Shown here: piece after piece, positions 1 through 64,000 of the stretch
Position numbering within the stretch: the first letter of the stretch is position 1
Layout of the letters: each line of letters begins with the position of its first letter
Assembly: GCA_964347635.1 (NCBI GenBank)
Contig: CAYFZI010000002.1
Span: 8,851 to 72,850 of the forward strand
Direction of reading: 5' to 3'
Length of the DNA stretch: 64,000 nt
Origin: an uncultured Dehalococcoidia bacterium
GTDB lineage: Bacteria > Chloroflexota > Dehalococcoidia > Bin125
Position numbers and translations under genes: made by a program
The notes under the pieces: generated by a model
Seen by the model: only the letters and a program-made list of their open reading frames with translations
Databases searched by the model: none
Told to the model about the DNA's origin: nothing

Positions 1-422
1 CTGTCAAGGCGGCGCTGCTCGACCAGCGCAGCGTGGCCGGGATCGGCAACATCTACGCCGATGAGGCGCTCTTTCTCGCGCGCCTGCATCCGGCGGCGCC
101 GGCCGGATCGCTGCGTCCAGCGGAGCGGGCCGCCCTGCACGCCGCGATTCGCCAGGTGCTCGAGGAGGGGATCGCCCGCGGCGGCGCCTCGTTCCGCGAT
201 TACGCCAACGTTGCGGGCGGCGAAGGCGAGCAGCAGCACTATGTGCGCGTCTTCCGCCGCACCGAGCAGCCCTGCGACGACTGCGGCGCGTTGATCCGCC
301 GCAGCATCGTCGGCGGGCGGGCCTCGCACTGGTGCCCGCGCTGCCAGCATCCGCGGCAGGCGGCGCGGCGAGTGCTAGCCTCGCGCGGGAGGCGCCGCCA
401 TGACCGCTCGGCGACCGACTGA
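1..422 (+). CDS. mutM: Formamidopyrimidine-DNA glycosylase (Fpg/MutM), C-terminal fragment; 5' end lies outside the window
   Basis: The translation contains the Fpg H2TH region (GNIYADEALF...HP) and the C-terminal zinc finger CDDCG...CPRCQ. The frame is open from position 1. Confidence 0.8.
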   Translation, partial: VKAALLDQRSVAGIGNIYADEALFLARLHPAAPAGSLRPAERAALHAAIRQVLEEGIARGGASFRDYANVAGGEGEQQHYVRVFRRTEQPCDDCGALIRRSIVGGRASHWCPRCQHPRQAARRVLASRGRRRHDRSATD

Positions 423-1287
423 GGCCCACCCGCGCACACCGTTCGCGCCGAACCGCGCCGACCGCGAGCGCCGCGTCGCGATCGCCAGCTGCGAGGACTG
501 CGGCGGCGAGTTTGACCTGGCCGCCGCCGATCCCCGCGCGCGCGTCTGCGCGCCCTGCTTCGAGCGCTCGCTGCATGCCGTCGAGGTGGCGTTTCTGGAG
601 AACTACGCGCGGTTCGGCGCGAAGGCGCACCGCACCGTGGCCGAGGCGCTGTTCCGCTCGCAGGCGCTGGCCGACCCGGACGACCGCAAAGTGATCGGGA
701 TGCGGATCGTCGAGGAATATCTCAACGCCGCGCAGGAGCTGATGGCGCTCTATCTGGCGATGCGCCGCCGCCGCGAGCAGCCGCTGCTCAGCACGTTCAT
801 GAACTTCGAGCTCACGCCGCCCTCGGTCGCCGCGTTCCGGGCGCTCACCCTGGGGCGGACCGCCGCAGAGCTGCTGCGCGACCTGCAGCTGCCCACGCTC
901 GGCGATGTTGAGGCGGCGCGCGGCGAGATTCCCAAACGGGACTACCGCGCCTTCGCCGCCGCGACCGCCGCTGTGGCGCACGGCATCGAGCGCGTCCAGC
1001 GCGTCGATCAAGGCGTGCTGCTCGAGCTGGCCGACGGGCTGCGCTCCTCCTCGACGCTGACGCACAAGCTCGATTGGCTGCCGGAGCGGGCCATGAACCG
1101 CGATCAGGTTGCGCTGGTGGTGGTCGAGCAGCGCCGCCGCGTGGTGCTCACGCACGCGCTGGCGATCCACGAGCCGCAGCTCGAAGTGTTCATCGACGCG
1201 ATCGACAAGATCACCGGGGCGGCCCGCGACTTGATCTGGCTCTACCTCCACGTGCGCGACACGATGGCGCTGGAGGAGCGCGCATGA
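400..1287 (+). CDS. Hypothetical protein with an N-terminal CxxC...CxxC zinc-ribbon-like motif
   Basis: ATG at 400 is preceded by GGGAGG at 8 nt. Its TGA stop overlaps the downstream SDR start codon (ATGA at 1284-1287), implying translational coupling. I recognise no family. Confidence 0.5.
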   Translation: MTARRPTEAHPRTPFAPNRADRERRVAIASCEDCGGEFDLAAADPRARVCAPCFERSLHAVEVAFLENYARFGAKAHRTVAEALFRSQALADPDDRKVIGMRIVEEYLNAAQELMALYLAMRRRREQPLLSTFMNFELTPPSVAAFRALTLGRTAAELLRDLQLPTLGDVEAARGEIPKRDYRAFAAATAAVAHGIERVQRVDQGVLLELADGLRSSSTLTHKLDWLPERAMNRDQVALVVVEQRRRVVLTHALAIHEPQLEVFIDAIDKITGAARDLIWLYLHVRDTMALEERA

Positions 1288-2078
1288 GCGCCTCGCCGTT
1301 CTCGCTCGAAGGCCAGGTGGTGCTCGTTTCAGGCGCCGGCCGTGGGATTGGCAAGGCCGCCGCGCAGCTGATCGCGCAGATCGGCGCGCGGGTCGCGCTG
1401 ACTGCGCGCACCGCCGCGCAGGTTGAGGAAGTCGCCGAGAGTATCCGCGGCCAGGGCGGCGAAGCCTGGGCGTTCCGCGCTGATCTGGCCGAGATCGATG
1501 ACCACGAAAGCCTGATCGACGATGTCGAACAGGCCTGCGGGCCGCTCACCGGCCTAGTCAACGTTGCCGGCATCAGCCCGATTCTGCAGCGCGCCGAGCG
1601 GGTCACAGCGGCCGAGTACGACCAGATCATGAACGTCAATCAGCGCGGCACCTTCTTTCTCACGCGCAGCGTCGCGGCGCGCTGGATCGAGGCGCAGCGC
1701 GGCGGCAGCGTGGTCACGATCTCCTCGGTCGGCGCTGCCTACGGGCTGCCGCGCCAGGCGCCCTACGCGATGACCCGCGCCGCGGTCGAAGCGATGACGC
1801 GCACCTTCGCAGCCGAATGGGCCCACGCCCTGGCGGCGCCGATTCGGGTCAACTGCGTCGCGCCGGCGTTCATCGATACACCGCTGACCGAACCGATGCC
1901 CGGCTGGTACCGCGAGCGGGTCACCGAGCACACCGCGATGCGCCGCCTGGGCGCCGATGACGAGGTGGCCGGGGCTGTCGCCTTCCTGCTCTCCGACGCC
2001 GCCAGCTACATCACCGGCACCGTTCTGCCTGTCACCGGCGGCTACGGCCTCTGGTCGCTCGACCCGCCTCCAGGCTGA
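1284..2078 (+). CDS. Short-chain dehydrogenase/reductase (SDR) family oxidoreductase, FabG-like
   Basis: VLVSGAGRGIGKA Rossmann motif, NVAGI motif and catalytic Y...K region. GGAGG SD sits upstream of ATG 1284. The ORF-track start at 1074 is too far upstream. Confidence 0.8.
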   Translation: MSASPFSLEGQVVLVSGAGRGIGKAAAQLIAQIGARVALTARTAAQVEEVAESIRGQGGEAWAFRADLAEIDDHESLIDDVEQACGPLTGLVNVAGISPILQRAERVTAAEYDQIMNVNQRGTFFLTRSVAARWIEAQRGGSVVTISSVGAAYGLPRQAPYAMTRAAVEAMTRTFAAEWAHALAAPIRVNCVAPAFIDTPLTEPMPGWYRERVTEHTAMRRLGADDEVAGAVAFLLSDAASYITGTVLPVTGGYGLWSLDPPPG

Positions 2079-2082
2079 CGCC

Positions 2083-3045
2083 GTGCCCGCGCCCTTCACC
2101 GCCGCCGCCGTGCAATGGGCCCCGGGGCTGACACTGCGCGGCAGCGTGGAGCGCGCGCGCGCCGCGATCGGCGAAGCGGCTGCGGCCGGCGCGGCGCTGA
2201 TCGTCTTCCCCGAGACCTGGATCCCGATGTATCCCTATTTCCACTCGCGGTCGGCCGACCGCGCCTCCTTCGCCCGCCTCTACGAGCACCATTTCGAGCA
2301 CAGCATGGTCATCGGCGGTCCGGAGTGGACAGCGCTGACAGAAGCCGCGCGCGAGGCGCAAGCCGCGGTGGTGATCGGGATCAATGAGCGCGAGGCCGCC
2401 GGCGGCACGCTCTACAACACGCTCGCCTACATCGGCGCCGACGGCGCGCTGCTCGGCAGGCACCGCAAGCTTGTTCCGACGCTGTCTGAGCGCCTCATCT
2501 GGGGCTACGGCGACGGCTCCGACCTCGATGTCTACGAGACGCCGCATGGACGCTTGGGCGGCTTGATTTGCTACGAACACCACATGGCCCCGGCCCGCTA
2601 CGCGCTGGCCGGGCTCGGCATCCAGGTTCATGCCTCGGTCTGGCCGGGCTGGGAGATGCTGCACGGCATCGTGGACGCCGCGACGCGCCAGCTCGCCTAT
2701 GAAAACGCCTGCTTCGTGATCGTCGCGCGCGAGGTGATGTCGGCCGAGCGCCTGCCGGCCGGCACGCCGCTGGCCGAGGAGCCGTTCTGGTCGGCCAGCG
2801 GCGGCAGCGCGATCATCGCGCCGGGCGGCAAGTACCTGGCCGGCCCGGCAATCGGCGAGGAGACGATCCTCTACGCGGAGATCGATCCCCGCGCCACGAT
2901 TGAGTCCAAGCGCTGGGTCGACAGCGTCGGCCACTACAGCCGCCCCGATGTGTTTCAGCTGCACTGGAACCGCAGCCCGCGCCGTCCGCTCGTGATCAGC
3001 GCCGAACCCCCGCCGCCGCTTGGCCTGCACCGCGATGCCGAGTGA
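2083..3045 (+). CDS. Carbon-nitrogen hydrolase (nitrilase / cyanide hydratase family)
   Basis: AAVQ...LIVFPETWIP N-terminus, catalytic Cys in GGLICYEHH, and E/K context. GTG 2083 is chosen immediately after the SDR stop at 2078; the track ORF starts inside the SDR. Confidence 0.7.
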   Translation: MPAPFTAAAVQWAPGLTLRGSVERARAAIGEAAAAGAALIVFPETWIPMYPYFHSRSADRASFARLYEHHFEHSMVIGGPEWTALTEAAREAQAAVVIGINEREAAGGTLYNTLAYIGADGALLGRHRKLVPTLSERLIWGYGDGSDLDVYETPHGRLGGLICYEHHMAPARYALAGLGIQVHASVWPGWEMLHGIVDAATRQLAYENACFVIVAREVMSAERLPAGTPLAEEPFWSASGGSAIIAPGGKYLAGPAIGEETILYAEIDPRATIESKRWVDSVGHYSRPDVFQLHWNRSPRRPLVISAEPPPPLGLHRDAE

Positions 3046-4102
3046 CGCACGCGCGCAGCGCGGCGACGCGATCACCGCGGTGCCCGGCATCAAAGTCGGC
3101 CACTACACCGATCGGCGCCGCGCCACCGGCTGCACGGTGATCCTCTGCGAGCAGGGCGCTGCACCCGGCTTTTTCAACCCCGGCGGCGCGCCCGGTACGA
3201 TCGAGACCGACCTCGCCCGACCCGAAAACGCCGTCCAGCAAGTCCACGCTGTGCTGCTCACCGGCGGCAGCGGTTTCGGACTCGAAGCCGCCACCGGCGT
3301 CCGCCGCCGCCTGCGCGAGCAGAACATCGGCCTCCGCCTGCGGTCCGGCCTCCCCGCCATCCCGCTCGTGCTCGGCGCCGTCGTCTTCGACCTCGGCATC
3401 GGCGAGCCGGCCAACCCCACCGCCGCCAACGGACGCAACGCCGTCGACCGAGCCCGCGCCGACACCGTCCTTCAAGGCTCCGTCGGTGTGGGGACCGGCT
3501 GCACCGTCGCCAAGCTCGGCCCGCCCGGCACCGCCGTCAAAGGCGGCTTCGGCACCGCCGCCGCGCACCATGAATCCTCCGGCCTGATCGTCGGCGCGGC
3601 CGTCGCCGCCAACGCCGTCGGCGGCATCGTCGACCCCGCCGACGGCCGGCTTGTCGCCGGCCCCCGCGCCGGCCCCAACGGCGAGATGCTGCGCAGCAGC
3701 GGGATCATGCGCGCCAAGCTCTACGCTGATTACGTCAGCGAGTTCGCCGCCCAAGCGGCCGCCCAGCCGACTGCCCGGCCGTCCGACCAGCCCGGCGCAA
3801 ACACCACGCTGGCCGTGGTCGCGACCAATGCGCGCCTGCACAAGGGCCAGACGCGCCGCCTCGCGATCATGGCTTCAGCTGGACTGGCGCGCACGATCGA
3901 GGCCGTCTTCAGCCCCGCCGACGGCGATTCGGTCTTCAGCCTCGCCACGGGCGAGATCGACATCTCCGCTGCGTCGCCGCTGCTGACGCTGCTCGGCGTC
4001 ATGGCCGCGGACGCGGCTGCGGAGGCCGCCCTCCGCAGCGTGCGCAGCGCTGCGCCGCTGCACGGCGTCCCCTCAGCAGCCGAGTGCGCACCCAGCGGTT
4101 GA
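3035..4102 (+). CDS. Peptidase S58 (DmpA / L-aminopeptidase D-Ala-esterase) family protein
   Basis: ITAVPGIKVGHYTD...TGCTVIL and LTGGSGFGLEAATGV motifs of the DmpA/ArgJ-like fold. ATG 3035 overlaps the nitrilase 3' end by 11 nt; an alternative TTG start lies at 3020. Confidence 0.65.
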   Translation: MPSDARAQRGDAITAVPGIKVGHYTDRRRATGCTVILCEQGAAPGFFNPGGAPGTIETDLARPENAVQQVHAVLLTGGSGFGLEAATGVRRRLREQNIGLRLRSGLPAIPLVLGAVVFDLGIGEPANPTAANGRNAVDRARADTVLQGSVGVGTGCTVAKLGPPGTAVKGGFGTAAAHHESSGLIVGAAVAANAVGGIVDPADGRLVAGPRAGPNGEMLRSSGIMRAKLYADYVSEFAAQAAAQPTARPSDQPGANTTLAVVATNARLHKGQTRRLAIMASAGLARTIEAVFSPADGDSVFSLATGEIDISAASPLLTLLGVMAADAAAEAALRSVRSAAPLHGVPSAAECAPSG

Positions 4103-4381
4103 TCGGACGCTTCCAACTGCCGCACCGCCTTTAGCGGTTCCGCTGCGGCACTTTGGGAGCACTGTGCACTTGGCTCCATGCCGCTGCCTGGCTGTACTTC
4201 GCCTGCGGCAGCGGCTGTTGGCTGCTGTCAGCTGCGTAACCGTCGGCCGGCTTGAAGGCTTGAAGTCAAGCTTCCATGCTGACCGCGGACTAGCCGCGGC
4301 CCCGCCTGCATCCGTCCCCGTATGCGCCCTACCTTGCCCTCCGCACACTGAGGATATTGAGGACACTGAGGAGAATGCCCC

Positions 4382-5152
4382 ATGACCCGCCCTCCCCTGA
4401 TTCTCGTCACCAACGACGACGGGATCGACGCCGACGGCCTCTGGCTGCTCGCGGAAGCGCTCCGGGAGCACGGCGATGTGATGGTGGCGGCGCCGGCCTT
4501 CAATCAGTCGGGGATGAGCGCGGCGTTCACGCTGCACCGCGACCTCGAATCGGAGCGGGCCCACTCGCGGCTGGCAGGTGTGAACGCCTGGCAGGTGAGC
4601 GGCACGCCGACGGATGCGGTCGTGCTCGGCCTGCGCCGCCATGCGGAGCGGCGCGTCTCGATGATCGTCTCCGGCGTCAACCCCGGTCCCAACGTGGGCC
4701 GCGACATTCTCCATTCGGGCACTGTGATGGCGGCGATGCAGGGATATCTGCGCGGGCTGCCCTCCGTCGCGGTCTCTTCGGCGAGCATCGACGGCGCGCA
4801 CCTCGATGCAGCGGCGCAGATCGGCGCCGATACCGCCGCCTGGCTGCTGCAGCGCGGCGCCGTGCAGCTGCTCAACGTCAACGTGCCCAACCGTCCGCGC
4901 AGCGAAATCGGCGGCCTCGAAATCACGCACACCGGTGATGTATCGCTCGACCGCGTCGTCGACTACACGGAGCCCGACGGCACGATTCGCCGCCAGCTGG
5001 TGCAGCGCGAAGGCGTCGAGCTGGCGGCCGGCAGCGATGTCGCCGCGCTCGTTCGCGGCCGCGTCTCGATCACGCCGCTGGACAACGACATCACCGCGCA
5101 CGCCGCGCTCGATGAGACCCGCGCCGCCGCCGCGGAGCTGAGGCTGCGCTGA
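4382..5152 (+). CDS. surE: 5'/3'-nucleotidase SurE
   Basis: ILVTNDDGIDADGL...VMVAAPAFNQSG signature. GAGGAG SD sits before the ATG. Confidence 0.85.
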   Translation: MTRPPLILVTNDDGIDADGLWLLAEALREHGDVMVAAPAFNQSGMSAAFTLHRDLESERAHSRLAGVNAWQVSGTPTDAVVLGLRRHAERRVSMIVSGVNPGPNVGRDILHSGTVMAAMQGYLRGLPSVAVSSASIDGAHLDAAAQIGADTAAWLLQRGAVQLLNVNVPNRPRSEIGGLEITHTGDVSLDRVVDYTEPDGTIRRQLVQREGVELAAGSDVAALVRGRVSITPLDNDITAHAALDETRAAAAELRLR

Positions 5153-5280
5153 ATTCGGCGCGCCCGCGCCGGTGATACTCTCGTTCATCGAACATTGAAT
5201 GAGCGCTGGCTGCATTTGCCTGCGCCGGCCGCGCCGATTGCGCTGACTGACTGCACTGATTGCATTGTGGAGACGCTGCG

Positions 5281-6027
5281 ATGGCGGGACACTCGAAATG
5301 GGCGCAGATCAAGCGCAAGAAGGGCGTGACCGATGCCAAGCGCGGCCAGCTCTTCACCAAACTCGGGCGCGAGTTGGCCGTGGCCGCCCGGCAGGGCGGC
5401 CCGAATCCCGATGAAAACCCGGCCCTGCGCCTGGCGATCGAACGGGCGCGCCAGAACAACATGCCGAAGGACAACATCCAGCGCGCGATCGATCGCGCGA
5501 CCAACGCCGCCGATGCCGCGCGGCTGGAGCAGATCCGCTACGAGGCCTACGGCCCCGGCGGCGCCGCGCTGCTGATCGACTCGCTGACCGATAACCGCAA
5601 CCGCACCGTCTCGGAGGTGCGCGCCGCGCTCACGCGGGCCGGCGCGAATATGGCCGAGTCCGGCGCGGTCGCCTGGATTTTCGAGCCGAAGGGCGTGATC
5701 GGCGTCGACATTGAGGCCGGGATCGACGCTGACGAAGTCGCGCTCGCCGCCATCGACGGCGGCGCCGAGGATGTCGATGTTGAAGCCGGCCTGATCGAAG
5801 TGATTACCGCGCCAAGCGGTCTGGAGCAGGCGCGCGGCTCGGTCGAGAGCGCCGGCGCGCCGATCGCTTCGGCGGAGGTCGTGATGCGCCCCACCAATAC
5901 GGTCGCAGTCGGGGGTGCGCAGGCCCGCGCGCTGCTGCGGCTGATCGAATCGCTCGAAGATCTCGATGATGTGCAGCGCGTCTTCACCAATGCAGACTTC
6001 CCCGATGCTGTGCTGGCGGAGGCCTGA
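5281..6027 (+). CDS. yebC: YebC/PmpR family DNA-binding transcriptional regulator
   Basis: MAGHSKWAQIKRKKG...NIQRAIDRA hallmark N-terminus. The start is placed at the second ATG, matching family N-termini. Confidence 0.9.
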   Translation: MAGHSKWAQIKRKKGVTDAKRGQLFTKLGRELAVAARQGGPNPDENPALRLAIERARQNNMPKDNIQRAIDRATNAADAARLEQIRYEAYGPGGAALLIDSLTDNRNRTVSEVRAALTRAGANMAESGAVAWIFEPKGVIGVDIEAGIDADEVALAAIDGGAEDVDVEAGLIEVITAPSGLEQARGSVESAGAPIASAEVVMRPTNTVAVGGAQARALLRLIESLEDLDDVQRVFTNADFPDAVLAEA

Positions 6028-6030
6028 TCG

Positions 6031-6546
6031 GTGAGCGGAGCGCCCGCGCACGCGGCGGGCGGCGTGCTGGGCGTGGACCCCGGTTTGCGCGCGACGGGCT
6101 GGGGCGTGCTCAAGATCGCCGCCGACGGCTCCGCCCAGCTCGCCTGGGGCGTCCTGCGGCCCTCCGCAGCGCCGCTCGCCGGGCGCTTGGCGGAGATCTA
6201 CGAAGGCGTCTCCGAGCTGATTGAACGCTACAGACCGGCCGCCGCCGCCGTCGAGCGCCCCTTCGTGCGGCATAACGTGCGCACAGCGGTCGCTCTGGGG
6301 CAGGCCGAAGCCGCAGCGATGATCGCCGCCAGCCGGGCCGGCCTGGAGATCGCCGAGTATGCGCCGCGCGCGATCCGCGAGGCCGTCGTCGGCGACGGCG
6401 GCGCCGATAAACGGGCGGTCGCCGCGGCGCTCGCCGCCCGCCTGCAGCTCGCCCGCCTCGATGCGTCCAACGACGCCGCCGACGCCCTCGCCGTCGCCTA
6501 CTGCCACGTCCTGACGGCGCAGGGCCTGCGCGCGGCAGCGCCGTGA
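6031..6546 (+). CDS. ruvC: Crossover junction endodeoxyribonuclease RuvC
   Basis: VLGVDPGLRATGWGV N-terminal motif and RNase H-like fold pattern. It sits in the conserved yebC-ruvC-ruvA order. Confidence 0.85.
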   Translation: MSGAPAHAAGGVLGVDPGLRATGWGVLKIAADGSAQLAWGVLRPSAAPLAGRLAEIYEGVSELIERYRPAAAAVERPFVRHNVRTAVALGQAEAAAMIAASRAGLEIAEYAPRAIREAVVGDGGADKRAVAAALAARLQLARLDASNDAADALAVAYCHVLTAQGLRAAAP

Positions 6547-7178
6547 TCTCCCGCCTGCGCGGCGAAGCGATCGCCTGGGACGATGAGTCGCAGAGCGTTG
6601 AAGTGGCCCTCGGCGGTCTCGTCTACGAGGTGCGCCTGCCCACGATCTGCTGGCGCGCGCTCGAGGCCAAGCGCCCCGAACAGCTCGAACTGTTCACCCA
6701 CTACCACGTCCCCGATCGCGCCCCGACCCCCGTCTTGATCGGCTTTCAGCGCCCCATCGAGCGCGATTTCTTTCGCAAGCTGATCACCGTCAACAGCATG
6801 GGCGTCACGAAGGCGCAGCGCGCGCTCGCCGCTTCGGTTTCGACGATCGCGCAGTGGATCGAGGCCGGCGACCGCCGCGCGCTCAGCGGCCTGCCGGGTA
6901 TTGGCACGCGCCAAGCGGACAAGATCATCGCCGAGCTGCGCGGCAAGCTGGTCGAGGAAGCGCTGCTGCGCGACGAAGGCTTCGACGGCGCCGCCGAGCC
7001 GCAGGCCCGCGCGCCCGACCAGGTCGCGGCTGACACCGTCGAGGCGCTGGTCGGGCTCGGCTATCAGCGCCGCGAGGCCGAGCGTTGGGTCGCCGAACTG
7101 GCGCCGTCCGCGGGCGCCGAGCAGACCACAGAGACAGTGCTGCGCGCCGTCCTCCAGCGCCTCGCCGGCGACGCCTGA
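6543..7178 (+). CDS. ruvA: Holliday junction branch migration protein RuvA
   Basis: MISRLRG...V.V..GGLVYEV OB-fold N-terminus and helix-hairpin-helix GLPGIGTRQADKII. It overlaps the ruvC stop by 4 nt. Confidence 0.85.
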   Translation: MISRLRGEAIAWDDESQSVEVALGGLVYEVRLPTICWRALEAKRPEQLELFTHYHVPDRAPTPVLIGFQRPIERDFFRKLITVNSMGVTKAQRALAASVSTIAQWIEAGDRRALSGLPGIGTRQADKIIAELRGKLVEEALLRDEGFDGAAEPQARAPDQVAADTVEALVGLGYQRREAERWVAELAPSAGAEQTTETVLRAVLQRLAGDA

Positions 7179-7231
7179 GGCCGCCGCGGCGGGCTACGAT
7201 GTGATCGATCCAGTCCTGCAGGGAGCGGTAC

Positions 7232-9349
7232 GTGCCTGACCGATTCGAACTCACCGCCGACTATCAGCCGACCGGCGACCAGCCGCATGCGATCCGCGAG
7301 CTGGTCAGCGGCCTGCAGACCGGCCAGCGGGCGCAGACGCTGCTGGGCGTGACGGGCTCCGGCAAGACGTTCACGATGGCCAACGTGATCGCCGAGCTGC
7401 ACCGCCCGACTCTGGTGCTCGCACACAACAAAACCCTCGCCGCCCAGCTCTGCACCGAATTCCGCGACTTCTTCCCCAACAACGCCGTCGAGTACTTCGT
7501 CTCCTACTACGACTACTACCAGCCCGAGGCCTACATCCCCCGCTCCGACACCTACATCGCCAAGGAATCCGACATCAACGACGAGATCGACAAGCTGCGC
7601 CACGCTGCGACGCGCGCGCTCTTCGAGCGCCGCGATGTGGTGATCGTCGCCTCAGTCTCCTGCATCTACGGCCTCGGCGAGCCGGAGGACTATCAGGGCA
7701 TGGTGCTGACGCTCGAAAAGGGTAAGCACGCGGCGCGCAACCTGGTCCTGCGGCGCTTGATCGACCAGCAGTATGAGCGCGACGAGCTGACGCTGCAGCG
7801 CGGCCGCTTCCGCATCCGCGGCGACACCCTGACAATCCAGCCCTCCTACGAAGACCTCGCCGTTCGGGTTGAGTTCTGGAACGATGAGGTTGAGCGGATC
7901 GTCGAGCTGGACCCGCTGACGGGCGAGATTCTCGCCGACCGCGAGCGCGTCGATGTCTATCCCGCCAAACACTTCGTGACCACCGATGAGCGCATGGCCG
8001 CGGCTGTCGCGGACATCGAGGCGGAGCTGCAGCAGCAGCTCGAGCTGCTGCGCGGCGAGGACCGTATCCTCGAAGCCGCGCGGCTCGAGGAACGGACCAA
8101 GTACGACCTCGAAACGCTGCGCGAGACTGGCTACTGCGCGGGCATCGAGAACTACTCGCGGCACCTCGCCCGCCGCGCCGCCGGCAGCACGCCTTGGACG
8201 CTGCTCGACTACTTCCCCGAAGACTGGCTGCTGTTCATCGACGAGAGCCACATGACGCTGCCGCAGGTGCGCGGCATGTACGGCGGCGACACGCGGCGCA
8301 AGCAAACCTTGGTCGACTTCGGCTTCCGCCTGCCCTCCGCGATCGACAACCGGCCGCTCAACATCGACGAGTTCGAGCGCCACATCAACCAAGTCGTCTT
8401 CGTCTCCGCCACCCCCGCCGATTACGAGCGCAACCACTCGGAGCAGATTGTCGAGCAGCTGATTCGACCCACCGGGCTGCTCGATCCTGAGGTTGAGGTG
8501 CGCGGCACCGACGGCCAGATCGACGACCTAGTCTCCGAAATTCGCGCCCGCGCCGAACGCGGCGAGCGCACCCTCGTGACCACCCTGACCAAGAAGATGT
8601 CCGAAGACCTCGCCGACTACCTGCGCGAAGTGGGGATTAAGACCTACTATCTGCACAGCGAGCAGGACGCGTTTCAGCGCGTCGAAGTGCTGCGCGACCT
8701 GCGCCTCGGCGTCTTCGACTGCGTCGTGGGCATCAATCTGCTCCGCGAGGGGCTCGATCTGCCGGAAGTGAGCTTGGTCGCCGTGCTCGACGCCGATAAG
8801 GAAGGCTTCCTGCGCAACGAGAGCACGATGGTGCAGACGATCGGCCGCGCCGCGCGCCACATCAACGCCCACGCGATCCTCTACGCCGATCGGATCACCG
8901 ATTCGATGCGCCTGGCGATCGACGAAACGCACCGCCGCCGCGCCGTGCAGGCCGAATACAACCAGCGCCATAACATCGCCCCGGCCTCGATCAGCAAGGA
9001 AATCCGCGATATCACCGACCAAATCATCACCGATCAGGCCAGCGACCTCCGCGAGGTCGCCGAAGACGCGCCCCACTATGCGGCGGCGGAAAGCGGCGCG
9101 CCGCTCCCGACCGACGCCAGCCCCGATCAGATCGCGCGTCTGATCAAAGAGCTCGAAGGGCGTATGAAGCAGGCTTCGCGCGATCTGGAATTCGAAAAGG
9201 CCGCCGTGCTGCGCGACCAGATCGTCGAGCTGCGCCGCGGCCTCGCCGGCGATCCCGAGCAGCTCGAGCCGTGGGTCGACCAGGCCTACGGACGGCGCCG
9301 GCGTCCGCGCCGCCGCCGCGAACCGGCCGGCACCGCGCGCGGCGGCTGA
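7232..9349 (+). CDS. uvrB: Excinuclease ABC subunit B (UvrB)
   Basis: GVTGSGKTF Walker A, helicase motifs, beta-hairpin region, and the C-terminal UVR domain ([30 protein letters not shown]). Confidence 0.95.
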
Positions 9350-9604
9350 TTCCAGCGCCGTTTTGACGCCCTCTCCATAATGTTGATACTGTCGCCTTGA
9401 CGCGCGCACGGGCGGTTGGGAGACCGCGCGGCAGGGCGAGGCACGCCCCCTGCAGATAAGCGGCGTGCAGGTGAGCAGAGCGTCCACTGTGCGCGTTGTG
9501 CGCGCTGAACCCGCTCACCCGCCGCATCTACTTGGCGGGTGAGCCCGCGCTGAGGCGGGTCCCGCCCGCAGGCCCCGCCGCTTGGGCGCCCGGGAGGTGC
9601 AACG

Positions 9605-10429
9605 GTGGTGTTGGAGCCCGTCCCCGAGCGCCGGCCGGCCAGCACGGCGCGATTGGCCGGCGACGCTCCCCCATCCTGGCTGGGCGGTGAGGCGCGGGGC
9701 GGCGACGGCCGCCGCTGCGCGTTCTGCGGCGAGCTGGCGCCGCCCGCCTCCTCCTTCTGCCCCAAGTGCGGCCGCGCTCTCACCGCCGCCCTGCTGCCCG
9801 CACACGGCGAAGCGCTCTCGGTGGTCTTCACCGATATCGAAGATTCAACCCAGCTGACCGAGCGCTTGGGCGACGCGACCTGGGAAGCGATTATCGATGA
9901 ACATAACGACATCGTCCGCGAGGAGCTGCACCGCCACCGCGGCTTCGAAGTGAAGCTGACCGGCGACGGCTTCCTGATCGTCTTCGCCGACGCGCTCAAC
10001 GCTGTGCGCTGCGCCTCCCGAATTCAGGCCCGCGTCACCCTGCGCGCCGCGCACCGCGGGGCCGGCTGGCCGGTCCGCGTGCGGATCGGCATCCACCGCG
10101 GCGATGTGATCCTCCGCCCTGGCGGCGACATTCTCGGCCGCACCGTGAACATGGCCAGCCGCATCCTGGCCAAGGGCGACGGCGGGATGATCCTCAGCTC
10201 CGCCGCCTTCGCTGCAGAGGTGGCAGCCGCGGTGCCGGACGAGTTCTGGATCGATATGGGCGCGCGCCGCATCCGCGGCATCGCGCGCCGCGAGCGGCTC
10301 TACCGGCTCAACTGGGCCGGCTACCTGCGCGCCCAGGCCAGCATCGAGGACCCCGGCCCCGAAGCGATGCGCTTCGACGGCGATGAAGCCTTCGATCCAT
10401 TTGACCCGCTCCTCAGCGCCGTTGGCTAG
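9605..10429 (+). CDS. Class III adenylate/guanylate cyclase with an N-terminal C4 zinc-ribbon
   Basis: CAFCG...CPKCG ribbon, then a CYTH-unrelated class III cyclase core (VVFTDIEDST...GDGFLIVF...RIGIHRGDV). GTG start is preceded by GGGAGG at 7 nt. Confidence 0.7.
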   Translation: MVLEPVPERRPASTARLAGDAPPSWLGGEARGGDGRRCAFCGELAPPASSFCPKCGRALTAALLPAHGEALSVVFTDIEDSTQLTERLGDATWEAIIDEHNDIVREELHRHRGFEVKLTGDGFLIVFADALNAVRCASRIQARVTLRAAHRGAGWPVRVRIGIHRGDVILRPGGDILGRTVNMASRILAKGDGGMILSSAAFAAEVAAAVPDEFWIDMGARRIRGIARRERLYRLNWAGYLRAQASIEDPGPEAMRFDGDEAFDPFDPLLSAVG

Positions 10430-10534
10430 CCGCCGCCCCGCTGTTCTCCCCGCGGGGCCAGGGGGGCAGAGGAACAGAACGAAGCGCTATGTCGCGCGCG
10501 CAAGGGCGCGGCCGGCGCTTCTAGACTTGGCGCT

Positions 10535-11185
10535 ATGGAGCTTGAGCAGCTGCTGACGCTGAATCGGCGGATCGCCGGCTGCACGGCCTGCACGCTGAGC
10601 GCGGGCCGAACCCAGACAGTGCCCGGCGACGGCGACCCCGACGCGGAGCTGATGTTCATCGGCGAGGGTCCGGGCTTCCACGAAGATCAGCAGGGCCGCC
10701 CCTTTGTGGGGCGGGCCGGCAAACTGCTCGATGAGCTGCTTGCCGGCATCGAGCTGACCCGCGCGGACGTGTTCGTGGCCAACGTGGTCAAATGCCGCCC
10801 GCCGCAGAACCGCGACCCGCAGCCGAACGAGATCGCCGCCTGCGAACCGTTTCTGCGCGAGCAGATCGAAAGCATTCGGCCAAAGTTGATCGTGCCGCTG
10901 GGCCGCTTTGCGACGCAGTACTTCATCCCGCGCGCCGTGATGGGGCGGTCGCGCGGCGTCCCCGCGCAGGCCGGACGGTGGCGCATCTACCCTGTCTACC
11001 ACCCCGCCGCCGCGCTGCGCCAAGCGTCGCTGCTGCAAGTCCTGCGCGGCGATTTCGCCCGCATCCCGCAGCTGCTTGCCGAATCGCAGCGGCCAAGCCC
11101 GCCGAGCCAGACAGCCGCGGCGCAGCCGGGCGGCGAGCAAGCGGAGGGCGAGCAGCCGGGCGGGACGCAGCTGGCGCTGCTCTAG
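10535..11185 (+). CDS. Uracil-DNA glycosylase, family 4
   Basis: CTAC...GEGPGFHEDQQGRPFVGRAGKLLDELL...ANVVKCRPP motifs typical of family 4 UDG. Confidence 0.8.
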   Translation: MELEQLLTLNRRIAGCTACTLSAGRTQTVPGDGDPDAELMFIGEGPGFHEDQQGRPFVGRAGKLLDELLAGIELTRADVFVANVVKCRPPQNRDPQPNEIAACEPFLREQIESIRPKLIVPLGRFATQYFIPRAVMGRSRGVPAQAGRWRIYPVYHPAAALRQASLLQVLRGDFARIPQLLAESQRPSPPSQTAAAQPGGEQAEGEQPGGTQLALL

Positions 11186-11253
11186 CCTGATGCCCGGTCC
11201 GCGCGGCCGACCGCCCGAACCTGCACGGCGGCCTGAACACTTGGAGGAAGCGC

Positions 11254-12921
11254 GTGAGCGATGTGCGGCGCGGCAGCTTGCGGGTAGTGCCGCTCGGCGG
11301 ACTCGGCGACATCGGCCGCAATCTGATGGTCTACGAAACCGACGACGACATGGTGGTCGTCGACGCCGGCCTGATGTTTCCCTCGGAGGAGATGCACGGC
11401 GTCGATTACATCATCCCCGATGTGAGCTATCTCGAGCAGCGGCGGCGCAAACTGCGCGGCTGGCTGATTACCCACGGCCACGAGGATCACATCGGCGCGC
11501 TGCGTTTTCTGCTGCCGCGCCTGCCCGCGCCGATCTACGCCGCGCGGCTCCCTCAGGGCCTGCTGCGGCTGAAGCTCGAGGAGGCCGGCCTGCTCGATGT
11601 CGACCAGGTCACGATCCGCGCCGGCTCGCAGATCAACTTCGGCCAGATCTCCGCTGAGTTCTTCCCCGTTGCGCACTCGATTCCGGACGCCTTCGGGCTG
11701 GCCCTGCGCACGCCGGCCGGGCTGGTCGTGCACACAGGCGACTTCAAAATCGACCACACGCCGGTGATGGGCGAACCGACCGATTTGAACGCACTGGCCC
11801 GCTACGGGCAAGAGGGCGTGCGGCTGCTCTGCAGCGATTCGACCTACGCCGATAGGCCCGGCCATACGGTCTCGGAGATGGTCGTGGGGGATGCGCTCGA
11901 GCAAATTCTGCTCACGGCGCCGGGGCGGGTGATCATCGCCACCTTCGCATCGCAGATCGCGCGCGTGCAGCAGATCATCGACGGCGCCGAAGCGGCGGGG
12001 CGCACCGTCTTCCCGACCGGCCGCTCGATGGAGAAGAACCTCGGTGTGGCGCTGGAGCTCAACTACCTCTCGGCCCCCGAGCGGCAAATCCGCAATATCA
12101 CTGAACACCGCCACGCCGCAGACGAAAACACCGTGATCATCTGCACCGGCGCGCAGGGCGAGCCGATGTCGGCGCTCTCGCGGATGGCCAGCGGCGACCA
12201 CCGCGATGTCGCGCTCAAGCCCGGCGACACGGTGGTGCTGTCGTCGACGCCGATTCCCGGCAACGAGGCTGCCGTCAACACCACGATCGATAACCTGTTC
12301 CGGCGCGGCGTCGATGTGATGTACTCGGGCGGCGGACACGAGCACGTGCACGTGCGCGGACACGCCGGGCAGGAAGAGCTCAAAACGGTGATCGGGCTGA
12401 CGCGGCCTAGCGCGTTCGTGCCGATCCACGGCGAATACCGCCATCTGGTGATGCACACACGGCTGGCGATCTCGATGGGCGTGCCGGAGGAGAACTGCCA
12501 CATCGTGCTCGACGGCGACGCGCTCGAACTGACCGAGGACCAGTCCGAGGTCGTTGACCGCGTCCCGGCTTCCTACGTCTATGTCGACGGCGTCAACGTC
12601 GGCGGCGTCGATCACACGGTGCTGCGCGACCGCCGGCGCTTGGCGCGCGACGGTGTGGTCGTTGTCGTCGTGCCGATCGACCATCAGACCGGGCAGCTCG
12701 CCGGCGAGATTGATCTCGTCGCGAAGGGCTTCGTGGAGCTGGACAACTCGCCCGAGCTGCGCGGCGGGGCGATCGCGCAGATCACCAAGACGCTGCGGCG
12801 CGACGCGCACCCTGTCGAGTGGAGCGCGCTCGAGAACGGCTTGAAGCGGCAAATCTCGGCATTTCTGTACCGCGAGGCGCGCCAGCGGCCTATGGTGATT
12901 CCTGTGGCGGTTGAGGTCTGA
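11254..12921 (+). CDS. rnj: Ribonuclease J (metallo-beta-lactamase / beta-CASP family)
   Basis: LRVVPLGGLGDIGRN...ITHGHEDHIGAL (HxHxDH) and beta-CASP motifs. GTG start has a GGAGGAAG SD. Confidence 0.9.
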   Translation: MSDVRRGSLRVVPLGGLGDIGRNLMVYETDDDMVVVDAGLMFPSEEMHGVDYIIPDVSYLEQRRRKLRGWLITHGHEDHIGALRFLLPRLPAPIYAARLPQGLLRLKLEEAGLLDVDQVTIRAGSQINFGQISAEFFPVAHSIPDAFGLALRTPAGLVVHTGDFKIDHTPVMGEPTDLNALARYGQEGVRLLCSDSTYADRPGHTVSEMVVGDALEQILLTAPGRVIIATFASQIARVQQIIDGAEAAGRTVFPTGRSMEKNLGVALELNYLSAPERQIRNITEHRHAADENTVIICTGAQGEPMSALSRMASGDHRDVALKPGDTVVLSSTPIPGNEAAVNTTIDNLFRRGVDVMYSGGGHEHVHVRGHAGQEELKTVIGLTRPSAFVPIHGEYRHLVMHTRLAISMGVPEENCHIVLDGDALELTEDQSEVVDRVPASYVYVDGVNVGGVDHTVLRDRRRLARDGVVVVVVPIDHQTGQLAGEIDLVAKGFVELDNSPELRGGAIAQITKTLRRDAHPVEWSALENGLKRQISAFLYREARQRPMVIPVAVEV

Positions 12922-12979
12922 GATCTGAATCTTGGGCGTGTAGCGGGGCGGCTGCGGCCGGTGGGCCGAGGGATTGGGC

Positions 12980-15622
12980 ATGGCCAAACGCGGTTCAAAG
13001 CGCCGTACGGCGCTTCCCGACCAGCTCGCGCTCTGGATGACGCAGCAGCGCACCCCATTGGCAGGGATCGCTGTGATCGCCGCCGCTTCCCTCTTCGCTG
13101 CCTGGGCGTCGCTGGCCGCTGCGCCGGCGGCGGGCGGGCGCGAAGCGCTGATCGCGGCGCTCGGCGGCGGCGTCTACCTGGCCGCGGCGGCGCCGGCTGC
13201 GTGCGGCGCAGCGCTGCTGCTGGGCATGCGGCGGCCCAAGCGGGTGCAGCGGCGGCAGCTGCGGCGCATCCTGGGCGCGGCCGCGCTGCTGCTGGCGGCG
13301 TGGGGGATCGCCGGCGCGTTTGGCCCCGCTCTGTCGTTGGGCGGCGTCTCGCTGGCTGAGCACTCGCTGGGCGGCGCTGTCGGAGCGGCATTCGCGAACG
13401 CGCGCGGCGCTGTGCTGATCGCGCTGCTGCTTCTGGGCGGCGGCGCGCTGCTCGCGCCGCCGCAGGCGCGCGCGCTGCTGGGCGGCGCGAAACGCGGGCT
13501 GCGTTGGTCGGTGCGGGCGTTGGCGGACCACGGCCCGGCCGCGGCGGCGGCGATCGGGCGGGCGATCTGGGCCGGGCTCAGCTGGTATGTGCGCCTGGTC
13601 TGGGGCGCGCTGCGGGAGATCGCGGGCGATCTGCGCGGCGCGGTTGAGCGGCGGCGGACGGCCGCGCAGGCGCCGCCGCCCCCGCCACCCGCGCAATGGA
13701 CGCTGCAGATACCCAATTCGCCGCCCCCTCCTCCGCTGGCGCAGGCGCCGCCGCCCAATCCCGCGCCGCCTGCACCGACGCCGCCCGCGCCGGCGGCGAA
13801 GCCGCCCAAGCGGACGCTCAAGCGCCAGGCCGCAGACGGCTGGCGGCTGCCGCCGTTGGACCTGCTCGATCCGGATCGGCCCGCGGTGTCGCAGGCCAGC
13901 GCCGATGAGAGCGCGCAGATCATTGTCGACACTTTGGCTTCGTTCGGAGTGGATGCGCGGGTCGCCGAAATCAACCGCGGCCCGAGCGTGACTCAGTTCG
14001 GGATCGAGCCGGGCTGGGAGATTAAGATGCGCCAGATCGCGCTGCGCAGCGCCGACGGCAAGGCGCTGCTCGACGGCGACGGACAACCGCAGACCCGCTC
14101 CGAAGAGGTGGCGCGCACGCGGGTGCGGGTCAACCGGATCACACGGCTGGCCAACGATCTGGCGCTCGCCCTCTCAGCCCCTTCGATTCGCGTCGAGGCG
14201 CCCGTTCCGGGGCGGCCCGTGATTGGCATCGAGGTGCCCAACGCCGAGTCCGGGATTGTCGCGCTGCGCGGGCTGCTCGAGTCGGATGAGTACCGCCGCG
14301 CGGTCGAGCGCGGCGGGCTGCCGATCGCGCTGGGCCGCGACGTGCGCGGGCGGCCGGTCGTCGCCGATTTGGCCAAGATGCCGCACGTGCTGATCGCCGG
14401 CGCGACCGGCTCCGGCAAGAGCGTCTGCATCAACACGATCATCACCTGCCTGCTGATGCACCAATCGCCGCTGCAGCTGCGTCTGGTGCTGGTCGATCCC
14501 AAGCGGGTCGAGCTGACCGGCTACGCCGGCGTCCCCCACCTGGCGCTCTCGCATGTGGTCACCGAGACCGACGAAGTCGTGCGCGTGTTGGGCATGGTGG
14601 TGGCCGAGATGGAGCGCCGCTATCGGCGCCTCGAAGCGTGCGGCGTGCGCAACATCGCGGCCTACAACGCGCGGCCGGATGTCGAGCAGCCGCTGCCCTA
14701 CTGGGTGGTGGTGCTCGATGAGCTGGCCGACATGATGATGGCCGCGCCGGTCGAGGTCGAGCAGCAGCTGGTACGCCTGGCGCAGCTGGCGCGCGCGACC
14801 GGTATTCACCTGGTGGTGGCGACGCAGCGCCCCTCCGTCGACGTCGTGACCGGGCTGATCAAGGCCAACTTCCCCACCCGCATCGCGTTCGCAACGACAT
14901 CCCAGACAGATGCGCGGGTGATCATGGATCGGGCCGGGGCAGAGAAGCTGCTGGGGCGCGGCGACATGCTGCTGATGAGCTCCGACAGCATCAAGCCGCG
15001 CCGCGTGCAGGGCGCGTTCGTATCCGACGACGAGATCGACCGAGTGATCGAGGCCTGGACGGCGCCCGCGCAGCCCGCAGCTCAGCGCTCGACTGTCGAA
15101 GATCTGATCGATGAGCTGCTGAACGACGCCGACGCTGCACCGCAGACGCGCGCAGCGATCCAGGCCGGCGCAGAGACCGACGCGCTGCGCAGCAAGCTGC
15201 GCACGGCGCTCGCAGCCGAGCCGCCGGACATCGCCGCCTCAGACGATCGCTCGGCCGCCCCCGAGGCAGCTGCGGCAGAGCGCCCGCCCCGCTTGCGGGA
15301 GCAGGATGCCGAAGTCCATCTGGATTCTCCGGCCGCACCCGCAAGCGGGATGGGGGAGGAGGATGCGGCGCCGCTGCGGCTCTCCTCTCCGGAGGCATCG
15401 GAGGCATCGAGTGATTCCCGCTTTGATGAGGCGGCGGCGCTGGCGTGCGAGCATCGGCGCGTCTCGGCTTCGCTGCTGCAGCGGCGCTTGCGGGTCGGCT
15501 TGCCCCGCGCCGAGCGCCTCATTGAGCAGCTCGAGCTGGCCGGCATCGTCGCGCCCGCTGAAGGCGGCAGCTCGCGTCGTGTGCTGCAGCGCGCCGAATC
15601 GGGCGTCCAGCCGCTCGACTAG
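12980..15622 (+). CDS. ftsK: DNA translocase FtsK/SpoIIIE
   Basis: N-terminal TM segments, a Pro/Ala-rich linker, a motor domain with GATGSGKS Walker A and VVVLDELADMM Walker B, and a C-terminal gamma (winged-helix) domain. ATG 12980 follows GAGGG; the track TTG start is at 12974. Confidence 0.9.
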   Translation: MAKRGSKRRTALPDQLALWMTQQRTPLAGIAVIAAASLFAAWASLAAAPAAGGREALIAALGGGVYLAAAAPAACGAALLLGMRRPKRVQRRQLRRILGAAALLLAAWGIAGAFGPALSLGGVSLAEHSLGGAVGAAFANARGAVLIALLLLGGGALLAPPQARALLGGAKRGLRWSVRALADHGPAAAAAIGRAIWAGLSWYVRLVWGALREIAGDLRGAVERRRTAAQAPPPPPPAQWTLQIPNSPPPPPLAQAPPPNPAPPAPTPPAPAAKPPKRTLKRQAADGWRLPPLDLLDPDRPAVSQASADESAQIIVDTLASFGVDARVAEINRGPSVTQFGIEPGWEIKMRQIALRSADGKALLDGDGQPQTRSEEVARTRVRVNRITRLANDLALALSAPSIRVEAPVPGRPVIGIEVPNAESGIVALRGLLESDEYRRAVERGGLPIALGRDVRGRPVVADLAKMPHVLIAGATGSGKSVCINTIITCLLMHQSPLQLRLVLVDPKRVELTGYAGVPHLALSHVVTETDEVVRVLGMVVAEMERRYRRLEACGVRNIAAYNARPDVEQPLPYWVVVLDELADMMMAAPVEVEQQLVRLAQLARATGIHLVVATQRPSVDVVTGLIKANFPTRIAFATTSQTDARVIMDRAGAEKLLGRGDMLLMSSDSIKPRRVQGAFVSDDEIDRVIEAWTAPAQPAAQRSTVEDLIDELLNDADAAPQTRAAIQAGAETDALRSKLRTALAAEPPDIAASDDRSAAPEAAAAERPPRLREQDAEVHLDSPAAPASGMGEEDAAPLRLSSPEASEASSDSRFDEAAALACEHRRVSASLLQRRLRVGLPRAERLIEQLELAGIVAPAEGGSSRRVLQRAESGVQPLD

Positions 15623-15671
15623 GGCCTATGGGGCACGTTCGGCGGATTGCTCTGGGGCGTCTCTCGGGCGC

Positions 15672-15700
15672 GCCAAGCGCGGCAGCGCTCCGCGCTTGGC
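15672..15700. terminator. Perfect 11-bp inverted repeat (gccaagcgcgg-cagcgct-ccgcgcttggc) between convergent ftsK and tatC
   Basis: Read directly: stem arms at 15672-15682 and 15690-15700 with a 7-nt loop. It is followed by a T-containing stretch (tagttggctaggtttgg). Confidence 0.4.
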
Positions 15701-15751
15701 TAGTTGGCTAGGTTTGGCTCAGCGGGTGCGCGGGCGGCGCTTCGGTCTTCG

Positions 15752-16594
15752 TCACTGCTCTGCTGCGGATTCGGCTTGTTCGGCATCGGCGGCGGGGATG
15801 ATCGCGTGCGGCTCGACAATCCGCACGAGCGCGACGCCGAGGATGTACAGCCCCAGCGTCGGCACGGCGACCACCGTTTGCGTGACGGGGTCGATCGAGG
15901 GCGTGATCAGCGCTGCGAGCAGGAATGCGCCGATGATCGCCCAGCGCCACATACCGAGCAGCCGTTTCGATGTGACCAGGCCGAACGCCCCCAGACCCAT
16001 CAGGAAGAGCGGCATTTCGAAGATGATCCCGGTCCAGAAGACGAAGCGGGTCAGCATGTCGACGTAGTTGTTGATCCGCACCTGCGGCTCGGCGATCTTG
16101 TCGCCGAAGTTGAGCAGGAAGTCGAGCGCGGGCGGCCAGCCGATGTAGAAGGCGAAGGCGCCCCCGCAGGCGAAGGCGATCGTGGCGACGAAGACGATTG
16201 GCAGAATCCAGCGCCGCTCGGTGCGCGTCAGCCCGGGGTGGATGAAGGCGTAGGCCTGGTAGACGAGCACCGGCATCGCGCCGGCGACCCCCAGCATCAG
16301 GCTGATCTTGATGTACGCGCCGATGTAGCCGAGCAGCTCGGTGTAGATCGGCCGAAAGTCGGGCAGCGCTGCGCGTCCGGGCTCGAGCAGGTAATCGAGG
16401 ATCGATTCGGCGAACACGAGCGTGACGACCGTGGTCAGCACCACGCTCAGCGTGGCGATCGTGAGCCGCTGGCGGATTTCGCTGAGATGCTCGCCGAGTG
16501 TCAGCTCGCGATCGCCGCTGCTCTCGGGCTCCTCGGCCAGCTCCAGATCGAGCGGCGTTTCCTCGGGCGGCTGGGCGGCCGGCTGCGATGCCAT
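15752..16594 (-). CDS. tatC: Twin-arginine translocase subunit TatC
   Basis: Six-TM protein with TatC motifs (LSEIRQRL..., AYIKISL, PGLT..ER, IFEMPL). Confidence 0.9.
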   Translation of the reverse strand: MASQPAAQPPEETPLDLELAEEPESSGDRELTLGEHLSEIRQRLTIATLSVVLTTVVTLVFAESILDYLLEPGRAALPDFRPIYTELLGYIGAYIKISLMLGVAGAMPVLVYQAYAFIHPGLTRTERRWILPIVFVATIAFACGGAFAFYIGWPPALDFLLNFGDKIAEPQVRINNYVDMLTRFVFWTGIIFEMPLFLMGLGAFGLVTSKRLLGMWRWAIIGAFLLAALITPSIDPVTQTVVAVPTLGLYILGVALVRIVEPHAIIPAADAEQAESAAEQ

Positions 16595-16614
16595 GCGTCA
16601 GTCTGTCCGCGCCG

Positions 16615-17142
16615 CTACGCGCCGCCGCGGCGGCGGTTCAGCGAAATCACGTTCGAGGGCCGCGCCGGCGCTTCGGCGGCGCGCGCGCTGCGCCGCCGCA
16701 CGATCGGGCGCCGCCGCGCTTGGCGCGCCTCCGCCTGCGGCTCGGCTTCGACGGCCGCTGCGATCGGCGTCGGTGACGGCGGTGTCTGATTCGCCGCATT
16801 GGGGGACGCCGGGGCGCCGCTGCGCGCCGCCGACACCGCTTCCTCGGTCGCAATTTCAGCGTCGCGCGCGGCCGCCCGAATGTCCGCCTCGGCATCGGCC
16901 AGATCGCGGCGCAGCTCTTCGTCCGTTTCCTCCAGCTGGTGGCGAACTTCGATGTACTCCTCGCGCATCTCTTCGAAGTCGGTCAAATACTCGTCTCGGA
17001 AGTCGCGCGCATACTCGCGCAGCTCGCGAATCGCGCGCCCAAACTGCCCGGCGAACTCTGGCAGGCGGGCGGGCCCGAAGATCACCGCGGCCAACAGCAG
17101 CACGACCAGAATTTCTGGGATTCCAACGCCGAAGATATTCAT
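16615..17142 (-). CDS. tatA: Sec-independent translocase TatA/TatB-family protein with a long C-terminal tail
   Basis: MNIFGVGIPEILVVLLLAAVIFGPARLPE N-terminal TM plus amphipathic helix. The extended acidic/Pro-rich tail suggests a TatB-like role. Confidence 0.85.
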   Translation of the reverse strand: MNIFGVGIPEILVVLLLAAVIFGPARLPEFAGQFGRAIRELREYARDFRDEYLTDFEEMREEYIEVRHQLEETDEELRRDLADAEADIRAAARDAEIATEEAVSAARSGAPASPNAANQTPPSPTPIAAAVEAEPQAEARQARRRPIVRRRSARAAEAPARPSNVISLNRRRGGA

Positions 17143-17354
17143 GCGCGCCCCACCGCGGCCTCAGGCCGCCTGGCGCTGCACGCGCCCGCTCCAGCGTGCA
17201 TACGCGCCGGCTTCAGCGTATCGGATTTGCGCTCGGCTGCCGCATTCCCGCCGCGGCCGGGCGGGGGAAGGCCTCGCATTCCCCGCCCGCTCTGCTGGCG
17301 GCGGGAGCGGAGCGGTTGGGCCATTGCCTGCGTCGGCGGCGGTTCAGCGCTCCG

Positions 17355-17612
17355 CTAGTTTTCCGGCACGCCCTTCTCGAGCAGAAAATTGACCGCATCG
17401 CGGACGGTCGCGATCTCCTCCGCGTCCTCATCGGAGATCTCCAGGTCGGGCACCTCATCGCGGAATTCTTCTTCGAACGACATAATCAGCTCGACCAGAT
17501 CGAGCGAGTCCGCGCCGAGGTCGTCGATGAATGAGGCGTCCAGCGTGACCTCGTCGGCCTCGACGCTGAGCTGCTCCACGATGATGCCCTGAATCCGTTC
17601 GAACAGTGCCAC
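17355..17612 (-). CDS. acpP: Acyl carrier protein
   Basis: IVEQLSV...[20 protein letters not shown] with the phosphopantetheine-attachment Ser in DSLD. An internal GTG at 17612-17610 is preceded by GGAGG at 8 nt. The same frame stays open upstream (see the NusB-like feature and finding). Confidence 0.8.
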
Positions 17613-17888
17613 TGCAGAAGCCTCCTGCACCGGCCCTTCGAGCCGGGTTCGTCTGATTGTGCCCAACACCCCGCTAACCAAGCGCCGGCTGCCGTCGCTG
17701 CCGTAGCGCTTGGCCAGCTCCACCGCTTCGTGCACGGCGGTCGAGGCGCGTACCGCTTCAGTATTGAAGAGCAGTTCGTACAGCGCAATTCGGAGCACCG
17801 TCAGGTCGACCAGCGCCATCTGCGCGAGCGGGCGTTCCCGCGCCGTCTCGCGGATGATCGCGTCGAGCTCCCCGCAGCGGGCCGCCAC
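17613..17888 (-). CDS. NusB-family (antitermination factor-like) reading frame
   Basis: [22 protein letters not shown]...[25 protein letters not shown] matches the C-terminal helices of NusB. The only in-frame canonical start is GTG 17888. Upstream, NusB-N-terminus-like sequence ([10 protein letters not shown]...) continues in frame to a CTG that overlaps the fabD stop, with no ATG/GTG/TTG. There is no stop before acpP. Confidence 0.35.
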
Positions 17889-18073
17889 ACCGGCGACGAG
17901 CCGCTCCGCATAGAGCCGCTCGGCATCTTCGAGCGGCTCCGCCGCCTGGGCCCGCGCCAGCGCCGCCGCCGCGCTGATCCGCTCAAACTCCGCCTCGAAC
18001 GAGGCGGCAAAGGCGCGCGTGCGCGCGTCTTTGCGGCGCGCCGCCCCCGCTGCCGCGGCGCGGCCGCCGCGGC

Positions 18074-19006
18074 TCAGGCTGCACCCTCCGCGATGCTGGC
18101 TCGATCGTTGAGGTTGATCAGCTTCGGCTTCTCCGGCCGCAGCGTCGTCCGCACCAACCCTGTCAGCACCGTGCCCGGCCCGATCTCTACGAACGTCTCC
18201 ACGCCCAGCGCGCGCATCGCGAGCACGGTGTCGCGCCAGCGCACCGGGCGCCGAATCTGCGCCTTGAGATCGGCGCGCACCGCTTCCGCGCTGGTCAGCG
18301 CCGATGCCTCCACGTTGCCAATCACGGTGATCTTTGGGGCCGCGATCGCCGCTGCGTCGAGCACTGGGCCCATCGCTTCGGCCGCCGGCGCCATCAGCGA
18401 GGTGTGAAAGGCGCCGCCGACGTTGAGCCGCACGACGCGCCGCGCGCCCCGCTGCTCGGCGAGCAGGGCGGCGCGCTCGACCGCTTCCGGTGTTCCGCCC
18501 ACCACGATCTGCCCTGTTGCGTTCAGATTGCAGAGCTCCGCGCCCGTATCCGCGCAGACCTGCTCGACCGCGTCCTCATCCATGCCCAGCACCGCCGCCA
18601 GCGTGCCCGGCCGCGCCTCGCCGGCCGCCTGCATCAGCTCTCCGCGCCGCTGCACGAGCCGCACCGCTTCGGCGACTGTCAGCGAACCGGCCGCCGCGAG
18701 CGCGCTGTACTCGCCTAGGCTGTGCCCCGCCGCACAGACGGGCTCGTCCGCCAGCGCGGCGTGCCCCGCAGCCCGCGCCGCCGCCCAAGCGGCCAGGCTG
18801 GCGACGAGGATCGCCGGCTGCGTGTTGACGGTCCGGCGCAGCTCCTCCTCGGGGCCTTCGAAGATGATCCGCGAGAGCGCCCGCCCGATCGCCGCATCGG
18901 CTGCTTCGAACACCGCCGCCGCCTCTGGGTACGCCTCATAGAGATCGCGCCCCATCCCGACCTGCTGCGCGCCTTGGCCGGGGAACAGCCAGGCGGTTGC
19001 CGCCAC
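18074..19006 (-). CDS. fabD: Malonyl-CoA:ACP transacylase FabD
   Basis: [10 protein letters not shown]...[14 protein letters not shown] active-site motif. GTG 19006 is preceded by GGAGGAG. Length is 309 aa. Confidence 0.9.
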
Positions 19007-19008
19007 CG

Positions 19009-19191
19009 CTACTCCTCCACCGCGATCACCGCATGCCCGCGGTAGGAGCCGCAGGCCCAGCAGATATGATGCGCCTGGTGCGTTGCGTTGCACTCTGGGC
19101 AGATCACCAGCTTGGGGCGGCGCACTTTGTGGTGCTGGCGGCGCAGGCGCTGGCGCGTCTTGGCGTACTTACGTTTGGGAAGCGGCGGCAT
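19009..19191 (-). CDS. rpmF: 50S ribosomal protein L32
   Basis: MPPLPKRKYAKTRQRLRRQHHKV...CPECN...CWACGSYRG, the L32 pattern. It lies downstream of yceD as in the conserved yceD-rpmF arrangement. Confidence 0.9.
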   Translation of the reverse strand: MPPLPKRKYAKTRQRLRRQHHKVRRPKLVICPECNATHQAHHICWACGSYRGHAVIAVEE

Positions 19192-19206
19192 CGCTCAGTT
19201 CTTTCT

Positions 19207-19752
19207 TCAGTGCGGCGGCTGCGGCAGCTGCTCGCGCAGCGCCCGCAGCGCGGCCCAGCGATCGTCGGTCTCTTGTTCGTCGTTGGCGTCGGGCAGCCCG
19301 GCGCCGGGGCAGGACGGCCCGCAGCGCGGGCTGATCGGCCTCGCCATCTCGACATATTGTCGCACGACTTCGGTCAGGTCGATCTGCCCATCGATCACTG
19401 CAAAGCCGTCGCGCTCCGGCGGCGGCTGGAGCGCCCGCCCGGTCAGCGCGTCGGTCGGCGGCCAGAACTCCTCATCGAATTGCAGATCCAATACGAGCGA
19501 GAGCGGTGCGAGGCAGGCGCCGCAGATGTCATCGACGCTCGTTTGCAGCTGTGCGCTGGCGAGCAGCGATTGGTCGGTGCGCAGCAGCCGCAGCGCGCCG
19601 TCAACCGCGCGGCGCCGCCCGGCGTAGCGAAACTCGGCCTGTGAGAGCTCGTAGTCGCGCAGCGCGCCGATCGGCTCCTGCAGCAGGGTCGAGGCGTTGA
19701 TCAGCAGCGAATAGAGCTGCCGCCGTGCGGCGGGGCGCGGTGTGCGGCTCAT
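19207..19752 (-). CDS. yceD: YceD/DUF177 family protein
   Basis: C-terminal CxxC...LPD motif and the conserved position directly upstream of rpmF. Confidence 0.75.
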   Translation of the reverse strand: MSRTPRPAARRQLYSLLINASTLLQEPIGALRDYELSQAEFRYAGRRRAVDGALRLLRTDQSLLASAQLQTSVDDICGACLAPLSLVLDLQFDEEFWPPTDALTGRALQPPPERDGFAVIDGQIDLTEVVRQYVEMARPISPRCGPSCPGAGLPDANDEQETDDRWAALRALREQLPQPPH

Positions 19753-19889
19753 GGCGGGGCCAGCCTATCAGCGCCGTACTCCGCTGTCCGCTGCGTTATT
19801 GCTGCTGCGCTCGTTGGCACTCACCGGCATCGCATAGACTGCGCGCAGAGACTGAGTACAGCGCCAGCGCCCGGACGGAAGCGAGCGCC

Positions 19890-20585
19890 ATGGATCTCGA
19901 GGGGATGCAGGAGCTGCAGAAGATCGATCTTCTGCGCGACGACGCCAAGCGCGTGCTGCAGACCGTTGCCGAGCAGATCGCTGACCCGCCCTTTGTCGAA
20001 GCGTTGGACCGCGAGCTTAAGGCTCAGGTTGATCTCGCCGCCCGGGCGGCGCGCGAGGCGCGCGAGGCGCAGGCGACGGTCGAGGTTGCCCAGCGGCGCA
20101 TCCAGGCGACCGATGAGCGGCTCTACGGCGGCGCGGTGACCGACCACCGCACGCTGGAGGAGCTGCAGCGCGATCTCTACTCGCAGCGCCAGAATCTCGG
20201 CGGCCTGCAGGACGCCGCGCTCAGCGCGGGCCTGCGCTCGGAAGAAGCAGCGGATGCGGAACGCTGGTTGAGCGGGCTGCGTGCGCAATCGCTGGAGCTC
20301 TGGAACCGCCGCCAGGCCGAGCTGGCCGAGCAGCGCAGCAGCGCACAGGTCCGAGTCGACGATCTCTCCGCGCTGGTTGCGCAGCGCCGCATGGGGCTCA
20401 GCGGCGCCGACCTGCGCACCTACGATGAATACCGTCGCCGCCGGCCGCGCGTCGTCGCGGGCGTCGTGGGCGGGGTCTGCGAGGAGTGCCGGCTGACGCT
20501 GCCGACAATGATCATCACCCGGGCGCGCCGCGCCGATCGCCCGATCGAGTGTCCGTCGTGCGGATGTTTGGTGAGAGTGGCCTAA
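19890..20585 (+). CDS. DUF164/COG1579 coiled-coil protein with a C-terminal C4 zinc ribbon
   Basis: Long heptad-rich coiled coil. C-terminal CEECRLTLP...CPSCGCLV is typical of the family that neighbours RNase H in high-GC Gram-positives. The start is placed at ATG 19890; the longer track ORF overlaps divergent yceD. Confidence 0.7.
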   Translation: MDLEGMQELQKIDLLRDDAKRVLQTVAEQIADPPFVEALDRELKAQVDLAARAAREAREAQATVEVAQRRIQATDERLYGGAVTDHRTLEELQRDLYSQRQNLGGLQDAALSAGLRSEEAADAERWLSGLRAQSLELWNRRQAELAEQRSSAQVRVDDLSALVAQRRMGLSGADLRTYDEYRRRRPRVVAGVVGGVCEECRLTLPTMIITRARRADRPIECPSCGCLVRVA

Positions 20586-20588
20586 TTC

Positions 20589-22007
20589 GTGCGTGCGATT
20601 GGCTATCTCAGCCGGTGCGAAGCACAGACCGGCGAGAGAGCGCCCGCACTGGCTGAACAGAACGCGGCATTTCTCGATTTCTGTAACGAGCACGGCTATG
20701 AACCGGCGGCGACATTTCTCGATGCTTCCAGCGAGGCGCAGCGGCCCGGCTTCGCGCAGCTGCTCCAGCACCTCTCTGAGCAGCCGGCGGGCTTCACCGT
20801 GGTCGTAGTGCCCGCCTTTTGCCGGCTCGGAGGCGACGCCAATCAGAGCGCGCGCGCGCTGCTGCAGATGCGCGTGCGCGGGGCGCAGGTGCTCTCGCTG
20901 GCTGAGGGCCCGCTCGATGAATCGGCCATGATCGAGCTTTGGGAGCGCCAGCAGCCGCGCGAGCGGGGCCGCCGGGTGCGCGACGCGATGCGCCGCCGCG
21001 CGGTCCGCGGGCAGGCTCTGGGCCGCCCGCCCTACGGTTACTGCGTCGGCCCCGAGGGCCGCTTTGAGGCGGTCGCCGAGGAGGCCGACGTGGTCAAATA
21101 CATCGTGCGGATGTATCTTGACGAGGGCCTCGGGATCCGCCGCATTGCCCAGCGGCTCAACGCCGAGGGCTACCGCACCCGCCGCAAGGGGAACTGGAGC
21201 ATGGTCACGATCCGTGATCTGCTGCGCAACCGCGTCTACATGGGCACCTACCAGCGCTTCGGCGTCAGCGTGCCCAACAACCATGAGGCGTTGATCACGC
21301 GGACAGAGTTCAACGCAGTGCAGGAGCGGATGGCCGCGCGGCGCACGGCGCCGGGCGCCTCGCAGGGCGGGCGCTTTCTGCTTTCCGGCCTGCTCTGGTG
21401 CGGGGAAAGCGGCAGCCGCATGGTCGGCGTGACGCGCCGCCAGCGCTGGCAGCGTCGCGGCGGCGAGACCTCCAGCGGCGTCTACCGCTATTACCAGAGC
21501 GGGGCGCGCACCAACCAGTCGGTCGGCGGTTACCACACGCGCCGCGCCGATGAGCTCGAACAGGAGGTGTTGGCGCATCTGCGCGGCGAGCACAGCCGCG
21601 AGCCGCTCCCGGCCCTGGCGCTGGCCGGGGACGCCAACGCGGTCGTCGCCGAGGCGACCGCCGCCCTCTCGCGGGCGAAATCGCGGCTGCGCGCGCTCGA
21701 TCGCCGCCTCGGCCAGGCGCTCGACGCCGTCAGCGTCGGCGGCGGCTCGATGCAGGGCTTGCGGGACACAGCGGCGGTGGTCGTTGAGGAGTATGAGCGC
21801 GCCGAAGCGGATGTCGAGCGGCTGCACGGCCGCCTCGCGGCGCACACCTCCGACGCTCAACGCCGGCGCCGCCGCGATCAGCTGCTCGCCCAGGTGCGGG
21901 AGGGCTGGGACGCGCTCAGCTTTGAGGCGCAGCGCGCGCTGCTCGCCGACCTGGTCGAGCGGGTGATCGTCCACGACCACGGCGTCCAGACCATCCTGCG
22001 CGCCTGA
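20589..22007 (+). CDS. Large serine recombinase family protein (resolvase-like N-terminus, Recombinase domain, coiled-coil C-terminus); catalytic motif atypical
   Basis: RPGFAQLL, VVVPAFCRLGGD (DRLxR-like) and the Recombinase domain (PPYGY...VVKYIVRMYLDEGLGIRRIAQRLNAEGYRTRRKGNWSMVTIRDLLRNRVYMG) are present. The N-terminus reads GYLSRCEAQ instead of the canonical Y-x-R-V-S-T-x-E-Q. GTG start is 3 nt after the DUF164 stop. Confidence 0.7.
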   Translation: MRAIGYLSRCEAQTGERAPALAEQNAAFLDFCNEHGYEPAATFLDASSEAQRPGFAQLLQHLSEQPAGFTVVVVPAFCRLGGDANQSARALLQMRVRGAQVLSLAEGPLDESAMIELWERQQPRERGRRVRDAMRRRAVRGQALGRPPYGYCVGPEGRFEAVAEEADVVKYIVRMYLDEGLGIRRIAQRLNAEGYRTRRKGNWSMVTIRDLLRNRVYMGTYQRFGVSVPNNHEALITRTEFNAVQERMAARRTAPGASQGGRFLLSGLLWCGESGSRMVGVTRRQRWQRRGGETSSGVYRYYQSGARTNQSVGGYHTRRADELEQEVLAHLRGEHSREPLPALALAGDANAVVAEATAALSRAKSRLRALDRRLGQALDAVSVGGGSMQGLRDTAAVVVEEYERAEADVERLHGRLAAHTSDAQRRRRRDQLLAQVREGWDALSFEAQRALLADLVERVIVHDHGVQTILRA

Positions 22008-22015
22008 GCTGCATC

Positions 22016-22444
22016 GTGCGTGTGATCGCCTGGGCCGACGGAGCTTCGCGCGGCAATCCCGGCCCGGCCGCCTACGGATACGTGCTGACCGATGAAGCCG
22101 GCGTAGAGCTGGAGAGCGGGGGCGCCGCGATCGGCCGCGCGACCAACAACGTCGCCGAATACCGCGGCGCGATCGCGGCGCTGCAGGCAGCGGCGCGCTG
22201 CGGCGCTGCAGCGGTCGAGCTGCGCCTCGACAGCGAGCTCGTTGTGCGCCAGGTCGAGGGCCGTTACCGCGTCCGCCACCCGTCGCTCAAGCCGCTCTAC
22301 CAGCGTATGCGCGACCTGATCGCAGAGTGCCCCGAGTTCAGCGTCCGCCACGTGCCCCGCGCGCAAAACAGCCGCGCCGACGCGGAGGCCAACGCCGCCC
22401 TCGATGCACCCCCGCTGAGCAGCGGCTGCGCCCGGGTCTGTTGA
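22016..22444 (+). CDS. rnhA: Ribonuclease HI
   Basis: IAWADGASRGNPGPAAYGYVL...AEYRGAIAAL...RADAEANAAL carries the RNase H catalytic DEDD pattern. GTG is 8 nt after the recombinase stop. Confidence 0.85.
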   Translation: MRVIAWADGASRGNPGPAAYGYVLTDEAGVELESGGAAIGRATNNVAEYRGAIAALQAAARCGAAAVELRLDSELVVRQVEGRYRVRHPSLKPLYQRMRDLIAECPEFSVRHVPRAQNSRADAEANAALDAPPLSSGCARVC

Positions 22445-22560
22445 GTCTGCTCGCCTTCAGCCCAGCTCCCTTTTCCCCTCTCCCCTCGCTGGCGAAGTGC
22501 CGGGGGGGTCGCGCCGAATCTGCCGCAGGTGAACAAAGCGGGCAGGCCGCGTTAGAGTGG

Positions 22561-22952
22561 GGCGGCCAGGCCGCCGGGCGGCCGCGCGCTGATCGCAAGA
22601 TCGGCTCGAGGAAAGTCCGGGCTCCTCGGGACAGGGCGCTGGGTAACTCCCAGGCAGGGCGACCTGACGGAAAGCGCCACAGAAACATACCGCCGCGTGC
22701 GCTGCGGCGCCGCGCGGTAAGGGTGAAATGGTGCGGTAAGAGCGCACCAGCGGCCGGGCGACCGGCCGGCTGGGCAAGCCCCGCCCGGAGCAAGACCAAA
22801 TAGCGAGATCGCGGTGCAGCCCGCTGCGCCGCAGGCGCGTCCCGCGCCGTCTCCGGGTAGGTCGCACGAAGCGGCGGGCAACCGCCGCTCTAGATGGATG
22901 GCCGCCGCCGCAGCGCGGTTACAGAACCCGGCTTACAGGCGGCCTGGCATTC
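22561..22952 (+). ncRNA. rnpB: RNase P RNA (bacterial type A)
   Basis: Universally conserved blocks are present: GGAAAGTCCGGGCTCC, ACAGGGCAGGGTAACTCC-like, GGAAAGTGCCACAGAAA-like, GTAAGGGTGAAATGGTGCGGTAAGAGCGCACCAG, CAAGACCAAATAG, ACAGAACCCGGCTTAC. P1 pairs gccaggccgcc (22565-75) with ggcggcctggc (22938-48). Confidence 0.85.
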
Positions 22953-23047
22953 GAACCGCATTCGGCCGCGGCGGCGGCCCTACAGTGCAGGACAGTGCAG
23001 GAAATCAGACGAGAAACGGGGCAAGGGAACTGGGCAGGAATGCATTG

Positions 23048-24589
23048 ATGGCCGCCAAACTGCTCGCCGACCTGCTGCGCCGTACCGCTCACCGACACGC
23101 CGCCGGCCCGCGGCCCGAGTCGCTCAGCGTGTCCGGCGTCGGCCAAGACTCGCGCACCGTCGGCGCCGGCGGCTGCTTCACGGCGATCCCCGGCTTCAGC
23201 GTCGACGGCCATCAGTATCTGGCCTCCGCGATCGCCGCCGGTGCAGCTGCGGTTGTTGTCCAGGCCGATCGCCGCGCTGTCTGGGAGCCGCTGCTCGAGC
23301 ACGCTGCTGAGGTTGCAGTGATCGAGGTCGAGGACAGCCGCACCGCGCTGGCCGACCTGAGCGCGGCCTGGCACGATTTCCCGGCGCGCAAACTCACTGT
23401 CGTCGGCGTCACCGGCACCGACGGCAAAACCACCACCGCCCACCTCTCCCACGCGCTGCTGAGCGCCGCCGGCCACCGCACGGGGTTGATCAGCGGGGTT
23501 GAATTCAACGTCGGCGGCGAGTGGTCGACGAACGAGAGCGGCGAGACCACGCCCGAAGCCGACGTGATCCAGGCGCGGCTCGCCGAAATGGCTGCGGCGG
23601 GGCAGACGCACGCGGTGATCGAGGCCAGCTCGCACGGCCTCGAGCTGCAGCGCGTGCGCGGCTGCGAGTTTGATCTGGCTGTCTTCACCGGGCTCTCCGA
23701 CGATCATCTCGATTTCCACGGCACGCGCGAGCGTTACCTCGAGGCCAAGCTGCGCCTGTTCCGCGCGCTCGACGACGCGCAGCCGGTCGCCCGGCCGCGC
23801 CCGCGCTTCGCCGTGGTGCGTGCTGAGGATCCGCTGCGCGGCACGATCGCCGCCGCGCATCGGCAGCCTACGATCAGCGCCGCCAGCACGGCGGGCGGTG
23901 GCGGCGATGTATCCGTCCAGCCGCTTTCGCAGGATGCGGCCGGGGCGGAGCTGCGCGTCGTCACTCCGGCCGGCGCGCTCGCTGCACGGCTGCCGCTGCC
24001 GGGCGATTACAACCTCGGCAATGCAGCGCTGGCCGTTGGTGCGGCCTGGGCGCTGGGAGCGGGCCCCGCCGCGCTGCAGCGCGGCTTCGCCGAGGCCCGC
24101 CCGGTGCCCGGCCGGATGCAGAGCATCGACGCGGGTCAGCCGTTCGGCGTGATCGTCGATGCGGCCGCCACCGGCCCCGCGCTGCGCGCCGCTCTCGATG
24201 CCCTACGCCCCCACGTTGGCGGCCGCTTGCTGCTCGTCTTCGGCGCTGCCGGCGATCGCGATCCGGCGCGGCGCACGGCGATGGGGGCAGCGGCGGCCGC
24301 ACTCGCCGACCTTAGCTTCATCACCAGCGAGAATCCCCGCTCGGAGGATCCCGCTGCGATCGTCGCGGAGATTGCCGCCGCGATGCGCGGCGCCGGCGCG
24401 GGAGATCGCTTCGTTGAGCAGCCCGACCGCCGCGCGGCGATTCGGCTCGCCTTCGCCGAGGCGCGGCCCGACGACCTCGTGCTCATTGCCGGCAAGGGCG
24501 CCGAGCGGAGCCTGATCTTCGCCGACCGCAGCGAGCCCTGGGACGACCGCGCCGCCGCCCGCGAGGAACTGCAGCGTCTGCTCGGCTGA
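23048..24589 (+). CDS. murE: UDP-N-acetylmuramoyl-L-alanyl-D-glutamate--2,6-diaminopimelate ligase (MurE)
   Basis: GVTGTDGKTTT P-loop and the ENPRSEDP (DNPR) MurE motif. The start is ATG 23048, downstream of rnpB; the longer track ORF runs through rnpB. Confidence 0.9.
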   Translation: MAAKLLADLLRRTAHRHAAGPRPESLSVSGVGQDSRTVGAGGCFTAIPGFSVDGHQYLASAIAAGAAAVVVQADRRAVWEPLLEHAAEVAVIEVEDSRTALADLSAAWHDFPARKLTVVGVTGTDGKTTTAHLSHALLSAAGHRTGLISGVEFNVGGEWSTNESGETTPEADVIQARLAEMAAAGQTHAVIEASSHGLELQRVRGCEFDLAVFTGLSDDHLDFHGTRERYLEAKLRLFRALDDAQPVARPRPRFAVVRAEDPLRGTIAAAHRQPTISAASTAGGGGDVSVQPLSQDAAGAELRVVTPAGALAARLPLPGDYNLGNAALAVGAAWALGAGPAALQRGFAEARPVPGRMQSIDAGQPFGVIVDAAATGPALRAALDALRPHVGGRLLLVFGAAGDRDPARRTAMGAAAAALADLSFITSENPRSEDPAAIVAEIAAAMRGAGAGDRFVEQPDRRAAIRLAFAEARPDDLVLIAGKGAERSLIFADRSEPWDDRAAAREELQRLLG

Positions 24590-24652
24590 GCGCTACCGCC
24601 AGATCGGCCTTGCTCATAGCATTCCTGCATTGGCGCCAGCGAGGAGGCCAGC

Positions 24653-26002
24653 ATGGACGACGCGCGCTACCAATCGCTTGTGGAGGACGACCTCCAACAC
24701 TGGGTGCACCCGCTCTACCACCCGAGCGGCCATCGGGAGCCGCTGTTGATCGAGCGGGGCGAGGGCATCTACCTCTACGGCGCCGACGGGCGGCAGTACA
24801 TCGACGGGTTGTCGGCGCTCTGGAATGTGGCCGCGGGCCACGGCCGGCGCGAGCTGGCCGAGGCCGCCGCCGAGCAGATGTCGACGCTCGGCTTCAGCAA
24901 CTCCTACGAGGGCTACACCAACGAGCCGGCCATCCGCCTGGCGGCCAAAGTGGTCGAGCTCGCCTACTCCAATATGCAGGCGCTCTATTTCACGAACTCC
25001 GGCTCGGAATCGAACGAGACCAACTTCAAGGCCGCGAGGTTTTACTGGAGCCGCCTCGGGCGGCCCGAGAAGCACAAGGTGATCACGCGCGTCGAGGCGT
25101 TCCACGGCAACACGATCGCGATGACCTCCGCGACCGGCATGAAAGTGTTCCACGGCAACTTCGGGCCCAGAGTGCCGAACATCATCAACGCCGATACGCC
25201 CGATGCGGTTGCCTCCGGCGGCGGGCGGATCGATGCCGGCAACGTGATGATCGACAACATCGTCGCGGCGATTGAGCGCGAGGGCCCGGACACGGTCGCG
25301 GCGGTGATCGCGGAGCCGGTGCAGGGCGCCGGCGGCGTCTACCCGCCGCCGGCGGATTACTTCGCGCAGCTGCGCGATGTCTGCGACCGCTACGAAGTGC
25401 TGCTGATCGCCGACGAGGTGATCACCGGCTTCGGGCGCACAGGCAAGTGGTTCGCGCTCGAGCATTTCGATGTGCAGCCGGACATGATGTCGGTCGCCAA
25501 GGCGATCACCAGCGGCTACGTGCCGATGGGCGCGGCGGTTTTCTCGCGGCAGGTCCACGAGGTGATCACCGGCGACCCGGACGGCCAGAAATTCATGCAT
25601 GCCTACACCAACTCCGGGCACGCCAGCGCCGCCGCCGTGGGCCTGCGCAACCTGCAGATCTTCGAGGACGAGCGGCTGGTCGAAAATGCCGCGGCGCGCG
25701 GCGCGCAGCTGTTGAGCGGCCTGCAGCGTCTCTCCGAGCATCGGCACGTCGGCAATGTGCGCGGCCTCGGTTTCATGTGCGGCTTCGACCTGCTGGAAGA
25801 TCCGGACAGCGACGCGCCGTTCGAGCTCGGGGCCGGGATGGGGCTGAAGCTGCTCCAGGCCTGCCAAGCGCGCGGGCTGATTTCGCGCGTCCGCGGCGAC
25901 GCCTACCTGCTCGCCCCGCCGCTGATCGCCAGCGCGGCGCAGGTCGACGACATTCTGACGATCGTCGAAGACGCCGTTCGCGAGGTCACCGCATCGGCGT
26001 AG
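24653..26002 (+). CDS. Class III pyridoxal-phosphate aminotransferase (BioA-like / omega-transaminase family)
   Basis: YFTNSGSESNETNFKAAR, AFHGNT, LLIADEVITGFGRTGKWFA and the SVAKAITSGY (Schiff-base Lys) motifs. GAGGAGG SD. Adjacency to birA suggests a biotin-pathway role, but specificity cannot be told from sequence alone. Confidence 0.85.
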   Translation: MDDARYQSLVEDDLQHWVHPLYHPSGHREPLLIERGEGIYLYGADGRQYIDGLSALWNVAAGHGRRELAEAAAEQMSTLGFSNSYEGYTNEPAIRLAAKVVELAYSNMQALYFTNSGSESNETNFKAARFYWSRLGRPEKHKVITRVEAFHGNTIAMTSATGMKVFHGNFGPRVPNIINADTPDAVASGGGRIDAGNVMIDNIVAAIEREGPDTVAAVIAEPVQGAGGVYPPPADYFAQLRDVCDRYEVLLIADEVITGFGRTGKWFALEHFDVQPDMMSVAKAITSGYVPMGAAVFSRQVHEVITGDPDGQKFMHAYTNSGHASAAAVGLRNLQIFEDERLVENAAARGAQLLSGLQRLSEHRHVGNVRGLGFMCGFDLLEDPDSDAPFELGAGMGLKLLQACQARGLISRVRGDAYLLAPPLIASAAQVDDILTIVEDAVREVTASA

Positions 26003-26039
26003 CCCCGCGCCGCCTCCAATGCTGCTAGACTGCGGGGCA

Positions 26040-26195
26040 AGAAAGGAGGTGATGCACGTTGGGACATAGTCAACTTTCGCCCAGCGGTAGGTTCCGAAGC
26101 GTAGTGGGGGTGGGCGCCTCCTAACCGCAGCATTCGCCCTATCGACTGGGCAGAAGTACAGCAACCCCAAGGCGCCCACCTTGGGGTTGTTCAAT
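26040..26195 (+). promoter_or_regulatory. Structured leader in the bioA-birA spacer: extended anti-SD complement, 21-codon TTG ORF, mutually exclusive hairpins and a terminator-like stem
   Basis: AGAAAGGAGGTGAT (26040-26053) is complementary to the 16S 3' tail over about 12 nt. A TTG-started ORF runs 26059-26124 (peptide MGHSQLSPSGRFRSVVGVGAS). GGTGGGCGCC (26109-18) can pair with GGCGCCCACC (26171-80), which overlaps the hairpin aaccccaagg/ccttggggtt (26163-26189) and is followed by GTTGTTCAATT. Confidence 0.35.
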
Positions 26196-26239
26196 TCCGG
26201 CGGCATGGACGCCCGCCGGCATTGAGAGATCGAAGGCCG

Positions 26240-27049
26240 ATGGCCGACGTCGACCCGTTGCCGCCCGCCAAGCGTCTCCAGACTGCGCAGGTCAGCGAGG
26301 CTCTGCGGACCCGCGCCGTGGGGCGCGATCTGCACTATCTGCGCGTCACCGACTCCACGATGGCGGATGCCCGCCGCCTCGCAGAGGAGGGCTGTCCGCA
26401 CGGTGCGGTCGTCGCCGCCGACGAGCAGACTGCCGGCCGCGGCACCAAAGGCCGCTCGTGGGTCTCGCCGGCGGGCCAGAGCATCCACACGACGCTGGTC
26501 GTGCGGCCCGACGCAGAACAGATGAAGCGCCTCAGCATCGTCACGCCTGCGGCAGCGGCGCGCGCTGTCGAAGAGGCGGCGGGCATCGTTCCCGCGATCA
26601 AGTGGCCGAACGATCTAGAGATCGGCCGGCGCAAGTTCGGCGGCATCCTGATCGAGGGTGAATGGCGCGCCTCCGGCCCCGCCTATGCCCTGATCGGCAT
26701 CGGCATCAACGTGAACTTCGACCCCGCGCCGCACGCCGCCCAGATCGACCGTCCGGCGACCAGCCTGATGATCGAGCTAGGCCGCAAGCTCTCCCGCGAA
26801 GCCGTCCTGGCCGCGCTGCTCAACGCCTTTGAGGCGGCCTATGATCGCGCCGACTCCGACGAGGTCTTCGAGGCCTGGCGCTCGCGCCTCGACACGCTCG
26901 GCCGCTCAGTCCAGATCATTGCCGGCGGCGTTGTCCAAGTTGAGGGCGTCGCCGAGGACGTCACCCGCAGCGGCGCGCTCCAAGTCCGTGATGCCGGCGG
27001 CGCCGTCCACACCATCGTCGCCGGCGAAGTCTCGGTGCGCGACGCCTAA
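26240..27049 (+). CDS. birA: Biotin--[acetyl-CoA-carboxylase] ligase (BirA, catalytic plus C-terminal domains, no N-terminal HTH)
   Basis: ADEQTAGRGTKGRSW (GRGRxGR biotin-binding loop), KWPNDL and GILIE motifs. ATG 26240 follows GAAGG. Its stop overlaps the convergent stop of the giant gene. Confidence 0.8.
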   Translation: MADVDPLPPAKRLQTAQVSEALRTRAVGRDLHYLRVTDSTMADARRLAEEGCPHGAVVAADEQTAGRGTKGRSWVSPAGQSIHTTLVVRPDAEQMKRLSIVTPAAAARAVEEAAGIVPAIKWPNDLEIGRRKFGGILIEGEWRASGPAYALIGIGINVNFDPAPHAAQIDRPATSLMIELGRKLSREAVLAALLNAFEAAYDRADSDEVFEAWRSRLDTLGRSVQIIAGGVVQVEGVAEDVTRSGALQVRDAGGAVHTIVAGEVSVRDA

Positions 27050-30000
27050 CCTGTCTCATCCAACGTCATCTCCCCCAGCGCCATCGGCAGCTCGACCTTG
27101 AGTGGCGGCGCCCCCATACCGCGAACGATCAGCACGCGCTCCGCGTGCTGCAGTTCGTACGGGCCGCCCCATGAATCGCGGGCGGCGACATAACGCCACC
27201 GCTTCACGCTTGCTGTGGGCACGCCGATTCCCATCACCGAGGGATCGATCGACAGCGCCAGCTCGCGGGCCGGCAGGCCGCTCTCGCCTTGAAACACGAT
27301 CGGCGTGACCCCGCGGCGGAGCGTGAGGCCGTAGGTCGGCATCTCGGCGATCGCGATCATGCTGGGCGCGCGGACCCGCAGCGCGATTCCACCGTCGATC
27401 TGCTCGACCTCCACCTGCCGCCAGGTTGCGCTGGCGAGGTCGAACACGATGAACGCCAGCGGTGCGCTCTGCGGCGCCAACGGCAGGCGCACGCTGAGAT
27501 CGGCCGATCCATCGAGCGGTGTGCCGCGCTCGTCGGTGAGCGCGATTCGCCAGGCGCTGAGGATTGATGCCTGCTCCCCATCCGGATCCCATGTCAGCGC
27601 TGCAATGTCGTCGAAGATTTCATCGAGCAGCACGCGGCGTGTGAGCGGCCGCACCTCGATCTGCACCGCGGCGGCGCCCGCCGGCGGGGCGGCGGCGTGC
27701 AGCGTGAAGGCTGGGAGGCCGTCGTCGTGCTGCGCTGCAAACCCCTCGTGCGCATCCCCCCGGCCCGTCTGGACCGTCGCGTAGACGCCGCCGCGCCAGG
27801 CGAACTCATGCACCAGCTCGCGCCGCAGCGCGATTGCCATGGGTTGGGTGGTGTCGCCGCGGGCGCGGATATGCGCGGCCGCAATGCGGCCCTCGGGGGT
27901 GGGCGCGACGAGCATTTCGTTTGCGGCCGGCAGCGTGAATCCTGCAAGGCGCCGACCAGTTGCGTCGTGCACGCCGTTGGGCAGGCGCGGTTCATAGCTC
28001 AATGTGACCGCGTCGCGCGCCGTGACTGGGGTTTGCAGCGTCAGCGTTGCGCGCGTCTCACGCCACTCCACGCCGATCACGCGGATCGTGCGCCGCCCTG
28101 CTGTCACTGTGAACCATTCGGGCTCCGCGCCGCCGGCCGCCACGGCTTCGCTGAACTGCACTTCGAGTATGGTCTCGGCCGCGCTCGCCGCTACGGCGAC
28201 GGGGCCGAGCTGAGTGTAGTTGGGGGCCAAGACGGAGGCGGCGTCGACGCGGTGGCCGGCCGCGCCGCGCAACGCTCCGGTCTCGCGGTGGCGGGCGAGG
28301 TAGGCAACGATCACGTCGCTGCTTTCGGGCAGCCCCGGCTCTTCGAGCAGCAGGGTCACGCTGCCCGCGCGCGAGACGAATACCGCTTCGACAGCGGCGC
28401 TCGATTCGGCGGCGGCGATCCACCACGAGCGCGGCGGTACGTGATCGGGATCGAGCGGGCGATCGAAATGGATCAGTACGACTCGGCCGACGGCGACAGC
28501 GCGCTCCATGATCGGAGCGCGGCCGCGGTCTGTTAGGGCGATCGTGAACGCTGCTGTCGAGTTCCCGTGACGGTCGAGGATGGGGCGGGAGCTGTTTGGG
28601 GAATAGGTCAGACGGATTCTGCTGTCGGGCCCGGCGCCTGGTTCGTGCAGCCGCAGGCGCAGCTCAGTGCCGCTGATGCCCAACACTTCGAGTACCGCAG
28701 GCGCGCGGCTGAGCGTAAAGTCGGCGGCCGCCGGCAGGCGGCTCGGGTCCAGCGGTTCATCGAACGTTATTACTAGCTCCGTAAGCCAAGACTCCGCGCT
28801 GACCGCCTGCGGCGGCCGCGCCGTTGTGTTTTCTGCTGCAACCGCGAAGGCTTCGACAACATTGCCGGTTGGGTCCGCGAGCCCGCCTGCGTCCTTTGGC
28901 GCATACTCCACGCGAACTGCAGAGCCCTCAAGCAGGCTGCGTACGAGCGTCAGCACCAACTCTGCACCCGATATCTGGGCGCCGATCACTGCGGCGCGGC
29001 CCTGTCTGTCGCTAACCGTGAAGTGCTCAAAATCTGCTGCGCCGGACAATTCCTGGTCGAATCTCAGTGTGATAGTGCTTCGATCGGCCGCGGCCGCCGT
29101 GATCTGCGGCGCGGTATCGGTCGTGTTCTGTACATCGATCTCGAATGCGCGCACGGGCCGTCCTGCGGCGTCGAGCAGCGCAGCTTCTTCGGGCGGTTCA
29201 TATGCAGCACGCACAGCGGCGCCTTCAACGGCCGCCGCGGCCAACTCAAGCGCGACAGCCGCGCCCGCTGCCTCCGCTGATACCGTGTGCAACCGCTCCG
29301 CACCGGTCCAGACTGCGAACGCGTCCGCCGTCAGCGGTGCGTCGCTCAATAACGCATCGAACTCAATCTCCAGCGAGACGCCGTCAACCTGCGCTGAGAC
29401 GGGGGCGGCGGGCGTTGCATTGCTCACCTCGATCGGATCGAACGAGGCGGCCAGGTTCGCAGGCACGGATGTATCTCGAAGCGGCGAGATCGTCTGCATC
29501 TGATACTGCAGCTGTACCAGGTCGCTGACCGCAACACTCTGCAGCAGCTCAATCCGAACCGCGCGTTCCTCGACCTCTGAATCGCGGAACGGCCGCGCCG
29601 CTCCGTTCACCCACACCCGAAACGCGTTGAGCGGCTCGCCGAAGTCGTTGAGATACGGCGGCCCCGGCCCGGCCGCGAGCGGTTGGTCGAACAGCAGCGT
29701 GATGACGTCCTCCTCGACGGCTGCGCTTTTCATCACCGGCGCCGTATCGGTATGGTTCGCAACCGTAATTTCGAAACCGGCGACAGGCAGCTCTCCCTGA
29801 TCGGCGTCCAGCAGCCGGCCGGCTGCTTCGGGCGGCGCGTAGTGCAGCACGACCTGATCAAGCTCATGCGCGGTCGGCCCGCCGAGGTTCAGCGAAACCG
29901 TTGCGCCTGCGGTCGTGATTGACTCGATCTGCGCCTCGCTGCCGTCGAGCGTGAACCCTCCTGGAGCGGCCATTGCGGAAGGGCCGATCTGTACAGCCTC

Positions 30001-33000
30001 GCTCATCTGCAGGGTGAGCGAGGCTCCGGTCACGTCGATCTCGGCCGACTGCGCTGTGGGAGCGGTGTCCGTCGTATTTTGTACGTCTATCGCGAACGCA
30101 GCGGCGTCGTTGCCTGTCAGATCGCGTATACGATTGCCTGGCCCGATCGAATACGAAAGCCGAACAGCGGCGCCGTCCGCTATCGATGCTGAAAGAGCGA
30201 TGTGTACCTGGCTGCCGTCGAGCGTTACTGTCTGTGCAGCGGGGCCGTCATCGAGCGAGAATGAGGCGGCCGCGGGCACCGAGGTTGGATCGAGCTGTTG
30301 ATCGAACACGATCGTCAGCGACTGGCTGTCGACGGCAGCGCTCACGGCCCGCGGCGGAGTGTCGGTGAGGTTCGCCAGCGCAAGATCGGTGATCGATGCT
30401 GGGTTGCCCTGCTGATCGCGCAAGTACTGCAAACCGGGCTGCACGGCGATCTCCTCCGCTGTCGGCGCTGAGTAGTTGAGTGTAACCAGTTCTCCTTCCG
30501 CAACCGCCGGATCCAGTGTCAGCGCCAGCACGCCTGCGCCCGATGCTGCGTCGTTGCGAACCTGAACGCTCTGAACCGCTGCGGCCGTGCCCGACACTGT
30601 GAAGTCGGCGGCGGGCGGGACATGTTCCGTATCAAGCGGTTGATCGAATGCAACGGCCGCAGCATCTGCGTCCACGCTGCCGCTCACCGCGCTCGGCGCT
30701 GTATCCGTTCTGTTCTCGGCCGCCGCTGCGAACGCCTCGACGGCGTTGCCTTCGGGATCTCGAAGCGCGGAGTCGCTCTCTCCTGGGTCGTACTCGATCG
30801 TGATCGCTGCCCCTTCCTGCACGTTGGCGCTGAAGGACAGGGCGACCACACCAAGCCCGCTTACAGGATCATTCCGAACCGCCGCGGCTGTTACTGCGGC
30901 GGCGCTGCCCTGAAGCGCAAACGATGCTGGATCTGGGTTGGCTGCTGTGTCTAGATCCTGGTCGAACGTGATTGCGGCGTGGTTCAGATTCACTTCCACC
31001 GCTGCGACCACCGGTATGGTGTCGGTCACATTTTCGATCATGAATCCGGGAATTGCCTCAACCGGCGCGCCGTTGACGCCCTGGAGGCGCGGCAGCTCAG
31101 CGGTCGGCGGGTCATAGAACAGCATGAGCGGAGCGCCTTCTCGCACCGGGGCTGCGAGACTCAGCGTCACCTCGCGCTCGTTCACTGCCGCACCTGAAAC
31201 TGTTGCGAAATTCACCGTGAACGCAGTGACCGGAGGTGCAGCCTGCGGTTCAAGAGCCGCATCGAAAGTGAGCACAATGGTGCTGAGATCTGCGCTGGCC
31301 GAAAGCAGCGACGGCGGGGTGCGGTTCTCTGCGTCGATCGGACCGAACGACGCTGTCGGCAAATCGGACAAGTCGCGCAGCCCGCCGCTCTTCGGCGCCG
31401 TATACGAGACCGCCGCATCGTCGGCAGCGGTCGCTGCTCGTTGGAGATTCAGGGCGACCAGTTCAGAATCAACCGCAGCCGCCGTTACGGTCACGACTTT
31501 GTTGGCAATCGAAACAGTGAACATGTTTCCGGTCAGCGGCGAGGCGGAGTCAAGCGGTTGATCGAATGTGATCGTTAGCACTTCGCCGTCAACCACGGCG
31601 CGGATCGGCAGCGCTGCGTAATCGACTGGATTGTCCGCGTTGATCGAGAACGCTGCAACCGGCAGCCGACCCTGGTCGGCGTCGCGCAAGGCGTTCGCCG
31701 CACCGGCAGTGTACGCGAGCGTGACGGCCTCGCCTTCCTGCGCCGAGGGTGCCAGCGACAGGGTGATCGTCTGGCCGCTAACAACAACGCTGCTAACTAG
31801 CGCATCCGTGCCGCCAAGCGTGAATTGGGCGGGCGGCGGCATGTCGGCAGGTTCTTCGCTCAGCGCTTCGCTGAAGGAAAGCTGGAGTGATGCTCCGTCG
31901 GCAGCGATGCCGGCGCTGACCGCGGACGGCGCGCTGTCAGTCTGGTTCACCAGCTCTTGGGTGAAAGAGGTGACTGCGTTGCCGCTGGTGTCTCTTAACC
32001 CGCCGCTGTCCGGCGCCGAATACTGCACACTGATCAAAACGCCGTCGGCGGCAGCCGGCATCAGTGCGAGCGTCACGGTTTGCCCCTCGACCGCCACGCT
32101 CTCGATACTCCTGCCTGTAACGGCAAAGTGCGCCGTGTCGGGCACCGCGGCCGCATCAAGCTGCTCATCGAACGTCAGCGTTAGTGCTGCCCCGTCTACA
32201 ACCGCCTGGGCCAACATGGGCGGGGTATCGGTCTGATTGTCTACGTCGGCGCTGAACGCTGCGGCCATGTTGCCGGTGGCGTCCTGCAGGGGCTCCTCGC
32301 TCGGCGGGGTGTACGCCAGTGTGACCGCTGCGCCTTCGAGTACTGCCTGTGCGAGCGTTAGCACCAATGCGCTGCTTGCAATCTGTATGCTCTCAATTGC
32401 GATCGCGTCCGGGCCGATGGTGAATGCCGTACCCGCCGGCACCTGCGCGGCGTCCAACGGCTGGTCAAACGTGACTTGCAGCTGTTTGAGGTTGACTGTT
32501 GCGGCGGTTACTACTGGTGCTGTATCAGTCTGATTGTCAACCATTCGGCCGCTGACCGCTCCGAATCGAACGCTGTTGCTGCCTGCGATGCCGCGCTCTT
32601 CATCCTCTGAAGGTTCGTAACTGATCTGGACAACCGCGGCTTCCACCGCGGCTGTATCCAGCGTGAGTTGAACCGTACGGCCGCTCACAAGTACAGTCGC
32701 CACAGCCGCGTTGGTGACGGTGAAATCGAGGGGCTCTGGCGTCACTGCTTCGTTCAGAGCCGTGTCAAACTCGAGCGTCAGTGCGGCGCCTTTCACGCTC
32801 GCGGCCGACAGCAGAGGCGGGCTGTTGTTTTCGACCGCCTGCTCGGAAATTGGCGCAACCACCGCACCTGCAGGTGTGCTCAGCGGCTTTGCTGTCGGCA
32901 GTCGATAGGAAATGGTCACCGCCTGATCACCTGGGATCGATGAAGCCAATTGCAATACAAGTACACCGTTTGCAACGGCGACGCTGTTTACAGCGGCTGT

Positions 33001-36000
33001 TGCGTCGCCGACGGCGATCGTGAACACATCCGATGCCGGCACGGAGTCTGCCGCTAGCGCTGCGTCGAACGTGATACGGAGCTCAGCGCCGTTGACGGCT
33101 GCTGACTGGAGCGACGGTCCTTGCTGCGCCCGATTGAGTACGCCGGTCGTGAAGCTCGGCGCTGCATTGCCCGTTGGATCCCTGAGCGGCTTGCTGCTGT
33201 CCGGCGAGTAGGTTAGTTGGAGCGCTGGGCCGGGCAGGACGCAGCAGGTGATTGTGAGCGTGACGATGTTCTCGGCCATCGCCACACCAGTGATGCTGGG
33301 CGCCGCCGCGCCTAGGCTGAACGCCGAGGCTGGAGGCGTTGAGGCTGTATCGAGATCCTGATCGAACACCACCTGCACAGATTGCTCGGCAGCCGCCGCG
33401 CTGACGACCGTCGGCGCAGTATCGGTATTGTTCGCTGCGCTGGCTGAGAATGCGGCAATGGCGAGGCCGTATTCGTCGAGCAACGGCCCTGTTGCCGGCG
33501 GTGTGTAGACGACCGATACTTCATCGCCTTCTTCAATCGCCGGTACTGCGGTGAGCAGTACGTTCGCGTGGCTGATTGCTGCGCTGGCCGGCTCCTGGCC
33601 GTTGATGCCAAATGCGCTCGTCGCGATGCCGGGCGCGGCGAACAGCGGTCGATTGAAGAGAAGAGTGACAGTGCTGCCGTCCGCGGCTGCGGAGCTCAGC
33701 GTTGCTGCATCCGGTGTGGCATTGGCGGCAGCGAGCGAAAAGGCAGCAAGCGGGCGCCCGTTCGCATCCTGCAGCGCATTTTCCTCGGGCACAGTGTAAG
33801 CAATCTGAACCGCTGCGGTTTGACGCACCGCTTGGGCCAACCGCAGGCTGAGCGTCGACCCCTTCACGCTGACGCTGGAGAGCGTTAGCGTGGCCTCGCC
33901 GCTGGTGACAGAAAATGCCGATACGCCGGGCGGCGAGCTGGCCTGCAGCGGGCTGTTGAACGCGATCTCAAGCGTCCAGCCGACTACCTCTGCGCTCATA
34001 GCCTGCGTAGCTGTTTCGTTGCGCAGTGTCAGAGGGTCGAACGACGGTGCGAGATTCGGCGGCTGCGATGTGTCCTGCAACGGTGAGTTCGTTTGCAGCT
34101 GGTACTGCACTTGGACGACTGCGGTTGGAGCTACTGCTGTAAGCAGCGTAATGATGATGCTGCGTCCATCGACCTCAATGGTTTGAAAGCCGACGCGGAG
34201 TTCGGCGACAGTGACTCGAAACGCGCTGAGCGAGCTGAGGCCTTGATCGAGCACCGGCGGTACAGCCGATGAGTCAAGCACCTGATCGAACGTCAGGGTA
34301 ATCGTGCTGCCGTCCACGGCACCGTCGACAACCGCGGGGGCGGTGTCTGTCTGGTTCTCTATCTGCAGCGCAGAGAAGGCCGGAACCACCGTTCCATTCG
34401 CGCCGCGCAGCGGTTCGGCGCCGGCTAGGACAGGCGAGTAAGAGACGCTGAGTGATACACCTTCCGAGGCTGGCGGCGTGATGGTCAAGACGACGGTTCG
34501 TTTCTGCACCGCGGCCTCAGCGGCGCTGCGGCCGTTGATCTGAAAAGCCGCTGCAGCCGGCGCAGAAGTCGTATCGAGGTCTGCGTCGAAGCTGATCGTC
34601 AGGGTGCTTCCATCGACTACTGCGGCGCTGGCGGCAGGCGCTGCGAGATTGTCGGCGCTGAGCGGACCGAATGACTCGACCGCGTTGCCTGTAGCGTCCA
34701 CCAGTAGCTTGTCCGTGTCTGGGCGGGTGTAGGAGACAGTCACAGCGGCATCGGCGCCAACGGCGTCCGCGAGGGTGAGCTCCGCCAGCTCAGCGGATAG
34801 CGCGACCGAGTCGATCGCGATCGTCTGGCCGTCGGCCGATACCGAGAAACTTGAGGGTAGGGGCTCCGAGCCGGCGTCCAGCTCTTGGTCGAATGTGATC
34901 GATACTTGGCGGCCGGTGACGGCCGCCGACAAGGGTTGAGGTGCGGTGTCAGTGATGTTGCTTGCCGTCGTCGTAAAGCCTGCTACAGCTGCGCCGTTGG
35001 CCCCCTGTAGTTTGGTCGTTTCGCCGGGTCTGTATTGAACGGCGACCGCGGCTCCTTCTGTGACCGGCTGCGCGGGCGTGAGCGTAACTTCAGCACCGCT
35101 GATCGTGAGCCCGACTGCCTGCTCATCATTGACGAGGAATGCGCTGGCAGGCGGTGCAGCAACGGAGTCCAGCGTGCTATCGAAGGTCAGCGTGACTGTC
35201 GAGCCGTTAGCAACACCGGACAGCAGGATCGGGGCTGCCGCCGCGGGCACCTGGAACGGATGGGCAGCGATCATCCCGACCAAAGGTCGAGAACCGCTTC
35301 GCCCGCGCAGCCGAGTTCCGCTGTAACGCAGCCACACCGTCTCGCTGCCTGGCAGCGCCGCGACCGGGAATGAGAGGGTTACGACCTGGCCGTCGATGCT
35401 CACATCCGCCGCTGCGGTGCAGTCTGAGTCGTCTGAATCCTCGGCCGGGCAGACTGTGAAATTATCGGCCGGCGGCTGGCGGCTTTCATCGAGTTCGACG
35501 CGGAAGGTGAGTTGAACGTCGGCGCCTTCGACAGCGAGTTCTGCAACGACCAGTTTGCTGTTGTTGTTGTTGAGCGACGATCGGCTGAATGCGGCGACGC
35601 GGGCGGACGGCTTCGTTTTGGTTTCGAGGCCGTTCGCGGCCGGCGGTGTATAGGCCAGGCCGGGGTCGTAGGAATGCCTCCAGGGCGGCATCGGCGGGAG
35701 GACGTGGAGCACGACCTGTCTTCCGTTGATCGTGATCTTGCGTACGGTGGTGCTGAAACCGGTGATATCGAACGCAGAGCCGTCCGGCACTACATTGGCA
35801 TCCAGCTCCAAGTCGAAGTCCAGCGTGATCGTGTACGCGTCGACCAATATTCCACTGACTTCAGGCGGCGGGCCGGGGGTCGTGATCGGTGTGAGCATGC
35901 CGTAGGCGGTGAAGGTGCGGGAACCGTCGCGCGATTGGATCGGGTCACCGCAGCCTGTACCGCTGCTGCAGTACTCGATAGTCGCTTCATCGCCCTGTGA

Positions 36001-36279
36001 TACGAATACCCCGAGCGTGAGCAGTATGCTGCTGCCCGCCACCTCGACTGCGTTCACTCTTCGCATGCGCGAGGAGCCGCCGGTGAAGACCTGGAAGGCG
36101 GAAGTCGGTGGTGTGGAGCTGGGATTCAGCTCCTCGCTGAACGTAAGTGTTGCGGTGTCTTCGACTATCGTTCCGCGCACAAAGGAGAGTGAATCGGACT
36201 GTGCAAGGAGCGCGCGGCCGGCGAGCAGCGCGAAGATCAGCAAGGCCAGCGCAACACCGAGCCGCTGCAGCGTTTGCAT
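27046..36279 (-). CDS. Giant secreted protein (3077 aa) made of 25 or more tandem, roughly 95-aa bacterial Ig-like repeats plus a distinct C-terminal region of about 600 aa
   Basis: N-terminal signal peptide MQTLQRLGVALALLIFALLAGRALLAQ. A recurring unit TLTFDxxLDxxSxPxxSAFxVxxxGxxxxVxSVxVxGxxVTLTLxxxVxxGxxVxVSYxxPxxxxLxDxxGNxxxxFxxxxxNxT is repeated along the chain. It is a single uninterrupted 9.2-kb ORF. Confidence 0.85.
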   Translation of the reverse strand: MQTLQRLGVALALLIFALLAGRALLAQSDSLSFVRGTIVEDTATLTFSEELNPSSTPPTSAFQVFTGGSSRMRRVNAVEVAGSSILLTLGVFVSQGDEATIEYCSSGTGCGDPIQSRDGSRTFTAYGMLTPITTPGPPPEVSGILVDAYTITLDFDLELDANVVPDGSAFDITGFSTTVRKITINGRQVVLHVLPPMPPWRHSYDPGLAYTPPAANGLETKTKPSARVAAFSRSSLNNNNSKLVVAELAVEGADVQLTFRVELDESRQPPADNFTVCPAEDSDDSDCTAAADVSIDGQVVTLSFPVAALPGSETVWLRYSGTRLRGRSGSRPLVGMIAAHPFQVPAAAAPILLSGVANGSTVTLTFDSTLDSVAAPPASAFLVNDEQAVGLTISGAEVTLTPAQPVTEGAAVAVQYRPGETTKLQGANGAAVAGFTTTASNITDTAPQPLSAAVTGRQVSITFDQELDAGSEPLPSSFSVSADGQTIAIDSVALSAELAELTLADAVGADAAVTVSYTRPDTDKLLVDATGNAVESFGPLSADNLAAPAASAAVVDGSTLTISFDADLDTTSAPAAAAFQINGRSAAEAAVQKRTVVLTITPPASEGVSLSVSYSPVLAGAEPLRGANGTVVPAFSALQIENQTDTAPAVVDGAVDGSTITLTFDQVLDSSAVPPVLDQGLSSLSAFRVTVAELRVGFQTIEVDGRSIIITLLTAVAPTAVVQVQYQLQTNSPLQDTSQPPNLAPSFDPLTLRNETATQAMSAEVVGWTLEIAFNSPLQASSPPGVSAFSVTSGEATLTLSSVSVKGSTLSLRLAQAVRQTAAVQIAYTVPEENALQDANGRPLAAFSLAAANATPDAATLSSAAADGSTVTLLFNRPLFAAPGIATSAFGINGQEPASAAISHANVLLTAVPAIEEGDEVSVVYTPPATGPLLDEYGLAIAAFSASAANNTDTAPTVVSAAAAEQSVQVVFDQDLDTASTPPASAFSLGAAAPSITGVAMAENIVTLTITCCVLPGPALQLTYSPDSSKPLRDPTGNAAPSFTTGVLNRAQQGPSLQSAAVNGAELRITFDAALAADSVPASDVFTIAVGDATAAVNSVAVANGVLVLQLASSIPGDQAVTISYRLPTAKPLSTPAGAVVAPISEQAVENNSPPLLSAASVKGAALTLEFDTALNEAVTPEPLDFTVTNAAVATVLVSGRTVQLTLDTAAVEAAVVQISYEPSEDEERGIAGSNSVRFGAVSGRMVDNQTDTAPVVTAATVNLKQLQVTFDQPLDAAQVPAGTAFTIGPDAIAIESIQIASSALVLTLAQAVLEGAAVTLAYTPPSEEPLQDATGNMAAAFSADVDNQTDTPPMLAQAVVDGAALTLTFDEQLDAAAVPDTAHFAVTGRSIESVAVEGQTVTLALMPAAADGVLISVQYSAPDSGGLRDTSGNAVTSFTQELVNQTDSAPSAVSAGIAADGASLQLSFSEALSEEPADMPPPAQFTLGGTDALVSSVVVSGQTITLSLAPSAQEGEAVTLAYTAGAANALRDADQGRLPVAAFSINADNPVDYAALPIRAVVDGEVLTITFDQPLDSASPLTGNMFTVSIANKVVTVTAAAVDSELVALNLQRAATAADDAAVSYTAPKSGGLRDLSDLPTASFGPIDAENRTPPSLLSASADLSTIVLTFDAALEPQAAPPVTAFTVNFATVSGAAVNEREVTLSLAAPVREGAPLMLFYDPPTAELPRLQGVNGAPVEAIPGFMIENVTDTIPVVAAVEVNLNHAAITFDQDLDTAANPDPASFALQGSAAAVTAAAVRNDPVSGLGVVALSFSANVQEGAAITIEYDPGESDSALRDPEGNAVEAFAAAAENRTDTAPSAVSGSVDADAAAVAFDQPLDTEHVPPAADFTVSGTAAAVQSVQVRNDAASGAGVLALTLDPAVAEGELVTLNYSAPTAEEIAVQPGLQYLRDQQGNPASITDLALANLTDTPPRAVSAAVDSQSLTIVFDQQLDPTSVPAAASFSLDDGPAAQTVTLDGSQVHIALSASIADGAAVRLSYSIGPGNRIRDLTGNDAAAFAIDVQNTTDTAPTAQSAEIDVTGASLTLQMSEAVQIGPSAMAAPGGFTLDGSEAQIESITTAGATVSLNLGGPTAHELDQVVLHYAPPEAAGRLLDADQGELPVAGFEITVANHTDTAPVMKSAAVEEDVITLLFDQPLAAGPGPPYLNDFGEPLNAFRVWVNGAARPFRDSEVEERAVRIELLQSVAVSDLVQLQYQMQTISPLRDTSVPANLAASFDPIEVSNATPAAPVSAQVDGVSLEIEFDALLSDAPLTADAFAVWTGAERLHTVSAEAAGAAVALELAAAAVEGAAVRAAYEPPEEAALLDAAGRPVRAFEIDVQNTTDTAPQITAAAADRSTITLRFDQELSGAADFEHFTVSDRQGRAAVIGAQISGAELVLTLVRSLLEGSAVRVEYAPKDAGGLADPTGNVVEAFAVAAENTTARPPQAVSAESWLTELVITFDEPLDPSRLPAAADFTLSRAPAVLEVLGISGTELRLRLHEPGAGPDSRIRLTYSPNSSRPILDRHGNSTAAFTIALTDRGRAPIMERAVAVGRVVLIHFDRPLDPDHVPPRSWWIAAAESSAAVEAVFVSRAGSVTLLLEEPGLPESSDVIVAYLARHRETGALRGAAGHRVDAASVLAPNYTQLGPVAVAASAAETILEVQFSEAVAAGGAEPEWFTVTAGRRTIRVIGVEWRETRATLTLQTPVTARDAVTLSYEPRLPNGVHDATGRRLAGFTLPAANEMLVAPTPEGRIAAAHIRARGDTTQPMAIALRRELVHEFAWRGGVYATVQTGRGDAHEGFAAQHDDGLPAFTLHAAAPPAGAAAVQIEVRPLTRRVLLDEIFDDIAALTWDPDGEQASILSAWRIALTDERGTPLDGSADLSVRLPLAPQSAPLAFIVFDLASATWRQVEVEQIDGGIALRVRAPSMIAIAEMPTYGLTLRRGVTPIVFQGESGLPARELALSIDPSVMGIGVPTASVKRWRYVAARDSWGGPYELQHAERVLIVRGMGAPPLKVELPMALGEMTLDETG

Positions 36280-36338
36280 CCGGGGCCTGCGGACTGCCTG
36301 TATTCGTCAGGCTTGGTTCGGCGTCCTGTCCGGTTCGG

Positions 36339-37124
36339 CTATAGATCCGCGATTTCGCTGCGCAGCTCGCGGTCGTCGACGATGTGGCCGGTGTAGCTGG
36401 GCGGCTGGCTGGCGATCCAGGCGGTCGCCCGCGCCATCCAGGTTGCCTCCTCAAACTCGGTCTGCGGATTGTCCGGTGTGGTCAGCGCGTACCAGTGGCC
36501 GGGTGTTTTGATCAGGTAGCGTAGCGTCAAGACGTTACAGGCGATCTGGTACTGCTGCAGTTCCATCGCCATGCCTTGCGTGATCCGCTCGAGGCCGGCT
36601 TTGACCATCCCGTAGAACTGGCCGCCTTCACGCGGGTCGTCGTACGGCCCTGGCCCGGGCGGATCGGCCGCACCGGAAGAGATGTTGATGATGTCGCCGC
36701 CGTGCTCCTTCATGTGCGGGAGCGCTGCCTTGCAGAGCAGCACCGGCCCGCGCAGGTCGAGCTGCCAGATCAGGTCGATATGGCGCTCCTGCACCGATTC
36801 GAGGCTGCCGGGCACCAACACGGCGGCGTTGTTGATCAGGATGTCGATACCGCCAAGTTCCGCGACCGTACGTTCTACTGCGTGAGTGATCGACTCGGGG
36901 TTGCGCACGTCGAGCGGGACGGGCGCCGCGGTGCCGCCGGCGCTGCGGATTTCCTCCGCGACGGTGCGGATCGTGCCCGGCAAGCGGGGGTCGGGGGATG
37001 CTTCGTCCGATCGCGCGGCGACGGCCACCGCCGCCCCGTGCGCCGCCAGCCCGCGCGCGATGTCCGCGCCAATTCCGCGGCTCGCGCCCGTCACCAGCGC
37101 CTTGCGTCCATCGAGCAGTGCCAT
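36339..37124 (-). CDS. SDR family oxidoreductase
   Basis: ALVTGASRGIGADIA Rossmann motif, NNAAV motif and Y/K catalytic pair region. Confidence 0.8.
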   Translation of the reverse strand: MALLDGRKALVTGASRGIGADIARGLAAHGAAVAVAARSDEASPDPRLPGTIRTVAEEIRSAGGTAAPVPLDVRNPESITHAVERTVAELGGIDILINNAAVLVPGSLESVQERHIDLIWQLDLRGPVLLCKAALPHMKEHGGDIINISSGAADPPGPGPYDDPREGGQFYGMVKAGLERITQGMAMELQQYQIACNVLTLRYLIKTPGHWYALTTPDNPQTEFEEATWMARATAWIASQPPSYTGHIVDDRELRSEIADL

Positions 37125-37569
37125 TTGCGCCTCCTTCTGCTGCAGATTGTCTCGCGGTACACACGCAAAGTGTATTCGCCGAGTCTAACTGTGGCGGCCA
37201 GGGCCTGTGCGGCTATCTGGAGGGCGTCTTGGATGATGTCGAGGCGGATGAAGGCGAGGAATGCGCTGCCCAGCTTGCGGCAGCGCTCGATCGAGGGCGA
37301 AACAGTCGACGCGGCGGCCCAGCCGCAGCACCTCAGCTGCGGCCCGCTGCCCGCCCGCTGCCTGAAGGGCCGACCCCGATGAGGGACCGCCGAGCCGGCC
37401 AACCAAGACGTTCTCGGCCTCCGTCAGCGGCGCCCTTGGCGCCGGCCATGACTCGCCGCGGCATGAACACTCGGGCGGCAGCATGCGGGGATCTGGCCGC
37501 GCGCTACTGCGCTGGCGCAGATGCCGCCCTGCGGTGAACAAGCTCAAGCCCTCGCGGTAGCATTCGGGC

Positions 37570-38280
37570 ATGGATGCCGCCGATTTCGAGCTGGTTCACC
37601 TGCCCGGCGGGCGCTTCGTGATGGGCTCAGATCGTGATCGCCGCGACGAAGCGCCTGCGCACGCGGTTTCGCTCGCTGCGTTCCGCGCGGCGCGCCGCCC
37701 AGTTACGAATGAACAGTACGCGCGTTACATCGAGAGCAGCGCCGCTGTGCCGCCGCCGTTCTGGGCGCTGGACGGCTTTTGTGCCCCCGATCTGCCTGTT
37801 GTCGGTGTGTCCTGGTACGACGCTGCGGCGTTCTGCGACTGGCTTAGTGATCGCCTCGGCGCGCGCATTCGGCTGCCGACCGAGGCGGAGCGCGAGTACG
37901 CTGCGCGCGGCGGGATCGACGGCGCGCGCTGGCCTGAACCCGGCGAGGGCTGGCCGAACGCGGACGTCCGCCGCAGCGTCGCCGCAGCTGCTGCGCCGCA
38001 CATTCCGCATTCCGCATGCCGCAACCGATTCGGTCTGTACTGCATGGCTGACAACGTGCACGAATGGTGCAGCGATTGGTACGACCGCTCATGGTATGAA
38101 CAGTCGCCGCGGGACGCTCCGAGCGGCCCGCAGCGGGGCCGCCGCCGCACCAGCCGGGGCGGTTCATGGCGGCATCGGATCAAGTTCACGCGCGTATCGG
38201 CGCGCTCCAGCCTGCCGCCGAGCTATCGGTATAACGACTACGGCTTCCGCGTCTACGCCGACGCCGATGAGGAGGGCTGA
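37570..38280 (+). CDS. FGE-sulfatase (SUMF1/EgtB C-terminal) domain protein lacking the FGE catalytic Cys pair
   Basis: FVMGSD...PAH.V.L..F...R.PVTN.QY, GVSWYDAAAFCDWL, RLPTEAEREYAARGG and DNVHEWCSDWY motifs. No CxxxxC follows the RGGSW segment. Confidence 0.7.
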   Translation: MDAADFELVHLPGGRFVMGSDRDRRDEAPAHAVSLAAFRAARRPVTNEQYARYIESSAAVPPPFWALDGFCAPDLPVVGVSWYDAAAFCDWLSDRLGARIRLPTEAEREYAARGGIDGARWPEPGEGWPNADVRRSVAAAAAPHIPHSACRNRFGLYCMADNVHEWCSDWYDRSWYEQSPRDAPSGPQRGRRRTSRGGSWRHRIKFTRVSARSSLPPSYRYNDYGFRVYADADEEG

Positions 38281-38281
38281 G

Positions 38282-39280
38282 ATGCCAATTCGCACTACGG
38301 CGGTCGGATCTTGGCCGATTCCATTTGGCCAGCGCCTCGAGCTCAAGCGTTATTACGCCGGTGAGTACTCCGATGAAGAGGCGTACGGCGTGCTGCAGGC
38401 CGCCGCACGGATCGCGATGGACGAGCAGATCGCCTGCGGCCTCGATCAGATTATGGGCGGCGAGGTTTTTGCGCCCGATTTTCTGCATCACATCCCGCCG
38501 CGCCTGGACGGCCTCAACACGCTGAAGCCGCGCCTGGCATCGGCCGGCCAGCAGGGCGTCGGCGTGTACGAAGTGGTTGGGAAAGTCAGCGCGCCGCGGG
38601 GCACCGGGCATGCCAAAGCGTACCGGCGCGAGCTTGCGATCGAGCCGACGCTGGACAAAGCTTCGGTGCCTTCGCCGCTCACGATTGGCGGAGGCTTTCG
38701 CGCAGCTGAAGGTTCTCAGCACCTCGCGGATCTGGTCGAAATCGTGCAGGACGAGGTCGCCGATATGGCCGCCGCCGGGCTCGCGGAGCTGCAGCTCGAT
38801 GCCCCCGCCGAGGCGATCGGGCTGGTCTCCGGCAGCCGTACCGTCGAGGACTTACTGCCGCTGATCGCCGAGCCGCTCGCGCCGGCCGCCGGGCTGCGCC
38901 GCACCGTCCACTTCTGCCTCGGCGATATCGCCCGCAAGCCGTCGATCGAGGTGCAGAATCTGCGCGCCCTGCTGCCGCTGCTGCAGGCGCTCGAGGGCCG
39001 CGTCGAGCGCGTTCACGTTGAGTGCTCCTACAGCGGGCAGTGGGAGGATCGCGCCCTGCTCGCCGAGCTGCCCGAATCGATCGAGGTGATCGCCGGTATC
39101 GCCGACGTCAAATCCAAGCCGGCCAGTGTCACTGAGCTGCGCGGGAAGATCGACGCCCTGCGCGCGGTGATCCCCGATCAGCGGCTGCTCGTCTCCTCTT
39201 CCTGCGGCTGCGGGCGGGTCCCGCACGATGAGGCGATTCGGCTGATGCGCAACCTGGTCAAGGCGGCGCAGAGCGTCTAG
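38282..39280 (+). CDS. Cobalamin-independent methionine synthase (MetE C-terminal / UROD-like) family protein
   Basis: TTAVGSWP...QIMGGEVF...HFCLGD...VECSYSG pattern of the MetE C-terminal-domain family. ATG is 1 nt after the FGE-like stop. Confidence 0.65.
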   Translation: MPIRTTAVGSWPIPFGQRLELKRYYAGEYSDEEAYGVLQAAARIAMDEQIACGLDQIMGGEVFAPDFLHHIPPRLDGLNTLKPRLASAGQQGVGVYEVVGKVSAPRGTGHAKAYRRELAIEPTLDKASVPSPLTIGGGFRAAEGSQHLADLVEIVQDEVADMAAAGLAELQLDAPAEAIGLVSGSRTVEDLLPLIAEPLAPAAGLRRTVHFCLGDIARKPSIEVQNLRALLPLLQALEGRVERVHVECSYSGQWEDRALLAELPESIEVIAGIADVKSKPASVTELRGKIDALRAVIPDQRLLVSSSCGCGRVPHDEAIRLMRNLVKAAQSV

Positions 39281-39313
39281 CAGTAACGCGCCGGCAGCAG
39301 CTGCCAGCAGCAG

Positions 39314-40114
39314 CTAGTAGTAAATCCCGCGCCCGACGCCGCCGCCGGCGGCGATCGTGTCGCCGTTGATTGCGATCGACTTCGGCGAGGCCAGGAAGGC
39401 GGCGATCGCGGCGATATCTTCGGACTCGATGATCTGCCGAACCGAGTTGCCCGCGGCCATGCGGGCTTCGGCCTCCGCTTCCGTAACGGCGGCCGCATGG
39501 GCCAGCTCCGCGATCCGCTCGGGCGTGGCCTCGGTGCGGGTCAGGCCGGGGTGCACCACGGTCACGTTGATGCCGTCGGGGCCCAGCTCATCGGCGAGGT
39601 TTTTGGTCATCGCGGCGACGGAGACGTTGCGAATGCTGCCGACCGTGTTGCCGCTGCCGCGCGCCGCCAGCCCCGAAATGTTGATGATCCGCCCCCAGCC
39701 GGCGCGCTGCATATACGGCGCGGCCTCGCGCGCGCAGCGCAGGTAGCCGATCACCTTCACGTTGATATCGGCCAGCACGATCTCGTCGGTGAGCTCGGCC
39801 AGCGGCTTCGGTCCGTAGACGCTGCCGGGCGAGGCGGCGTTGTTGACCAGGATATCGAGCCCGCCCAGCGCCGCAGCGGCGCCGGCAACCATCGCCCGCA
39901 CCGAAGCGTCGTCCGACATTTCGACGCTGAACGTGTGCACGGTGCGCCCTATGGTGGCGCCGATCTGCGCGGCCGCGGCCGCCAGCCGCTCTGGGTCGCG
40001 CGCGGCGATCGCCAGCTCGCAGCCCTCGCGCGCCAGCTCCAGCGCGATCGCCTTGCCGATCCCTCGGCTGCCGCCCGTAACCAACGCCCGCTTGCCTGCG
40101 AGTTCCAGGTCCAT
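39314..40114 (-). CDS. SDR family oxidoreductase
   Basis: ALVTGGSRGIGKAIA, NNAAS and Y/K motifs. Confidence 0.8.
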   Translation of the reverse strand: MDLELAGKRALVTGGSRGIGKAIALELAREGCELAIAARDPERLAAAAAQIGATIGRTVHTFSVEMSDDASVRAMVAGAAAALGGLDILVNNAASPGSVYGPKPLAELTDEIVLADINVKVIGYLRCAREAAPYMQRAGWGRIINISGLAARGSGNTVGSIRNVSVAAMTKNLADELGPDGINVTVVHPGLTRTEATPERIAELAHAAAVTEAEAEARMAAGNSVRQIIESEDIAAIAAFLASPKSIAINGDTIAAGGGVGRGIYY

Positions 40115-40152
40115 GCGCTGCCTCTTTCCCGCGGCCGGCCGGCCTCCCGCTG

Positions 40153-40809
40153 TCAGCCGGCGCCGTTTGTGATCGTTCGCTCCGCGGGTGGCTTGAGAAA
40201 CTCCGCTTCGCTCAGCGGCGCGCCGCTGAGCGCCGCCTCGACCACACGGCCCTGCTCCAGCACCACCCGCTGCGCGCGGCCCGGGTTGCGCCGTCCGGGC
40301 GTGGGCCCCAGCGCGAAAATCTCGGCCTCAACGCGGCCGGCGCCGATCGTCAGGCGGCCGAGCGTGCCGAGCCGCGTCGAGAGATGATGGGGCAGCGAGG
40401 GGCTGCCGGGGTTGATCAGCAGCACGCCGTCGCGGTACTCGAGCCGCTCCACGTGCGTGTCGCCGCCGATCAGCACGTCCACAGGCTCGCCGCCCAGCGC
40501 GGTGCGCCGAATCTCTGCGATCGGGCGCGACTCGGGGCGCAGCTCGTGCGCCATGCCGATGCGCAGGCCGTCGACATCGACGAACTGCCGCTCGCGCAGC
40601 CGCGCGTCATCGAAGATGTCGTTGTTGCCGCGCGCGGCCAGCACCGGCGCGAACTGCTCGCACCAGTCGAGCACGCCCGCCACCGTCACATCGCCGCCGT
40701 GCAGGATGAGGTCCACGCCGGCCAGCGCCTCGCCGGCCTGAGGGCCCAGCTGATCGAGCGAGTGCAGCAGCTGCGGCAGGTGGGTGTCCGAGATCAGGCC
40801 GATCTGCAT
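40153..40809 (-). CDS. Metallophosphoesterase (YfcE-like phosphodiesterase)
   Basis: GLISDTH, GD, GNND, GDTH and GS calcineurin-like metal-binding motifs. Confidence 0.75.
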   Translation of the reverse strand: MQIGLISDTHLPQLLHSLDQLGPQAGEALAGVDLILHGGDVTVAGVLDWCEQFAPVLAARGNNDIFDDARLRERQFVDVDGLRIGMAHELRPESRPIAEIRRTALGGEPVDVLIGGDTHVERLEYRDGVLLINPGSPSLPHHLSTRLGTLGRLTIGAGRVEAEIFALGPTPGRRNPGRAQRVVLEQGRVVEAALSGAPLSEAEFLKPPAERTITNGAG

Positions 40810-40932
40810 CGGCGCAGGTTAGGGCCGCCGCCGATCAGCGCGCAATCACGTGCGGCGCGCCATAGGCCGACGGCGCTCTAACCTGTGCGGCAACCGCAAC
40901 ACAGGCAAACTACACAGGCAGGGAGGTCGAAG

Positions 40933-42117
40933 ATGGCACAGGAGCGCGTCGCCGCGATCGCTGGAATTCACGAGTACCCGCTGCGCGTCGCGCCGGGCGT
41001 CTCGTCGATGCAGATCAAAGCCGAATCGATGAAGCAAGCGCTCGACGACGCGGGGCTGAGCTGGGGCGATGTGGACGGCCTCTACGACGCGCTGGACGGC
41101 GAGGGCGGCGGCGGTCTCGGCCTCGCCGCCTACCTGGGGATTCAGCCGCGCATGATCGATACCACGCAGGTCGGCGGCTCGTCCTACGAGTTCCATGCCT
41201 CGCACGCGCTGCGCGATATCGCGGCCGGGCGCTGCGACGTGGCGGTCACGACCTATGGCTCGACCGCCGCCTCGATGCGCGTCCCGATCGGCACCGGCGG
41301 CCTCGGCCGCGGCGGCGCGTCTTGGCAGCAGAACATGGAGTCGCCCTACGGTTCGACGCTGATCGCGAACTACGCGATGGTCGCGCACCGCCACATGCAC
41401 GACTACGGCACGACCACCGAGCAGCTCGCCCAGATCTCCGTCGCCACGCGCAAGCACGCGATGCGCAACCCCGAGGCGGTCCAGGCGATGACCGATCTGC
41501 AGTTCGTCAAGGTCGACGAGATCAGCGTTGAGGACGTGCTTGAATCGCGGATCGTGGCCGACCCGCTGCATCTGCTCGAGTGCTGCATGATTTCGGACGG
41601 CGGCGGCGCGGCGGTCTTCGTCTCCGCCGATGTCGCGCGCGACATCAAGAAGAAGCCGGTCTGGATCATCGGCTCCGGCGAGGCGACCAAGTACCGCGAG
41701 AACGGCGGCGACATCACGATCAGCGCCGGCGCGCAGAGCGGCCCGGCCGCCTTCGCTCAGGCCGGCGTCAGCCCGGACGAGATCGATATCGCGATGATCT
41801 ACGACTCGTTCAGCATCACCGTCGCAGTCTGCCTGGAGGACCTCGGCTTCTGCGCCAAGGGCGAGATCGGCCCCTGGATGGCGGACGGCCACCTGGCCTT
41901 CGACCAGCCGGGCCTCACACTCAACACCGACGGCGGCGGCCTCTCCTCCAACCACCCAGGGATGCGCGGGCTGTTCCTGCTGCTCGAATCGGTGCGGCAG
42001 CTGCGCGGCGAATCGACCGCGCAGGTCGAGGGCGCGAAGCTGGCCGTAGCGCACGGCAACGGCGGCCTGCTCGGCGGCACCCACACCGGCGGCACGGTGA
42101 TCCTCGCCGCCGACTAA
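40933..42117 (+). CDS. Thiolase-like protein (SCP-x / nonspecific lipid-transfer-protein type thiolase)
   Basis: Thiolase-fold sequence with no classical CoA-binding thiolase signature. It is paired with a downstream DUF35 OB-fold protein, as in steroid/branched-lipid side-chain degradation. GGGAGG SD precedes ATG 40933. Confidence 0.75.
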   Translation: MAQERVAAIAGIHEYPLRVAPGVSSMQIKAESMKQALDDAGLSWGDVDGLYDALDGEGGGGLGLAAYLGIQPRMIDTTQVGGSSYEFHASHALRDIAAGRCDVAVTTYGSTAASMRVPIGTGGLGRGGASWQQNMESPYGSTLIANYAMVAHRHMHDYGTTTEQLAQISVATRKHAMRNPEAVQAMTDLQFVKVDEISVEDVLESRIVADPLHLLECCMISDGGGAAVFVSADVARDIKKKPVWIIGSGEATKYRENGGDITISAGAQSGPAAFAQAGVSPDEIDIAMIYDSFSITVAVCLEDLGFCAKGEIGPWMADGHLAFDQPGLTLNTDGGGLSSNHPGMRGLFLLLESVRQLRGESTAQVEGAKLAVAHGNGGLLGGTHTGGTVILAAD

Positions 42118-42210
42118 CGCCGCCGCTCCAGCCTGCACTCCCGTGCAGCTGAACACCGACTGGCCCCCGACCATAGAGTTGTTGAGTCGAATTGTTGAAA
42201 GGCGCCCAGC

Positions 42211-42624
42211 ATGGCCAACCGACCACAGCCCAGCTTCCCCGAGCCGGACACGCAGCACTTCTGGGACGGCTGCAAAGCGGGCGAACTGCGCTACCAGCGC
42301 GACGCCCAGGACAACGTCGTCTTCTACCCCCGCGCACACTCCACCGTCAACGGCGAGAGCGGGCTCAGTTGGCACGTCTCCGCCGGCCGCGGCACGATCT
42401 ACACCTACTCGGTGGTGCGCCAGAACCGGATGCCGGGCTTTCAGGAGCTCGGCGCCTACGCGGTGGCCTACGTCGACCTCGATGAGGGCTTTCGGATGCT
42501 CAGCACGATCGTCGGCGTCGCCGACCCGACCACCGACATCCAGATCGGTCAGCGCGTGCAAGTCGAGTTCGAGGAGCAGGCGGGCGACGACTCCTACCCG
42601 ATCCCCGTCTTCCGCCCGATCTAA
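42211..42624 (+). CDS. DUF35 (rubredoxin-like zinc-ribbon plus OB-fold) protein, thiolase partner
   Basis: Typical DUF35 length (137 aa) and architecture, located immediately after an SCP2-type thiolase. Confidence 0.7.
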   Translation: MANRPQPSFPEPDTQHFWDGCKAGELRYQRDAQDNVVFYPRAHSTVNGESGLSWHVSAGRGTIYTYSVVRQNRMPGFQELGAYAVAYVDLDEGFRMLSTIVGVADPTTDIQIGQRVQVEFEEQAGDDSYPIPVFRPI

Positions 42625-42870
42625 CCCCGTTCGGCGGCGGCGGCGGTTCTCCCCCGCGCGCGGGCGCCCGCCCCGCCCACTCGTGCAGATGCACAGCCTG
42701 AACACTTGTGCTATGTTGGCCGCGAATATGGCCGACCGCACGAACCGATCCCCAGCAGCGCTGACCGCCCCGCGGATCTGCCCGGCCGCCGTCGCTGCGT
42801 ACCCGCTTCGAGTGTCGCTGGGGAGACATGCGCGCCGCCGCCGCCCGCAGGCGCCGTTAGGATTGCGCCG

Positions 42871-43926
42871 ATGGCGTTGAATCCCAACCTTGCTCCCGGC
42901 ATCCCGACGGCGCTGGTCCGCGCGGCCGGCCAGCACGCCGCTGAGCCGGAACTCGCGATCCGCGCCGACAACCTGACCAAGCACTTCGGCGAAATTCACG
43001 CTGTCAACGGCATCCGTCTGCGCGTGCCCGTCGGGCAGGTCTTCGGCTTTCTCGGCCAGAACGGCTCCGGCAAGTCGACCACCGTGCGGATGCTGACGAC
43101 GCTGCTGAAGCCGACAGCCGGGGACGCGCTGGTCGCCGGCCTCGATGTCCGCCGCGAGCCGCGCCAGGTGCGCCAGGCGATCGGCGTCGCGCTGCAGGAA
43201 GCGGGGCTCGACCTGCTCCAGACTGGCCGCGAGCTGCTGCGCCTCTCGGCGCGGCTCTACAACGTGCCCCGCGCCGACATCGAAGCGCGGATCGCCTACC
43301 TGCTCGATGTCGTGGACCTCGCCGGCGACGCCGAGCGCCGCATCGGCGAATACTCTGGCGGGATGCAGCGCCGCCTCGACCTCGCCGCCGCGCTGGTCCA
43401 CAGCCCCCGCCTGATCTTCCTCGACGAACCTACCACCGGCCTGGACCCGGTCAGCCGCCAAAACCTCTGGGAATACATCGAGCGGCTCAACCGCGAGGAC
43501 GGCGTGACCTTCTTCCTGACCACGCAGTACCTCGAAGAGGCCGACCAGCTCTGCGACGAGATCGCGATCCTCGACGCCGGTCTGATCGTCGCTCAGGGCT
43601 CGCCCAAGGCGCTCAAGGACACGGTCTCCGATGATGTGATCTCGTTCGAGGTGAACGGCCGCGGCGAGGGGCGGCGGGCGATCGACGCCGTCGCCGGGCT
43701 GCCGATGGTCGACAATGTCCGCAGCGACGGCGAGATCGGCGTCGCCATCTACACCAAGAGCGGGACCGCTGTCTTTCCAACCGTCGTGCGGGCGTTGGAC
43801 AACGCCGGCCTGGCCTTCGACAACCTGCGGCTCGCGCACGCGACGCTCGACGACGTCTTCTTCCAGGCGACCGGCCACCGTATGGAGCCGCCGAGCACGG
43901 CCGACGGCGCGGAAGGCGGGTCCTGA
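42871..43926 (+). CDS. ABC transporter ATP-binding protein (ABC-2 exporter type)
   Basis: GFLGQNGSGKSTT Walker A, LSGGMQRRLDLAAAL signature, LIFLDEPTTGLD Walker B and a C-terminal extension. The start is ATG 42871; the longer track ORF is not credible. Confidence 0.85.
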   Translation: MALNPNLAPGIPTALVRAAGQHAAEPELAIRADNLTKHFGEIHAVNGIRLRVPVGQVFGFLGQNGSGKSTTVRMLTTLLKPTAGDALVAGLDVRREPRQVRQAIGVALQEAGLDLLQTGRELLRLSARLYNVPRADIEARIAYLLDVVDLAGDAERRIGEYSGGMQRRLDLAAALVHSPRLIFLDEPTTGLDPVSRQNLWEYIERLNREDGVTFFLTTQYLEEADQLCDEIAILDAGLIVAQGSPKALKDTVSDDVISFEVNGRGEGRRAIDAVAGLPMVDNVRSDGEIGVAIYTKSGTAVFPTVVRALDNAGLAFDNLRLAHATLDDVFFQATGHRMEPPSTADGAEGGS

Positions 43927-44831
43927 TGGCGGCCGCCCCCGCGGTCGGCGAGCGCGGCGCAGCCGCCGGCGCCGCGGCGCGCAGCGGGGCCTTCCATGTC
44001 CTCTCCCACTCCCGATTTCTGGCCGCGCGCACGATTCGTGAGTCGCTGCGCCAGCCCGGCGTCGAAATCACCAACGTCTTTATCCCGCTCTTCTTCCTCG
44101 CCGTCTCCACCGCCGCGATCGGCGAGGTCGCCGGGATCGCCTTCAGCGTCGATAACTACCTCGGCTTCCAGCTCCCCGTCGCCGTGCTACAGGCGGTCGC
44201 CGGCTCCTCCAGCGCCTCCGGGATCGCGATCGTCACCGATATGGAACGCGGCTACTTCGACAAGCTGCTGCTCACGCCGGCCTCGCGTTGGTCGCTGATT
44301 ATCGGGCGCGTCGCCGCCGATGCCGTGCGCGCCGTCTTCTTCAGCGCGATCATGCTGATCGCCGCATTGATCTTCGGCTCCGGCATGGTCGCCGGCGTCG
44401 GCGGGGTGCTTGTGATCCTGATCATGGCCGGCATGTTCGGCGCCGCCTACTCCGGGATCGGCATCTTCGTCGCCATGCGCACCGGCAACGCCCAGGCCGC
44501 GCAGGCCAGCTTCCTGCTCTTCTTCCCCTTGCTCTTCATGGCCCCGGCCTTTGCCCCCAAAGAGATCTTCGCCGATTGGCTGCAATGGATCGCCACGATC
44601 AATCCAGTGACCTACATGATGGAGGGCATCCGCGAGCTGGTCCTCGGCAATTACGGCGCTGCGGCCATGGTGGAAGCCGGCGGCGGAAGCCAGCAGGCCG
44701 TCGCCGCCGCGCTCGGCAACGGCTGGGATGCGGAGCGGCTGCTCTGGGCGTTTGTCTCGCTGGCCGGCTTCGGGGCCGTGACGCTCACGATGGCTGTCTT
44801 CGCCCTGCGCCGCCGCGCCGGCTCCGGCTGA
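43926..44831 (+). CDS. ABC-2 type transporter permease
   Basis: Six predicted TM segments. ATG overlaps the ATPase stop (ATGA). Confidence 0.8.
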   Translation: MAAAPAVGERGAAAGAAARSGAFHVLSHSRFLAARTIRESLRQPGVEITNVFIPLFFLAVSTAAIGEVAGIAFSVDNYLGFQLPVAVLQAVAGSSSASGIAIVTDMERGYFDKLLLTPASRWSLIIGRVAADAVRAVFFSAIMLIAALIFGSGMVAGVGGVLVILIMAGMFGAAYSGIGIFVAMRTGNAQAAQASFLLFFPLLFMAPAFAPKEIFADWLQWIATINPVTYMMEGIRELVLGNYGAAAMVEAGGGSQQAVAAALGNGWDAERLLWAFVSLAGFGAVTLTMAVFALRRRAGSG

Positions 44832-44910
44832 GCCGCCCGATCAGCGCGCTGCAGGTTGGTTGCCCCAGCGCGGGCGCACCGCTACGCTCAAACCGCTGCC
44901 CACTCCCCTG

Positions 44911-45345
44911 ATGCTAATGAGGAGCACGCCCGTGAGCTGGTTTGAGCCCCACAAGTCCGTCTCTGCGCACTGCGACCTGCCCTGCGGTGTTTACGACCCT
45001 GCGCAAGCCAAGATCGAAGCGATGTCGGTGCTGAAGGCGATGGAGAAGTACCGCGACTCCAGCGACCACGACTTCAAAGCGCGTTGCCTGCAGATCAAGG
45101 AAGAGCGCGCCGACGAGGTCAAACATCACCTCTGGGTGCTCTGGACCGACTTCTTCAAGCCCCATCACCTCGAGGCCGACGCCGGCATCCACGAGCTGAT
45201 CTGGAACGCCACCAAGGCCGCCGGCGAAGCGAAGAAGACCACCGACCCGGCCAAAGGCCAGGAGCTGATCGACCTCATCGACCAAATCAGCGAAAAGTTC
45301 TGGGCCACCACCGAAGGCCCCGGCGCCGGCGTCTACGCCCCTTAG
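44911..45345 (+). CDS. sodN: Nickel-containing superoxide dismutase (NiSOD) precursor
   Basis: Propeptide ...SVSA followed by the nickel-hook HCDLPCGVYDPAQA that starts the mature protein. An alternative GTG start at 44935 has a GAGGAG SD. Confidence 0.85.
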   Translation: MLMRSTPVSWFEPHKSVSAHCDLPCGVYDPAQAKIEAMSVLKAMEKYRDSSDHDFKARCLQIKEERADEVKHHLWVLWTDFFKPHHLEADAGIHELIWNATKAAGEAKKTTDPAKGQELIDLIDQISEKFWATTEGPGAGVYAP

Positions 45346-45366
45346 CAGGCCTTTCGCGCACCCCTG

Positions 45367-45395
45367 CCCTCTCTCCCTACTTAGGGGGAGAGGGG
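45367..45395. terminator. Hairpin ccctctctccc-tactta-gggggagaggg between sodN (+) and tRNA-Arg (-)
   Basis: Read directly from sequence: an 11-bp stem with one G-T pair. No clear U-tract follows. Confidence 0.3.
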
Positions 45396-45456
45396 TACGT
45401 GCACATGCCCCCTCTGTCTGCACCAAGTATGCCTAGATTGCAGCCGATCGTAAGAG

Positions 45457-45533
45457 TGGCGCCCCTGGGAGGACTCGAACCTCCAGCCTGCGGATTAGAA
45501 GTCCGCTGCTCTGTCCGGTTGAGCTACAGGGGC
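45457..45533 (-). tRNA. tRNA-Arg (anticodon TCT), CCA encoded
   Basis: The reverse complement is GCCCCTGTAGCTCAACCGGACAGAGCAGCGGACTTCTAATCCGCAGGCTGGAGGTTCGAGTCCTCCCAGGGGCGCCA. It forms a cloverleaf with 7-bp acceptor stem, anticodon loop CTTCTAA and T-loop GGTTCGAGTCC. Confidence 0.85.
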
Positions 45534-45536
45534 TGA

Positions 45537-46916
45537 TCAGCTTTGCGGTGTGCCGGCGCGGTAGAACGCCGCGCCGAGCTTGTTCAGGAAGACGGTAACA
45601 GTCCGTTCGCTGGTTGCGCCGCTGGGCAGCGTGACCTCGAGCCGCAGCTCGCCGATGTGCTCGCCTTCGGGAACGCCGGCGGCCGCGGTGCGCAGCAGGA
45701 GGGTCGATGCCGCGCCCGTTGCGGTCGCAAACGTACTGCCTGCACCGACCGCCACGCCGGCCGAGATCTCGACCTCCAGCCACGAGGGGGCGCTGGCGAC
45801 GCGCCAGGGCAGCAGCCCGCTGCCGCGGTTGTCGATCAGCAGCGTTACGGCCGCGCCCGGCTCCGTGGACGACGCCAGCTCGAGTTCTTCTGCGTCCAGT
45901 TCGAGCTGCGGTGCGCCCAGGATTAGCGCACGCCGCTCCGATGCCGCTGCCGCGCTAAGGCCCGGCGCTGCGTAGGCCTCAGCGGCGAGCGCTGTTGCGG
46001 GGAGATCCATGCTCCGAAACGGCGATGCCCCGTCTTCGACGGCGTAGTCGATGCTTCGCAGCGTGTTCCAGCCCTCGTAGAACAGCGCCGGGTCGAGCGG
46101 ACTGCCGGGTGCGGCCAGCTCAGCCAGATCGGGCAGCTGCACCTCGACCGCCTCCCAGAGCGGCCGCCCGTCGATCTGCGGCGGATGCGCGATGCAGCCC
46201 AGCACCAGTTCCTGATAGGGGTAGCCGCTGCGGCGGCCGTCGCAGCGGTAGGCGCTGCGGGACGGATCGGCGTCCGGCCCGAGCGGATGGTTGGAGGCGG
46301 CCCAGCCGTTATAGGCCCACAGCGCGTAGTACCAGGACTCAATGCTGGACGGATCGTTGCCGCCGACGACAGGGTAGAACTCATCGTTCCACTTTTCGGC
46401 CAGTATCCGAGCGCCGGCGGCGATGTTGTACGCGAAGTGCGACCCGACCAGCGCCTCGTAGCGGGTCGGCAGCCCGCCCTCGTTGACGATCGTGCTGGTC
46501 ACCTGCATGATTCCGTAGCCGCAGTCGAAGGACAGCAGGGTTGGGCCGATTGAGCCGTAGGGCACGTCGAGCGCGGTCTGGTTGGTCGAGCTCTCGACCC
46601 AGGCGATTGCGTAGAGGATCGGCGCGGGGATCACCGCGCGCGGATCTTCGCGGCGCTCCCCGCCGACGCCGCGCTCCAGCGCCGGCAGCGCGAACTCTTC
46701 GTCGTGCGGGAGCAGCTCGTTCTGCGCGGCCAGCTGCAGCGCATCGAGATAGCGCGCACGGTCGCGCTCGGCCTCCCAGGACCAGAAGCGGTAAGGCGGC
46801 CCGCCGCCGGAGTACGGGCACGATGCGGGCGCCGCCGCGGCGCTGAGTGTGCTCAGCGTGATCAGCGCGAGCGCGGCGATCAGCGGCAGCGCGAGCGCCG
46901 AGCAGACGTGTTTCAC
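45537..46916 (-). CDS. Secreted protein with a lytic-transglycosylase (SLT/lysozyme-like)-type motif
   Basis: Signal peptide MKHVCSALALPLIAALALITLSTLSAAAAP. AIAWVESSTNQ plus SFDCGYGIMQV resembles the SLT catalytic Glu-Ser and GxMQ motifs. The stop abuts the tRNA-Arg 5' end. Confidence 0.5.
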   Translation of the reverse strand: MKHVCSALALPLIAALALITLSTLSAAAAPASCPYSGGGPPYRFWSWEAERDRARYLDALQLAAQNELLPHDEEFALPALERGVGGERREDPRAVIPAPILYAIAWVESSTNQTALDVPYGSIGPTLLSFDCGYGIMQVTSTIVNEGGLPTRYEALVGSHFAYNIAAGARILAEKWNDEFYPVVGGNDPSSIESWYYALWAYNGWAASNHPLGPDADPSRSAYRCDGRRSGYPYQELVLGCIAHPPQIDGRPLWEAVEVQLPDLAELAAPGSPLDPALFYEGWNTLRSIDYAVEDGASPFRSMDLPATALAAEAYAAPGLSAAAASERRALILGAPQLELDAEELELASSTEPGAAVTLLIDNRGSGLLPWRVASAPSWLEVEISAGVAVGAGSTFATATGAASTLLLRTAAAGVPEGEHIGELRLEVTLPSGATSERTVTVFLNKLGAAFYRAGTPQS

Positions 46917-47090
46917 TGCGGCGCCGGCGCAGGATGCCGACGCGGCGCGTAGGATCGCTGCATATCTGAGCAGAGCCGTCCGCCAACCGCCCCGGCGGCG
47001 ACCACTGTAACACGGGGATGCAGCGCGGGGATGCGCCGCTTCCCGCTGCTAATCTGGCTGCAGCGCGCGCTGTCCAGCTCGGAGAATCAC

Positions 47091-48107
47091 GTGGCCCGCA
47101 TTGCCATCCTCGGCCTCGGCTACATCGGCGGATCGATCGGCCTCGGGCTGAAGCAAGCCAAGCTCAAGAACACCGAGATCATCGGCTACGACGATTGGCG
47201 GCGCGCGCGGCGCGAGGCCGAGAAGCGGGACGCGGTGGACTCCGCCGTCGGCAGCGTCCGCGACGCGGTCGACGGCGCCGGCCTGGTGGTCGTCGCGACG
47301 CCGCCGTCGGCGGCCGAGGATATGTTCGAGCAGATGGCGCCGCAGCTCGGCCGCGGTGCGGCGGTCACCGACGTTTCCGCCTCCAAGCGTGTGATCCACG
47401 CCGCCGCCGCCGCGCATCTGCCCAGCGGCGTTTCGTTCGTCGGCGGCCATCCGATGGCCGGCGATGCGGCCACGTTCGGGATCGAGAACGCGAAGGCGGA
47501 TCTGTTCCAGAGCGCGCGCTGGTTCGTCTGCACCACGCCCAGCGCGACGGATGCCTCGGTCCGCTCGGTGCTGGGGATGATTCGCGAGCTCGGCGCGGAG
47601 CCGCATTTTCTCAACCCCGATGAGCACGATTATCTGATGGCCGCCGTCAGTCACCTGCCGCTGGTTGTCTCGGCGGCGCTGTTCACGATGCTGCGCGGCA
47701 GCGAGGGCTGGATCGATTTCGGACGCGGCGCCGGCGACACCTTCAAGACCATGACCGGCTACAACTCCGGCGACCCCAGCCTCACGACTGAGATCCTGGT
47801 CACCAACCGCACGCAGGTGCAGCACTGGATCGACCGCCTGGTGCTCGAACTGCACCGCCTCCGCGACGTGCTGGACGGCGAGGAAGAGGCCGTCTTTCAG
47901 GAGTTCGCCAACGCGCAGATGAACTACGCGCGCTTTCTGCACGGCGACGATCTGGAGCGCGACGAGCACCAGCCAGAGATCCCGGACGCCCGCTCCCAGA
48001 TGGCCGCGCTGCTCGTCTCGCAGCGCCTCTACGACCGCGTCCGCGAGATGACCAAACGCCAGGAGGAGCGCGAACGCAGCTTCCGCGGCCGCCCTTCGCG
48101 GCGATGA
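47091..48107 (+). CDS. tyrA: Prephenate dehydrogenase (TyrA)
   Basis: IAILGLGYIGGSIG NAD-binding motif and a PDH core with GGHPMAG. GTG 47091 is the most likely start. Confidence 0.85.
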   Translation: MARIAILGLGYIGGSIGLGLKQAKLKNTEIIGYDDWRRARREAEKRDAVDSAVGSVRDAVDGAGLVVVATPPSAAEDMFEQMAPQLGRGAAVTDVSASKRVIHAAAAAHLPSGVSFVGGHPMAGDAATFGIENAKADLFQSARWFVCTTPSATDASVRSVLGMIRELGAEPHFLNPDEHDYLMAAVSHLPLVVSAALFTMLRGSEGWIDFGRGAGDTFKTMTGYNSGDPSLTTEILVTNRTQVQHWIDRLVLELHRLRDVLDGEEEAVFQEFANAQMNYARFLHGDDLERDEHQPEIPDARSQMAALLVSQRLYDRVREMTKRQEERERSFRGRPSRR

Positions 48108-49432
48108 CGGCGCTCCGCCCGGCATCGATTCGCCTCGCGCCGCTGGCGGCGCTGCGCGGCGAGCTGCGTGTGCCCGGCGATAAATCGATCTCGCACCGCG
48201 CGTTGATCTGCAACGCTCTGGCGCGCGGCGAGGCGCGGATCGTGAACCTGCTTGAAAGCGCAGACTGCCTGAGCACGATGGCCTGCCTAGAGCGCTGGGG
48301 CGTGCGCTTTGCGCGGGAGGCCGACGCGCTGATCGTGCGCAGCCCCGGCCGTGATCGCTTCCAGGCCCCGGCCGAGACGCTCGATTGCGGCAACAGCGGC
48401 ACAACGATGCGGCTGCTGGCCGGGATCGCCGCGACGCTGCCCTTCACCTCGACGCTCGACGGCGACGACTCGCTGCGCAGCCGCCCGATGGAGCGCGTGC
48501 TGCAGCCGCTCGCCCGCATGGGCGCCGCGGCGGCCGGGGCCGACGGCGGCCGGCGCGCGCCGCTCTCGATCGCTGGGCCGCCCGAGGGCCTGCAGCCGTT
48601 CCGCGGCCGCCTCTCCGTGGCCAGCGGCCAGCTGAAGAGCGCCCTGATCTTCGCCGCGCTCTGGGCGGCGGGGGAAAGCGAGCTGGAGGAGATCGGACCG
48701 AGCCGCGACCACACCGAGCGGATGCTGCGCGCGATGGGCGCGGAGATCGAAGCGAGCGGAGCCAAGCTGAGGGTGCAGCCAGTGCGGCCGGGCGCCGCGC
48801 TGCAGCCGCGCGGCGTGCAGGTGCCCGGCGATATCAGCGCCGCCGCCTTCTGGCTCACAGCCGCCGCGATCGTCCCAGGCTCCGACCTCACACTGCCCGC
48901 TGTAGGCGTCAACCCCACGCGCGCCGGCGTGATCGATGCCCTGCGCGCGATGGGCGCCGAGATCACGCTCAGCCGCGAGCGCGAGCTGTCCGGCGAGCCG
49001 CTGGCCGATCTCAGGGTGCGCGCTGCGCCGCTGCACGGCTTTACCGCTTCGGGCGATCTCGTCGTGCGGGCGCTGGACGAATGGCCGGTGATCGCCGCGG
49101 CTGCAGCGCTCGCCGACGGCCCGACAATCATCCGCGGCGCCGAGGAGCTGCGCGTCAAAGAATCCGACCGCATCGCCGGCACCGCCGCGATGCTCAGAGC
49201 GCTCGGCGCGCGGGTCGAGGAACGCCCCGACGGCATGCTGATCGAAGGCAGCGCGCGGCTGCGCGGCGGCGTCGTTGAATCGCGCGGCGACCATCGGATC
49301 GCGATGGCCGCCGCCGTCGCCGCAATGGCCGCGGAAGGCGAAACCGAGCTGCGCGGCAGCGAATCGGTCGCTGTCTCCTATCCCGAGTTCTGGCGCGACC
49401 TAGATCGGTTCCGCGGTGGCGCCGCCGTCTGA
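48104..49432 (+). CDS. aroA: 3-phosphoshikimate 1-carboxyvinyltransferase (EPSP synthase)
   Basis: LRVPGDKSISHRALI, LDCGNSGTTMRLLAG and RPMERV motifs. It overlaps the tyrA stop (ATGA). Confidence 0.9.
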   Translation: MTALRPASIRLAPLAALRGELRVPGDKSISHRALICNALARGEARIVNLLESADCLSTMACLERWGVRFAREADALIVRSPGRDRFQAPAETLDCGNSGTTMRLLAGIAATLPFTSTLDGDDSLRSRPMERVLQPLARMGAAAAGADGGRRAPLSIAGPPEGLQPFRGRLSVASGQLKSALIFAALWAAGESELEEIGPSRDHTERMLRAMGAEIEASGAKLRVQPVRPGAALQPRGVQVPGDISAAAFWLTAAAIVPGSDLTLPAVGVNPTRAGVIDALRAMGAEITLSRERELSGEPLADLRVRAAPLHGFTASGDLVVRALDEWPVIAAAAALADGPTIIRGAEELRVKESDRIAGTAAMLRALGARVEERPDGMLIEGSARLRGGVVESRGDHRIAMAAAVAAMAAEGETELRGSESVAVSYPEFWRDLDRFRGGAAV

Positions 49433-50018
49433 ATCCGCCCAGGCGCCGATCGTCGCGGTGCTCTCGGGCCCCTCGGGAGTGGGCAAAGACACGGTGCTGC
49501 AGCTTGCGCTGGCGCTCGACGACTCGCTGGCGACCGTCGCGACGGCCAAGACGCGCCCGCCCCGGCGCGGCGAACGGCACGGCGTGCACCACGTGTTTCT
49601 GAGCGAGGAGGAGTTTGACCGCTGGCTCGCGGCGGACGCTTTTCTAGAGCACGCGACGGTCTACGGACACCGCAGCGGCGTGCCGCGGCGGGCCGTCGAG
49701 GACTGCCTGCGGCAGGGCAAATCGGTGATCATTCGGACCGATGTGCAGGGCGCGCGGACGCTGCGCGAGCGGCTGCCGGATTCGCTGCTGATTTTCCTCA
49801 CCGTCGCCGAGCGGGGCGCGCTGCGGGCGCGTATGGAGCAGCGCGGCTCGGACACGGCCGGCGAGATGGCGCGCCGGATCGGCGAGGCCGAGGGCGAGAT
49901 CGCCGAGGCCGACTGGTTCGATCACGTGGTGATCAATCCCGACGGCGGTGCGGAGCAGGCAGCGCGCGCCGTGCTCGAGCACATCCGCGCCGCGCGCCGC
50001 CGCGCCGGCAGCCGCTAG
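49416..50018 (+). CDS. gmk: Guanylate kinase
   Basis: VLSGPSGVGKDT P-loop, TKTRPPRRGE...GVHHVF, and lid/GMP-binding pattern; the length fits Gmk rather than Cmk. The 5' end overlaps aroA by 17 nt, so a later start is possible. Confidence 0.75.
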   Translation: MAPPSESAQAPIVAVLSGPSGVGKDTVLQLALALDDSLATVATAKTRPPRRGERHGVHHVFLSEEEFDRWLAADAFLEHATVYGHRSGVPRRAVEDCLRQGKSVIIRTDVQGARTLRERLPDSLLIFLTVAERGALRARMEQRGSDTAGEMARRIGEAEGEIAEADWFDHVVINPDGGAEQAARAVLEHIRAARRRAGSR

Positions 50019-50128
50019 CGCCGCCGCGCCCAGCGGCCCGCATTCCTTGCGCGCCCGCCCCCTACCTGACTGTTGCGGAGGAGATGCCCGCGTTCTCTCC
50101 CTCCCGCACGTCCCGTATCCTCCACCGC

Positions 50129-51148
50129 ATGCCCGACGACCTGCGCCCCCCGCTCGACGGCGTGCTGGTGATCAACGCGGGGCAAATCCTCGCCGCGCCG
50201 TTTTGCGCCACCTTGCTCGCTGAGTTCGGCGCGGATGTGATCAAGCTCGAGCGGCCCGGCACGGGCGAGCCCAACCACGGCTCGCTCTCCTACGTGCAGG
50301 ACAACCGCTCGCAGCGCGGCGTCACCTGCAATCTGCACGACCCGCGCGGCCAGGAACTTTTCCGCAGCCTCTGCGCGCACGCCGACGTGCTGATTGAGAA
50401 CTTTCGCCCCGGCACGCCCGACGGCCCGCCGGTCCGGCCCGGCTACATGATCGCCGACTATTCGACCGGCGTCTTCGCCGCCTTCGGCGCGCTGACCGCG
50501 CTGCGCGCCCGCGAGCTCAACGGCGGCCTCGGCCAGGATGTCGACATCGGCCTCTATGAATCGATCTGGAAGCAGAGCGGCACGATCGCAGCCGGCTACC
50601 AACGCAGCGGCGAAATCCGCGAGCGCAGCGGCAACTATTTTCCCGGCGTCGCGCCGGGCGAGCAGTTCGCCACCGCCGATGGACACTTTCTGATTATCAG
50701 CGGGGCGACGCAGGGCACCTTCGAGCGGCTCTGCGAGGCGATGGGGCAGCCGCAGATCACGAGCGACCCGCGCTTTGCCGAGCGCAGCGAGCGGCGCCGC
50801 AATGTTGAGGCGCTGCACGCGCTGATCGGCGAGTGGGTGCAGGCGCGGACGCTGGAAGAGGCGCTGGCGCTGCTGGCGCGCCACGGCGTACCGGCGGCGA
50901 AGGTCTACGCGGCCAGCGATATCGCGGCCGACCCGCACTATGCGGCGCGGGAACAGATCATCGAGGTGCCGAGCGAACAGCACGGGCTGCTCGCCCAGCC
51001 GGGGATCGTGCCCAAGCTCTCGCGTACGCCCGGCCGCGTGCGCCGCCGCGCACCGACGTTGGGCGAACATAACCGCGAAGTCTACGGGAGCCTGCTCGGC
51101 CTCTCCGCCGAAACCCTCGCCGAGCTCGAAGCCGAAGGCGTGATCTGA
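50129..51148 (+). CDS. CoA-transferase family III (CaiB/BaiF) protein
   Basis: LDGVLVINAGQILAAPFCATLLAEFGADVIKLERP N-terminus typical of family III CoA-transferases. At about 340 aa it is shorter than usual. Confidence 0.7.
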   Translation: MPDDLRPPLDGVLVINAGQILAAPFCATLLAEFGADVIKLERPGTGEPNHGSLSYVQDNRSQRGVTCNLHDPRGQELFRSLCAHADVLIENFRPGTPDGPPVRPGYMIADYSTGVFAAFGALTALRARELNGGLGQDVDIGLYESIWKQSGTIAAGYQRSGEIRERSGNYFPGVAPGEQFATADGHFLIISGATQGTFERLCEAMGQPQITSDPRFAERSERRRNVEALHALIGEWVQARTLEEALALLARHGVPAAKVYAASDIAADPHYAAREQIIEVPSEQHGLLAQPGIVPKLSRTPGRVRRRAPTLGEHNREVYGSLLGLSAETLAELEAEGVI

Positions 51149-51182
51149 ACGCCGCCAGACCGGGAGACGGAGTCCACCACCC

Positions 51183-52007
51183 ATGACCGCTGCACAGATC
51201 GCCGAGCGCCGAATCACCGCCTTCCTCGACGGCGAGGACTCGCTGGCAATCGACAACATCATCCACTCCACCGCCGGCGCGGCGCAGTTCGGCTACTCCG
51301 GGCCGCTGGTCGGCGGGGTGACCGTCTACGCCTGGGCCGCCCCCGCGATCATTGAAGCGCTCGGCGAGAGCTGGCTCGACCACGGCTGGGCTGACTTCCG
51401 CCTGCGCCGCCCCGTCTACCCCGGCGATCAGATCACCACCCGCGTCAGCCGCAGCGATGCGGGCGCCTATGAGTTCACGATGGCCAAAGCGGCGGGCGAA
51501 GTCTGCATCGCCGGCAGCCTCGGACTCGGCGACGCTGACTGGCTCGGCGATCTGGCCATGCCGCAGCGCCGCGATCCGGTTCCCGCCGCCGACCCAACCA
51601 CGCTGCTGACGCCGCAGAACCTGCCGCTCGGCGAGGACCTGCCGCCGATGGCCGTGCCGGTCTCGAGCGCCGAGGCCGGCGCCTACGCGGACGAGTTCGC
51701 GCGCGACCCCGACCCGCGCTGGCGCGGTCCTGAGGCGCGCCTGCACAGCGGCTGGATCGCCGGCCGCCCGACGCGGCTGCTGCGCCACACCTACCACTAC
51801 GACGCGGGCATCCACGCGGCCAGCCGAATTCAGCAGCTTGCCCCGGCCCGCGCCGATCAGACGCTGACCATTGCCGGCCGCATCTCCGCCGCCTACCAGC
51901 GCAAAGGCCACGAATACGCGCTCCACGATGTCGCCGTGTTCGCAGAGTCCGGCCAGCCGCTCACCCGCATCCGCCAATCCAGCATCTACCAAGTCGCCAA
52001 ACGCTAG
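51183..52007 (+). CDS. MaoC-like / hotdog-fold dehydratase (double hotdog)
   Basis: Two hotdog-like halves. The position next to a CoA-transferase is consistent with acyl-CoA hydratase/dehydratase function. Confidence 0.6.
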   Translation: MTAAQIAERRITAFLDGEDSLAIDNIIHSTAGAAQFGYSGPLVGGVTVYAWAAPAIIEALGESWLDHGWADFRLRRPVYPGDQITTRVSRSDAGAYEFTMAKAAGEVCIAGSLGLGDADWLGDLAMPQRRDPVPAADPTTLLTPQNLPLGEDLPPMAVPVSSAEAGAYADEFARDPDPRWRGPEARLHSGWIAGRPTRLLRHTYHYDAGIHAASRIQQLAPARADQTLTIAGRISAAYQRKGHEYALHDVAVFAESGQPLTRIRQSSIYQVAKR

Positions 52008-52050
52008 GAGCTAGGCGGACGTAGGCTGGCGGCAGTGGGGGGACCCTGCC

Positions 52051-53271
52051 ATGCGCCTGTCGTCGCTGCGGATCAAGAACTACGGCTGCCTCGCCGATTT
52101 CGAGCTGAAAGACATCCCGCCCCTCGCCGTCTTCATAGGCGCCAACGGTAGCGGCAAGAGCACGCTGTTCGATGTGTTCGCCTTTCTGCGCGATTGTCTG
52201 CGGAATGATGTCACTAGCGCCGTTGACCGCCGCGGCGGGTACGAGGAGCTGCACACGCGCGAGACGGAAGGCCCGATCGAGCTCGATCTGACCGCCCAAA
52301 CCGACCATTTCGACGATCTGCGGATCCTGCGGTATCAGCTGGCGATTACTGCACAGAACGGCCGCCCGGTGATCCAGGCAGAGCGGCTCGAAGAGCAGAT
52401 TGGCGCTAACGGACAACCCGTCGCCAGGCTCGATCCCGATGACGAACTGGGCGCGAACTCCGATGCGCAGAGTGGCGATGATGAAGCGGGCGGCCTTTGG
52501 CAACAAGTTGTTCAGGAAGAGCGCCGCCGCGGCCGACTAGCACTTTCGTCGCCGTTCGCGCTGCGCCCTGCAGCGGGAGACGGCGCACCGACCTTCGAAT
52601 CCTACTTCGCCGCACGGCTGTTTCATGACATGTTCACCGAACTACATCTTTCCAATGTGCATATCGACGCAGCGCGCCAGCCGCCCCAGTTCGGGCGCGC
52701 GGCCCATCTGGCCGACGACGGCGCAAACGTCGCACTGGTGACGAAATACATGAGCGAAGAACATGATCAGGTGTTTACCGAAGTGATCGCGCGCATGCAG
52801 CGGGCCGTCCCCGGTCTGGACCGGATCGACGTGAAGCGGACCGACGATGCGCGCATCGTGCTGCGCTTCTCCGACCGCTCCTTCCAAGACCCGTTCTTAG
52901 CGCGCTCCGTCTCCGACGGCACCGTGAAATTACTTGCGTATCTGCTCTTGCTGTACGACCCGGATCCGCCTCCGCTGCTCTGCATCGAGGAGCCCGAGAA
53001 TCAGCTGTATCCGTTGCTGCTGGAAGAGCTGACGGAAGAGCTGCGGATGTTCGCACACCGCAGTGGCGGTCAGGCGCTGGTGTCGACTCACTCTCCGAAT
53101 TTGCTCAATACCGCCGAACCGCAGGAAGTGTTTTGGCTATTGAAAGAGGCCGGGCGCACGTTCGTGCGGCGAGTGAGCGACGACGAACAGCTCGTCGCCC
53201 AGCACGACTTCGGCGACCACCTGGGGCGCATGTGGCAATCCAACGCATTTGCGGGCGCGCACCCCGAGTGA
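52051..53271 (+). CDS. AAA_21-type ABC/SMC-like ATPase (OLD/AbiEii-like ATPase family)
   Basis: MRLSSLRIKNYGCLADFELKD...VFIGANGSGKSTLFDVFAFL (Walker A), SDGTVKLLAYLLLL (signature-like), LLCIEEPENQLYP (Walker B/D-loop) and VSTHSP (H-loop). GC content is visibly lower than in the flanking genes. Confidence 0.8.
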   Translation: MRLSSLRIKNYGCLADFELKDIPPLAVFIGANGSGKSTLFDVFAFLRDCLRNDVTSAVDRRGGYEELHTRETEGPIELDLTAQTDHFDDLRILRYQLAITAQNGRPVIQAERLEEQIGANGQPVARLDPDDELGANSDAQSGDDEAGGLWQQVVQEERRRGRLALSSPFALRPAAGDGAPTFESYFAARLFHDMFTELHLSNVHIDAARQPPQFGRAAHLADDGANVALVTKYMSEEHDQVFTEVIARMQRAVPGLDRIDVKRTDDARIVLRFSDRSFQDPFLARSVSDGTVKLLAYLLLLYDPDPPPLLCIEEPENQLYPLLLEELTEELRMFAHRSGGQALVSTHSPNLLNTAEPQEVFWLLKEAGRTFVRRVSDDEQLVAQHDFGDHLGRMWQSNAFAGAHPE

Positions 53272-53837
53272 ACTCGACGCTTGTCATTGTGGTTGAAGAG
53301 CGCTCGAAACAGCATTTCCTGGAAGCGTTTCTGCGCACCTGGCGGTTAGACCCTGCGCCCGACATCAAGTTTTTCGTCGCCAATGGGCATTCCGATTTGA
53401 CACGTCAGCTTTACACCTTGATGCGTGCGTGGCGGAAACCGCGTACGCGGTTTCTCGTGCTGTGTGATCAAGACAGTGCAGACTGCGTTGAGAGGAAGCA
53501 GGAGCTGATCGCACAAGTTCCCTGTTCACGCCGCAACGATGTCACCGTCCGCATCGTATGCACCGAACTCGAAGGTTGGTACCTTGCCGACAGAACGGCG
53601 CTCAGGGAAGCGTTGCCCCAATTTCCCCAACGCGCGCCGCCTCCGCCGGAGTTACGCGGCCCGCCTGACAGCATTCAGCGTCCAGCCAGCCGGATTAGGC
53701 GCTATGCGCCGTTCAGCAAGCGCGACCTCGCGCGCGAAATGGGGCGACGAATGTTGCCCAATCGTGGCAGCGCGTCATCGAGCTTCAATCTCTTCATCCG
53801 CACGCTTGACGAACTCTTTCAGCGCAGCGCGGATTGA
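53268..53837 (+). CDS. DUF4276-like small protein with a Toprim-like acidic motif set; partner of the upstream ATPase
   Basis: GTG overlaps the ATPase stop (GTGA). LVIVVEERSKQHF (conserved Glu), FLVLCDQDSADC (DxD) and CTELEGWYLAD. It is 189 aa long, with the lowest local GC in the window. Confidence 0.55.
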   Translation: MNSTLVIVVEERSKQHFLEAFLRTWRLDPAPDIKFFVANGHSDLTRQLYTLMRAWRKPRTRFLVLCDQDSADCVERKQELIAQVPCSRRNDVTVRIVCTELEGWYLADRTALREALPQFPQRAPPPPELRGPPDSIQRPASRIRRYAPFSKRDLAREMGRRMLPNRGSASSSFNLFIRTLDELFQRSAD

Positions 53838-53865
53838 CCCGTCCCCGCGGCGCCGTTAGCCTACT

Positions 53866-54045
53866 CGCAGAATCAGAGTGGGGCGCACGACGGGGAACCC
53901 GGTGCGAATCCGGGGCTGTCGCGCAACGGTGATCCGCAGCTCGCTGCGGTCAGCCCGAATACCGTCGGGGCGCCCACGCCAGCACACCGACTTCGCGTCA
54001 GGGTCGGGGCGTCCCCAAACGGCCCATCGAGGCCGTTTTCGCTGC
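53866..54045 (+). promoter_or_regulatory. Cobalamin (AdoCbl) riboswitch with a terminator-like expression platform
   Basis: AGAATCAGAGTGGG...GGGAACCCGGTGCGAATCCGGGGCTGTCGCGCAACGGTGA matches the conserved cobalamin-riboswitch core (GGGAA..GGTG.AA.TCC...CTG.C.CGCAAC.GT). A B12-box-like GTCAGGGTCGGGG and a hairpin aacggcc-catcga-ggccgtttt (54019-54045) lie upstream of a btuF-like gene. Confidence 0.7.
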
Positions 54046-54083
54046 TCCCGCCCGGCGCGAAGCGGTCCGCGAAAGGCCGCAGC

Positions 54084-55403
54084 GTGCACCTCAAGCTCAT
54101 ACTCCCGCTGGTCGCCGCCGCCCTCCTGCTCCTCGCCGCCTGCACAGATCAGTCCCAGCAGTCTCCCCCGCCCGCCGCCGAGCCTGAGGCGCAAGCGGAG
54201 TCGGCCCAGCCCCAGCAGGCGTCGGCGCCCGTTGAGGAGTCTGAGGCGCAGGCAGAGTCAGCTCAGCCCCAGCAGGCGTCGGCGCCCGCTGAGGAGTCTG
54301 AGGCGCAGGCGGAGTTGGCCAGGATCTCGATCCGCGACGCCGTTAACTTCAGCGTCGGTTACCAGGGCGCGGCGAAAATCGTCCACGTCGTCGAGGCTGC
54401 GCCCGGCGCCGGCGGCGCGGTCTACATCCTTGTGCAGCGCGGCGCCGCCGAGCCGTCCGGCGGCTGGGCCGGCCTGGCCGCCGAGCTGCTCGCCGCGCAC
54501 GATCTCGGCGAGCCCACGGTGATCGAAGTGCCGCTGCAGTCGATCTTCGCCTCATCGACCACGCAGCTGCCCGCGCTCGAAATCCTCGGCGTGCTTGACC
54601 GCCTCACAGGCGTCGCCCAGTCCGGCCTCGTGAGCAGCGAAGCGGTGCGCGCCCTGATCGACGCCGGCGGGCTTGTCGAGTTTGCCCCGATGTTCAGCGT
54701 CGACGCCGAAATCGTGCTCGCCGCCCGGCCCGATGTGCTGATGACCTCAGGCTTCTGGGACGACGCCTATGAAGTCATCCAGGGCGCCGATACGGCGATT
54801 GTCCACAACAGCGACTGGGTTGAGAGCAGCCCGCTCGGCCGCGCCGAATGGGTCAAGTTCATCAGCCTCTTCTTCAACCGCGAGGCGCAGGCGGAAGCCT
54901 GGTACGAACAGATGCGTGCCGACTACCTCGCTGTCCGCGATCTGGCCGCCGCCGCCGCGCCGCGGCCGAGCGTCCACACCGGCCTGGTCTGGGGCGATGT
55001 CTGGCTGGCGGCCGGCGGCGGCTCCTATGTGGCGCGGCTGCTCGCCGACGCGGGCGCCGACTATGTCTGGGCGGACGATGCATCCGTCGGATCGCTCGAG
55101 CACGATATCGAGACGCAGCTCGCCCAAGCCGGCGGGGCCGACTTCTGGCTGCACTCGGCGCAGTGGTGGACGAGCGCCGCCGACGCGATCGCCGAAGATG
55201 CGCGCTACGGCGAGTTCGCCGCGCTGGACCGCGGCAACCTCTGGAATCCGAGCCGCCGGATCAACGCTTCGGGCGCCAACGATTTCTATGAACAGGGCGC
55301 GCTGCGCCCCGATCTGGTGCTGGCCGACCTGGTCGCGATCTTCCATCCCCAGCTCATGCCCGATCATCAGTTTGTCTTCTATCGGCGCGTCGGCGGCGAG
55401 TGA
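54084..55403 (+). CDS. ABC transporter substrate-binding lipoprotein, cobalamin/siderophore (BtuF/FecB, PF01497-like) type
   Basis: Lipoprotein signal LAACTDQ, a low-complexity repeat linker, then a periplasmic-binding-protein class III pattern. A B12 riboswitch sits upstream and a FecCD permease downstream. GTG start follows GAAAGG. Confidence 0.8.
   Translation: MHLKLILPLVAAALLLLAACTDQSQQSPPPAAEPEAQAESAQPQQASAPVEESEAQAESAQPQQASAPAEESEAQAELARISIRDAVNFSVGYQGAAKIVHVVEAAPGAGGAVYILVQRGAAEPSGGWAGLAAELLAAHDLGEPTVIEVPLQSIFASSTTQLPALEILGVLDRLTGVAQSGLVSSEAVRALIDAGGLVEFAPMFSVDAEIVLAARPDVLMTSGFWDDAYEVIQGADTAIVHNSDWVESSPLGRAEWVKFISLFFNREAQAEAWYEQMRADYLAVRDLAAAAAPRPSVHTGLVWGDVWLAAGGGSYVARLLADAGADYVWADDASVGSLEHDIETQLAQAGGADFWLHSAQWWTSAADAIAEDARYGEFAALDRGNLWNPSRRINASGANDFYEQGALRPDLVLADLVAIFHPQLMPDHQFVFYRRVGGE
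54178..54318 (+). repeat. Tandem 63-bp repeat (about 2.2 copies) encoding AQAESAQPQQASAP(V/A)EESE within the SBP linker
   Basis: The period is seen directly, 54181 to 54244 to 54307, with a few substitutions. Confidence 0.6.
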
Positions 55404-56527
55404 GCGCGCTTGAGGGCCTACAGGCAGCCGCTCCAGAGCGGTCCGCCGAGCTGGACGCGCTGGGCGCTGTGCGCGCCCGCACGATCGCCGTTTTTGCCGC
55501 TCTGATCCTCGCCGCGCTCGTGCTCGCGCTGCTCGGCGTGGCCGTCGGCTCGATCTCGATCCCATTCCCCGCCGCGCTCGACGCGCTGGGCGCAGTCTTC
55601 AGCGGCTCGGCCGGCGCGGCCTCGGGCGACGAGGCCGTTTGGGCCGCGATCGTGCAGCAGATTCGCATCCCGCGCACGCTCACGGCGCTGCTGGCCGGCG
55701 CTGCGCTGGGCATCGCCGGCCTGCAAATGCAGACGCTCTTCCGCAATCCGCTCGCCGACCCCTTCGTGCTCGGCATCAGCGCCGGCGCCTCGTTCGGCGT
55801 GGCCGCCGTGGTGCTGGTCGCGGGCACCGGCGTGACCGTCTTCACCGCTGGGCTCGGCTGGCTCGGCGATCTCGGCCTGGCCGGCGCCGCGGTGGCCGGC
55901 GCGGCCGCCGTGATGGCCTTGGTGCTCGCGCTCTCGCTGCGCGTGCGCAGCATCGTCACCGTGCTGATCGTCGGGCTGCTTGTCGGCCAGCTGGTCGGAG
56001 CGCTGATCACGATCCTGATCTCCGCCGCCCAAGAGCAATACGTGGACCAATTCGTGCGCTGGGGTTTCGGTTCGTTCCGCGGCGTGACCTGGTCCGAGCT
56101 GCGCATCCTCGCCCCCGCCGTCGCCGCGGGGATCGCCGTCGCGCTGCTCAGCGTCAAACAGCTCAACGTGCTGCTGTTGGGCGAGTCCTACGCGCGCAGC
56201 CTCGGCGTCCACGTGCGCCGCGCGCAGCTGGCCGCAATGCTTGGTGCGGCCCTGCTGGCCGGCGCGGTCACCGCCTTCGCCGGGCCGATCGCATTCCTCG
56301 GCGTGGCCGTCCCGCACCTCGCCCGCGGACTCTTCCGCACCTCCGACCACCGCATCCTCGCCCCCGCGGTGATCCTCTGCGGCGCCGTGATCGCGCTCGC
56401 CGCCGAAATCGCCGCCCAGCTGCCCGGCCTCAGCAGCGTGCTGCCGCTGAACGCCGTCACCGCCCTGATCGGCGCACCCGTCGTGCTTAGCGTGCTGCTC
56501 CGCCGCCGCCGCCTCAGCGCCGTATGA
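55400..56527 (+). CDS. FecCD-family ABC permease (BtuC-like)
   Basis: Ten-TM hydrophobic protein with FecCD motifs (IRIPRTLTALLAGAALG..., GPIAFLGVAVPHLAR). It overlaps the SBP stop. Confidence 0.85.
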   Translation: MSALEGLQAAAPERSAELDALGAVRARTIAVFAALILAALVLALLGVAVGSISIPFPAALDALGAVFSGSAGAASGDEAVWAAIVQQIRIPRTLTALLAGAALGIAGLQMQTLFRNPLADPFVLGISAGASFGVAAVVLVAGTGVTVFTAGLGWLGDLGLAGAAVAGAAAVMALVLALSLRVRSIVTVLIVGLLVGQLVGALITILISAAQEQYVDQFVRWGFGSFRGVTWSELRILAPAVAAGIAVALLSVKQLNVLLLGESYARSLGVHVRRAQLAAMLGAALLAGAVTAFAGPIAFLGVAVPHLARGLFRTSDHRILAPAVILCGAVIALAAEIAAQLPGLSSVLPLNAVTALIGAPVVLSVLLRRRRLSAV

Positions 56528-56643
56528 TCGCGCCCCCGACGGAGCCGCGCTGACGACGGCCGGCACACGGCCGGCACCAGACCAAGGCCGCGCAGCCAAC
56601 GCCCAGCTGAAGGTAGTTGCACAAATCTCTAGGGCGGCAGCGG

Positions 56644-58179
56644 CTACCCGCTCGTTGGCCCCGACCGCGGTGCGATCGCGCGCAGGAACAGCACCGCGCT
56701 GATGAGCAAGATCGCCCCGGCGGCGGCGACCACCGCATACTCCCAGGGGAAGCTGCGCGGCGAAGCGAAGCTGGGGGCTGCGCGTCGCGTCGATTGCCGC
56801 TGCTCGATCTCTGCTGTGCGCGCCGCGATCTCGCCGCTGCTGCGCGTGTCCAGCGCCGCTGCTTGCCCGCCCTCCGGTTCGGCCTGCGGTTCGATCTCGC
56901 CCGCGTCCTCGGCACGCTCGGCTTCGCGCTCGGCCTGCTCTCTGCTGGGCGTCTGCTCCGCCGCTTCTTGCTCCTGCTCCGCCTCGGCCGCCGGTTCCTC
57001 CTGCTCGGCGACCTCCGGCCCCGCGATCACCTCGTCCTCGATCACCGTCGAGCGGTCTGCGCCGCGTTCGCGCGGCGGCAGGCCGACCGACGCCCGCCAG
57101 GCGTTGTCGAGGCCGTCGCGGTCGAAGCCGTAGACCGTCGTCAGCGCGTTATCGACAGTCGAGCCCGCCTTGAAGGTGGCAAAGAGCGCAGCGAACTGCT
57201 GCGGTCCGTAGGTGCCGATCAGGTAGGTGACGATCGACGCCGCCTGGCCGTAGAACACGTCGACCTGGCCGGCGATGTTGGTGTTCGAGGCCATTCCGCG
57301 CACGGGCAGCACCGTGTCGCGCTCGATCGCGCGCTGCAGCGCGCCGCCGCGCCGCGCCAGCCAGTCGCCCTCGGCCAGCGTTGCGACGCCTTCATCGAGC
57401 CAGGCCGGCAACGTGCCGAACGCGCCCTCGCCGGCGATCTTGGTCAGCACGTGAGTCAGCTCGTGGCGAATCACCCAGCGGCTGGGGTCGTAGATGTGGA
57501 CCAAATCCGCGAGCACGCGCACCCCGCCGGTGATGACCTGCTCATCGAAGCCCTCGCTGCGAATCCGCTGTACGCCGGACGCATCCGACTCGCTGCGCCA
57601 GACATAGACCTTGAGCGGAAAGTCGACCTCGATGCCCAGCAGCGCCGCCATCGCGGCCACCGCGTCCGCCCCCTCTTCGGCCATCGCGATCGCTGCTCCC
57701 TCGTCGTGGTAATACCGCACCATGATCCGGCCGCGCTCGATCTCAATCCACTCGTAGCGCGGGTCTTCGTAGCGCCAGATCCGCGCCGCGGTCTTCGTCA
57801 CGCTGCCGTCGGTTGCCGTCAGCTGCCAATACCAGCGGATATCCGCCCCGACCGGGATGTAGAAATCGGCTCCTCGAGTGGCCAGGTCGGCGGAGATGCG
57901 CGCCACACCGCCGCTCTGGAGCTCCGCCGGCTGCCGCGTCAACGCGCCTTCCGGCAGCACCGTGTAGAAGAACACCGCCTCGGCGAGCTGCGCCCCGTCT
58001 GAGACCAGCGCGGTGAACGAGACGGAGTCCGGAAACTGCTCCATCCGGATCGACGTGTCCTGCACCTGCGGGGTCGATTGCCCGCGCACTGCGCCGAGGC
58101 CGGCAAACAGCGCGGTCAACAACAGCAGCGCGGCCAACAGCAGCGCGGCAAACCCGCTGTGCGCCTGCACGGCCTTCAT
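56644..58179 (-). CDS. Secreted/membrane-anchored zinc metallopeptidase-like protein (HExxH)
   Basis: N-terminal signal/TM, IRHELTHVL HExxH motif, acidic Glu/Ala-rich linker and a C-terminal TM anchor. The stop overlaps the prfB start region (ATGA-type overlap at 58176-58179). Confidence 0.55.
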   Translation of the reverse strand: MKAVQAHSGFAALLLAALLLLTALFAGLGAVRGQSTPQVQDTSIRMEQFPDSVSFTALVSDGAQLAEAVFFYTVLPEGALTRQPAELQSGGVARISADLATRGADFYIPVGADIRWYWQLTATDGSVTKTAARIWRYEDPRYEWIEIERGRIMVRYYHDEGAAIAMAEEGADAVAAMAALLGIEVDFPLKVYVWRSESDASGVQRIRSEGFDEQVITGGVRVLADLVHIYDPSRWVIRHELTHVLTKIAGEGAFGTLPAWLDEGVATLAEGDWLARRGGALQRAIERDTVLPVRGMASNTNIAGQVDVFYGQAASIVTYLIGTYGPQQFAALFATFKAGSTVDNALTTVYGFDRDGLDNAWRASVGLPPRERGADRSTVIEDEVIAGPEVAEQEEPAAEAEQEQEAAEQTPSREQAEREAERAEDAGEIEPQAEPEGGQAAALDTRSSGEIAARTAEIEQRQSTRRAAPSFASPRSFPWEYAVVAAAGAILLISAVLFLRAIAPRSGPTSG

Positions 58180-59310
58180 GCGCTCCCATCCTGCCCATCC
58201 AGATCGCCGCGATCGACGCCGATCTGCGTCTGCAGCCAGGCGCGCAGCAGCGGCTCGATCGAGCCGTCCAGCACGCCCTCAGCGTCCGACGTTTCGTAGC
58301 CGCTGCGCAGGTCCTTGACCATTCGGTAGGGCTGCAGCACGTAGCTGCGAATCTGATTGCCCCAGCCGGCCTCGATGTGCTCCCCGCGAATCTTGAGCCG
58401 CTCCTCCTCGCGGCGCTGCAGCTCGCGCTGCAGCAGCCGAGATTCGAGCACCATCATCGCGCTCTCGCGGTTGCGCCGCAGCGAGCGCTCGTTCTGGCAG
58501 GAGACGACGATGTTCGTGGGCAGATGCGTGATGCGCACCGCCGTCGCGTTCTTCTGCACGTTCTGCCCGCCGTGCCCCGATGCCCGGTAGACATCGATTT
58601 TGAGCTCATCCGCGTCGACCTCGATCTCCGCCAGGCTCTCCACCTCCGGCATCACCTCGACCATCGCAAACGATGTATGCCGCGCGTGCTGCTGGTCGAA
58701 CGGCGAGATCCGCACCAATCGGTGCACCCCATGCTCCGAGCGCAGCCAGCCGTAGGCCGACTCGCCCTTCACCTCGAGCGTCGCCGACTTGATCCCCGCC
58801 TCCTCGCCCTCGACCAGCTCGACCAGCTCGACATCGAATTCCGAGCGCTCCGCCCAGCGCAGATACATCCGCTGCAGCATCTCCGCCCAATCCTGCGATT
58901 CCGTGCCGCCGGCGCCGGCGTAGATCGCCACGATCGCGTTGCGCTCATCGTAGGGGCCGGAGAATGCCAGTTCGAAGGAGTGCTCCTCCAGCTGCGCCGC
59001 GATCGCCGCCGCTTCCCGCTCCAGCTCGGCGGCCAATGCTTGGTCTTCGTCCGCCGCGGCCAGCTCGAAAAGCTCGACAGCCTCGTCGAGCCGCTGCTCG
59101 AGCCCGCGCCAGACCTGCACGGTGCGCTGCCGCGCGGCCAGCCGCCGCATCACCCCGCGCGCCTGCTCCGGGTCGTCCCAGAAATCGGGCCGCGCCGACT
59201 CCCGCTCCAGCCCCGCCGCTTCCCGCTCCAGCCGTGGCAGGTCAAAGGCGCTCCAGCGTGTCGCTCAGACGCTCGCGCAGGCCTGTCAGCTCGCTCTGCA
59301 GGTCATCCAT
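58176..59310 (-). CDS. prfB: Peptide chain release factor 2, made via programmed +1 frameshift: frame 0 covers 59310-59245 and the shifted frame covers 59243-58176
   Basis: ATG at 59310 gives MDDLQSELTGLRERLSDTLERL, ending at the classic slippery site CGC CTT TGA C with GGAG 6 nt upstream. The +1 frame continues DLPRLE...SGHGGQ... (GGQ motif) to the stop at 58176. Confidence 0.85.
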
Positions 59311-59357
59311 CGCCGGAGGCCTCTCCCCAACACGCTCGGCAGGTCCGATTCACGGTA

Positions 59358-60260
59358 TCAGCGGGCTGCGATCTGCGTCATGCGCGCAGCCCGCGTGACA
59401 TTGTTCAGCAGCATCGCGACCGTCATCGGCCCCACGCCGCCGGGGACCGGCGTGATCGAAGAGGCGACCCCGCGCACGCCCGCGAAGTCCACATCGCCCA
59501 CCAATCGGTAGCCGCGCTTGCGCGATCGATCGTCCACGCGGTTGACGCCCACGTCGATCACCACCGCGCCCGGGCGCACCATCTCCGCCGTGATCGTGTT
59601 GGGGCGGCCCGTGGCCGCGACCAGAATGTCGGCGCTGCGCGTGTGCGCGGCCAGGTCGACCGTCGCAGTGTGGCAGAGCGTCACCGTCGCGTTGGCGCCC
59701 GTGCGTTTCTGCGCCAGCATCGCCGCGAGCGGCATCCCGACCAGCCGCGAGCGGCCCACGATCACGACGTGCTTGCGGGCCGGATCGTTGCCGCTGCGCA
59801 CGAGCAGCTGCTGCACCCCGTGCGGCGTGGCCGGCAGAAAGCGTTCGCGGCCCTGCAGAATGCGCCCCTGATTGGCCGGATGCAGCGCGTCGACATCCTT
59901 CAGCGGGTCAATCCGCTCCAGCAGACCGTCCGCATGCACACCCTCCGGCAGCGGCAGCTGGAGGATGATTCCGTGCATATCGGGGTTGGCGTTGAGCGCC
60001 GCGATCGCATCCGCGACGCGCGCTTCGACCGAAGCGGCACCGCCGTCGGCGGTAATGCGAATCACACGCACACCGATGCCGGTCTCGGCGCCCGCGCGCT
60101 CCTTGCCGCGCACGTAGGATGCTGAGGCCGGGTTCTCCCCCACCAGCAGCACGCCCAGCTGCGGCATCAGCCCGTCTTGCAGCATCCGCCGCGTCTGCTT
60201 CGCCAGCGAAGCGCGAATCCCGGCCGCCACCGCCGCCCCGTCGATCAGCTCTGCAACCAT
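59358..60260 (-). CDS. folD: Bifunctional methylenetetrahydrofolate dehydrogenase/cyclohydrolase FolD
   Basis: LVGENPASASYVRGKE, GIILQLPLP and VIVGRSRLVGMP motifs. Confidence 0.9.
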   Translation of the reverse strand: MVAELIDGAAVAAGIRASLAKQTRRMLQDGLMPQLGVLLVGENPASASYVRGKERAGAETGIGVRVIRITADGGAASVEARVADAIAALNANPDMHGIILQLPLPEGVHADGLLERIDPLKDVDALHPANQGRILQGRERFLPATPHGVQQLLVRSGNDPARKHVVIVGRSRLVGMPLAAMLAQKRTGANATVTLCHTATVDLAAHTRSADILVAATGRPNTITAEMVRPGAVVIDVGVNRVDDRSRKRGYRLVGDVDFAGVRGVASSITPVPGGVGPMTVAMLLNNVTRAARMTQIAAR

Positions 60261-60395
60261 GCCGCATCCATACCAAGAGCGTACGCGCGGGCCGTCCTGT
60301 GCGCAGCCGCAGCGCCGCCTTCAGCTCTGATCCGCTCGACTGCCCGGCTGTGTGCGGGCAGCCTCTACCCAGCCCCGCTGCTACGATTTGCAGCG

Positions 60396-60776
60396 ATGCT
60401 TCCCGAGCTCACCTGCGGCGTCGATCTGCTGCTCCTGCAGCGCTTCCAGCGCGTGCTCGAGCGCCACCGCGAGCGCTTTCTCGCCCGCATCTACACCGAG
60501 CGCGAGATCGACTACTGCCGCGGGCGCACTCCCGAGCTGGCCGCGCGCTTCGCCGGCAAGGAGGCGGTGATGAAAGCGCTGGGCACCGGCGTCCGCGGGC
60601 TGCGCTGGCGCGAAATCGAAATCCTCGCCAACGCCCGCGGCAAGCCTGTCGTGATCCTGCACGGCGCCGCGCAGCGCCGCTCGCACGACATCGGCCTGGA
60701 ACGAATCGAGATCAGCCTGACCCACGAACGCACCATCGTCTGCGCCTTCGCCGTCGGACAGCCGGCAGCCGCATGA
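60396..60776 (+). CDS. acpS: Holo-[acyl-carrier-protein] synthase (4'-phosphopantetheinyl transferase)
   Basis: GVDLL...FAGKEAVMKALGTG...LTHE pattern. The stop overlaps the nnr ATG (ATGA). Confidence 0.85.
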   Translation: MLPELTCGVDLLLLQRFQRVLERHRERFLARIYTEREIDYCRGRTPELAARFAGKEAVMKALGTGVRGLRWREIEILANARGKPVVILHGAAQRRSHDIGLERIEISLTHERTIVCAFAVGQPAAA

Positions 60777-62452
60777 AGCTGCTGACGGCGGCGGAGATGC
60801 GCGGCCTCGAAGAGCGCGCCGCAGCGGCCGGCGCGCCGGCCGACGCGCTGATGGAGCAGGCCGGCCTGGCCGTCGCACAGGAAGCTTGGATGCAGCTCGG
60901 CTCGCTCGAAGACCGCCGCATCGTTGTCCTCGTCGGCCCCGGCAACAACGGCGGCGATGCGCTCGTGGCCGCCCGCCACCTTGCCGAGTGGGGCGCGCAG
61001 GTGCGCTGCTATGCGCTGCGCCCGCGCAGCGGCGCGCACTGGCGCGCCGCAATCGAGGCCGGCGCGGCCTGCGGAGCGGTGGAGGAGGATGAGGATTTCG
61101 CGGCCCTGGACGCGCTCTTCGCGGGTGCGGAGATGGTGATCGACGGGCTGCTCGGCACCGGCAGCTCGCGTTCGATTGACGGCGATCTCGCCGAGATCAT
61201 GCGGCGGCTGGGCGCGGCGCGCGCACGCACCGTACCGCCCAAGCTGATCGCGGTCGACCTGCCCACAGGGGTCGACGCCGACTCCGGCCGCGTCGACCCG
61301 CTTGCCGCCGCCGCCGATGAAACGGTCACCTTCCACGCGCCCAAGGTGGGCCTCTATCTGCAGCCCGGCGCGTCGCTCGCGGGTTCCGTGCAGGCTGTCG
61401 AAATCGGGATCCCCGCCGGGCTCGATGAGCAGCTCGGCACCGAGCTGCTGGAGCGGCGCGCGGCGCGCGCGCTGCTGCCCGCCCGCGCGCCCGACGCCCA
61501 CAAAGGTACGCACGGCACACTGCTCATCGTCGCCGGCTCGCTGCGCTACCCCGGCGCGGCGATCCTCGCCGCCAACGCCGCCTACCGTGCCGGCGCCGGC
61601 TTGGTGACCGTCGCCGCGCCTGCGTCGCTGGTCGGCTCGATGGTGGCCGCCGCTCCAGAGGCGACCTGGCTGCCGCTGCCCGAAGGTGGGCATCCCGGCG
61701 CTGTCGGGCCGGCGGCGCTGCCGCTGCTGCGCGAAGCGCTCGAATCCGCCTCCGCTCTGGCTGTCGGGTGCGGCCTCGGCCTGCACCCGGCCAGCGCTGA
61801 ACTCGTGCATCGGCTGCTCGCCGACCCCGCCCTGGCCGACTTGCCCGGCGTCGTCGTCGACGCAGACGCGCTCAACCACCTCGCGGCCGGCCCTGGCTGG
61901 AGCGCCGCCGCGCCGCTCGTGCTCACCCCGCACCCCGGCGAGATGGCCCGCCTGACCGGCCGCTCAAGCGGCGAGGTGCAGGCCGCAAGGCTCGATCTCG
62001 CGCGCCGCTCGGCCGCCGAGTGGGGCGCGACCGTCGTGCTCAAGGGCGCAAACACCGTGATCGCCGCGGCCGACGGGCGCGCCCGCGTTTCCGAGGTCGC
62101 CCAGCCCGCCCTCGCGACCGCCGGTACCGGCGACGTGCTGACCGGCGCCGTCGGCGCGCTGCTCGCGCAGGGGCTGGCGCCCTTCGACGCGGCCGCGCTG
62201 GGGGTTTACTTGCACGCCGAAGCCGGCAACCGCGCCATGCGCAGCCACGGCACGATCGGCGCCACCGCCGGCGATGTCGCCGCGCAGCTCGCCTTGGCCT
62301 CCCGCTCGCTGGCCGGCGAAGAGCCGATCGAGGCGCCCGCGCTGGGCGGCGGTCTGGGCTTCGGCGGCGGCGGGATGGAGCAGGGCCTCGGCGGGGGCGG
62401 CGGCCTGGAATCGCTCTTCGGCGCGCCCGACAGTCCAACCGCGCAGCAATAA
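60773..62452 (+). CDS. nnr: Bifunctional NAD(P)H-hydrate epimerase/dehydratase (Nnr; YjeF N- plus C-terminal domains) with a Gly-rich C-terminal tail
   Basis: VVLVGPGNNGGDALV (YjeF-N), GTGDVLTGAVGALLAQG (YjeF-C). The tail ...GGGLGFGGGGMEQGLGGGGGLESLFGAP is not typical of the family. Confidence 0.85.
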   Translation: MKLLTAAEMRGLEERAAAAGAPADALMEQAGLAVAQEAWMQLGSLEDRRIVVLVGPGNNGGDALVAARHLAEWGAQVRCYALRPRSGAHWRAAIEAGAACGAVEEDEDFAALDALFAGAEMVIDGLLGTGSSRSIDGDLAEIMRRLGAARARTVPPKLIAVDLPTGVDADSGRVDPLAAAADETVTFHAPKVGLYLQPGASLAGSVQAVEIGIPAGLDEQLGTELLERRAARALLPARAPDAHKGTHGTLLIVAGSLRYPGAAILAANAAYRAGAGLVTVAAPASLVGSMVAAAPEATWLPLPEGGHPGAVGPAALPLLREALESASALAVGCGLGLHPASAELVHRLLADPALADLPGVVVDADALNHLAAGPGWSAAAPLVLTPHPGEMARLTGRSSGEVQAARLDLARRSAAEWGATVVLKGANTVIAAADGRARVSEVAQPALATAGTGDVLTGAVGALLAQGLAPFDAAALGVYLHAEAGNRAMRSHGTIGATAGDVAAQLALASRSLAGEEPIEAPALGGGLGFGGGGMEQGLGGGGGLESLFGAPDSPTAQQ

Positions 62453-62540
62453 CGACAGCCCCCGCGCTGCACAGGGCTAGACTGCATTTGGCAGACGGCC
62501 AGCACGGGCAGCAAGCCGGCCAGGACGCGCGGAGGCGGCA

Positions 62541-63785
62541 GTGGACGACGAACAGCGCATCGTGGTGACCGGCATGGGCGTCGTCTCCGCGCTCGGGCAC
62601 AACCTCGCCGACACCTGGGAGGGCCTCAGCGCCGGACGCTCCGGGGTCGAGGCGATCCATCTCTTCGATCCCGGCCGCCTCGGCGTCCGCATCGCCGCAC
62701 AGGTGTCCGATTGGGAGCCGGCGCAGCACATGCCGAAGAAGGAAGCGCGGCGGATGGACCGCTACAGCCAGTTCGCCGTCGCCGCCGCCCATGAGGCCGT
62801 GCAGCATGCCGGGCTGAGCCACTTCGAGGGCTCCGACCGCGCCGGCGTCATGGTGGGCACCGGGATCGGCGGGATCATCACCACCGAAGCGCAGTTCCGC
62901 GTGCTCGACCGCCGCGGCCCCGATCGCGTATCGCCCTTCGTCGTCCCGATGATGCTGCCCAATATGGCCAGCGGACAGGTCAGCATCGCGCTCGGCGCGC
63001 GCGGGCCCAACCTCGCGCCGATCTCCGCCTGCTCCAGCGCCGCTGACGCGCTCGGGCTGGCCGCCGAGACGATCCGCCGCGGCGATGCCGATGTCATGCT
63101 CGCCGGCGGCGCAGAAGCGCCGATCTGCGAGATGGCCGTCGCCGGTTTCGCCGCCGCGCGTGCGCTCTCCGCGCGCAACGATCCGCCCCAGTCCGCCTCG
63201 CGCCCCTTCGATGCAGAGCGCGACGGCTTCGTGATGGGCGAAGGCGCGGCGATCCTCGTGCTCGAACGCGCCGATCGCGCGCAGCAGCGCGGTGCCGAGA
63301 TCCTCGCCGAGCTCTGCGGCTACGCGACCTTCGGCGACGCCTACCACATCACCCAGCCGGCCGAGGGCGGCGACGGCGGCGTGCGCGCGATGAACGCCGC
63401 GCTCGACAACGCCGGGATTGACCCCGCAGAGGTCGACTACATCAACGCCCATGGCACCTCGACGCCGCTCAACGACCGCTTTGAGACGATGGCGATCAAG
63501 ACCGTCTTCGGCGAGGCCGCCTGGACACTCTCGATCTCTTCGACCAAATCGATGACCGCGCATCTGCTCGGCGCGGCCGGCGCGATCGAGGCGGTGGCCA
63601 GCATCCAGGCGATCCGCGAGGGGCTGATCCCGCCCACGATCAACCTCGAACACCCCGACCCGGAGTGCGACCTCGACTACACGCCCAACGAAGCGCGCGA
63701 GCGCGATGTGCGCGTGGCGCTCTCCAACTCGATGGGTTTCGGCGGCCACAACGCCTGCCTGGTCTTCCGCCGCTGGGAAGGCTAG
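62541..63785 (+). CDS. fabF: 3-oxoacyl-[ACP] synthase II
   Basis: RIVVTGMGVVSALG, the ISACSSAADALG active-site Cys, HGTSTPLND and NSMGFGGHNA motifs. Confidence 0.9.
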   Translation: MDDEQRIVVTGMGVVSALGHNLADTWEGLSAGRSGVEAIHLFDPGRLGVRIAAQVSDWEPAQHMPKKEARRMDRYSQFAVAAAHEAVQHAGLSHFEGSDRAGVMVGTGIGGIITTEAQFRVLDRRGPDRVSPFVVPMMLPNMASGQVSIALGARGPNLAPISACSSAADALGLAAETIRRGDADVMLAGGAEAPICEMAVAGFAAARALSARNDPPQSASRPFDAERDGFVMGEGAAILVLERADRAQQRGAEILAELCGYATFGDAYHITQPAEGGDGGVRAMNAALDNAGIDPAEVDYINAHGTSTPLNDRFETMAIKTVFGEAAWTLSISSTKSMTAHLLGAAGAIEAVASIQAIREGLIPPTINLEHPDPECDLDYTPNEARERDVRVALSNSMGFGGHNACLVFRRWEG

Positions 63786-63787
63786 GC

Positions 63788-64000
63788 GTGGCCCTGCGCG
63801 AGCGGCGCGACGGCTTCGGCGGGCGCGTCTGGCGCGTCGCTGCGCCCGAAGACGCGCCCGCCATCCCAGACCTCGATGCGCCGCCGTTCGTCGGTCGGCT
63901 GCTGCGCCGCCGCGGCCTCGCCAACGCTGCCCAGGCTGAGGCCTTCCTCGATCCCGGCAGGCACCATCCCAACGCGCCCAACGCGGCCCTGCGCGGCCTC
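63788..64000 (+). CDS. Possible RecJ-like single-stranded-DNA exonuclease, N-terminal fragment running out of the window
   Basis: GTG start right after fabF. ...RLLRRRGLANAAQAEAFLDPG... resembles RecJ N-termini (LL..RG....A..FL.P). The fragment is short, so the call is weak. Confidence 0.35.
   Translation, partial: MALRERRDGFGGRVWRVAAPEDAPAIPDLDAPPFVGRLLRRRGLANAAQAEAFLDPGRHHPNAPNAALRGL

Follow-up and report, generated by a model that had tools for sequence, protein, structure and literature searches.

A single open reading frame on the minus strand of the window (the whole 64,000-nucleotide stretch of DNA analysed here, with a GC content of 69%) joins NusB to an acyl carrier protein (ACP). 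As read from the sequence, this is probably a housekeeping nusB-acpP pair that has merged into one frame and is translated from a CUG start codon, with free ACP being made besides. Both domains are ordinary members of their families; what sets the locus apart is the NusB-ACP architecture together with the conserved CUG within a stop-start overlap. The window is part of a soil Chloroflexota genome, and the closest named genomes are GC-rich metagenome-assembled genomes (MAGs) of this phylum labelled 'Dehalococcoidia bacterium'. All features of the locus lie on the minus strand (Table 1), in the order yceD-rpmF-fabD-nusB/acpP-tatA-like-tatC that is common to the related loci.

Table 1. Coordinates of the features at the fabD-nusB/acpP locus, given as positions in the window.
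Feature	Position	Strand	Remarks
fabD (malonyl-CoA:ACP transacylase)	18074..19006	-	start GTG 19006, stop TGA 18076-18074; Pfam Acyl_transf_1, E 2.9e-43
Shine-Dalgarno-like GGAGG within the end of fabD	18085..18089	-	7 nt upstream of CTG 18077
Proposed nusB start CTG	18075..18077	-	overlaps the fabD stop
nusB-acpP single open reading frame	17355..18077	-	240 codons plus TAG stop (17357-17355)
Complete NusB fold (residues 12-146)	17640..18044	-	residues 12-139 align to E. coli NusB 6-130
GTG picked by gene callers	17886..17888	-	internal Val64 codon
NusB-ACP linker, residues 147-155	17613..17639	-	pLDDT ~72; holds the acpP ribosome-binding site
acpP Shine-Dalgarno AGGAGG	17621..17626	-	8 nt before GTG 17612
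acpP start GTG	17610..17612	-	in-frame Val156 of the fusion
ACP domain / acpP, 85 codons	17358..17612	-	TIGR00517 91.4 bits, NF002148 105.5 bits

A preliminary description of this DNA had reported a NusB-like frame that runs without a stop into ACP, and its coordinates and sequence strings all proved correct on re-reading. The frame closed by the acpP TAG holds a complete NusB and, at residues 156-240, a complete AcpP, and it stays open upstream past 18077 for about 165 further codons. The NusB character, for which an alignment to PF01029 had been proposed, is borne out by a match of residues 17-142 to profile positions 2-132 of 133 (E 1.2e-23). Likewise, the 240-aa translation of 18077-17358 scores 93.3 bits against TIGR01951 (nusB), above the cut-off of 88.35 bits. 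An AlphaFold (AF2) model with an overall pLDDT of 86 consists of two confident domains and a less confident linker. In the NusB part (residues 11-146, pLDDT ~90) helix 1 starts at residue 4, and Foldseek aligns this part with 1eyv, 3imq, 1tzt and 1tzv at TM-scores of 0.80-0.86. As a family, NusB binds NusE/S10 and BoxA RNA in rRNA antitermination. The window protein shares with the NusB of E. coli, M. tuberculosis and T. maritima (TIGR01951/PF01029; structures 3d3b, 1eyv and 1tzt) the same complete all-helical fold, an Arg-rich N-terminus and a score above the equivalog cut-off. It differs from them in carrying a C-terminal ACP, in having no stop of its own, in a CTG start in place of ATG, GTG or TTG, and in its site within an rpmF-fabD-acpP cluster.

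The ACP part is equally conventional. PF00550 (PP-binding) matches residues 160-232, the same 240-aa translation scores 87.3 bits against TIGR00517 (acyl_carrier; cut-off 70.45 bits), and the phosphopantetheine-attachment residue Ser191, in the DSL motif of DLGADSLD, is encoded at 17507-17505. Searches against ACPs in the PDB gave E-values down to 4e-20 and 53-59% identity to solved ACPs, and the four-helix ACP fold superimposes on ACP structures with a TM-score of ~0.9 and an rmsd of ~1 Å. Like AcpP of type II fatty-acid synthesis (TIGR00517), the window ACP has 85 aa, the DSL serine, its own Shine-Dalgarno (SD) sequence and GTG start, and a place in a yceD-rpmF-fabD cluster; unlike it, its start lies inside an upstream open frame, so that a NusB-tagged ACP is encoded as well. 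A fold search of the PDB returned no solved chain spanning both NusB and ACP. No second nusB or acpP was found within the 64-kb window, and among the 80 best genome matches for nusB there was only one locus per genome.

As claimed in the preliminary description, GTG 17888 is the first ATG, GTG or TTG codon in the NusB frame after the preceding stop. It is the sole canonical in-frame start, and the database proteins P0001 and P0014-P0016 have been called from it. Translation from this codon would produce a 177-aa protein without NusB helices 1-3, fused to ACP. It is highly improbable that this is how the gene is read. Such a start would indeed remove the N-terminal half of NusB, deleting the counterpart of E. 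coli NusB residues 6 to ~57, and no SD sequence precedes it (ctcgtcgccggtGTG). Moreover, 6 of the 10 aligned loci have GTC or GTT at this codon, and the 46 NusB fold codons upstream of it are constrained, with a pN/pS of 0.3-0.6 between CTG lineages. Conversely, there is a good likelihood, judged from comparison of the related loci, that nusB initiates at CUG 18077, because the NTG at this position is orthologous to canonical starts, the stretch downstream of it carries a coding signature, and GTG 17888 is just a valine codon.

The CTG overlaps the fabD TGA (cTGA, 18077-18074), as had been described, and all close lineages read NTGAGC where fabD stops, the NTG always being in the NusB frame. 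The codon is CTG in six lineages (window/L001, L002/3, L004/5/6/90, L086, L087-89 and L094), TTG in two (L091/92 and L095/96) and GTG in one (L093). Where it is canonical (TTG or GTG), gene callers begin nusB there with a 4-nt overlap, and the resulting N-termini read MSAASRR..., MSGQNRR... and MSRRTAGR.... The substitution can be seen between very similar genes: nusB of L095/96 (TTG) is ~97% identical to that of L002 (CTG), and the 60-nt context differs by one base. From the NTG to the F..LFEAEF motif there are 22, 11, 21, 14 and 15 codons in five close CTG lineages, and all of these length changes preserve the frame. In close pairs, the stretch between the NTG and the fold has accumulated 11 synonymous and 4 nonsynonymous substitutions (binomial P=5e-4, with a neutral expectation of 0.29). 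The canonical codons at the same base in sister lineages, together with this coding signature, support the non-canonical, fabD-coupled initiation at CTG that had been listed among the possibilities.

Sequences that could guide a ribosome to this position recur in part of the clade. GGAG or GGGAG stands 7-8 nt before the NTG in L002, L086 and L087 despite differing fabD amino acids; the L004 lineage has only a weak version (GGCGG), and L094 lacks the motif. For the L004 lineage, gene callers use a downstream in-frame TTG or GTG. In the close relative L090 these positions are CTG (Leu) and GTA (Val), synonymous changes which indicate that they are sense codons.

Several other candidates for the start were considered and rejected. 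A start hidden by a frameshift finds no codon to use, as none of the three frames holds an ATG, GTG or TTG in the interval from the fabD stop to the NusB fold. GTG 18084 has zero spacing to GGAGG and is absent from L002. The ATC codon of Ile33, an alternative near-cognate start, is ACC in L002, and its use would cost the protein a constrained segment of helix 1. Finally, CTG starts do not appear to be a genome-wide habit. ATGA and GTGA 4-nt overlaps are common in the window, and the other two CTGA junctions in it lie 1 or 14 codons from a canonical start; that of nusB is the only one without a canonical start nearby.

The overlap of the two frames could also be read as a programmed -1 frameshift at the end of fabD, giving a FabD-NusB-ACP polyprotein. 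The NusB frame is in fact -1 relative to fabD and open far upstream, and the two frames overlap without a canonical start. Still, this reading is very unlikely. There is no slippery heptamer of the X XXY YYZ type, and the codons before the stop vary between lineages (GCA GCC, TCG ACC, TCG GCC, CCC GCC and TCC GCC). Nor is there significant downstream structure (folding z -1.3), and the ordinary TTGA and GTGA start-stop overlaps at the same base in sister lineages make a frameshift unnecessary.

CTG starts are allowed by genetic code table 11, and AUU of infC is a near-cognate bacterial start codon. As with other near-cognate starts in bacteria, a single near-cognate codon is found here where orthologues have a canonical one; the nusB CTG differs from these in being kept over several genus-level lineages, in belonging to a housekeeping gene and in alternating with TTG in close strains. 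A published study describes start codons as generally under selection (PMC5622118). Termination-reinitiation operates at 4-nt overlaps, and the nusB junction shares with the ATGA-type overlaps (Huber et al. 2019, PMC6728339) the NTGA geometry and an SD sequence within the upstream gene. It differs from ATGA-type coupling in its restart codon, the near-cognate CUG, and its dependence on fabD is putative. A review of translational coupling makes no mention of CUG restarts. Folding of 101 nt of RNA around each of the two starts gave z-scores of -1.33 and -0.18, i.e. no more stable than shuffled sequences, so that structure lends no support to obligatory coupling. As a separate observation, CUG initiates poorly in E. 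coli, reaching 1-2% of AUG (10.1101/063800), and an essential-type factor made from CUG alone would be unusual.

The second codon of interest, the acpP start at GTG 17612, had been described as an internal start preceded by GGAGG, and it is both present and conserved. The combination of (A/C)GGAGG and GTG is invariant in 15 of 15 loci, whereas the codons between the two vary in the alignment of the junction, and in the unfused loci L091 and L093 gene callers begin acpP at the same GTG. Most of the divergent fused proteins retain M or V at the N-terminus of ACP. With its SD sequence and GTG intact, acpP is probably translated into free ACP from its own ribosome-binding site, and the fusion would then constitute an extra, NusB-tagged species of 240 aa.

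A fusion protein of about 240 aa was one of the possibilities raised in the preliminary description. The open reading frame is real and recurs widely. Protein searches recovered fused NusB+ACP frames at 79-87% identity (P0002-P0017), at ~60% (P0018-22) and, more remotely, at 40-47% (P0028, 29, 33, 34, 37, 45 and 58). An exhaustive search of 50%-identity representatives added about 10 more fused clusters. Altogether, fused forms account for 17 of the 19 close clusters and are found in at least 15 divergent protein clusters. At the level of individual loci, inspection of related genomes for either arrangement turned up both: the genes are fused in the window, L001-L006, L086-L090 and L094-L099, and separate in L091, L093 and L007-L082. 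The synteny yceD-rpmF-fabD-(fabG)-nusB/acpP-tatA-tatC is common to L001-L006, L086-L090 and L094-L099. When the 240-aa protein was used to scan JGI metagenomes, no further lineage came to light, and the only matches were two distant loci with unfused genes.

This recurrence bears directly on the proposals that nusB is here a decaying or frameshifted copy, or that the frame results from faulty assembly or sequencing. Such suspicions arise from the fact that the NusB part has neither a canonical start nor a stop, and from the partly long-read origin of the MAG assemblies. However, the same in-frame junction is seen at the DNA level in at least 12 close loci, which were assembled by several programs from four or more samples, and the arrangement is shared by six or more diverged lineages in several independent assemblies. 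The fused close loci include circular contigs of ~3 Mb at 15-264x coverage, and the hifiasm-style names of some contigs (ptg...c) suggest that these are HiFi assemblies. The closest locus, L001, differs from the window in sequence, though the two are ~99% identical, and its fabD orthologue has been called as 310 aa. Furthermore, both domains are under purifying selection between lineages (pN/pS 0.2-0.6 for NusB and ~0.1 for ACP), length differences are all multiples of three, and the protein scores above the NusB equivalog cut-off. Purifying selection in combination with recurrence in independent assemblies leads us to reject both pseudogene and assembly error, to which only a negligible probability attaches.

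The separate state within the clade differs from the fused one by very little. In L091/92 and L093, nusB is in another frame and its TGA lies 14 nt inside acpP; relative to the fused genomes, L091 is 2 nt shorter and L093 1 nt longer between the acpP SD sequence and GTG. As the unfused L091 is nearest to the fused L086 (85% nucleotide identity in nusB), the fused or unfused state must have flipped within the clade. In combination, the sequence comparisons show NusB-ACP to be a real and recurrent, if evolutionarily unstable, gene fusion. Because it has been lost again in some lineages, the fusion is probably tolerated rather than strongly selected, and, given its loss in L091 and L093, nothing points to a function for the fusion as such.

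The two genes have a longer history as neighbours. Among 80 species-representative loci, a separate acpP directly follows nusB in Dehalococcoidia, Thermomicrobiales, Dictyobacter and Chloroflexaceae, with a gap of -14 to +271 nt (mostly 9-60 nt), and the recurrence of this order across several Chloroflexota groups marks nusB and acpP as a long-standing, closely linked pair in the phylum. Among the fused frames, those of a deeper-branching clade (43% identity, 62% GC) are separated from fabD by fabG (fabD-fabG-nusB/acpP). From this, we infer that fabD-fabG-nusB-acpP is the ancestral order and that fabG was lost at this site in the clade of the window. The earlier suggestion that nusB occupies the usual site of fabG therefore holds insofar as fabG is missing there; a replacement as such did not occur, nusB and acpP being ancestral neighbours. 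As for other elements of the locus, a scan of 16500-20000 gave no promoter-like sites, and the sole minus-strand terminator-like hairpin in that interval sits within the acpP coding sequence. A scan of the window against Rfam returned no match in or near the nusB-acpP locus.

A scheme consistent with these observations can be put forward. Ribosomes ending fabD at UGA 18076-18074, or 30S subunits binding at GGAGG 18089-18085, would initiate with fMet at CUG 18077; the data fit both re-initiation after fabD and SD-guided de novo initiation. From this codon, a NusB-ACP protein of 240 aa and ~26 kDa would be produced. Other ribosomes would start independently at GUG 17612, 8 nt downstream of AGGAGG, and yield the free 85-aa ACP for fatty-acid synthesis. 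Since CUG is a weak start, FabD and free ACP are each expected to outnumber the NusB-ACP species by far. The fusion itself probably arose when an indel of 1-2 nt brought into one frame two genes of which the first, nusB, had ended 14 nt inside acpP.

An adaptive origin can also be considered, in which the fusion physically connects rRNA antitermination and ribosome biogenesis with the state of acyl-ACP or lipids, and in which the weak CUG has been selected for a low dose. In line with this are the prevalence of fused frames among the close and divergent clusters, the adjacency of nusB and acpP kept across Chloroflexota classes, and a linker of 13 aa in all five fused lineages compared. CTG has moreover been kept even though a G at its first base would be synonymous for fabD. 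Against it, the fusion has reverted at least twice via tiny indels, the internal acpP start is always retained, CTG and TTG alternate between near-identical strains, and the AF2 model (pTM 0.61) gives no confident interface between the NusB and ACP domains. We regard this explanation as rather unlikely. More far-reaching, and doubtful to a slightly greater degree, is the idea that all NusB in the clade is a NusB-ACP chimera made from the conserved CUG. In that case, the antitermination machinery would sense the status of fatty-acid synthesis through the ACP moiety in its phosphopantetheinylated or acylated form, and the fabD-coupled CUG would have been selected for a low NusB:FabD:ACP ratio.

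A merged nusB-acpP frame with a CUG start and free ACP besides has consequences for annotation. Callers that ignore CTG cut NusB to a non-functional-looking 177 aa in several complete Chloroflexota genomes, or choose arbitrary internal Val or Leu codons; the correct gene model would be the 240-aa CTG-started open reading frame. No paper describing a NusB-ACP fusion was found in the literature searched. The locus would also represent a rare case of a near-cognate CUG start kept in a housekeeping gene over genus-level divergence, and the alternation of CTG and TTG in near-identical strains provides a natural test of whether a stop-start overlap relaxes the choice of start codon. Without a second nusB, these bacteria would lack free NusB. 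The chimera thereby bears on the C-terminal cargo that the antitermination complex tolerates, and on the link between transcription and lipid synthesis.

The gene fabG is missing between fabD and nusB in the clade of the window and present at this position in the more distant clade (43% identity) that also carries fused nusB-acpP. The locus coordinates concerned are 1925-2003 in L094 and 1740-2500 in L097-L099, all four being related loci with the fused gene. L094 has a CTGAGT, in frame, at the overlap with the fabD TGA, yet an ATG follows 25 codons downstream. Within the window itself, two more CTGA overlaps between a stop and the next frame were found among coding-looking ORFs, at 40153 (-) and 43926 (+). 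One of these is a CTGATG, i.e. of the TGATG type; in the other, no canonical start occurs until 14 codons downstream, and it could be a further candidate for a CTG start.

Downstream of the fused gene, a TatA/B-like protein with a long, acidic, Ala/Arg-rich tail is followed by tatC (see table). Precomputed Pfam assignments are mostly absent from its orthologues, the exception being PF02416 in L093, a sister locus with separate nusB and acpP. The same fused gene occurs on three contigs from one sample (L087, L088 and L089); in L087, minus-strand OB_ChsH2_C and thiolase genes take the place of tatA-tatC, and comparison with L088 and L089 places a rearrangement breakpoint directly after acpP.

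Coordinates of features flanking the fused gene and of structured RNAs in the window
Feature	Position	Strand	Remarks
tatC	15752-16594	-	next after TatA/B-like gene
TatA/B-like protein, 175 aa	16615-17142	-	N-terminal TatA helix normal, MNIFGVGIPEILVVLLL...
Zn_ribbon_9 protein	19725-20585	+	between yceD and RNase P RNA
Large serine recombinase	20589-22007	+	between yceD and RNase P RNA
RNase P RNA, bacterial class A	22566-22951	+	278.7 bits, full length
tRNA-Arg(TCT)	45457-45533	-	sole tRNA in window
Cobalamin riboswitch, partial match	53893-53988	+	35.5 bits (gathering score 31.5); model positions 46-168 of 189

At 19821-21980 on the minus strand lies a long antisense ORF that looks spurious, overlapping the genes located upstream of this RNase P RNA. 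The pair of serine recombinase and Zn_ribbon_9 genes recurs in the fused loci L001, where the recombinase orthologue has Resolvase, Recombinase and Zn_ribbon_recom domains, and L004; the Zn_ribbon_9 gene was additionally found in L090 (fused) and L093, and an ABC-transporter gene occupies the position of the pair in the fused loci L002/L003. Because gene content differs among these loci, the flank that separates yceD from the RNase P RNA is variable, and it is possibly the remnant of a mobile element.

Follow-up and report, generated by a model that had tools for sequence, protein, structure and literature searches.

A large serine recombinase homologue lacking its catalytic residues is inherited vertically between DUF164 and RNase H genes of Chloroflexota and may act as a nucleic-acid-binding adaptor

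Work on serine integrases has nearly always concerned their role in mobile elements or their use as tools for genome engineering. Chromosomal large serine recombinases (LSRs) that are used by the host, such as XisF of the fdxN element, SpoIVCA and CcrA/B/C, have intact catalytic residues and cut out a particular element. The recruited serine recombinases treated in a 2022 review of mobile-element recruitment are all active (PMC8987985). Only one inactivated serine recombinase emerged from the literature, and it is a poxvirus protein whose function is unknown: F16/OPG61 has kept the serine-recombinase fold, although the DRLxR box, like further catalytic residues, has been lost, with one deep branch apparently still active (bioRxiv 10.1101/2022.11.22.517515). 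Literature searches for a dead bacterial serine recombinase, or for the operon described below, found no description.

The genomic surroundings of DUF164 proteins (FlgZ/CT398/Rv2229c) have been described in other phyla, where the neighbouring genes include NIF3, dnaG, rpoD, rnhA and rnpB, and the location of a DUF164 gene beside rnhA and, in Borrelia, beside the RNase P RNA gene is already on record (PMC3372290). None of these described neighbourhoods contains a recombinase homologue, and in the present analysis a recombinase homologue between DUF164 and rnhA/rnpB was encountered only in Chloroflexota (80 best-matching loci). One such locus lies in the window, i.e., the whole stretch of 64,000 nucleotides that was analysed, and has the following features:

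19814..19853, + strand: candidate sigma-70-type promoter region of the operon, from upstream alignments of two orthologue clades
19890..20585, + strand: DUF164/CT398 (CdsZ, FlgZ) family protein, coiled-coil hairpin and C4 zinc ribbon (CEEC...CPSC)
20589..22007, + strand: LSR homologue of 472 aa, apparently catalytically degenerate (Pfam, AF2, Foldseek)
20604..20618, + strand: degenerate nucleophile motif Y6-L-S8-R-C10, compared with Y-x-R-x-S (SPbeta integrase alignment)
20820..20834, + strand: degenerate D-R-L-G-R box, here C78-R-L-G-G82 (column counts)
21024..21353, + strand: Recombinase domain, aa 146-255, basic (PF07508)
21354..21593, + strand: zinc-ribbon domain fold, aa 256-335, one of four Cys ligands (PF13408)
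21594..22004, + strand: coiled-coil motif followed by beta strands at the C-terminus, aa 336-472 (AF2; A118 integrase alignment)
22016..22444, + strand: RNase HI, Rv2228c N-domain/archaeal type (Pfam, NCBIfam)
22566..22951, + strand: RNase P RNA gene rnpB, class A (Rfam RF00010, 278.7 bits)

The coordinates bear out the three-gene operon of the original prediction: DUF164, the LSR homologue and RNase HI follow one another on the + strand with gaps of 3 nt (20586-20588) and 8 nt (22008-22015). The DUF164 open reading frame extends from 19725 or 19890 to 20585, and its start was set at the ATG at 19890, the choice of the gene caller for the same-species copy. The LSR homologue starts with GTG, which is directly preceded in frame by TAA TTC, making an N-terminal extension impossible. 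Another start or frame that would restore the nucleophile Ser was considered and ruled out, with the in-frame TAA two codons upstream and the MRAIGY start common to the orthologues. The GC content of the gene shows no dip, and the yceD-rpmF-fabD flank of the locus is conserved. The RNase P RNA gene, which had not been among the features listed originally, begins 121 nt past the end of RNase HI.

In domain order and fold, the homologue resembles the phage integrases SPbeta SprA/YokA, A118/LI, Bxb1 and PhiC31, with which it also has the GRPPYGY-type linker and a similar length in common. The shared order is N-domain (resolvase-like), alpha-E helix, Recombinase domain and zinc-ribbon domain, the coiled coil being embedded in the last of these, and strands at the C-terminus. 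All three Pfam profiles that had been proposed as a check are matched above threshold: Resolvase (PF00239) with 37.6 bits (threshold 23.3; profile positions 15-143 only), Recombinase (PF07508) with 82.1 bits at aa 164-250, and Zn_ribbon_recom (PF13408) with 38.9 bits. As the Resolvase match begins at profile position 15, it leaves the catalytic N-terminus uncovered. In the AF2 model (pLDDT 85.8), the N-domain has a beta-alpha-beta core with strands 2-8, 38-45, 70-74 and 100-103 and helices 21-35, 53-64 and 84-96; the strands of the zinc-ribbon fold lie at 269-304, and the C-terminal region consists of helices 349-382, 388-418, 422-442 and 445-455, followed by strands 456-461 and 466-470. The coiled-coil region, with the helices at 349-442, aligns to that of the A118 integrase. 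The top Foldseek matches in the PDB are the full-length SPbeta, Bxb1, PhiC31 and A118 integrases, and the N-domain matches resolvase and TP901-1 catalytic domains; the model thus represents a complete LSR fold.

Unlike the phage integrases, the homologue lacks the nucleophile Ser and the equivalents of Arg8, Arg68 and Arg71, retains one of the four zinc ligands, and is neither carried by a mobile element nor flanked by att sites, being inherited vertically at a housekeeping locus. It shares with XisF, SpoIVCA and CcrA/B/C the chromosomal location and the use by the host, but it has neither their chemistry nor an excised element; XisF is its best NCBIfam match, at 73 bits far below the cut-off of 375. 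With F16/OPG61 it belongs to one functional category, that of a selected fold with replaced catalytic residues. Nevertheless, common descent is not expected, and the two inactivations are presumably independent. F16/OPG61 is viral and has structural matches to the catalytic domain only, whereas the LSR homologue is bacterial, possesses all DNA-binding domains and has a fixed place in a housekeeping operon.

The N-terminus reads M-R-A-I-G-Y-L-S-R-C-E-A-Q. When the family profile is aligned to the solved SPbeta integrase (LGYLRRS), S8 is placed under the Arg and C10 under the nucleophile-Ser column, so that the Cys had been assigned correctly to this position. Among 197 distinct orthologues, position 10 is occupied by Pro (42), Arg (27), Ser (22), Cys (21), Tyr (19) or Ala (15), with Thr and Leu also occurring, and position 8 by Ser (138), Arg (36) or Thr (16), Arg being found in a deep clade. 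The columns equivalent to D67 (Ala 64, Glu 28, Asp 20), R68 (His 61, Asn 47, Arg 44) and R71 (His 55, Ala 34, Pro 32, Gly 24; Gly82 in the window) are similarly mixed, and in the D-R-L-G-R box of the family L80 and G81 are the sole conserved positions. The only catalytic positions kept by the family are Y6, Q24 (equivalent to Q19) and D45 (equivalent to D36), and the full catalytic set is present in none of the 197 orthologues. The Ser10-to-Cys variant of gamma-delta resolvase is reportedly inactive. Mutations of Y6, R8, S10, D36, R68 and R71 of Tn3 resolvase greatly reduced cleavage and recombination, and none of the mutations tested strongly inhibited DNA binding (PMC2794168). Judged from these columns, the LSR homologue is catalytically dead, with the nucleophile Ser and the equivalents of Arg8, Arg68 and Arg71 lost.

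It should be noted that in the sub-clade of the window (58-82% identity) the YLSRC motif, including R9 and C10, is fairly well conserved, as is the Arg in the R68 column, and that Ser or Thr occupies position 8 in 154 of the 197 members. Both observations could be taken to indicate a recombinase that is still active, using Cys10 or Ser/Thr8 as the nucleophile for programmed DNA rearrangement. However, this is most improbable given the variability of position 10, the Arg at position 8 of the deep clade, the lack of an R71 equivalent in the window and of a complete set in any orthologue, and the absence of inverted or direct repeat substrates near the locus; residual or altered chemistry in the sub-clade likewise appears unlikely. 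Cys10 is no special nucleophile, because its column accepts so many residues and the R8, D67, R68 and R71 columns vary as well. The "unusual chemistry" via a Cys nucleophile that had been proposed is thus not upheld, and the same applies to programmed DNA rearrangement, which would need this absent chemistry.

The zinc-ribbon segment (aa 256-335) contains C271 as its sole Cys in the window, as had been noticed at the outset; all four Cys are kept in a branch of 45-49% identity and in a few closer members. Together, the Recombinase domain (44 of 110 columns at least 90% conserved) and the zinc-ribbon domain are tied as the most conserved parts of the protein. Both are basic, with net charges of +7 in the window (family median +6) and +5, respectively, and both contain many invariant Arg residues, which most likely points to nucleic-acid binding by the homologue.

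The family is large: 616 homologues were found, the gene is intact in 403 species-level genomes or more, and clustering at 50% identity leaves approximately 100 full-length representatives. All of the 80 best-matching loci are from Chloroflexota/Dehalococcoidia MAGs, which replaces the "high-GC Gram-positive-like" framing of the original prediction. The dN/dS ratio is 0.118 overall, 0.12 for the N-domain, 0.106 for the Recombinase domain and, as the lowest value, 0.049 for the zinc-ribbon domain; DUF164, at 0.12, equals the LSR homologue. Pairwise identities track those of DUF164 (r 0.93) and RNase HI (r 0.90), and 119 of the 472 columns are at least 90% conserved. The gene is thus inherited vertically and is under purifying selection. 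That the gene is a functionless relic of a mobile element in decay, as the loss of catalytic residues and zinc ligands might suggest, is hardly conceivable in view of full-length reading frames in so many species and of this column conservation, and the selection data refute it in practice.

The gene for the DUF164 protein is located directly upstream in 79 of the 80 best-matching loci, and RNase HI is downstream in 70, so that the arrangement is kept in relatives; together with the purifying selection and the divergence in step with the neighbours, this speaks for a fixed operon member and against a recent insertion. In nine of the ten remaining loci, the slot of RNase HI is filled by RNase HIII, with a score above the TIGR00716 cut-off. 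The exchange of one enzyme for a non-orthologous one in a fixed slot speaks for selection acting on the combination of genes. The RNase HI in the window matches Pfam RVT_3 (70.6 bits) and RNase_H (38.6 bits), both above threshold, as well as the NCBIfam RNase H/acid-phosphatase N-domain (152 bits), and its translation contains the DEDD motifs ADGAS, NNVAEY, LDSELV and RADAEAN. The DUF164 protein has the zinc-ribbon motifs CEEC and CPSC, and scores 28.5 bits with Zn_ribbon_9, 0.6 below the threshold of 29.1; its orthologues at the same position match CT398_CC and Zn_ribbon_9 and, weakly, the NCBIfam CdsZ profile.

The partnership is not obligatory, since several distant members lack one or both partners: L085 and L089 have no adjacent RNase H, and L087 and L090 have neither DUF164 nor RNase H. 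The conserved gene order could thus be partly historical; an ancestral order DUF164-rnhA-rnpB was assumed from other phyla (PMC3372290). The RNase P RNA gene is downstream on the same strand in 76 of the 80 best-matching loci and also in the four distant members that were looked up, and in L089 it begins at the base after the stop codon of the LSR homologue. This proximity would suit a role in RNA binding, with the homologue serving RNase P RNA as a chaperone or as an additional subunit. However, we know of no precedent for the binding of structured RNA by LSR domains, rnpB in the window apparently has its own -10-like hexamer (TAGAGT, 22553-22558; read by eye), and DUF164 and rnpB are also adjacent in a phylum without the LSR homologue (PMC3372290), so that such a role is highly improbable.

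The searches of the flanks confirmed that att-like repeats around the LSR homologue are absent. The sole flanking repeat is an 18-nt sequence at 20587 and 22014 (15/18 identical), which spans the two start codons and results from similar M-R-x-I codons at both gene starts. As an att site it was rejected: it is specific for the window, the relatives having a mean of 9.3/18 and none of 52 loci reaching at least 15. The nearest canonical LSRs among those checked are found in phage-like contexts. Defence genes usually turn over quickly. A dead integrase could nevertheless be envisaged to sit on the attachment site of related phages and to block their integration, i.e., to be an attB decoy or integration-immunity factor, because dead serine-recombinase subunits can still bind sites (PMC2794168). 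Against this very unlikely function stand the lack of an identified attB-like site, the fixation at a housekeeping locus with a dN/dS of 0.12 across deep divergence, and the linkage to RNase H, which it would leave without explanation.

Taken together, it is highly probable that the LSR homologue is dead, selected and vertically inherited. The loss of the residues for cutting, combined with strong selection at a housekeeping locus, makes it look recruited for a new, non-cutting job. We regard it as moderately probable, as a whole statement, that it is an exapted dead LSR that acts as a non-cutting nucleic-acid adaptor with DUF164 and RNase H. The integrase of a phage-like element would have become fixed between the DUF164/CT398 and RNase H/rnpB genes in an ancestor of the Chloroflexota lineage. 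In the present-day protein the phosphoryl-transfer residues are gone, and purifying selection has maintained the LSR architecture throughout, from the resolvase-fold N-domain and the alpha-E helix via the basic Recombinase domain to the zinc-ribbon fold and the coiled coil. With the cutting and rejoining of DNA presumably gone, the DNA-binding and oligomerising parts may serve as the nucleic-acid-binding adaptor, which fits the domesticated or repurposed recombinase and the predicted DNA-binding scaffold that had been considered originally.

RNase H degrades the RNA of RNA/DNA hybrids. CT398-family proteins of other phyla have been predicted to bind RNA polymerase beta-prime (AlphaFold3, preprint; bioRxiv 10.64898/2026.07.15.738315). 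The adaptor may work with the DUF164 protein, as a predicted binder of RNA polymerase, and with RNase H, for example by placing the removal of hybrids on transcribed DNA. This specific mechanism, in which the link to DUF164 and RNase H comes from gene order only, is proposed tentatively. A still more doubtful version is that the dead LSR bridges DNA via its N-domain and coiled coil, docks to DUF164/CT398, and guides RNase HI/HIII either to R-loops or to one defined place on the chromosome.

An alternative to the adaptor would be an integrase-derived, sequence-specific transcription factor or architectural protein that controls its own operon, rnpB or further genes without any mechanistic connection to RNase H or DUF164. 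In its favour, conservation is highest in the DNA-binding domains, and rnpB is the most constant neighbour, even where DUF164 or RNase H is missing. The upstream alignments of two clades have the motif TTGGC[AT]-N18-[CT]A[GC]ACT in common about 45-100 nt before the DUF164 ATG, and also show the RBS region; in one clade the promoter spacer is unusually conserved (ATCGCAGTnGTCGGG), which would also suit such a regulator. In the window, the corresponding hexamers are TTGGCA (19814-19819) and TAGACT (19835-19840), with an uncertain register; the -10-like hexamer occurs once more, as GAGACT, at 19848-19853. However, the spacer is not conserved in the other clade, and no dyad of 40-50 bp or binding site was found in the two intergenic regions, i.e., at the promoter and before rnpB, or in the upstream alignments of the two clades. 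The exchange of RNase HI for RNase HIII in one slot also speaks for the gene combination, and a transcription factor of this kind is rather unlikely. Consensus promoter and terminator scans of the + strand gave nothing useful, and the candidate at 19814..19853 was not called; a terminator-like match inside the LSR homologue (21353-21376) is probably due to chance (4 found versus 1.1 expected).

This family represents a large, old and vertically inherited group of complete but dead LSRs, and reveals which parts of an LSR are worth retaining without catalysis. To our knowledge, the shared neighbourhood of DUF164/CT398, RNase HI/HIII and rnpB has never been explained, and the LSR homologue ties these genes together. 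If docking to RNA polymerase and R-loops is true, the DUF164/CT398 family would gain a testable molecular context, and an ancient phage integrase without its chemistry would, throughout a bacterial lineage, be a standing part of a module for RNA/DNA hybrids that is associated with transcription. Members of the LSR-homologue family are labelled "recombinase family protein" or "DNA invertase Pin-like" in databases, and with such labels the Chloroflexota loci would be mis-marked as mobile or invertible DNA.

The LSR homologue appears to be an exapted, dead large serine recombinase (LSR) of a widespread, undescribed family, and it lies within a short operon-like array:

19890 (ATG) to 20585, + strand: DUF164/CT398-type ORF; the gene-caller start in the same-species copy is also this ATG
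20589-22007, + strand: LSR homologue ORF, 472 aa
22016-22444, + strand: RNase HI ORF, 142 aa
22566-22951, + strand: rnpB, encoding bacterial class A RNase P RNA (278.7 bits), overlooked in the original prediction

Re-derivation of the ORFs in the window confirmed the coordinates and reading frames proposed originally. The intergenic spacers are 3 nt (DUF164/LSR homologue) and 8 nt (LSR homologue/RNase HI), rnpB begins 121 nt past RNase HI, and the GC content is level throughout the region. Just 5' of rnpB, GTGAAC-N18-TAGAGT was read by eye at 22529-22558. DUF164 and the LSR homologue share one frame (19890-22007), with TAA TTC as the sole separation; at L001, a relative's locus, the frames differ, so that the common frame is probably not meaningful.

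The N-terminus of the LSR homologue is MRAIGYLSRCEAQ, and a longer one was ruled out by an in-frame TAA two codons upstream. In an alignment of an orthologue profile with the SPbeta integrase of solved structure (LGYLRRS...), S8 fell under the Arg of the integrase and C10 fell where canonical recombinases have the nucleophile Ser, which upholds the original assignment of Cys to the nucleophile column. The D-R-L-G-R box of active enzymes is C-R-L-G-G in the window protein.

Main residues at the catalytic columns (Tn3/gamma-delta resolvase numbering) of 197 distinct orthologue sequences
Nucleophile: P 42, R 27, S 22, C 21, Y 19, A 15, T 10, L 8
Arg8: S 138, R 36, T 16
D67: A 64, E 28, D 20
R68: H 61, N 47, R 44
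R71: H 55, A 34, P 32, G 24

The full catalytic set occurs in none of the 197 sequences. Nine deep-branch members have YFRES, all without the D-R..R box, and one sequence has DRLGR, but with Glu at the Ser column. As the nucleophile column and the other catalytic columns vary in this way, Cys10 is the state of one sub-clade, at a column that is not under constraint, and no conserved alternative nucleophile. Altered chemistry, to which a Cys at this position might point, is thus unlikely; neither the Cys nucleophile nor the programmed DNA rearrangement of the original prediction was borne out. Mutating Y6, R8, S10, D36, R68 or R71 of Tn3 resolvase severely lowers cleavage and recombination, and DNA binding is not strongly inhibited by any of the mutations tested (PMC2794168). 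Of those positions, the family retains only Y6 (193/197) and D45, the D36 equivalent (190/197); Q24, the Q19 equivalent, is also retained (196/197). A branch at 45-49% identity has kept the position-8 Arg together with the four cysteines of the zinc ribbon, both the Arg and the full Cys set are gone from the window's branch (a single Cys in the zinc-ribbon segment of the window protein), and the loss of catalytic and zinc residues looks stepwise in these sequences.

The LSR fold is complete without the catalytic residues, which are absent family-wide. Three Pfam matches of the protein are above threshold, Recombinase at 82 bits, Zn_ribbon_recom at 39 bits and Resolvase at 37.6 bits, the last match beginning at profile position 15, so that the catalytic N-terminus lies outside it; the NCBIfam matches to XisF and CcrA/B/C are all far below threshold. 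The AF2 model (pLDDT 85.8) contains all LSR elements, and the closest PDB structures are the full-length SPbeta, Bxb1, PhiC31 and A118 integrases. The recombinase (net charge +7) and zinc-ribbon (+5) domains are both basic, with many invariant arginines.

A catalytically dead gene might be a junk remnant, which is unlikely here: the gene is not decaying and is under strong purifying selection. Conservation reaches at least 90% in 119 of the 472 columns, and dN/dS (Nei-Gojobori; 217 orthologue pairs of more than 80% identity) comes to 0.118 for the whole gene, with values of 0.121 for the N-domain, 0.106 for the recombinase domain, 0.049 for the zinc-ribbon and 0.122 for the coiled coil; the adjoining DUF164 gene has 0.123.

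The gene has been inherited vertically at one housekeeping locus, linked to DUF164, RNase HI/HIII and rnpB. Among the 80 best-matching loci, the gene directly upstream is DUF164 in 79; downstream, RNase HI is found in 70 and rnpB, on the same strand, in 76. Pairwise identity values for the LSR homologue correlate with the DUF164 (r 0.93) and RNase HI (r 0.90) values, so all three genes have diverged in step, and the proposed domesticated operon member is borne out. The divergent upstream flank (yceD, rpmF, fabD ... nusB, acpP, tatC) is conserved as well. In function, RNase HIII is viewed as the counterpart of RNase HI, and in 9 of the 10 loci lacking RNase HI, as well as on two more contigs of their clade, the slot holds a 316-aa RNase HIII (197.6 bits against the NCBIfam equivalog TIGR00716, cut-off 161.2 bits), right after the LSR homologue (deep-branch loci L057, L062, L063, L067, L068, L071, L074, L075, L078, L081 and L082). 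Such a non-orthologous swap at a fixed position argues that the gene combination is selected, more than merely inherited, and is the best evidence here for such selection.

Variants of the layout were also seen. Extra sequence separates the LSR homologue from RNase HI at L009, L013, L023 and L045 (~0.8 kb) and at L029 (~1.75 kb). The distant dead members L085 and L089 have the order DUF164-LSR-rnpB, and in L089 the first base of rnpB follows the LSR stop codon directly. At L090 and L087 neither DUF164 nor RNase H adjoins the LSR gene; yceD is divergent from it and rnpB lies 0.9 or 3.7 kb downstream. Of all the neighbours of the dead recombinase in the relatives, rnpB is the most constant.

Reported neighbours of DUF164/FlgZ homologues include NIF3, dnaG, rpoD, rnhA and, in Borrelia, the RNase P RNA gene (PMC3372290), which suggests that the DUF164-rnhA-rnpB neighbourhood predates the recombinase homologue. 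Binding of RNase P RNA by the LSR homologue, as its linkage to rnpB might suggest, is unlikely. Two canonical relatives that were looked up both adjoin cI-like repressors, and one is also near an M78 peptidase, an amidase and an XhlA holin, a phage context. Thus, the dead form goes with fixation beside rnpB and the live form with a phage-like setting. The integrase of a phage-like element may have become fixed between DUF164 and rnhA/rnpB and then have lost its chemistry.

No att-like repeats, cargo or composition anomaly were found at the window locus, and a role as attB decoy, conceivable for a recombinase that no longer cuts, is unlikely. The sole flanking repeat, which covers 18 nt at the two start codons with 15/18 positions identical, was rejected as an att site, being window-specific (relatives' mean 9.3/18, none as high as 15) and due to similar M-R-x-I codons. 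Upstream alignments of two clades contained a promoter-like TTGGC[AT]-N18-[CT]A[GC]ACT and a ribosome-binding region, and no long dyad; inverted-repeat scans of intergenic regions gave nothing convincing. In the ~52% identity clade (L012-L022 and relatives), the spacer ATCGCAGTnGTCGGG between TTGGCT and CATACACT, ~100 nt upstream of DUF164, is conserved beyond the normal level for a spacer and could be a regulator site.

A plain transcription-factor role is the main rival to the function that we favour, in which the LSR homologue would be a non-cutting, nucleic-acid-binding and oligomerising protein. For CT398-family proteins, binding to the beta-prime shelf and jaw of RNAP has been predicted, with the coiled coil extending to the sigma-binding region (2026 preprint 10.64898/2026.07.15.738315). 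RNase H and the RNAP-associated DUF164 protein may be the partners of the LSR homologue, plausibly in the handling of transcription-associated RNA/DNA hybrids.

A word-indexed search yielded 616 homologues, with full-length orthologues from 99% down to 46% identity, every named one from Chloroflexi/Chloroflexota/Dehalococcoidia MAGs. In a scan that covered each species by a single genome, at least 403 genomes contained relatives, and the best 80 loci of the scan are all of Chloroflexota/Dehalococcoidia lineage. Searched with a profile, 1.84 billion cluster representatives yielded 1300 matches at E of 1e-30 or better; among the matches listed, ~100 of 109 representatives, each of at least 400 residues, are without Y-x-R-x-S (686 to ~190 bits), and canonical N-termini (MRAIGYIRVSTEEQ and similar) are first seen at ~214 bits. 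Databases label the family active recombinase or invertase. Literature searches found no published description of this family. A review of mobile-element recruitment describes active serine recombinases only (PMC8987985), and poxvirus F16/OPG61 is the only known inactivated one found (bioRxiv 10.1101/2022.11.22.517515).

Further features were recorded, the last in L083, a locus of the window's species:

17355-17888, - strand: 177-aa ORF, NusB C-terminal half (profile 60-132) plus acyl carrier protein domain
45460-45533, - strand: tRNA gene
53893-53988, + strand: cobalamin riboswitch (35.5 bits, partial, model 46-168)
L083 14475-17419, - strand: giant protein gene call, ~3077 aa, Big_5/SWM-repeat domains

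The NusB-acyl carrier protein ORF could be a real fusion/truncation or an assembly frameshift; at L081 and L090, nusB and acpP are separate genes, with fabG between fabD and nusB. The giant-protein gene of L083 corresponds to about window position 27060 onward, a few kb downstream of the LSR locus.

Follow-up and report, generated by a model that had tools for sequence, protein, structure and literature searches.

A conserved RNA element with a short reading frame upstream of birA in Chloroflexota, a candidate ribosome-operated leader

The 64-kb window analyzed here (the whole stretch of DNA under study, 64,000 nt) contains a spacer between a gene annotated as bioA and birA. A Shine-Dalgarno (SD) sequence, an ORF opening with TTG, a hairpin and a pair of complementary 10-mers are all present in its sequence. 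What is this spacer for, and does it control birA? An initial annotation had proposed an attenuator or a small RNA. We found a structured RNA encoded on the + strand of the spacer; its ORF is of the leader type, birA follows directly, and relatives conserve this arrangement. To that extent, the initial annotation was right. The element most likely acts as a ribosome-operated control element. More specifically, we give an even chance to the view that it is a translated-upstream-ORF (uORF) RNA switch serving as the leader of birA.

The product of birA (26240-27049, + strand) is a group-I biotin-protein ligase that lacks a DNA-binding domain at its N-terminus; it matches the Pfam models BPL_LplA_LipB and BPL_C and scores 150.8 bits against TIGR00121, for which the cutoff is 83.1. 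The gene on the other side of the spacer (24653-26002, + strand), which serves only as context, encodes a class-III aminotransferase (Aminotran_3) and is syntenic in many relatives. It had been labeled BioA-like. Its score of 334.2 bits falls short of the TIGR00508 cutoff of 405, and generic aminotransferase models score higher; we therefore discarded that label.

A conserved RNA family upstream of birA

The + strand of the spacer folds better than chance (z = -3.38, with none of 200 shuffles equally good), and the - strand yields z = -1.15. We also considered a - strand transcript that would mimic the 16S rRNA tail; that strand shows no fold signal, and every member of the family described below carries its promoter, ORF and terminators on the + strand. 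The complement to the 16S rRNA 3' tail is real and comprises 14 nt (AGAAAGGAGGTGAT, 26040-26053, + strand; hereafter SD1). The tail itself we take to be canonical, from general knowledge rather than from the host genome. The 11-mer AAGGAGGTGAT has a single exact site in the 64 kb, and two sites if up to one mismatch is allowed, against 0.44 expected. The ORF runs for 21 codons from UUG at 26059 to UAA at 26122-24 (26059-26124, + strand) and would encode MGHSQLSPSGRFRSVVGVGAS; the distance from GGAGG to the TTG is 9 nt, not the 8 nt first given. The hairpin, with arms at 26163-72 and 26179-88, likewise needed amendment, in that its loop has 6 nt (CGCCCA, 26173-78) instead of 7 and its stem extends to 12 bp (26161-26190). 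The complementary 10-mers are GGTGGGCGCC at 26109-18 and GGCGCCCACC at 26171-80.

All 11 other distinct relatives from the window's lineage, whose BirA proteins are 59-92% identical, keep SD1, ORF, hairpin and complementary segments; the lineage set thus has 12 distinct sequences, the window included. Loss of the stems and the ORF from related genomes had been named in advance as evidence against the attenuator proposal; both are retained. Beyond this lineage, the element belongs to a Chloroflexota family of 48 members, to which 8 further distinct relatives of the window's lineage can be added. The 48 were collected by an SD-anchored metagenome scan and nhmmer, with members at 37.7 or above and noise at 24.1 or below. 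Covariance model (CM) R1 finds 43 of them; a second model, CM R2, was built on the window's lineage and retrieves the remaining subgroups over their full length. Tepidiforma flava and T. bonchosmolovskayae (loci L017 and L018) are cultured carriers.

In the window, the element spans about 155 nt (~26037 to 26190); family members range from 125 to 280 nt. Every member has its own promoter, an SD and start codon, an ORF, a second SD-like sequence (SD2) 11 nt before the stop codon, a long-range helix and a terminal hairpin. SD1 stands at the 5' end as a perfect 16S-tail complement of 11-14 nt, with the start codon 8-9 nt on, and AAGGAGGTGATGC is invariant in 48/48 members. The most conserved nucleotides are those of the SD/start region and SD2, and the sequences and lengths of the helices vary freely.

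The family is apparently previously undescribed. As the initial annotation had suggested, we searched Rfam, and no family matches the spacer: at the gathering threshold and at E-values up to 10, Rfam 15 returned only two chance-level hits on the opposite strand, and nothing was found for 14 member loci. ARAGORN detected no tmRNA. Identity with SRP RNA, 6S RNA, tmRNA, raiA or Chloroflexi-1 found no support, and a CsrA-type reading of the GGA motifs was set aside because subgroups G, T and W do not conserve the GGAUGG motif. Our literature searches on birA leaders, on Chloroflexi RNA motifs and on uORF/kissing-loop terminators turned up no account of the element.

The reading frame and its competing helices

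Transcription of the element probably starts at about 26036-26039, downstream of an extended -10-like element (TGcTAGACT, 26023-26031, + strand) that is held at a fixed distance in relatives. The pattern TGnTAnnnT precedes an (A/C)AG-AAAGGAGG motif by 7-8 nt in 11 of the 12 distinct lineage members; the twelfth has TTGACA-17-TACCCT in its place, and other subgroups use TTGAC(A/G)-17-TAnnnT. A strict consensus scan found no sigma-70 promoter in the spacer, and the window's promoter is non-canonical.

The reading frame is conserved in a way that its product is not. In all 12 lineage members, the ORF has 21 codons, opens with UUG at an SD spacing of 8-9 nt, and keeps its stop even as TAA, TAG and TGA interchange. 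Across the family, a stop after SD2 lies in frame with the conserved start in 45 of 48 members, giving ORFs of 15-25 codons; over its full span, ORF length runs from 15 to 37 codons, differing even inside one subgroup. Variable columns fall on the three codon positions as 71/83/80, with no coding-type bias and no third-position excess. The peptides (15-25 aa) are hydrophilic, rich in R, S, H, D and G, and unalignable except where RNA motifs fix the residues. Subgroup C keeps one 28-nt stretch unchanged at every nucleotide, with not even a synonymous change. The start-codon U22 is held as a U.G wobble in 11 of 12 lineage members, though the competing strand uses C. Neither family nor lineage peptides contain runs of, or enrichment in, particular codons, nor do they share a conserved composition. 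From these patterns, the mini-ORF appears to be translated, and selection seems to act on translation itself, not on the peptide.

The start codon participates in a helix, P1, in which CGUUGGG (26057-63) pairs with CCCAGCG (26080-86; whole helix 26057-26086, + strand). Its cells are 100% paired in the 12 sequences, with variable pairs CG:8/AU:3 and GC:7/CG:3/AU:2. The family-wide equivalent, GCGNAUGG:CCAUNCGC, is paired in 85% of cells (31-72% with the partners slid), and its variable pair takes all four Watson-Crick types (GC/AU/CG/UA); most subgroups give the SD1/start duplex a z of -2 to -5. P1 is predicted to form with P ~1 in nascent RNA up to 26100. A second helix, P-long (26079-91 with 26138-51; 26079-26151, + strand), is part of the minimum-free-energy structure of the full-length RNA. 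Its 13 pairs are formed in 91% of lineage cells, with five changed on both sides, and homologous long helices of entirely different sequence (z -2 to -7) occur in nearly all subgroups. Strand 26080-86 is common to P1 and P-long. Because the three strands covary together, we conclude that one strand serves both folds. P1 and P-long are thus predicted to be mutually exclusive, the one sequestering the start codon and the other exposing it, and covariation supports both. Mutually exclusive helices had indeed been proposed for this spacer; the competing pair is P1 and the long-range helix, however, not an antiterminator and a terminator.

A similar competition involves the SD itself. Over the last codons of the ORF, GGGGG of SD2 (26106-10) pairs with CCUCC (26117-21) around the loop UGGGCG (26111-16) in a hairpin (26106-26122, + strand) whose cells are 100% paired in the 12 sequences. 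The segment CGCCUCCU (26115-22), which mimics an anti-SD, has SD1 (26044-51) as a possible alternative partner. In modeled folding of nascent RNA as far as 26125, SD1 pairs with the anti-SD at P = 0.98; in the full-length RNA, the SD2 hairpin has P = 0.75. The end of SD2 lies 11 nt from the stop in 12 of 12 lineage members, which is how far an SD would lie from the P site when a ribosome terminates. When growing transcripts were folded computationally, the closed state was predicted first and the open state afterwards, in the window and in most members. Because subgroups differ in their SD:anti-SD register, RNAalifold gave no structure on a mixed-subgroup MAFFT alignment; structure was analyzed per subgroup and by covariance models.

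The terminal hairpin (26161-26190, + strand) has 12 pairs that are 100% paired in the 12 lineage sequences, five of them changed on both sides. A strict terminator scan makes no call in the window because the U-tract, GUUCAAUU, is weak; canonical U-rich intrinsic terminators occupy this position in other subgroups, and in most family members the GC-rich terminal hairpin is a canonical intrinsic terminator. Just before the terminator lies a conserved, single-stranded-looking GCAAC/CUAGCAAC motif, which also closes P-long. In the window's lineage only, the loop of the SD2 hairpin (UGGGCG, 26111-16) is complementary to that of the terminal hairpin (CGCCCA, 26173-78; 26111-26178 overall, + strand). 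All six pairs are 100% paired in the 12 sequences, the middle one as GC:7/AU:4/GU:1 and another as CG:11/UG:1, and both stems remain 100% paired while the loop pairs covary. The initial annotation had extended this complementarity to the full segments 26109-18 and 26171-80. The six loop nucleotides stand, whereas the flanking pairs are broken in three relatives (L174, L176 and L177), where the top pair of the terminator covaries from GC to CG. Broken flanks beside a covarying terminator stem fit a predicted kissing interaction, with both hairpins coexisting.

Gene context and rival explanations

Of 41 evaluable members, ~30 have birA downstream. The same-strand arrangement occurs in 22 members from metagenomes, at 7 genome loci, in the window itself and in every further lineage relative. 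This linkage persists across deep divergence (BirA 35-45% identical), and the genes upstream of the element vary (rpsB, aminotransferase, murE, a TPR protein and others). In the window, birA starts 49 nt past the terminal hairpin; most relatives have gaps of 4-66 nt, and the median distance from terminator to birA start is ~26 nt. This usually leaves birA too near the element for a promoter of its own, from which we infer that it is transcribed by read-through and that the element serves as its leader. In subgroup B, birA seems to have its own promoter. Eleven of the ~41 evaluable members are solo, with no birA downstream: in subgroup C, the element is flanked by a Fic/DOC gene and by a GHL10-like gene that is convergent with it; in subgroup D, murE, an aminotransferase and a PAP2 gene precede it, and a GltD-like gene runs towards it; and L060 is solo as well. 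Because of these members, control of birA cannot alone be the family's core function.

Could the element instead be an autonomous small gene, an alternative that the initial annotation had also raised and that the solo members favor, with birA living on terminator leak-through and no regulated coupling between the two? The product, made from its own promoter and ended by its own terminator, would be a highly expressed small RNA, perhaps dual-function (a translated mini-ORF and a riboregulator in one), or a binder or sponge of 30S subunits acting through the 13-nt SD1 and SD2. Solo members keep the promoter, ORF, folds and strong terminators before running into convergent genes, canonical U-rich terminators prevail in most subgroups, and no conserved helix competes with the terminator; the exposed-looking GCAAC/CUAGCAAC motif would suit such an RNA too, though it also closes P-long. 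Against this stand the persistence of same-strand birA while upstream genes change, the lack of room for a birA promoter in most cases, and, in the window's lineage, a terminal hairpin with a poor U-tract and a loop under pairing constraint. We regard the autonomous gene as possible, if on the whole doubtful. That its 21-residue peptide is the functional product is quite improbable. The perfect SD and the conserved start, frame and stop would suit a small protein, as would the fairly constant lineage N-terminus (MGHSQ.SP) with its occasional synonymous changes (AGU/AGC, CUU/CUC); the unalignable family peptides, the even spread of changes over codon positions, the variation of ORF length and the invariant stretch of subgroup C all speak against one. 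The exact peptides are also absent from a collection of 15 billion proteins, which is weak evidence, as gene callers skip such short ORFs.

Two regulatory alternatives appear less probable still. The mini-ORF and SDs might form the expression platform of a metabolite riboswitch, for example for biotin or biotinyl-AMP. We know of no natural biotin riboswitch, so the niche is open, and the complex conserved architecture, with alternative folds, long-range helix and loop-loop contact, and the consistent birA association would be in keeping with one. Conservation peaks, however, at the SD/start region and SD2, with no evident junction or pocket; helix lengths vary across the 125-280 nt of the members; none was found ahead of genes for the synthesis or transport of biotin; some members are solo; and Rfam offers no match. 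A riboswitch is therefore very unlikely. In classic amino-acid attenuation, as initially proposed, codon-dependent stalling would let 26109-18 pair with 26171-80 as an antiterminator that replaces the terminator. The geometry is present, one compensatory change falls inside the antiterminator helix, and in an RNA ending at 26182 with a ribosome on 26040-26100, the antiterminator reaches P = 0.89-0.97. When ribosome occlusion was modeled, as recommended in the initial annotation, the full-length RNA at equilibrium formed the terminal hairpin with P = 1.0 wherever the ribosome was placed, and forcing the antiterminator made the fold 10.4 kcal/mol less stable. Further, the antiterminator helix has lost its flanking pairs in 3 of 12 relatives, in contrast to a covarying terminator stem; other subgroups have no equivalent helix; and birA has no obvious amino-acid logic. 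With no regulatory codon run, a freely varying peptide and no third-position excess, we consider classic attenuation the least probable of the readings.

We return to the uORF switch as birA leader. Its closed fold would pair the SD1/start region with strands within the ORF (26057-63 with 26080-86, and 26044-51 with 26115-22). Nascent RNA would adopt this fold and pass to the open one once the 3' arm is made: the mid-ORF strand would then pair with the stretch that immediately precedes the terminal hairpin (26079-91 with 26138-51), while SD2 would capture the anti-SD (26106-10 with 26117-21), leaving SD1 and the start codon exposed. The SD2-hairpin loop would, in the window's lineage, also kiss the terminal-hairpin loop (26111-16 with 26173-78). 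Ribosome loading on SD1 and passage through the ORF would melt P-long, the SD2 hairpin and the loop-loop contact, and this remodeling would set, in either direction, the level of expression reaching birA by read-through past the hairpin. The signal is more likely to be translational status than an amino acid or biotin. Several observations count against a leader role: the solo members, the window's weak U-tract and non-canonical promoter, the apparent birA promoter of subgroup B, and a terminal hairpin that always forms at equilibrium. In addition, complementarity between SD2 and the terminator is not found family-wide (z ~0), and sequestration of the terminator 5' arm follows no consistent pattern with ribosome position, nor does it separate birA-linked from solo members.

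A bolder possibility, which we hold to be rather unlikely, is that the family represents a new class of ribosome-sensing RNA switch with the ribosome itself as ligand. The 5'-terminal SD1, perfect over 13-14 nt, would capture a 30S subunit only after the refolding from closed to open; the ORF would be translated irrespective of the peptide; and SD2, at a spacing optimal for the P site, would park the ribosome at the stop, melting the long-range helix and, in the window's lineage, the kiss to the terminator loop. Such a device would read free-ribosome or initiation capacity. If so, that capacity would be coupled in most lineages to birA, and hence to the biotinylation of acetyl-CoA carboxylase and lipid synthesis; in other lineages, the element would be a free-standing, 30S-engaging RNA.

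Significance and comparison with known systems

To our knowledge, no birA regulation is known where the biotin ligase lacks a DNA-binding domain. A conserved leader before birA across Chloroflexota would thus be the first candidate regulator for such ligases, and the family extends a very thin catalogue of regulatory RNAs from this phylum. The element would be an unusually clean natural case of an ORF selected for translation and not for its product, here combined with a strand-competition switch among SD, anti-SD and SD duplicate and with a loop-loop contact to a terminator hairpin. Because it is short (125-280 nt) and built of universal parts (SD, start, stop and hairpins), direct reporter tests and reuse as a synthetic part are possible.

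Among known systems, the leader-peptide attenuators (trpL, hisL, the pyrBI leader and the Corynebacterium ilvB uORF motif) share with the element a short SD-led leader ORF, alternative helices, a hairpin or terminator ahead of the structural gene, and a ribosome acting as the moving part. A leader ORF with an SD and conserved start and stop is present here, its translation being predicted from sequence. Neither a conserved antiterminator exclusive with the terminator nor regulatory codons were found in the lineage (n = 12) or the family, and the peptide is unconserved. In contrast to those attenuators, the competing helices of the element govern access to the start codon rather than a terminator, the helix that could compete with its terminator fails the conservation test, and some copies have no downstream gene.

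Closer in kind are the uORF-candidate motifs of the Breaker laboratory, such as fthC, which have a conserved in-frame start and stop and an SD, and for which the speed of translation initiation has been proposed as the signal (PMC11109978). Like them, the element places its stop codon within a stem, ends in a terminator-like stem and has a consistent gene downstream (PMC11109978). It falls within the definition of a uORF-type motif given there (PMC11109978), with the 11 solo members as exceptions. It differs from fthC in sequence, phylum and downstream gene, and in having an SD duplicate before the stop, bistable sequestration of SD and start, and a kissing loop. Unlike the uORF motifs, it is not always upstream of a gene, and part of the family would accordingly be classed as "sORF/sRNA".

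The mRNAs of type I toxins (hok, tisB and Helicobacter aapA1) also combine a small ORF and a strong SD with successive or metastable helices that hide the SD during transcription, and with long-range 5'-3' pairing. The order predicted for the element is the reverse, from closed in the nascent RNA to open in the complete one, and its peptides, in family and lineage alike, are short, hydrophilic and unconserved, not hydrophobic and membrane-active. Dual-function RNAs (SgrS/SgrT, RNAIII/delta-hemolysin and SR1/SR1P) resemble the element in having their own promoter and terminator, structure and an embedded small ORF; their peptides, unlike those of the element, are conserved and functional.

Precedents for the kissing interaction are ColE1 RNA I/II, L2-L3 of the purine riboswitch and the kissing loop (KL) of the cobalamin riboswitch, in which, as here, two loops share six complementary, covarying nucleotides. 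KLs have been described together with uORFs (PMC11260477). The element departs from known kissing loops in its partners: one is the loop of a terminal, terminator-like hairpin, and the other is an SD-like/anti-SD hairpin lying over the last codons of an ORF. For this predicted contact, the 12 sequences keep at least six complementary, covarying loop nucleotides together with both stems.

A proposed birA leader element and its relatives

We class the predicted RNA of about 155 nt lying between a class-III aminotransferase gene (24653-26002) and birA (26240-27049) among the uORF/leader-type RNA switches. The parts that the initial annotation had described here are all present on the + strand. 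SD1, a 14-nt complement of the 16S rRNA tail (AGAAAGGAGGTGAT, 26040-26053), and a mini-ORF, MGHSQLSPSGRFRSVVGVGAS, with a TTG start at 26059 and a TAA stop at 26122-26124, are read directly in the sequence, as are the complementary 10-mers GGTGGGCGCC (26109-26118) and GGCGCCCACC (26171-26180) and a terminal hairpin with perfect arms (26163-26172 and 26179-26188). The dimensions of this hairpin had been misjudged: its loop (CGCCCA, 26173-26178) has 6 nt rather than 7, and its stem reaches 12 bp (26161-26190) rather than 10. The SD-like 11-mer occurs only once across the 64-kb window, and a promoter-like extended -10 sequence, the form found in the window's lineage (TGnTAnnnT), stands at 26023-26031 (+). 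The + strand of the spacer folds much better than its shuffles (z = -3.38); the - strand is unremarkable (z = -1.15). A second hairpin, UCAAUUCCGGCGG...CCGCCGGCAUUGAGA (26191-26225, +), between the terminal hairpin and birA, is not conserved among relatives, whose spacers there are 15-110 nt long and unrelated.

A BirA-based genome scan placed the window in the Dehalococcoidia (Chloroflexota) and found that three close MAGs retain the element before birA, and that Tepidiforma and one UBA6077 genome retain the SD motif. BirA homologues (59-92% identity) led to eight further distinct relatives in the lineage, all eight with the element followed by birA. The stems and the ORF, whose conservation in relatives the initial annotation had made a test of its proposal, are kept in the 12 lineage sequences. 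Scanning metagenomes for the SD-start pattern gave at least 120 stretches; in a profile search, 48 members among the matches listed score at least 37.7, and unrelated strong-SD genes at most 24.1. Two covariance models connect the groups: the one built from subgroups E and F (R1) recovers 43 members, and the one built from the window's lineage (R2) recovers the remaining subgroups at full length. A search of Rfam 15, also proposed earlier, matched no known family at the window's spacer or in 14 member loci; ARAGORN found no tmRNA at the spacer, and the literature searched held no description of the element.

Members are 125-280 nt long. Most have a TTGAC(A/G)-17-TAnnnT promoter, and the 5' end is inferred to lie a few nucleotides 5' of AAAGGAGGUGAUGC. 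The start codon comes 8-9 nt downstream of GGAGG and opens a mini-ORF of 15-25 codons, with a second, GGAGGUGAUGG-like SD copy (SD2) close to its end. A CUAG-containing hairpin or equivalent, a GCAAC motif before the terminator and a strong terminal hairpin, with a U-tract after it in most subgroups, complete the common plan. A motif, (A/C)UAGU(U/C)G / ACGUUGC, is conserved family-wide 8-14 nt past the start codon (e.g. window 26066-26078, L093:1275-1290); it contains an out-of-frame UAG in most members and, with the GCAAC, supplies the closing pairs of a long-range helix. Subgroup C (L065, L153, L112, L159, L121, L102 and L140) consists of elements of about 280 nt on contigs of 65-71% GC, with an almost invariant ORF segment, UACCGUCCGACCUGCCGCCAGUAUCCGC.

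The mini-ORF and two predicted competing folds

Within-subgroup substitutions place variable columns at the three codon positions in numbers of 71/83/80, with no third-position excess. Peptides from different subgroups cannot be aligned, and one 28-nt run within the subgroup C ORF shows no variation at all, not even a synonymous change. Together these facts argue that the peptide is not the selected product. The exact peptides had no match in a collection of 15 billion proteins, as expected for ORFs so short. The frame, on the other hand, is kept. In 45 of the 48 members listed, the conserved start and the stop following SD2 share a frame, across ORFs of 15, 17, 19, 21, 22, 23, 24 and 25 codons. 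All 12 lineage sequences have 21 codons and a UUG start, and their stops (TAA in 8, TAG in 3, TGA in 1) interchange only among themselves. In 11 of 12 the start codon keeps its U as a U.G wobble in the closed-fold helix P1, whereas the competing downstream strand has the better-pairing C. Further, SD2 ends 11 nt before the stop in 12 of 12, which would place it 8 nt upstream of the codon in the P site when a ribosome terminates, the optimal SD spacing. From these patterns we conclude that translation of the ORF probably belongs to the function, with the peptide incidental. In a single member, L090:2150-2240 (-), a 1-nt deletion shifts the conserved UAG out of frame and the ORF continues for 100 codons, which reflects either an error in sequencing or the decay of a solo copy.

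In the closed fold, the SD1/start region is complementary to a mid-ORF segment (duplex z of -2 to -5 in most subgroups). On the covariance-model alignment 85% of cells are paired, against 31-72% in slid controls, and covariation is seen at the lone variable position of the 5' strand (GC:22/AU:4/GU:3/CG:2/UA:1). The window's version comprises P1 (26057-26063:26080-26086) and an SD1:anti-SD duplex (26044-26051:26115-26122), both +. In the open fold, a long-range helix (P-long) pairs sequence from the first third of the ORF with the stretch immediately 5' of the terminal hairpin. It is significant in nearly all subgroups (z of -2 to -7), with sequences wholly different between them; none is detectable in subgroup C members. 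In the window it pairs 26079-26091 with 26138-26151 (+) in the full-length minimum-energy structure; across the lineage alignment 91% of its cells pair, and both sides have changed in five pairs. The strand 26080-26086 is common to P1 and P-long, and covariation extends to the three strands jointly (window, CG/CG/CG; L165, CA/UG/UA-type; L174, AC/GU/CC). Both folds thus appear to be under selection, the mark of a switch. SD2 pairs with the anti-SD (26106-26110:26117-26121) in 100% of lineage cells, and would act as an anti-anti-SD, capturing the anti-SD upon release of SD1.

Folding of growing transcripts with ViennaRNA predicts P1 at a probability of about 1 up to 26100, then SD1:anti-SD (P = 0.98) up to 26125, and the open fold once its 3' arm is present. 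The predicted full-length energy is -70.3 kcal/mol, versus -60.8 kcal/mol for a forced closed fold. The same closed-then-open order is predicted for most family members.

A possible loop-loop contact, birA and the rival explanations

The initial annotation had proposed that 26109-26118 pairs with 26171-26180 as an antiterminator. The central 6 bp are conserved in the 12 lineage sequences, but the two flanking positions either side of this core fail to pair in L174, L176 and L177, where the terminal stem's top pair covaries from GC to CG; the hairpin is kept and the proposed antiterminator broken. The conserved 6 bp are exactly the loops of the SD2 hairpin (UGGGCG, 26111-26116) and the terminal hairpin (CGCCCA). 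These pairs can form in 12 of 12 sequences (one GC:7/AU:4/GU:1, another CG:11/UG:1), alongside stems that are both 100% paired, a pattern that looks like a kissing-loop contact. An antiterminator that replaced the terminator is predicted to be 10.4 kcal/mol less favourable than the terminator state, and under simulated ribosome occlusion the full-length terminal hairpin kept P = 1.0 at every imposed position. The extended pairing is favoured (P = 0.89-0.97) in one situation alone, when the RNA is cut off at 26182 and a ribosome occupies the ORF's first half; it may therefore act kinetically, by nucleating structure. In other subgroups SD2-terminator complementarity is no better than chance, and a metric for 5'-arm sequestration gave no pattern.

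birA comes next on the same strand in about 30 members with enough downstream sequence (22 metagenome loci among the matches listed, 7 genome loci and the window). What lies upstream changes from one subgroup to another (divergent rpsB, aminotransferase, murE, TPR protein, dehydrogenase, amidohydrolase), so the adjacency to birA is not merely frozen synteny. Judged by its length, the gap from terminal hairpin to birA start (mostly 4-66 nt, median about 26 nt) is too short for a promoter. In subgroup B (L067, L150 and L077), a TATAAT/TATACT box lies directly past the terminator (AACTTATAAT), with birA 100-150 nt further on; a separate birA promoter may have been acquired there.

The reading with most support, to which we give about even odds, is that the element is a translated-uORF RNA switch, serving as birA leader in most lineages, the window's included. 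Refolding from closed to open would gate ribosome access, and a ribosome translating the ORF would have to melt P-long, the loop-loop contact and the SD2 hairpin. An amino-acid signal is unlikely because there are no regulatory codons, and a metabolite is less likely because no conserved pocket was seen; the most economical guess is that translational status itself is the signal. For E. coli, the reach over which a terminating ribosome can repress a terminator is put at no more than roughly 20-30 nt from the stop (PMC4824070). Here the window has 36 nt between stop and hairpin, and spacings of 14-18 nt are confined to the smallest members.

The main rival, possible though somewhat doubtful, is an autonomous small gene whose leak-through birA merely exploits. 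It draws on the eleven solo members without birA, which include subgroups C and D and L060, and whose existence requires some activity of the module that does not depend on birA. Every subgroup C copy is solo, with a Fic/DOC-family gene upstream and a convergent GHL10-like (GHL10/DUF4985) gene facing it; subgroup D comes after murE, an aminotransferase gene and a PAP2 gene, and the gene it faces is a convergent GltD-like one. Gliding-type ABC transporter genes adjoin subgroup C. We give small probability to classic attenuation, given the absence of regulatory codons and the failing antiterminator flanks, to a riboswitch, which the missing pocket disfavours, and to a functional peptide, against which stand the codon-position counts and the unalignable peptides. 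The building blocks of the proposed switch (leader ORF, SD sequestration, terminator, kissing loop) are already known. Their combination is absent from Rfam 15 and the searched literature: a 13-14-nt perfect 5' SD, an ORF indifferent to the peptide it encodes, a second SD copy set at a constant distance from the stop, two alternative folds with covariation support, and a loop contact to the terminal hairpin.

Flanking genes and other features of the window

The spacer had been described as lying between bioA and birA. The second name holds, the product being a group-I BirA without a DNA-binding domain; the BioA label is unsupported for the class-III aminotransferase, which scores below BioA cutoffs and higher with generic aminotransferase models. 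Upstream, a bacterial class A RNase P RNA (22566-22951, +; 278.7 bits, full model) overlaps a mechanically listed 591-aa MurE ORF (22814-24589), and the true murE start therefore lies downstream of 22951. A partial cobalamin riboswitch aptamer (53893-53988, +; model positions 46-168) scores 35.5 bits, slightly over the gathering score of 31.5, and both ARAGORN and Rfam find a tRNA-Arg (anticodon TCT) at 45457-45533 (-). A 3077-aa ORF (27046-36279, -), with 17 SWM_repeat stretches and Big_5 matches, is convergent with birA, their 3' ends overlapping by 4 nt; similar giant proteins occupy the equivalent place in L176 and L177.
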